Positions 1-17,802 of a stretch of 17,802 nucleotides of DNA are shown here, piece by piece. The position numbers and the translations under genes were made by a program. Numbering within the stretch: position 1 is the stretch's first letter; each line of letters starts with the position of its first letter. Under the pieces are notes generated by a model, which searched no databases, had not been told where the DNA came from, and was given only the letters and a program-made list of their open reading frames with translations. The DNA is from Candidatus Heimdallarchaeota archaeon (lineage in GTDB: Archaea > Asgardarchaeota > Heimdallarchaeia > Hodarchaeales > Hodarchaeaceae): assembly GCA_048881705.1 (NCBI GenBank), contig JBHLSH010000077.1:1-17802 (forward strand). Direction: 5' to 3'.

Positions 1-198
1 TCGACCCGGGATGCTCAACAACTTACTGGGTTGTTCGTTTTACCAGTTATGTTATTGGTTGTTAGCCAACTATTTGTTCTTCTGATTGATGTATGGCTCA
101 TCCTACTTGGTATTGTAATATTGGGCGGATTTGATCTTTTCGCGTTTAAACTTGCAATAAAAATCTTTAACAGAGAGAACCTAATGAGCGCAACCTGA
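1..198 (+). CDS. ABC-2-type transporter permease, C-terminal fragment (5' truncated by window edge)
   Basis: Frame 1 is open from base 1 to TGA 196-198: STRDAQQLTGLFVLPVMLLVVSQLFVLLIDVWLILLGIVILGGFDLFAFKLAIKIFNRENLMSAT. Two hydrophobic helices with 'S.R.AQQ..L..LP' and terminal 'F.RE.L', typical of ABC-2/NatB-like permease C-termini. Not in the supplied ORF track because it has no start. Confidence 0.7.
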   Translation, partial: STRDAQQLTGLFVLPVMLLVVSQLFVLLIDVWLILLGIVILGGFDLFAFKLAIKIFNRENLMSAT

Positions 199-1011
199 AG
201 AACTACTTTTTTTTTGAAAAATTAGGCAATAGTGGTGGTGGACATTCGAGACGAATGAGTAAGGATATCCGTATGGCCGTAATGTTTTCTGGTTTTGAAG
301 CCAAATTCTTTCTCCAAGGTACCTGAATTTATCCGTCTGTTTCAAATGTATTGTAAGGTCAAATGCCAGGGGTTGAACATTACCACCATCGCGGATATTT
401 TGGACAAATATAACTAAATGGCCTTTAGTGGTTAGAAGAGAGCTGATATCCGAAAATAACATCATCATTTCGTTCAAAAAATCTCGGTAATCTGAAATAA
501 GGCCCAAGTCAGCTGGATTGTCACCGTATTTCAGGTCAAGACCTTTTTTCATACGAGCTTGTTGATTATAGTCTTTGGTCTTCCTCAAAATGTTCCAATA
601 AGGCGGGGAAGTAATACATAGGTGGAATTGCTTCTTTTCATCTCTCAACTTCGATACAACATTGCGTGCATCCCCTAAAATGACTTCAAGACCAGTTCTA
701 CTTTTTGCGGTCTCCGCATATTTCTCATACAATTCTATACCCACCCCCTTCCTTCCTGTTTCATCACAGGCGACCAAAGTTGATCCTGTTCCCAAGAAAG
801 GATCAAGAACCCATTGATCTGGTTTTGTAAAGAATTGAATGAACTCCCGTATCATAGGAGGAGGAAATGAGGCTGGATGGAGGTCAATCTCTGGGGATAT
901 TTCGCTTGGTTTTCCATCCTCTATAAACCATGACTTGGTAAACTGAATCCAATCTTTGCCAGTTAAGGCATTAAGCTTATTTCGCGGATCAATATGAGGC
1001 TCGTTACCCAT
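181..1011 (-). CDS. Amino-DNA methyltransferase (N4-C/N6-A family), motif I before motif IV; SPPY suggests N4-cytosine
   Basis: HPASFP, VLDPFLGTGST (SAM-binding motif I), GIEL, GDA, then ITSPPYW (catalytic motif IV), KGHLVIFV, RIW and HHYCLIFQK. The track start is 1059. ATG 1011 (MGNEPHIDPRNKLNALTGKDW) is preferred because the extra 16 codons cross an A10 tract and a TATA-like box. Confidence 0.9.
   Translation of the reverse strand: MGNEPHIDPRNKLNALTGKDWIQFTKSWFIEDGKPSEISPEIDLHPASFPPPMIREFIQFFTKPDQWVLDPFLGTGSTLVACDETGRKGVGIELYEKYAETAKSRTGLEVILGDARNVVSKLRDEKKQFHLCITSPPYWNILRKTKDYNQQARMKKGLDLKYGDNPADLGLISDYRDFLNEMMMLFSDISSLLTTKGHLVIFVQNIRDGGNVQPLAFDLTIHLKQTDKFRYLGERIWLQNQKTLRPYGYPYSFVSNVHHHYCLIFQKKSSSSGCAH
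207..215 (+). terminator. Candidate archaeal oligo-T terminator for the permease gene
   Basis: T9 run 8 nt after the permease stop. It lies inside the 3' end of the convergent methyltransferase gene. Confidence 0.35.
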
Positions 1012-1026
1012 TTCAAACCCAAAACC

Positions 1027-1036
1027 AAAAAAAAAA
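1027..1036. repeat. A10 homopolymer between the divergent methyltransferase and HAD genes
   Basis: Ten consecutive A at 1027-1036, read directly from the sequence. Confidence 0.9.
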
Positions 1037-1042
1037 TATGGA

Positions 1043-1049
1043 TTATAAA
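1043..1049. promoter_or_regulatory. Candidate bidirectional TATA box (TTATAAA on +, TTTATAA on -)
   Basis: Lies about 32 nt from ATG 1011 (-) and about 42 nt from ATG 1091 (+), distances compatible with archaeal promoters in both directions. Confidence 0.4.
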
Positions 1050-1090
1050 GTTCTATCACAACGCTCTATTGATCTCCAGAACCTTGAGGA

Positions 1091-1759
1091 ATGTCATTAC
1101 TAATGAAACTTCAGTGCATTGTGTTTGATATCGATGGTACTTTGATTGATAATACTCAAGATATAATATATTTATTCCAAGATACAATTGAGAGGTTTTT
1201 GGGGCCAACGAAGAATTTAACTACACAAGAAGTGTTAGCATTATGGGGGCCGCCAGGAGACGAAATCTTTAAGCAGGTTTTTCCCCCACATATTGCTGAG
1301 GAAGCATGGAAATATTTTCTCAGATCCTATCGAGATCAACACTCCACTAAAGCATTTTTTTCTAGAGACCAACTCCTGAATATCAAAGCGAAACTAAGCT
1401 ACCTCACAATTTTTACAGGAAAAAGTAAGAAAACCTGTGAAATTACGCTAGATAAACTCGAGATTCGCGATTTGTTCGATCTTGTTCTCACAGGCAATGA
1501 CGTACCCCGTTCCAAGCCCCATCCCGATGCCCTTCTCCATACGATTGATAAGTTACATTTATTAAAAGATGAAACGCTTTTTATTGGCGATAGCCATTTG
1601 GACATACAAGCAGGGAAGGAGGCTGGAGTTTATACTGCAGCAGCTCTCTGGGGTACCATGGAACCGGAAAAAATACTCGCAGAAAATCCTAATTATGTTT
1701 TTCAAACACCTGAGAATTTCATCGATTTTGTGACACGACTAACTCCTTATACAAATTAA
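1091..1759 (+). CDS. HAD-superfamily phosphatase, subfamily IA (phosphoglycolate phosphatase/PpaX-like)
   Basis: Motif I VFDIDGTLID, motif II FTGK, motif III KPHPD, motif IV FIGDSHLDIQAGKEAG. Confidence 0.92.
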   Translation: MSLLMKLQCIVFDIDGTLIDNTQDIIYLFQDTIERFLGPTKNLTTQEVLALWGPPGDEIFKQVFPPHIAEEAWKYFLRSYRDQHSTKAFFSRDQLLNIKAKLSYLTIFTGKSKKTCEITLDKLEIRDLFDLVLTGNDVPRSKPHPDALLHTIDKLHLLKDETLFIGDSHLDIQAGKEAGVYTAAALWGTMEPEKILAENPNYVFQTPENFIDFVTRLTPYTN

Positions 1760-1785
1760 TAAGCATTGTAATTAGTTGAATTCTA

Positions 1786-2544
1786 GTGCCGCCGTCCAAA
1801 TATGAACTGATTATAGGCGATTTGATTGAGACGCTACCCATCAAAGCTAAGGAACGGCAATTCGATCTGCTTATTGCTGATCCCCCATTTGGCATCAAGT
1901 TCAATAAGTCGAGTCACGAATACGGAGCTGAGGACTATGACCTGTACGCAGATGAATTCACACCAGAAGAATACTATCAATTTTCGCAGAAGTGGATAAC
2001 CGCATGCTATCACGCATTGAAAGACACAGGTAGTCTGTATATTATCTCTGGTTGGACAAACCTTCTACCTATTCTCAATGCACTCGAAACCACAGATTTT
2101 CATATGATAAATCATGCAATTTGGCAGTTCTCATGGGGAGTATATACGAAACGTCGATTCGTAACCAGTCATTACCATATCCTTCTCTTGGCCAAGGATG
2201 AAACCAACTATATTTTCAATTATTTCGAACCAGATAACGGTGATGTACTCTATTGGCCGGAATACAATCGCGGGAATGATCCCGATAGAATAAAAGGACA
2301 TCCCTGCCAATTACCTCTACTTCTTTTGGAAAAGCTTGTGTTAACCTCCAGTTCCCCAGGTGATCTGGTTGGAGACGTTTTTAGTGGAAGTGGAGGAACC
2401 ATTTTGGCCGCTCGGAGAACAGGACGAGATGTGGTAGGATTTGAGTTACGAAAAGAATACGAACCAATAATACGACAGAAGGCTCAGTTCGGTCAACAGG
2501 TTACTATCCCTATCCGTAAAACGCCACTAGACCATTTCCTATAG
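1786..2544 (+). CDS. Beta-class amino-DNA methyltransferase (DPPF, probably N6-adenine)
   Basis: GTG start. LLIADPPF (motif IV) near the N-terminus, then DTGSLYI, AIW, HYHILLLAK, GHPCQLP, and C-terminal GDVFSGSGGT (motif I) and GFEL. This is the IV-TRD-I order of the beta class. Confidence 0.9.
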   Translation: MPPSKYELIIGDLIETLPIKAKERQFDLLIADPPFGIKFNKSSHEYGAEDYDLYADEFTPEEYYQFSQKWITACYHALKDTGSLYIISGWTNLLPILNALETTDFHMINHAIWQFSWGVYTKRRFVTSHYHILLLAKDETNYIFNYFEPDNGDVLYWPEYNRGNDPDRIKGHPCQLPLLLLEKLVLTSSSPGDLVGDVFSGSGGTILAARRTGRDVVGFELRKEYEPIIRQKAQFGQQVTIPIRKTPLDHFL

Positions 2545-2905
2545 CTTTACGTGCTCATATTGCAGTTTATATTAAAAAATATCAAAAATTGCCTCTTTTA
2601 TTATGACTATATATCGTCATGCGGAATTTAAAGTAAGTTTGTTTGCTTGATAAATATTCACATGATTCGGTATTACCTTCAATTAAGAAATGAAATTCAA
2701 AACACAATATTTACGTCTACGCCGACATAAACGATTTCATTAAACTGTACTCAAGGATCCCGAGCAATATCAGAATTAGACCTTGGACCAAATTCATCAG
2801 AGAGCTGGATGAAATGCACACAGAAATTGAACCTTGAAAGACTCAGATTCATAGTTTCAGAAGTCGGGGGAGGTGTAGATTTGCGAATATTCATTCCAAA
2901 AATAA

Positions 2906-2952
2906 TTTAAAACCCGCAAATTCTAACTAGAAAAAATCTGCGGATTTGCGGG
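2906..2952 (+). promoter_or_regulatory. TATA-like TTTAAAA followed by a 9-bp inverted repeat (candidate operator) upstream of the beta-helix gene
   Basis: TTTAAAA 2906-2912. CCCGCAAAT 2913-2921 and ATTTGCGGG 2944-2952 form perfect arms with a 22-nt spacer. Further CCCGC at 2978 and 2991. Confidence 0.35.
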
Positions 2953-3031
2953 AAATAGGCCAAGAGGGCGATATCCTCCCGCTATACTTGCCCGCATACA
3001 AAACAAGATACATTAAGAATGGTAGATATGC

Positions 3032-5980
3032 ATGAATTTCAAAACAAAGCGCATTGTTATTTTTTTATGCCTGTTGGCAAGCTTGAATATGATTAATTGG
3101 GCTTTTCAACCAACGGACTTAACATCTGTGTTGATTACATCTCTTAGTAATCCCGACGGGGGAAATATTCCTTCGGAAGAAGATTCCAAGTGGTACAGCT
3201 GGGACTCAGAGGATTTTCAGGTGTTATATGCTGGCAAAAAAGGTGATAACCCGATCCTCATAGTAGGTGATGATGACTTCGTAAAACAGGCAAAAAGGTT
3301 CAAGTGGCCTGGAGACGGATCGGAAACAAGTCCCTATATTATTGAAAATCTCGTGATTACTGTAAAAGCTCGGTTACATGGTAACAGGCCTGTCCCTGCT
3401 GCGGGTATCCAAATAAATGACACAACATTACATTTCATTATTCAAAACAACGTCATTGATGGTGTAAATGGTTTACCGGACGGGATTGCCTTATCTAATG
3501 TAATTCATGGAACCATTCGTAGTAATTACATTTACAATTGCGCTACGGGGATATTTCTCTATAACTCACATGATATTATAATTGACGATAACTATGTCTT
3601 TGGTTATGTACAAACTTCTGCAGCCAGTTCAGTCCGTCTTAGTATACGGAGTGCAGCCCTGAGCTCGTCCAGACATGCGATTTGGCTGGATCCATCCAAC
3701 TACAATACTATATCCAACAATCATATCACTGGTATGTCAGGGAGTTCCATTTACCTGCTTAACTCCTCTGACAACACCGTTGGAGGAAATGAGATAGATA
3801 ATGACGGTGAAGTGGGGATATTTCTAGAAGGCTCGGATAACAATTTACTTGATGACAATGATATTTTCGAAGTTGAGAACCCAGTGTTTCCTCAAGGGAT
3901 TCGCTCCCGTGTGACGGTCAGCTCGGGACGACATGCGATTTGGCTGGACCCCTCTAGCAATAACACCATTTCCAATAATAATATCTCAGATTACTCTGGT
4001 TATGGGGTTTTTTTACAGGATTCTGATCAGAATGATCTTACTGCTAATAATATAGATAACACGAACGGAACGAGTGGGGTTTTCCTAGAAGATTCGTCCT
4101 GGAATACGATTACTGACAACGAAATCTCTGGAACCCCCACTGCAGGTACCGTAAGTGGTCAAGGAGTCCACGCCCGTGTCGCCGTCAGTTCGGGACGTCA
4201 TGCTATCTGGTTGGATCCCTCTAGCAATAATACCATTGAAAATAACACTCTGTCTGGTTTTACGGGTTACGGGGTTTACCTGCAAGAATCTGACGATAAC
4301 AGCCTGACGGGAAACACCATCGACAATTCAGATGGGGATAGCGGAGTATTCCTAGCAAATTCATCCTGGAATACAATTACTGACAACGAGATCTCTGGAA
4401 GCCCCACTGCAGGTACCGTAAGTGGTCAAGGAGTCCACGCCCGTGTCGCCGTCAGTTCAGGACGTCATGCCATCTGGTTAGATCCCTCCAGTAACAATAC
4501 CATTGAAAATAACACTCTGTCTGGTTTTACGGGTTACGGGGTTTATCTGCAAGAATCTGACGATAACAGTCTGACAGGAAACACCATTGACAATACGTAC
4601 GGAGATAGTGGTGTTTTCCTAGAAGATTCGTCCTGGAATACGATTACTGACAACGAGATCTCTGGAAGCCCCACTGCAGGTACCGTAAGTGGTCAAGGAG
4701 TCCACGCCCGTGTGGCCGTCAGTTCGGGAAGGCATGCCATCTGGTTAGATCCCTCCAGTAACAATACTATTGAAAATAACACTTTGTCTGGTTTTACGGG
4801 CTATGGAGTCTTCTTGCAGGATTCTGATGACAATAGTTTGACAGGAAACACCATTGACAATTCAGACGGGGATAGCGGAGTATTCCTAGCAAACTCTTCT
4901 TGGAATTCAATTACCGACAACGACATCTACGGCGATTACAGTGAATCAACTGAAACCGCTCTAAGTATGAGATCCCGTGTGGCTGTTAGTTCGGGACGAC
5001 ATGCTATCTGGCTTGATCCCTCACACCACAATACGATCTCCAATAACCGAATTTTCAATGTGTCTGGTAATGCTGTATATCTGCAGTTATCAAACTTCAA
5101 TGATATCAATGATAACCAAATCAGTAATGGCGGTGCAAATGGAATCTTCCTAGAAGGCTCATCGAATACTAGGATCATTGGGAATGTCCTTTATTCGCAA
5201 ACTGCGTACGCGATTTCCCTTGCTTTCGGTTCTGACGGTAACTCGATAGAAACAAATGACCTGATCGGAAACAATATTGGTGGTTCGTCTCAAGCTTCCG
5301 ACCAGGGGCTCTTAAACGGCTTTGCCTTCAATTTCCTGGTCGATCACGATAATACCGACGACAATAATGACACATACGCCGATGATCCCTATGCGATTGA
5401 TGGAGGTAATTTCGATTACACACCTAATGCCCTCCCTGTTCAAGATCTTGACCAAATTGATATTCGGTTTGCAGATCTTGATGCAGTAGTGGTTTGGGAA
5501 TCTCAAACCTTCAATTTGCAGAAGGAAGGTAATTGGGTGACAGCTAAGATCTTCCTTCCAGAGGGATATTCTAGCACCAATGTCAATGGAAGCACTATTA
5601 GAACCGATGGAAACATCTATGCGGAGTATGTTCAACTGCAACATCCAGACAAGCTTTTCGTCAAATTTAATAGATCGGAACTTGCGGCTTATTTGGAGAC
5701 AGTGGTACCTTATACCCCCATTGACATCAAGATGAACGTCACTGGCTATTTGAACGGAGATTTCCTGTTATTCTATGGATACGATAATATCACTGTAATC
5801 AATGATGATCCAGATGTACCCGTTCTTCAACTGGCTCCTGCGGATAGTTCCTCCTCGGTGGTAGCACAGGTGATGAAAAGTGTGATATTCCCTGGAATCC
5901 CATTGATATTCAGTTTCACATTGTTAACCCTCCTTGGCACGTATATACTAAGGCCTAAGATTCGAAAAAAGAAGAAGTAA
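3032..5980 (+). CDS. Secreted, C-terminally membrane-anchored right-handed parallel beta-helix (NosD/CASH, pectin-lyase-like) surface protein
   Basis: Basic plus hydrophobic N-terminus (MNFKTKRIVIFLCLLASL); 'SPYIIENLVI' cap; many G(I/V)xL..S..N.I..N.I rungs; a C-terminal beta-rich domain (WESQTFNL...LFVKFNR...GYDNITV); Ser-rich linker; TM helix FPGIPLIFSFTLLTLLGTYIL; basic tail RPKIRKKKK; many N-x-S/T sequons. Confidence 0.88.
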   Translation: MNFKTKRIVIFLCLLASLNMINWAFQPTDLTSVLITSLSNPDGGNIPSEEDSKWYSWDSEDFQVLYAGKKGDNPILIVGDDDFVKQAKRFKWPGDGSETSPYIIENLVITVKARLHGNRPVPAAGIQINDTTLHFIIQNNVIDGVNGLPDGIALSNVIHGTIRSNYIYNCATGIFLYNSHDIIIDDNYVFGYVQTSAASSVRLSIRSAALSSSRHAIWLDPSNYNTISNNHITGMSGSSIYLLNSSDNTVGGNEIDNDGEVGIFLEGSDNNLLDDNDIFEVENPVFPQGIRSRVTVSSGRHAIWLDPSSNNTISNNNISDYSGYGVFLQDSDQNDLTANNIDNTNGTSGVFLEDSSWNTITDNEISGTPTAGTVSGQGVHARVAVSSGRHAIWLDPSSNNTIENNTLSGFTGYGVYLQESDDNSLTGNTIDNSDGDSGVFLANSSWNTITDNEISGSPTAGTVSGQGVHARVAVSSGRHAIWLDPSSNNTIENNTLSGFTGYGVYLQESDDNSLTGNTIDNTYGDSGVFLEDSSWNTITDNEISGSPTAGTVSGQGVHARVAVSSGRHAIWLDPSSNNTIENNTLSGFTGYGVFLQDSDDNSLTGNTIDNSDGDSGVFLANSSWNSITDNDIYGDYSESTETALSMRSRVAVSSGRHAIWLDPSHHNTISNNRIFNVSGNAVYLQLSNFNDINDNQISNGGANGIFLEGSSNTRIIGNVLYSQTAYAISLAFGSDGNSIETNDLIGNNIGGSSQASDQGLLNGFAFNFLVDHDNTDDNNDTYADDPYAIDGGNFDYTPNALPVQDLDQIDIRFADLDAVVVWESQTFNLQKEGNWVTAKIFLPEGYSSTNVNGSTIRTDGNIYAEYVQLQHPDKLFVKFNRSELAAYLETVVPYTPIDIKMNVTGYLNGDFLLFYGYDNITVINDDPDVPVLQLAPADSSSSVVAQVMKSVIFPGIPLIFSFTLLTLLGTYILRPKIRKKKK
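3929..4996 (+). repeat. Intragenic tandem repeat, four 267-bp (89-aa) units plus degenerate flanking copies
   Basis: Codons for RHAIWLDPS start at 3671, 3929, 4196, 4463, 4730 and 4997 (spacing 258, then 267 four times). TGCAGGTACCGTAAGTGGTCAAGGAGTCCACGCCCGTGT is identical at 4141, 4408 and 4675. Confidence 0.95.
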
Positions 5981-6020
5981 CTTTCTACCTTCTTCCTTTC
6001 CCATTTTCTTTTTCCCTTTC
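5981..6020 (+). terminator. Pyrimidine/T-rich terminator-like tract after the beta-helix gene
   Basis: CTTTCTACCTTCTTCCTTTCCCATTTTCTTTTTCCCTTTC immediately follows the stop. It is almost purely pyrimidine with T4-T5 runs, as in archaeal intrinsic terminators. Confidence 0.5.
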
Positions 6021-6071
6021 GTTACACGAATTCATCAAAAAATGCGGATTTACATTCAATATAATTTAAAA
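6018..6071 (+). promoter_or_regulatory. Upstream region of TPR-longin gene 1: dyad box A, box B and TATA-like element
   Basis: TTCGT-TAC-ACGAA perfect dyad 6018-6030; GCGGATTTACATT 6044-6056; TTTAAAA 6065-6071, about 28 nt before TTG 6099. Confidence 0.45.
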
Positions 6072-6098
6072 TATTGATCTGGTCATCCTATTCCTGCC

Positions 6099-7910
6099 TT
6101 GTCTATCTTCTCACGTCGGAAACGTTTTTCCAAACCAGCAGATATTATTAAAGAATCCGGCGTAATAAAACAGATGCATAATGACGGAGCCCTAGATGAA
6201 GCAGCCGAAAGATTAGAAAACCTTTTGGGCTCAGTCGATCTACAAAACAAGTCCCTGGTTGATCCCGTTCTTGAGATCCTTAGCAATACGGCCCTTTTCT
6301 TTATTGATCGGGGAGATCTCGATGTAGCAGGAGACTATATTGAAAAAATAGGAAAAATCCGGGAGAAAAGTGACAACAAACTCACATCCGCTACTTTAAC
6401 AGTAAATGAAGCCTATTATTCTATTCTTAGGGGAGAATTGGACGTCGCCTTTGAGCTGCTTACAAAAAGTCTCGAAATTTTCGAACAACTCGATGATCAC
6501 GAATTGGAGAGGACCATCTGTTATAATAACTTAGCTAACATCCATCAAATGCGTGGAGAATTACAGGAGGCCCATGATTATTACCAAAAGGGTATTAGCT
6601 TGGCCAAGAAAATCAACGATAGGCCCCTAATTAGCTTATATCAGAACAATATTGCAACATTGCACCTACTAACAGGTGCGGTAGATGAGGCAGAACAAAA
6701 TTACAAAAACAGCCTAAATGGGCTCGAATCTTCCGAGAATCCCATGGAACTATCTGTGGTCCTATTTAATCTAGCTTGCTTGACAAACCTTCTAAAATCA
6801 TCCAAGGAATCAGAGCAATTTCTACAGCAACTGGAGAATATAAACGCTAAGGAACAGAATCATGCAATAGATAGAATTAATCGTTTAGCAAAAGCTCATG
6901 TGTTGACATCTTCAGCTCGTCTGGTCAAAAGAGCCGAAGCACAAAGAACTTTTCACCAGCTAACAACAGAGGAAAACATTTCGCAAGAGTACCTTCTAAT
7001 GGCACAAAAACAACTTTGCGAATTACTCCTCCAAGAGTTTGCCACAAGTGGAAATGAGAAGGTCCTGTCCGAAATAAAGGAGTTGTTGAAGCAGCTGTCC
7101 GAACGGGCCGAACGTCAATCCTTAACACCGCTCTTGGCTGAAATCTACCTAATTCAGTCCAAGATAGCACTCTTTGAGCTCGATATTAATCTTGCGAGAC
7201 AAAAGTTGCTACAAACCCAAGAAATTTCGGAAAAACAAGGATTTAAATCGCTTGAAGTGATCGTGTCTCGTGAATTTGACAGGATCCCTGAGATCGCCAG
7301 TAAATGGGAGGAATTCGTGGAAACGGGAGCTTCTATGGCCGAGAGATTGGAGCTTGCGGAGTTGGAGGGTATGGTTACTCGATTGATAAAACAGAAGGCT
7401 GATCGTGCCGAGCTTCAAGAAGAAGAACCTGTTCTGTTTTTGATATTAGGCATGAGCGGAATGAGCATCTTTTCTAAACAATTCGGAACTGATGACCAGC
7501 TTATGGCGGATCAGCTAATTGGGGGGTTTATTACCGCCATTAATGCGTTTACCCAGCAGGCTTTTGAAGAATCTCGTTCTATCGAAGGTATAAAACACCA
7601 GGAATACACCTTGCTTTTAAAACCCCTAGAATCTCTTTTATGTTGTTATGCATTCAAAGGTCCGTCCTACTTCGCAATGCAGAAACTTAGGCACTTCACA
7701 GAGGCAGCTGGTATTTCAGAAACTATTCTGAAAACTTTAACAAATGCAAGTAATATAGGCATAGAATTATCCGAAAACCAAGAGATTTCGGAATTGGTGT
7801 CTAGGTATCTCCTCACTTCACAGAAGGATAACCTTCCACAAGTAATGTCAGGGTTTTTTGCACAGAATGCAATAATTACCACTGGAATACCCGTTAAACT
7901 CCTAGGATGA
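6099..7910 (+). CDS. Tetratricopeptide-repeat protein with C-terminal longin-like domain (paralog 1)
   Basis: TTG start. TPR units of about 40 aa (ICYNNLANIHQMRGELQEAHDYYQKGI, LYQNNIATLHLLTGAVDEAEQNY), a helical solenoid, and from about 7428 a beta-beta-alpha-beta-beta-beta-alpha-alpha pattern (PVLFLIL, MSIFSKQF, DQLIGGFITAINAF, IEGIKH, YTLLLK, LCCYAFKG, AMQKL) consistent with a longin fold. Confidence 0.8.
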   Translation: MSIFSRRKRFSKPADIIKESGVIKQMHNDGALDEAAERLENLLGSVDLQNKSLVDPVLEILSNTALFFIDRGDLDVAGDYIEKIGKIREKSDNKLTSATLTVNEAYYSILRGELDVAFELLTKSLEIFEQLDDHELERTICYNNLANIHQMRGELQEAHDYYQKGISLAKKINDRPLISLYQNNIATLHLLTGAVDEAEQNYKNSLNGLESSENPMELSVVLFNLACLTNLLKSSKESEQFLQQLENINAKEQNHAIDRINRLAKAHVLTSSARLVKRAEAQRTFHQLTTEENISQEYLLMAQKQLCELLLQEFATSGNEKVLSEIKELLKQLSERAERQSLTPLLAEIYLIQSKIALFELDINLARQKLLQTQEISEKQGFKSLEVIVSREFDRIPEIASKWEEFVETGASMAERLELAELEGMVTRLIKQKADRAELQEEEPVLFLILGMSGMSIFSKQFGTDDQLMADQLIGGFITAINAFTQQAFEESRSIEGIKHQEYTLLLKPLESLLCCYAFKGPSYFAMQKLRHFTEAAGISETILKTLTNASNIGIELSENQEISELVSRYLLTSQKDNLPQVMSGFFAQNAIITTGIPVKLLG

Positions 7911-7951
7911 TTAGAGATCTAGGAAAAATTATCTTATCAAAAAGGATAATA

Positions 7952-7998
7952 GCGGATTCACATTTTCTGCTGTCTAGTAACCCTTCTTCGTTACGCGA
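7952..7998 (+). promoter_or_regulatory. Upstream region of TPR-longin gene 2: box B, then box A
   Basis: GCGGATTCACATT 7952-7964 (12/13 match to 6044-6056) and TTCGTTACGCGA 7987-7998 (11/12 match to 6018-6029). Confidence 0.4.
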
Positions 7999-8030
7999 TA
8001 ATCGAATATCGATCATTTAAGAAATCAAGA

Positions 8031-10256
8031 ATGGAGGAAAATTTGGTGTCTTTTACGTTTTTAACTGATTCTCTGGATTGGATTAAAGAAAGGTTTGGAC
8101 TAGACAGAAACAGACAAGCTCTGACCCAAATTGATTCCCTAATCCAACAAGGTAATCATGATCAGGCTCTTGCCAGGATTGAGGAATTATTTCTAAAAGA
8201 GAATATACCCCCCCGTATCCAGATCGAAAACAAATTGCTCAAATGCGAGATTCTACTAGAGAAAGGTGAGAATACTGAATGCGGCGAACTAGCCAGAGAA
8301 ACGAAGAAGGCTGCGGAACAAAACGAACTGATGGTATTACAAAAAAAAGCTGTAATTATGGAAGCGAATGCCCTAATAGGATTGGGACAAATTAACGAAT
8401 CCTTGGAACTTATCAAGGATATGGAAGCTGAAGAAATCTCAAATAATGAAGTTAAAGCCCAGCTATTGAGGGTAAAAGGAATTGCCATGCGAAGAAAAGG
8501 AGAGCTAGATCCAGCGCTCGAACACTTAAGCGAAGCTTTAGTGATTTACCAAAGATTGAAGAAAAAAAATTTTCCCATTGCAGGTTTGTATAATACTATC
8601 GGCATTATTCATGCATCTAAGGGTTCTCTTGATAAAGCGTCCGAGTTTCTACAGCTCAGTCTATCAAAGTATGAAGAACTCGGAAACGAAAGGCCCGCTT
8701 TCAAAATAATGAACAATTTGGGAATGATGCACTCATACCGCGGGGATTTGGATCGAGCTCTGCAGTATCTAAACCGAGCATTGGAACTAAACGAAGAATA
8801 CGGGTCACCGCAAACTGAAGCGGCAATGTTTTCTAACATCGGCAACATTTACATTGGCAAAGGCGAACTAACCCTTGCCCTTGATTATATCCAGAGGGCT
8901 CTGAAGAGGTATGAAGAGCTCGAAAGCAAGGTGGATATTGGCGATGCATTGAACAATCTGGGAAATATATATGAGGAAATAGGAGATCTAAAAGAAGCCG
9001 AATCAGCCTATACTCGTTGCTTGGAAATTTACCAGGACCTTGAAAATGATCTTGAGATTTCTCTTGTAATGAACAATCTGGGAAATATCTATACAGTTGG
9101 GGGTGAGCTAGATAAATCAATATCCTATTATGAGAAAGCCTTGGCTCTATCTGAATCTGTAGGCAGTACTCTGGATATTGTCCATTCTTTAAGAAACCTG
9201 ATCGAAGCCTCAATTCAAAACGGCCAGATGGATGAAGCCCAAGAATACCTTCAAAAATTGGGGGAGATTGCTAAGGGAGAGGACAATAAAACAATAGATC
9301 AAGGTCATCGGTTATCGAACGCGATCTTACTCAAGGCCAGTGATCGCATGGTTGAACGGGCTGAGGCTCAAGAAATTTTCCAGCAAATCGCCGAAGAGGA
9401 GGTAGTGGAACATCAATATACCGTTCAATCGATGTTAAACCTTTGTGATCTCTTATTAGATGAATTAAAATCATCTGGAAGCGAAGAGGTTGTAGAAGAG
9501 ATTAATTCTTTATTAGCCCGTCTATTAGAAATAGCAGAAAGCCAGAATTCTTTCAAACATCTTATTAACACACAACGACTCCAATCTCAAATGGCCCTGT
9601 TGGAATTAGATCTGAATAAGGCTCGACAGCTAATGGCTCAAGCCCAGGAAACGGCTGAAGAAAAAGGCCTACACCGACTAGCTATTGCAATATCGGCTGA
9701 CATTGATAGGCTTATGAATCAACTAAATAAATGGGAAGATCTAATAGAACGGAATGTGGGTATGGTAGAAAGGTTAGAAATGGCTGAACTGGAGGATATG
9801 GTATCCAACATAATTCAGAAAAAACAAGAAATCCCAGAATTTACAGTAGAAGAGCCTGTACTCTTTTTAATGCTTTCAAATACGGGAGCTGTACATTTCA
9901 AGAAGGAACTTACATCCAAGGAGGATTTGGACGATAGAATCATTGGAGATTTGCTTACTGCAATTAATAGCTTTGTCCAGGAAGCGTTCTCCGCTTCGGG
10001 AGTAATAGAAAGGATAAGAGTCAAGGATTATACCCTTATCATTAAACCACTAGTCGAGCAAATATTATGTTGTTTTGTTTTCAAAGGCCAGTCATATTCA
10101 GCTGTACAGAAATTGGAGAAGTTTATACAAACAACGAAAGACTCAAGTTTCATCTGGGACATCGTTAAGCAGACTTCAAAAGCTAAAAAGGCAGTCAAGA
10201 CCTTGGATGATCTTAGTACCGAGATTTTTATGTCTCCAATCAGTCAAGAGGCTTAG
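8031..10256 (+). CDS. Tetratricopeptide-repeat protein with C-terminal longin-like domain (paralog 2)
   Basis: Five to six regular 40-aa TPR units with an Asn ladder (YNTIG, MNNLG, FSNIG, LNNLG, MNNLG, LRNLI). The C-terminal half aligns by eye with paralog 1 (RMVERAEAQ, ERLEMAELE, EEPVLFLML, IGDLLTAINSF, LCCFVFKGQSY). Alternative start GTG 8046 has GGAGG 8 nt upstream. Confidence 0.85.
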   Translation: MEENLVSFTFLTDSLDWIKERFGLDRNRQALTQIDSLIQQGNHDQALARIEELFLKENIPPRIQIENKLLKCEILLEKGENTECGELARETKKAAEQNELMVLQKKAVIMEANALIGLGQINESLELIKDMEAEEISNNEVKAQLLRVKGIAMRRKGELDPALEHLSEALVIYQRLKKKNFPIAGLYNTIGIIHASKGSLDKASEFLQLSLSKYEELGNERPAFKIMNNLGMMHSYRGDLDRALQYLNRALELNEEYGSPQTEAAMFSNIGNIYIGKGELTLALDYIQRALKRYEELESKVDIGDALNNLGNIYEEIGDLKEAESAYTRCLEIYQDLENDLEISLVMNNLGNIYTVGGELDKSISYYEKALALSESVGSTLDIVHSLRNLIEASIQNGQMDEAQEYLQKLGEIAKGEDNKTIDQGHRLSNAILLKASDRMVERAEAQEIFQQIAEEEVVEHQYTVQSMLNLCDLLLDELKSSGSEEVVEEINSLLARLLEIAESQNSFKHLINTQRLQSQMALLELDLNKARQLMAQAQETAEEKGLHRLAIAISADIDRLMNQLNKWEDLIERNVGMVERLEMAELEDMVSNIIQKKQEIPEFTVEEPVLFLMLSNTGAVHFKKELTSKEDLDDRIIGDLLTAINSFVQEAFSASGVIERIRVKDYTLIIKPLVEQILCCFVFKGQSYSAVQKLEKFIQTTKDSSFIWDIVKQTSKAKKAVKTLDDLSTEIFMSPISQEA

Positions 10257-10286
10257 GGAGATCTAATTGGTTCCTACTGAAATACT

Positions 10287-10544
10287 CTAGGATTTTTCTC
10301 TGTCTTCACGGTTTTTCAGTTTCTCAGTGGGAAAGATCCAATGTGTTGACCCACAGAATGAACAAGGAGGCTCCATCGTACCTTTGACATCTTGGAGCGC
10401 CCCGAATTCTCGAATTTCGATTCCCCGCAAACAGCGAGAGCAATAGGCTGCTAAATGCGATTTTAACTCCGTTCCTGAGAGCATTGAGTAAGTACTGATC
10501 ATTCGCCTAAGAAAAAAATCGCTCGCCCGATTTGCGAATGTCAA
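10287..10544 (-). CDS. Small Zn-ribbon protein (CxxC-x22-CxxC); true N-terminus uncertain, probably membrane-anchored
   Basis: YCSRCLRG...PPCSFCGSTHWIF. The frame stays open upstream to 10709 and encodes two hydrophobic segments there, but has no ATG/GTG/TTG before TTG 10544. Confidence 0.6.
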   Translation of the reverse strand: MTFANRASDFFLRRMISTYSMLSGTELKSHLAAYCSRCLRGIEIREFGALQDVKGTMEPPCSFCGSTHWIFPTEKLKNREDREKS

Positions 10545-10819
10545 TACCCTATCTTGATTAGGATAAATGATTCCAAGAACAAAAAAGAATCCTCCAATGG
10601 TTACAATCCCGATTCTAAGGTAAAGACTTTGATTTAAGGTAAAAAGAAGAGCTATTACAGCAATTAGCCCACCCCAATGCAGATTAGACCACTCTGGAGT
10701 GAGTAAACGTTACGTAAAGGGTGATACGTACTATATACCAGATGGAGTCGTCCATTCAGCAGAATTTCATACCCCTGTAAGGGCTATGGACTTTTTTGCG
10801 GAACCGAGTAGATACCATA

Positions 10820-12574
10820 CTAAATAACGGGTAGTTGAATGTCGGAAAGCCCAAAATGTTGTAATACCGCCGTATCCAGCTTTTCGCGAAGTGCTATGAA
10901 TGATGAAGATGAGGTAGAAATATTGGATAATGATTTTGACAATTTCACGATCTCAAAACCCGTCCCTTCCTGTAGATTAGCATCTTTCAGGGGAAATCGA
11001 CGAAGGTTCCTGATGCTAATGGCATTTGTGTAACGAGAACCAAGATTGAATTGCCTCTCATAATACCATTGAATTAATCGCGAATTAAAAATCGCTAGAA
11101 TATAATATAGAATTTCAGGAGACCCCTTATAATCTGATTTTAATTGCAGATTATAGACATTTTGCGTTGTCCGATGAGAATCGTAATCAAAGGCTGCACA
11201 TGGGACACGTTTAATCTTTTGAAATATCAGTTTGGGCGATTTATAAATTCCTGTTTCCTTTTTGGAATAAAATGGGACGCTGTTATCGAAATAATGGGTT
11301 TTTTTAATCTCAAATTCACCAAAATCTAATCCGGTCAGGATATGTTCAGTATGTCTATCATCGGGGCGAGATTTGATAAGGTGATATAGCTGTAACCGCG
11401 TTTTTGGAATGGCATTCGTACAACGAGGACAGATTGTAAACCTTTTTCGGCTTGAAAAGGGTACCCATTCCTTACAGCGTGGGCAAAACATAATCGTTCC
11501 CTTTTTAGAAAGCTCTTCTCCGCGACGGATCGTGATAAAAGATTCTAAAGGTTGTGAATTATGTGTAATAGCTTGATGGATTTGTTGGAATTCCGAATTA
11601 TAATCACGTGTAAAAATGAAATCTATAGTTTTGCTATACAGTAATTGGGGAATCTGAATTGTCTTATCAACGACGATTTTATGACCCGAAGGTACTAGTT
11701 CAGTTTTTCGTGCAACAAGAGAAATATATTCCTGTGTCACGTTTTGAAACAAATTAAAAAAGTCGAGTGTCAAAATTTGGTAGGTACTAAGGATAAATTC
11801 TCTTAACGCTGTGTAATGATTAGAACGTGTAATGTTTTTGGGCAGAAGGAACCCCAAAATCCCCCTCGAGGGGGCAAGGAGATGCGTTGCCTTGTGGAGG
11901 AAGATTTCAAAGACGTTTAGGTTACGAAGAGAACTTTCAATATTGAATTCCTTTTTCCATCGAGATTTTTCCTTCCGTTGAAGTATATTACGACCCCATG
12001 GAGGATTACCGATTACAATGTCAACCCCCTTGATTCCTTTCAGGTTTGACCAGTCATCCAAAGTAGATTCCAAGAAATTTCCTTGTATCAGGTTTCGCAC
12101 GATATTTGTGTTAATGGCGTTTTTCTCAGGATTATGAATCTGACCGAGCAAGGTGATAATATTTTCATGACATTCTTGTACAGCCATTGGGGCAATGTCC
12201 ATCCCAAAGAGATTGGACTGTACAATATCACGCAACAAATCATGTTCGGTGGTAACCTTTGCCATTAGGCGCCTGTTGGTTGCCTGACGAACTTGACTAA
12301 GAAATCCCAACGCCGCGAGAATGAGCTGCCCGTCCCCGACGGCGCCATCCAAAACTGTAACATGTCTAGCAGCTTGATCGAGGCGATCAATGACATTATG
12401 GTCACTGGCTGATAAGGCGTCATCTAACGAATCAAAGAATTTTCCAGTGCCCTTCGAGATATCATGGAGGAAAAAACTGGAGAGGGCAGTCTGGACCAGA
12501 TGTTTTGCTGGGCCACTCGGGGTGTAATATGCCCCTAACTCCTTCTGATTAATATTCTGCAACTCGAAGACCAA
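10820..12574 (-). CDS. Gamma-class N6-adenine DNA methyltransferase (Eco57I/TaqI-like MTase core plus TRD), no nuclease domain
   Basis: TTG start. LGAYYTP (motif X), VLDGAVGDG (degenerate motif I), GMDI, GNFL, IVIGNPPW (motif IV), FEIFL, GILGFLLP, then a TaqI_C-like TRD (PKLIFQKI, YILAIFNSRLIQWYY, LRRFPL, EKLDTAVLQHFGLS). CPRC-x14-CPRC insert at 11420-11485. Confidence 0.88.
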   Translation of the reverse strand: MVFELQNINQKELGAYYTPSGPAKHLVQTALSSFFLHDISKGTGKFFDSLDDALSASDHNVIDRLDQAARHVTVLDGAVGDGQLILAALGFLSQVRQATNRRLMAKVTTEHDLLRDIVQSNLFGMDIAPMAVQECHENIITLLGQIHNPEKNAINTNIVRNLIQGNFLESTLDDWSNLKGIKGVDIVIGNPPWGRNILQRKEKSRWKKEFNIESSLRNLNVFEIFLHKATHLLAPSRGILGFLLPKNITRSNHYTALREFILSTYQILTLDFFNLFQNVTQEYISLVARKTELVPSGHKIVVDKTIQIPQLLYSKTIDFIFTRDYNSEFQQIHQAITHNSQPLESFITIRRGEELSKKGTIMFCPRCKEWVPFSSRKRFTICPRCTNAIPKTRLQLYHLIKSRPDDRHTEHILTGLDFGEFEIKKTHYFDNSVPFYSKKETGIYKSPKLIFQKIKRVPCAAFDYDSHRTTQNVYNLQLKSDYKGSPEILYYILAIFNSRLIQWYYERQFNLGSRYTNAISIRNLRRFPLKDANLQEGTGFEIVKLSKSLSNISTSSSSFIALREKLDTAVLQHFGLSDIQLPVI

Positions 12575-12602
12575 TCTACGTTAGGTACGATGGCCTAGGC
12601 AT

Positions 12603-15533
12603 TTAAGTAAGCTGGATATGTGACTGACAAGTTACACAAAAATCCTGTGACACTAACCAATCCTGAAGGTGCTCTAGGTGGTATGCCTGATTACATATGG
12701 GGCATCTGAGTAATGTTTGATCCTGAACTGGATCTTGGCAAAGAACACATACAGGTTCTTCTTTTGGTACTTTCACTCTTCGGATGACATCATCCGTCGT
12801 AAGGGGCTGATAGGCCATATCCGTACTAATCATCAGGGCCGATTCCTCATCGTCTCGCCGTCCAAGATCTTGTTCCTCTAATTTTGGAGTGGTTGACGTC
12901 AAGAGAATAAAGGAGTAGTTCCGTTCTATGTGGGAAAACAAGTCCTGGAAAAGCGGAATCGTTTTTTCTGAATGGGGAAGTCCCCCTAGTATTATCATCT
13001 TTCTTTTTGCTCGTGTAAGCGCCACATTTAATCGACGTTCGTCCTCCAGGATATGAGGGCGGACAAGGGTGCATAGGGATAGAATTATAACTTCCTTATC
13101 AGAGCCCTGGAAGCGATCAATTGTATCAATGACTACTTCACTTTCGGTTCCGACCAATCGGGTAATTTCTGCAACCTGGCCACGAAATGGTGCAATGACA
13201 CCAATATCTTCTTCCTTGATTCCCATCTTAAGATAGGCATTAACAATCTTGTGCGCAGCAACTGCCTCTTCAGGATTCACGCGTCTTTTCTCGTCAAAAT
13301 TCGTTTGTATTCCAACGTATACCAATGGTTGGTTCGGATCAAGAATAGTTTGATATATTGGATCACTGGAAAAGGTTGAGGTGTCTTCTGGTAATATCTC
13401 CCACAAAGTTTGATTGCCAATCTGAGCCGTAGCTGGCGAAACCGTTCCGTGGTAAAACCTCTTGTTGCTGAAATCCATCAGGGCATTATGCATACGGTAT
13501 TGGTATTGTAACTGGACAACTCCATCAGGATGCACCTTCCTAAGCCGTTCAAACATGCTTGTACTCAATCCCTCACGATCGGCCCTAGGGTTTTGAATGA
13601 GCGGCGGCAATTGTTTGTCATCTCCTACGAGAATGAAACGTGTCCCCTTGGTCACCCCAGCTAGAACGGAAGGTTCTGTCATTTGTGATGCTTCATCCAC
13701 GATTACCATATCAACTGTTAGATCATCGTACAGGCTACGAGAAAGAGTACTAGTGGTACCTGCCAAAATGGGAGATTTTAATAATTCATGGAATGTCAAA
13801 CCTTTTTCTTGGGGTAAGAGATCGAGTGTGGAGGAAGAGACCGCATGTTCGCTTCCGAAGCGTACGATTTCCTGCCTTTTATCATCCCCAACGAGCGCTA
13901 AATATAGATCTATAATGTTGTCAACGGCTGTATTTGTATATGCGGTCAGTAGGATGGTTTGTCCCTGTCTACGCAAAATTTCGACAAGTTTAGCTATTGT
14001 GTATGTCTTACCCGTACCGGCTGGACCGACTATCAAGCAATAATCTAGAGCGGATAGAGCTTTCTGAATAGCATCTGACTGGCTTTTATCAAATCCAGGA
14101 ACCTCCTGAACAGTTACGGAACCGAATCTCGGTTTTTTGGCATTAATAATGAGGTCGTGTGATTTGTGGTCTTTTCTGATTCCAAAAGTAATATCGAACA
14201 GATTCTTGTTAAGTCTGCGAAAGAGAAAATCAGATGAATATGCATCAACATACGCAGTTTTAGGTAATTTGCCTTGACTATTCAAAACGACCTTTGATCG
14301 ACTGATTTCTGCAATAGTAGCCATCAGAGTGTTATCTAAAACAGGATTTCCTTGACTTATGATAACTAACTGTCCTGAGCGGAGTTCAGAATTGTTAATA
14401 CCATTATAGAGGTAAAGGTTCTTCTTTTTGTTTTTCTTGGTCAGCTTCAGGTCTGGAATCGCCTTTCCCAGCTTAACTCGTCCTTGGGGTGATAATTTCC
14501 ATAAAAATGAAAAATCTTGACGATTCTTTGTATGTTCCAATCCCGTCAATCTACTCCAGTGTGTTAGATAGAGAAACGCCCTCGATGGAGCAGATGCATT
14601 TTCATCAAAAATATCCCCGAGAATGTGACATTCTTCTTTACTGAAACAACGATCACAGACTTTAGTTCCTAAGATCTTCGGTATATATCCAGAAAATTGA
14701 ACAAGATAGGAATAATTACGCGCCATATGTATTTGTTGTAGAAGTGTTTGATCAAGGTTGGTCTGACGAAACGCTGGTATACCCTCTCCCGAATAAATAA
14801 CCGAGCTTTTGGTTACCGCTTTTTCAGAACTAGAACTAAGTCCGTGCATGTAAATCACTGTCTGGAGAAGGTCAGAAAACCATGTGTTTCTTTGGGGAAT
14901 TCTTCTACCAGTCTTTAGTTCATAGATTTCTTCGGGACTCCAGTAATCGATACGTCCCATAATTCCGAATTCTGGACTAAGAAATGTGATTTCAGGCTGT
15001 ACAGTCTTTGATTGGAGTGTAGGAGCTGAAAGCTCTAAACCTCTTAATACACGGAGGACATCTTTCCTCAATTCTTCCAGATTAACTTCAAGAATATCCA
15101 ATATGAACGCAAATCGTTCAATTGCAGTTTCCATTGCATCTTGGGCGGGAGTATAATTGGCAATGATATTAGAGTACGCCTCATGGATTATAGATCCTCG
15201 AACCATGGGAAGGTTGGTTCTAGTCTCACCCAAGATATGGTCGATATATGCACGACGAGGACAGGAACCAGCACTTGTTATTGCACGCGAATTGATCAGG
15301 ACATCAGGGTTGAGTAAAATCAGTGTATCGGGGGTTGTTTCATAGATATTTTCCGCTTCATCCACCAGGAAGGGATTGATCACCCGAATAGGTGTATAAT
15401 ACTCAACACTAGAAAATGGAAAAAATACCCAAGGACGAAAGAGCGCCAACTGAATAGTCATTTGGTTTTGGAGGTCAAATAGCTTAAGATCTCCGTTGTT
15501 TCGCTCCAAAAAGACGGTGTCAATGATTTTCAT
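12603..15533 (-). CDS. dna2: Dna2-type Fe-S nuclease / SF1B helicase with C-terminal RING-like zinc finger
   Basis: N-terminal LILLNPDVLINSRAITSAGSCPRRAYI (Dna2 signature). Nuclease motifs GSIIHE, GRID, YELKTG, QTVIY. Four Fe-S cysteines C91, C293, C296, C302. Helicase motifs GPAGTGKT, TNTAVDN, VDEASQ, LVGDDKQLPP, QYRMH, PFRGQV, TIDRFQG, RRLNVALTRAK. C-terminal C-x2-C-x11-C-x2-C-x4-H-x2-H-x10-C-x2-C. Confidence 0.9.
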   Translation of the reverse strand: MKIIDTVFLERNNGDLKLFDLQNQMTIQLALFRPWVFFPFSSVEYYTPIRVINPFLVDEAENIYETTPDTLILLNPDVLINSRAITSAGSCPRRAYIDHILGETRTNLPMVRGSIIHEAYSNIIANYTPAQDAMETAIERFAFILDILEVNLEELRKDVLRVLRGLELSAPTLQSKTVQPEITFLSPEFGIMGRIDYWSPEEIYELKTGRRIPQRNTWFSDLLQTVIYMHGLSSSSEKAVTKSSVIYSGEGIPAFRQTNLDQTLLQQIHMARNYSYLVQFSGYIPKILGTKVCDRCFSKEECHILGDIFDENASAPSRAFLYLTHWSRLTGLEHTKNRQDFSFLWKLSPQGRVKLGKAIPDLKLTKKNKKKNLYLYNGINNSELRSGQLVIISQGNPVLDNTLMATIAEISRSKVVLNSQGKLPKTAYVDAYSSDFLFRRLNKNLFDITFGIRKDHKSHDLIINAKKPRFGSVTVQEVPGFDKSQSDAIQKALSALDYCLIVGPAGTGKTYTIAKLVEILRRQGQTILLTAYTNTAVDNIIDLYLALVGDDKRQEIVRFGSEHAVSSSTLDLLPQEKGLTFHELLKSPILAGTTSTLSRSLYDDLTVDMVIVDEASQMTEPSVLAGVTKGTRFILVGDDKQLPPLIQNPRADREGLSTSMFERLRKVHPDGVVQLQYQYRMHNALMDFSNKRFYHGTVSPATAQIGNQTLWEILPEDTSTFSSDPIYQTILDPNQPLVYVGIQTNFDEKRRVNPEEAVAAHKIVNAYLKMGIKEEDIGVIAPFRGQVAEITRLVGTESEVVIDTIDRFQGSDKEVIILSLCTLVRPHILEDERRLNVALTRAKRKMIILGGLPHSEKTIPLFQDLFSHIERNYSFILLTSTTPKLEEQDLGRRDDEESALMISTDMAYQPLTTDDVIRRVKVPKEEPVCVLCQDPVQDQTLLRCPICNQAYHLEHLQDWLVSQDFCVTCQSHIQLT

Positions 15534-15801
15534 GATCAGGATTCGCTCAGATGCTTGAAAACCTCAATATTGAAGCCTAGAGGATTCTGGTTTTTTAGAT
15601 TATTGAGAAGGTTATCCGAAATATATCCCTTTGGACAGAATTTCTATAACATTGACGAAGAGCTTCTTGACATCTTAACATAAATTTGATAAATAAGGTC
15701 CAGCGTTTCTATTATTCCATAAGATTATTGGCCACTCGATAAATCGGGAGAAGATAAAGAAAAAGCCGATACTACCTTGAATACCTACGTGAGATAAACC
15801 T

Positions 15802-16254
15802 ATGAAAGGAGGAACTCATATTCTGTTTGGGATGGGGTTCGTCGGCATCATACTATATAGATTGGATTTCTGGCTATGGGTAGGAGGTACGCTTATTCTC
15901 GCGCCAATCTTTTCTCGTCTCCCCGATTATGACCAAAAGATATCAAGAATAACATTCAACCAGATTATTCCTCATAGAGGTAAATGGACGCACAACCTTT
16001 TGTTTGGACTCCCTTTAGGCCTACTTCTATGGATCCCCCCTGAAATGGAGCTCGTTTGGATGGGATTGGTTGGCAGTTTCGGTGCCTTATTTGCTCACGT
16101 ATTTGTAGATGCCTTCAACTATGCTGGAGTTTGGGTTGGATTTATTAAATTAAAGGTGGGAAAATTCAGCTGGGATTCATTAATTGGAAACCTAGCATTT
16201 AAAGTATTAGGACTAATAGCTTTGGGATTTGCTCTTGTGACGTACTTGCTTTAA
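15802..16254 (+). CDS. YdjM-like (LexA-binding) membrane-bound metal-dependent hydrolase
   Basis: THILFG, LPDYDQ, HRGKWTHNL and AHVFVDAFN..GV metal-ligand motifs interspersed with hydrophobic helices. Confidence 0.85.
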   Translation: MKGGTHILFGMGFVGIILYRLDFWLWVGGTLILAPIFSRLPDYDQKISRITFNQIIPHRGKWTHNLLFGLPLGLLLWIPPEMELVWMGLVGSFGALFAHVFVDAFNYAGVWVGFIKLKVGKFSWDSLIGNLAFKVLGLIALGFALVTYLL

Positions 16255-16288
16255 GAAAAAAATATTTAAATACGCTTTTTGCTTCAGA

Positions 16289-17677
16289 TTGACAGATGGA
16301 TCGATGTTTATGAAAATCACCGCATTAGGAGGTGTGAATGAGATTGGAGGGAATGCTTTCCTTTTGGGAATGGATTCAGCCAACCTGCTTTTGGATTTCG
16401 GTAGATCTTTTTCTCGTGAAAACATCTATTTTTCAGGATTTTTGCAGCCAAGAACGAAAATCGGATTAAAAGACCTGTTGGAATTTGATATCATTCCAGC
16501 CATTCCCGAACTATACGCTGAAGACTTTCAAAAGGAATTTCCTCCTAAGGCGGCCTCCAATCTCCACATTCATTCTTGTTTTCTCTCACACGCTCATATA
16601 GACCATTTCGGCAACCTCAATTTACTAAACGAACGAATTCCGGTATACATGGGAGAAACCGCAAAAACCATCATACAGTCCATTCAGGAGACCTCACGCC
16701 CTAGATTCGGACGCCCGTACGTCAAGACCGCCACAGAAGAGCAGCCATCAAATGTTCGTACTTTTAGGACTGGTGATATAATTCAGATTCCAGGGGTTGA
16801 CGTAACGCCTATTCATGTTGATCATTCTCTTCCAGGTAGTTATGGCTTCATCGTTGAAGATCGGAACACGGATATAACCATTGGTTATTCTGGAGATTTG
16901 CGCTTACATGGATGGCGGCAAGATCTTACTGAAGATTTTATTAAAAAGGCAAGGCACATCAACTTAAATGCTCTTCTCATGGAAGGAACAAATGTCAATG
17001 AAGATTTCGAAGATAATGAAGCCAACGTTCAACGGGATATGGCTATCACGATTTCAGAAACAGAAGGTCTAGTAATCGCAAATTATTCGCTTCGGGACAT
17101 CGATCGTTTCCGTTCCATCTACTTGTCTGCGAAAGCCACCGATCGGAAGTTGCTCATCCCGCCGAGACAAGCACATCTACTGCGGTTACTTCAAGATGAC
17201 GTTCATTTGGATATCCCCTCCCTCTCTGATCCTCATATAGAGGTTTATAAGCGTCAAAAATCACGGTATTATAGGTGGGAAACTTCTGTTTTTGATGATC
17301 CAGACATCACGACAACCAACAGTCCAAACTTTGACCAGACCGAATATATTTTTCACTGTGATTTTTGGAATCTGACAGATCTCATTGATATCCACCCACA
17401 GGCCCAATCCGTATTCATTTACTCCCATGGAGATCCCTTTGATGAAGAGGGACTAATAGATTTCAAGAGATTGCAACAATGGACCGAATTTTTTCATCTA
17501 GATTTCAAACAGTTACACGCGTCTGGGCATGCCCCTCGAAGCGATTTGAAACACATCGTAGAGTCAATATCCCCTGACCTTCTAATTCCGATCCACTCTG
17601 AACATCCCGACATGTACCAAGACCTTACAGATATCCCCCTACTCCTCGTAACAAGGGGACGCGCTATCACAATATAA
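16289..17677 (+). CDS. Metallo-beta-lactamase / beta-CASP ribonuclease, RNase J-like
   Basis: LGGVNEIGGN, LLLDFG, SHAHIDH, VDHSLPG, YSGDLRLHG, MEGT, HASGHA and IPIHSEH. The probable start is ATG 16304 or 16310 (MKITALGG) rather than TTG 16289. Confidence 0.88.
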   Translation: MTDGSMFMKITALGGVNEIGGNAFLLGMDSANLLLDFGRSFSRENIYFSGFLQPRTKIGLKDLLEFDIIPAIPELYAEDFQKEFPPKAASNLHIHSCFLSHAHIDHFGNLNLLNERIPVYMGETAKTIIQSIQETSRPRFGRPYVKTATEEQPSNVRTFRTGDIIQIPGVDVTPIHVDHSLPGSYGFIVEDRNTDITIGYSGDLRLHGWRQDLTEDFIKKARHINLNALLMEGTNVNEDFEDNEANVQRDMAITISETEGLVIANYSLRDIDRFRSIYLSAKATDRKLLIPPRQAHLLRLLQDDVHLDIPSLSDPHIEVYKRQKSRYYRWETSVFDDPDITTTNSPNFDQTEYIFHCDFWNLTDLIDIHPQAQSVFIYSHGDPFDEEGLIDFKRLQQWTEFFHLDFKQLHASGHAPRSDLKHIVESISPDLLIPIHSEHPDMYQDLTDIPLLLVTRGRAITI

Positions 17678-17802
17678 TTTTGAACGACTAGAACAGCTGT
17701 CAAACCATTTTGGTCAAGGATGAAGGGATCAACCTAACTTTTTATTCTACCTGATTATCGGATTGATTATGTCTTATTCCCGAAAAATGGTTCTAATTAA
17801 AA

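Follow-up and report, generated by a model that had tools for sequence, protein, structure and literature searches.

Eukaryotic Dna2, as represented by the structures 5EAN, 5EAW and 5EAX and by the yeast enzyme, is built from an N-terminal β domain, a RecB nuclease with Fe-S, a β-barrel plus stalk and an SF1B helicase, in that order, and it ends directly past the helicase without a RING. Yeast Dna2 is essential. Dna2-like proteins with the same nuclease, Fe-S and helicase motifs are also found in haloarchaea, bathyarchaea and bacteria, and these end 10–15 residues past the last helicase motif, with neither a linker nor a finger.

Regulation of replication and repair through ubiquitin is considered a hallmark of eukaryotes, as illustrated by the ubiquitylation of PCNA by Rad18/Rad5, the Fanconi pathway and SMC5/6-Nse1. 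Many analyses place the Heimdallarchaeia near the eukaryotic stem and, to our knowledge, the substrates known so far for Asgard ubiquitin cascades are parts of ESCRT. An Asgard E1/E2/RING cascade has been reconstituted (10.1101/2023.07.25.550441), and a small RING protein of Caldiarchaeum (srfp) is an active E3 that needs I30, W58 and an Arg residue (PMC5654768).

The window analyzed here (the whole stretch of DNA, 17,802 nt) contains a gene, Dna2-RING, in which a Dna2 core is followed by a C-terminal zinc finger. The features discussed below, in the order in which the protein is read and then its downstream neighbor, are:

12603 to 15533, minus strand: Dna2-RING gene, 976 amino acids plus stop codon (open reading frame listing and translation)
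14514 to 15533, minus strand: N-terminal β-rich domain and RecB/PD-(D/E)XK nuclease with 4Fe-4S cysteines, residues 1 to ~340 (Pfam Dna2, PDDEXK_1)
12894 to 14111, minus strand: SF1B (Upf1/Dna2-type) helicase core, residues ~475–880 (AAA_11, AAA_12, phmmer)
12750 to 12893, minus strand: charged, variable linker of ~45 residues, residues ~881–928 (low orthologue conservation and pLDDT)
12606 to 12749, minus strand: C-terminal finger of a RING-H2-variant type (C4H2C2), residues 929–976 (profile and fold searches)
10820 to 12574, minus strand: Eco57I/TaqI_C-type N6-adenine DNA methyltransferase, co-oriented and downstream, 28 bp past the Dna2 stop (Pfam)

A sequence-only reading of this DNA had proposed that the gene encodes a complete Dna2, and each element on which that proposal depended (nuclease motifs, Fe-S cysteine spacing and SF1B helicase motifs) was found. 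The Pfam Dna2 family (PF08696) matches residues 23–143 above its cut-off (E 1.3e-13), PDDEXK_1 also matches above cut-off, and AAA_11 and AAA_12 are further matches in the core. The N-terminal signature (LLNPDVL...C91-P-R-R) is followed by the nuclease residues D196, E205-L-K207 and Q224-x3-Y228, which make up the D...ExK...QxxxY motif, and the cysteines C91, C293, C296 and C302, spaced C-x201-C-x2-C-x5-C, are predicted from the sequence to hold the cluster. The helicase has a Walker A motif (GPAGTGKT, 503–510) and a DEASQ motif (613–617). In a 46-sequence alignment no row departs from D196, K207, Q224, Y228, C91, C293 or C302, and at least 90% of rows retain E205 and C296; Walker A, Walker B and motifs III–VI are all invariant in the Dna2 alignment, and the Fe-S cysteines are invariant or nearly so over Asgard, haloarchaeal, bathyarchaeal and bacterial homologues.

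Structure prediction agrees with these assignments. The full-length AF2 model (pLDDT 89.2, pTM 0.88) has mouse Dna2 5EAN as its top PDB fold match (E 1.5e-55, TM 0.74/0.69 over 1033 columns), and 5EAN, 5EAW and 5EAX (TM ~0.7) rank ahead of Ighmbp2, which matches the helicase part alone. Mouse DNA2 is likewise the top PDB sequence match, with residues 474–875 aligning by phmmer with its residues 619–1041 (E 1e-62). The first ~880 residues are thus a complete Dna2, with a predicted 5′-flap/ssDNA-end nuclease (the 4Fe-4S RecB domain) preceding a putative 5′-3′ SF1B helicase. Beyond this core lies a linker that is weakly conserved among orthologues and predicted to be disordered at residues 881–897 (pLDDT <50). 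The architecture is that of a Dna2 core, a flexible ~45-residue linker and a C-terminal RING-H2-type zinc finger with a predicted cross-brace.

The finger follows exactly the pattern that had been read from the sequence, C-x2-C-x11-C-x2-C-x4-H-x2-H-x3-W-x6-C-x2-C, with codons running from 12749 to 12627. Its ligands are C929, C932, C944, C947, H952, H955, C966 and C969, accompanied by W959. Because none of the eight ligands, nor the Trp, varies among 27 aligned fingers, and because the ligand pattern is C-terminal in 48 Dna2-RING proteins that are 27–96% identical to the 976-aa protein, the finger is not a chance pattern. It is a C4H2C2 variant in which a CPxC knuckle takes the place of the usual C3-x-H4 pair: Q949, which is not a ligand, stands where the canonical His4 would be, and the upstream C944 substitutes for that His.

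Several searches indicate that the finger belongs to the RING fold, as had been suggested, and not to the PHD or ZZ folds. On this sequence Pfam zf-RING_2 scores 22.9 bits (E 1e-4), under its 27.3 cut-off, while relatives reach E 3.4e-9; the same profile matches all 27 aligned fingers, against 18 of 27 for Prok-RING_1 and 11 of 27 for PHD. When a family profile was compared with the PDB, RING-H2 E3 ligases ranked first, from E 1.7e-10 (Arkadia) to 1e-6, and the top 50 matches from Foldseek and the top 50 from VIA-align were all RING or U-box structures (Z 4.8–6.2, rmsd 1.3–3 Å). In the AF2 model the finger core has a pLDDT of 76–89, and a helix (953–962) follows ligands 5 and 6 as it does in RINGs. 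We consider it highly probable that Dna2 and a RING fold are present in one protein.

This fusion is a class-specific, standard form of Dna2 in Heimdallarchaeia, as judged from the sequences compared. Four families of the class bear Dna2: in three of them every full-length Dna2 checked has the fusion, and in the fourth the single matched genome has it, as do several cluster representatives. The finger occurs in 12 of 12 Dna2 open reading frames that passed the filter (14 loci of families f1, f3 and f4 were examined), in all 26 complete orthologues aligned (28 matches, two partials left out) and in 17 of the top 150 cluster representatives. Among the aligned sequences and cluster representatives, it was absent from haloarchaeal, bathyarchaeal, bacterial and eukaryotic Dna2; the statement that eukaryotic Dna2 has no RING holds for the eukaryotic sequences and for the mouse structure. 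The sequence-only reading had allowed that the fusion might prove to be both widespread and already characterized: it is widespread, being the standard form in the class, but no paper describing a Dna2-RING fusion was found in the literature searched, in line with what had been supposed. A 1045-aa RING-tailed open reading frame on contig C41 has no Pfam domain.

Within its genus the gene is patchily distributed, since Dna2-RING is missing in 11 of the other 21 genomes, some of them 96% complete, and tblastn found no Dna2 remnants in five loci of Dna2-negative relatives. That about half of the genomes lack it cleanly indicates that the gene is dispensable in the genus. In a FastTree tree of 72 Dna2 and outgroup sequences, many of whose ‘other’ rows are taxonomically unlabelled, both RING-bearing clades fall in a polytomy with bathyarchaeal, bacterial and haloarchaeal Dna2, and not beside the main eukaryotic clade. 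Owing to this polytomy, the tree neither supports nor rejects a single fusion origin or a sister relation to eukaryotic Dna2.

In active RINGs, a Pro after ligand 7 and a Lys/Arg linchpin after ligand 8 lock E2~Ub in its closed state. Two other positions contact the E2 in known RINGs, and their equivalents here, L931 between ligands 1 and 2 and W959 on the helix, are kept in all 23 sequences of the clade to which the 976-aa protein belongs. In this same clade the Pro is replaced by V, A or T and the linchpin by Gln (23/23), so that, of the four canonical positions in contact with E2 or E2~Ub, two are altered. Of 25 sequences from other Dna2-RING clades, 24 have the Pro and 21 the Lys/Arg, and sister clades hold the full canonical set of Ile/Leu, Trp, Pro and Lys/Arg. 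In the one reconstituted archaeal RING cascade with a mutant at the equivalent of the linchpin Gln site, R69A of Caldiarchaeum srfp, activity was impaired (PMC5654768). Because the Pro and the linchpin are replaced, E3 activity is plausible but probably weakened in this clade. On the evidence of these substitutions, its finger probably combines partner binding with a weak or modified activation of E2~Ub.

The components that such a RING would need are encoded in the genome, as had been anticipated for an Asgard archaeon: three ubiquitin, five ThiF (E1) and four UQ_con (E2) matches lie in three clusters, on contigs C15, C57 and C72. No E2 or ubiquitin gene was found near Dna2-RING in any locus examined.

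It is possible to combine these observations in a proposal for what the protein does. The nuclease-helicase would share the substrates of eukaryotic Dna2, long flaps or resected ends, and the tethered RING would bring a component of the ubiquitin machinery, most likely one of the E2s of the genome in its ubiquitin-charged form, to the processed DNA structure. Dna2 itself, or a replication or repair protein next to it, would then be modified. As an account of the whole, Dna2 plus a RING fold plus recruitment of ubiquitin machinery is the best explanation, and one toward which we lean modestly. That the protein is a working E3 ligase is a more tentative proposition, and we are slightly more guarded about the complete version of it, in which Dna2-RING would unite nuclease, helicase and E3 activities and, at the flap or DNA end being processed, ubiquitylate either itself or a partner in replication or repair. 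If the finger does work as an E3, activity would be ancestral and kept by the clades with the CPxCK form, and the Gln-linchpin clade would be a derivative with reduced activity.

The alternative that survives best is that the finger is a non-catalytic interaction or scaffold module, which would anchor Dna2 to a replisome or repair partner or dimerize it without ubiquitin transfer, much as the Slx1 RING does with Slx4 or the RINGs of GATOR2 do. This reading is plausible without being probable. Slx1 RING-Slx4 (4zdt, 7cq2) and GATOR2/SEA RINGs are among the closest folds to the finger, ubiquitin-system genes are absent around Dna2-RING in the loci examined, and the clade of the 976-aa protein has lost the Pro and the linchpin, yet its Gln does not vary and its finger is highly conserved, which suggests a constrained, different interface. 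However, the E2-activating set is complete in sister Dna2-RING clades, the solved structures closest in sequence are those of active RING-H2 ligases, and the related archaeal small RINGs tested to date are active E3s.

It is very unlikely that Dna2-RING pairs with the methyltransferase in a defence or repair module linked to modification, with the nuclease-helicase as a restriction-like effector. The pairing of the two genes (28 bp, same strand) is conserved in six of seven genus loci, Pfam identifies three DNA methyltransferases in the window, and PADLOC reports partial helicase matches to MkoA, DpdJ and Hhe. However, the methyltransferase is found in 20 of 21 genus genomes irrespective of the presence of Dna2-RING, and where Dna2-RING is absent it adjoins YdjM with synteny otherwise intact. 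The neighbors of Dna2-RING also differ in families f3, f4 and f6, with the RFC large subunit 0–4 genes away in f4. The PADLOC matches are confined to the generic helicase core, the NCBIfam scores lie far below their cut-offs (ProA 63 bits against 1500, Hhe 49.5 against 2000), and neither NCBIfam nor PADLOC gave a full-length match to signature proteins of Prometheus/ProA, Hhe, Mokosh or Dpd. The downstream methyltransferase is a neighbor and not an obligate partner of Dna2-RING, and the defence reading was rejected on distribution and synteny, the distribution data largely refuting it.

A PHD-like, C1 or other treble-clef module for recognizing DNA or the tails of archaeal histones is highly improbable, and the PHD, ZZ and C1 assignments are ruled out by the profile and fold searches: the spacing C-x2-C...C-x2-C-x4-H-x2-[H] resembles the C4HC3 of PHD and there are weak Pfam matches to PHD, PHDvar_NSD and C1_1 (E 6e-4 to 3.5e-3), but PHD proteins trail RING-H2 ligases by 6–8 orders of magnitude in the profile search, the Pfam PHD profile matches fewer than half as many fingers as zf-RING_2, no PHD, ZZ or FYVE structure is in the top 50 of either fold search, and the finger Trp is located on the central helix, its place in RING-H2 fingers.

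A RING conserved on Dna2 across a class is a specific candidate, and one that can be cloned, for a connection of the ubiquitin system with archaeal DNA metabolism. If the protein is a working E3, it would be the first prokaryotic enzyme that couples the processing of DNA structures directly to ubiquitin signaling, and a forerunner of the ubiquitin-based control of DNA damage and replication in eukaryotes. The finger occurs naturally both in the canonical CPxCK form and in the derived CV(T)CQ form, a ready comparison for the role of the linchpin, and the clean presence or absence of the gene within a genus means that archaeal Dna2 is not essential there.

Compared with known systems, Dna2-RING has the domain order of eukaryotic Dna2 but is without its long N-terminal extension, and it is dispensable in its genus whereas the yeast enzyme is not. 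The haloarchaeal, bathyarchaeal and bacterial Dna2-like proteins are ~30% identical to it over 81–87% of the query. Its finger shares profile homology (from E 1.7e-10) and structure (rmsd 1.3–2.5 Å over ~50 residues) with RING-H2 ligases such as Arkadia/RNF111, RNF24, RNF38, RNF165, HRD1, EL5 and Rbx1, along with the hydrophobic residue between ligands 1 and 2 and a Trp-Leu on the central helix. These ligases differ in having the His4 ligand, the Pro and the Lys/Arg, where this finger has Q949 with the CPxC knuckle, a V after ligand 7 and a Q after ligand 8.

The finger also aligns with many small Asgard RING proteins, and resembles archaeal small RINGs more broadly (Caldiarchaeum srfp, the Asgard RING E3 of ESCRT/ubiquitin clusters, Prok-RING_1); srfp has the same ligand shift in the C3/H4 region, with an extra Cys (PMC5654768). 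These are short, stand-alone proteins, some of them in ubiquitin operons, whereas the Dna2 finger forms the C-terminal end of a DNA enzyme of 976 aa, is encoded far from ubiquitin genes and has no Lys/Arg linchpin. Among eukaryotic fusions, Rad5/HLTF, SHPRH and Slx1 similarly join a DNA helicase or nuclease to a RING, and the RINGs of Rad5 and Slx1 are among the fold matches. Their catalytic families (SF2 Snf2 and GIY-YIG) are unrelated to the SF1B helicase and RecB nuclease of Dna2-RING, and the Rad5 RING is inserted within its helicase whereas that of Dna2-RING is carried at the C-terminus.

The window encodes a Dna2 nuclease-helicase that ends in a C-terminal finger (hereafter Dna2-RING); this is the longest open reading frame overlapping the finding, and it has the following companions:

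15533 down to 12603, minus strand: Dna2-RING, 976 residues
181-1059, 1786-2544 and 10820-12574: three DNA amino-methyltransferases, two of N6_N4_Mtase type and one of Eco57I/TaqI_C type
3032-5980: right-handed beta-helix protein (NosD/Beta_helix), 982 aa, secreted or anchored
6099-10256: two tandem paralogous TPR proteins, 603 and 741 aa

The beta-helix protein contains several near-identical repeats of ~90 aa and, at its C terminus, a hydrophobic anchor with a KKKK tail behind it, and the TPR paralogues have in common a conserved C-terminal domain of ~130 aa for which there was no Pfam match.

Pfam places the Dna2 N-terminal family (PF08696) at residues 23-143 (E 1.3e-13) and also recognises PDDEXK_1 and the AAA_11/AAA_12 pair that is typical of Upf1/Dna2-type SF1B helicases. 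The N-terminal signature (LLNPDVL...C91-P-R-R), the nuclease motif (D196...E205-L-K207...Q224-x3-Y228), cysteines 91, 293, 296 and 302 with the Dna2-type spacing C-x(n)-C-x2-C-x5-C, and the helicase motifs (Walker A GPAGTGKT; DEASQ) can all be read in the protein, so that every residue on which a sequence-only reading had based its claim of a complete Dna2 is present. Most of these motif residues are invariant in alignments with Asgard, haloarchaeal, bathyarchaeal and bacterial homologues, and E205 and C296 are retained in at least 90% of rows. By sequence, the top relative of solved structure is mouse DNA2 (E 1e-62), in an alignment that covers the helicase and, weakly, the start of the nuclease. 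The full-length AlphaFold2 model (pLDDT 89.2, pTM 0.88; alignment of 46 sequences) has three mouse Dna2 crystal structures as its best Foldseek matches (E 1.5e-55, TM 0.74/0.69, 1033 columns), and the next matches, Ighmbp2 and Upf1, cover the helicase half only; the assignment to Dna2 is therefore secure.

The finger has the ligands C929, C932, C944, C947, H952, H955, C966 and C969, plus W959, in exact agreement with the pattern and coordinates (12627-12749) first proposed for it. When the last 75 residues were scanned alone, zf-RING_2 was the best Pfam family (22.9 bits, E 1e-4, under the 27.3-bit cut-off), ahead of weaker matches to PHD, C1 and zf-rbx1. In an alignment of 27 fingers, comprising the tails of 11 Dna2 orthologues and 16 small Asgard proteins retrieved by a search with the finger itself, neither the Trp nor any of the eight ligands varies, and zf-RING_2 is matched in 27 of 27 and Prok-RING_1 in 18. 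The profile of this family retrieved RING-H2 E3 ligases first among PDB sequences (Arkadia at E 1.7e-10, with RNF24, RNF126, RNF38, RNF165, HRD1, EL5, RLIM and gp78), and PHD proteins solely at E >1e-3. These alignments equate C947 with canonical C3, Q949 with canonical His4, and H952 and H955 with ligands 5 and 6; C944, in a CPxC knuckle, serves as the fourth. The AF2 model of the tail (core pLDDT 76-89) matched RING and U-box domains exclusively in the top 50 of both Foldseek (TM up to 0.78, rmsd 1.3-2.5 A) and a VIA-align search against representatives (Z 4.8-6.2), with no PHD, ZZ or FYVE domain in either. The finger is a RING-H2 variant rather than a PHD or ZZ module.

Such variant fingers are very abundant in Asgard genomes (>1100 matches spread over 290 of the 400, with as many as 15 or more in a single genome), mostly at the C terminus of otherwise unannotated proteins of 140-480 aa. 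The window's genome has a second large ORF ending in the same variant (C-x2-C...CPRC...H-x2-H...CPNC), of 1045 aa (contig C41:3629-6763; L082:630-3764, minus); Pfam at E <= 0.001 assigned it no domain, and it may represent a further enzyme-RING fusion, of unknown type.

By word-indexed search, 28 orthologues (49-96% identity) were recovered from MAGs labelled Heimdallarchaeota, Hodarchaeales, Promethearchaeota or, probably wrongly, Thorarchaeota; two are truncated partials, and the other 26 are complete (962-986 aa) and all carry the finger. When 1.84 billion cluster representatives were searched exhaustively with HMMER, the best 150 matches included 17 further Dna2-RING representatives of ~1000 aa, down to 27% identity, and a C-terminal RING pattern was lacking from every eukaryotic, bacterial, bathyarchaeal or haloarchaeal match; haloarchaeal Dna2 (~30% identity) terminates just past the helicase. 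Of 83 whole genomes of the class, 53 have the Pfam Dna2 domain: by family, it is in 10 of 21 plus the window's own genome in f1, 1 of 1 in f3, 31 of 31 in f4 and 10 of 12 in f6, and in none of f5, f7 or, save one 21.3-bit match under the cut-off, f2. Intact Dna2 ORFs of the class are mostly 970-1070 aa, and elsewhere in the phylum 317 genomes gave just five matches, which are weaker and lie in longer ORFs. The finger terminates all 12 filter-passing Dna2 ORFs (f1, f3 and f4) from 14 loci examined in f1, f3, f4 and f6, and many f4 Dna2 ORFs and one f6 ORF were the same ORFs matched with the finger as query. These counts therefore identify Dna2-RING as the standard Dna2 form of the class, to which the fusion looks specific. 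In one f4 genome, an in-frame TAA within the Dna2 domain (G021:C189:10195-10647, L063) leaves an open frame of just 172 aa, and may mark a pseudogene or a sequencing error.

Within the window's genus, Dna2-RING is a clean presence/absence polymorphism. Dna2 is missing from 11 of the other 21 genomes, two of them 96% complete; in four Dna2-negative genomes the genes on either side have kept their positions, those for the membrane protein YdjM and the Eco57I/TaqI_C-type methyltransferase adjoin or sit a few short ORFs apart, and tblastn detected no Dna2 remnant at those loci. At loci L077-L081 as in the window (10820-12574 and 15802-16254), Dna2-RING is present or cleanly missing between these two genes, with other synteny intact.

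The methyltransferase gene begins 28 bp beyond the stop codon of Dna2, and the two share an orientation in 6 of 7 genus loci; this and the matches of PADLOC and NCBIfam to defence proteins might suggest a defence module. This reading was rejected because that similarity is partial and limited to the helicase core, and because the methyltransferase is independent of Dna2-RING, being kept in 20 of 21 genus genomes with or without it and not adjoining it in f3, f4 and f6, where the neighbours are different. In f4, a gene for the RFC large subunit lies 0-4 genes away instead, which suggests a replication-gene neighbourhood; at L070-L073 and L075 this RFC-large-subunit-like gene encodes 511-528 aa (AAA, RCF1-5 lid, Rad17 P-loop). 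No recognisable restriction enzyme lies near the three window methyltransferases, which, given their genus-wide synteny and the retention of the third, have the look of core genes and not of mobile R-M genes.

In favour of E3 ligase activity, three clusters in the window's genome encode the expected partners, with UQ_con matched four times, ThiF five times and ubiquitin three times. One is a typical Hodarchaeales ESCRT/ubiquitin cluster (contig C15:6000-15500, L083) of Vps28, UEV/E2-like, Rab-like GTPase, Yip1, ThiF-type E1, ubiquitin, KaiC-like ATPase, Arf-like GTPase and 112-aa RING-H2 protein genes. L931 and W959, counterparts of the E2-contacting Ile and Trp, are conserved as well. Two other positions speak against such activity: among the 23 sequences of the window's clade (>=45% identity), ligand 7 is followed by V/A/T and never by Pro, and the Lys/Arg linchpin position after ligand 8 is Gln in 23 of 23; the other Dna2-RING clades (25 sequences) have Pro in 24 and Lys/Arg in 21. 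At the linchpin position, R69A impaired the Caldiarchaeum cascade (PMC5654768). That the Gln never varies points to constraint, not decay, and to altered or weakened E2~Ub activation or a different partner; non-catalytic RINGs, those of Slx1-Slx4 and GATOR2 included, are among the closest folds of the tail model. The sequence-only reading is thus borne out on architecture and fold, and E3 activity stays a proposal for which the clade's own sequence gives a specific reason for caution: a working E3 is possible in the window's protein but somewhat doubtful, and would be a somewhat better prospect in the CPxCK clades, which keep the Pro and the linchpin.

Full-text literature on Dna2 with Asgard, Heimdallarchaeota, Hodarchaeales, RING or ubiquitin yielded no description of this architecture; the sequence-only reading would have been refuted by a fusion both widespread and characterised, and this one is widespread but apparently undescribed. 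A 2025 study of Asgard replisome evolution built a Dna2 tree, states that some Asgard homologues appear to be relatives of eukaryotic Dna2, and contains zero occurrences of 'RING', 'zinc finger' or 'ubiquitin' (PMC12680538); our quick Dna2 tree gave the RING-bearing clades no resolved placement. Dna2-RING is readily testable. It joins a Dna2 orthologue to an archaeal RING-H2, both of known kinds, in a fusion conserved class-wide, and its finger has the same two-residue ligand shift with an extra Cys as the Caldiarchaeum small RING protein, an active E3 (PMC5654768).
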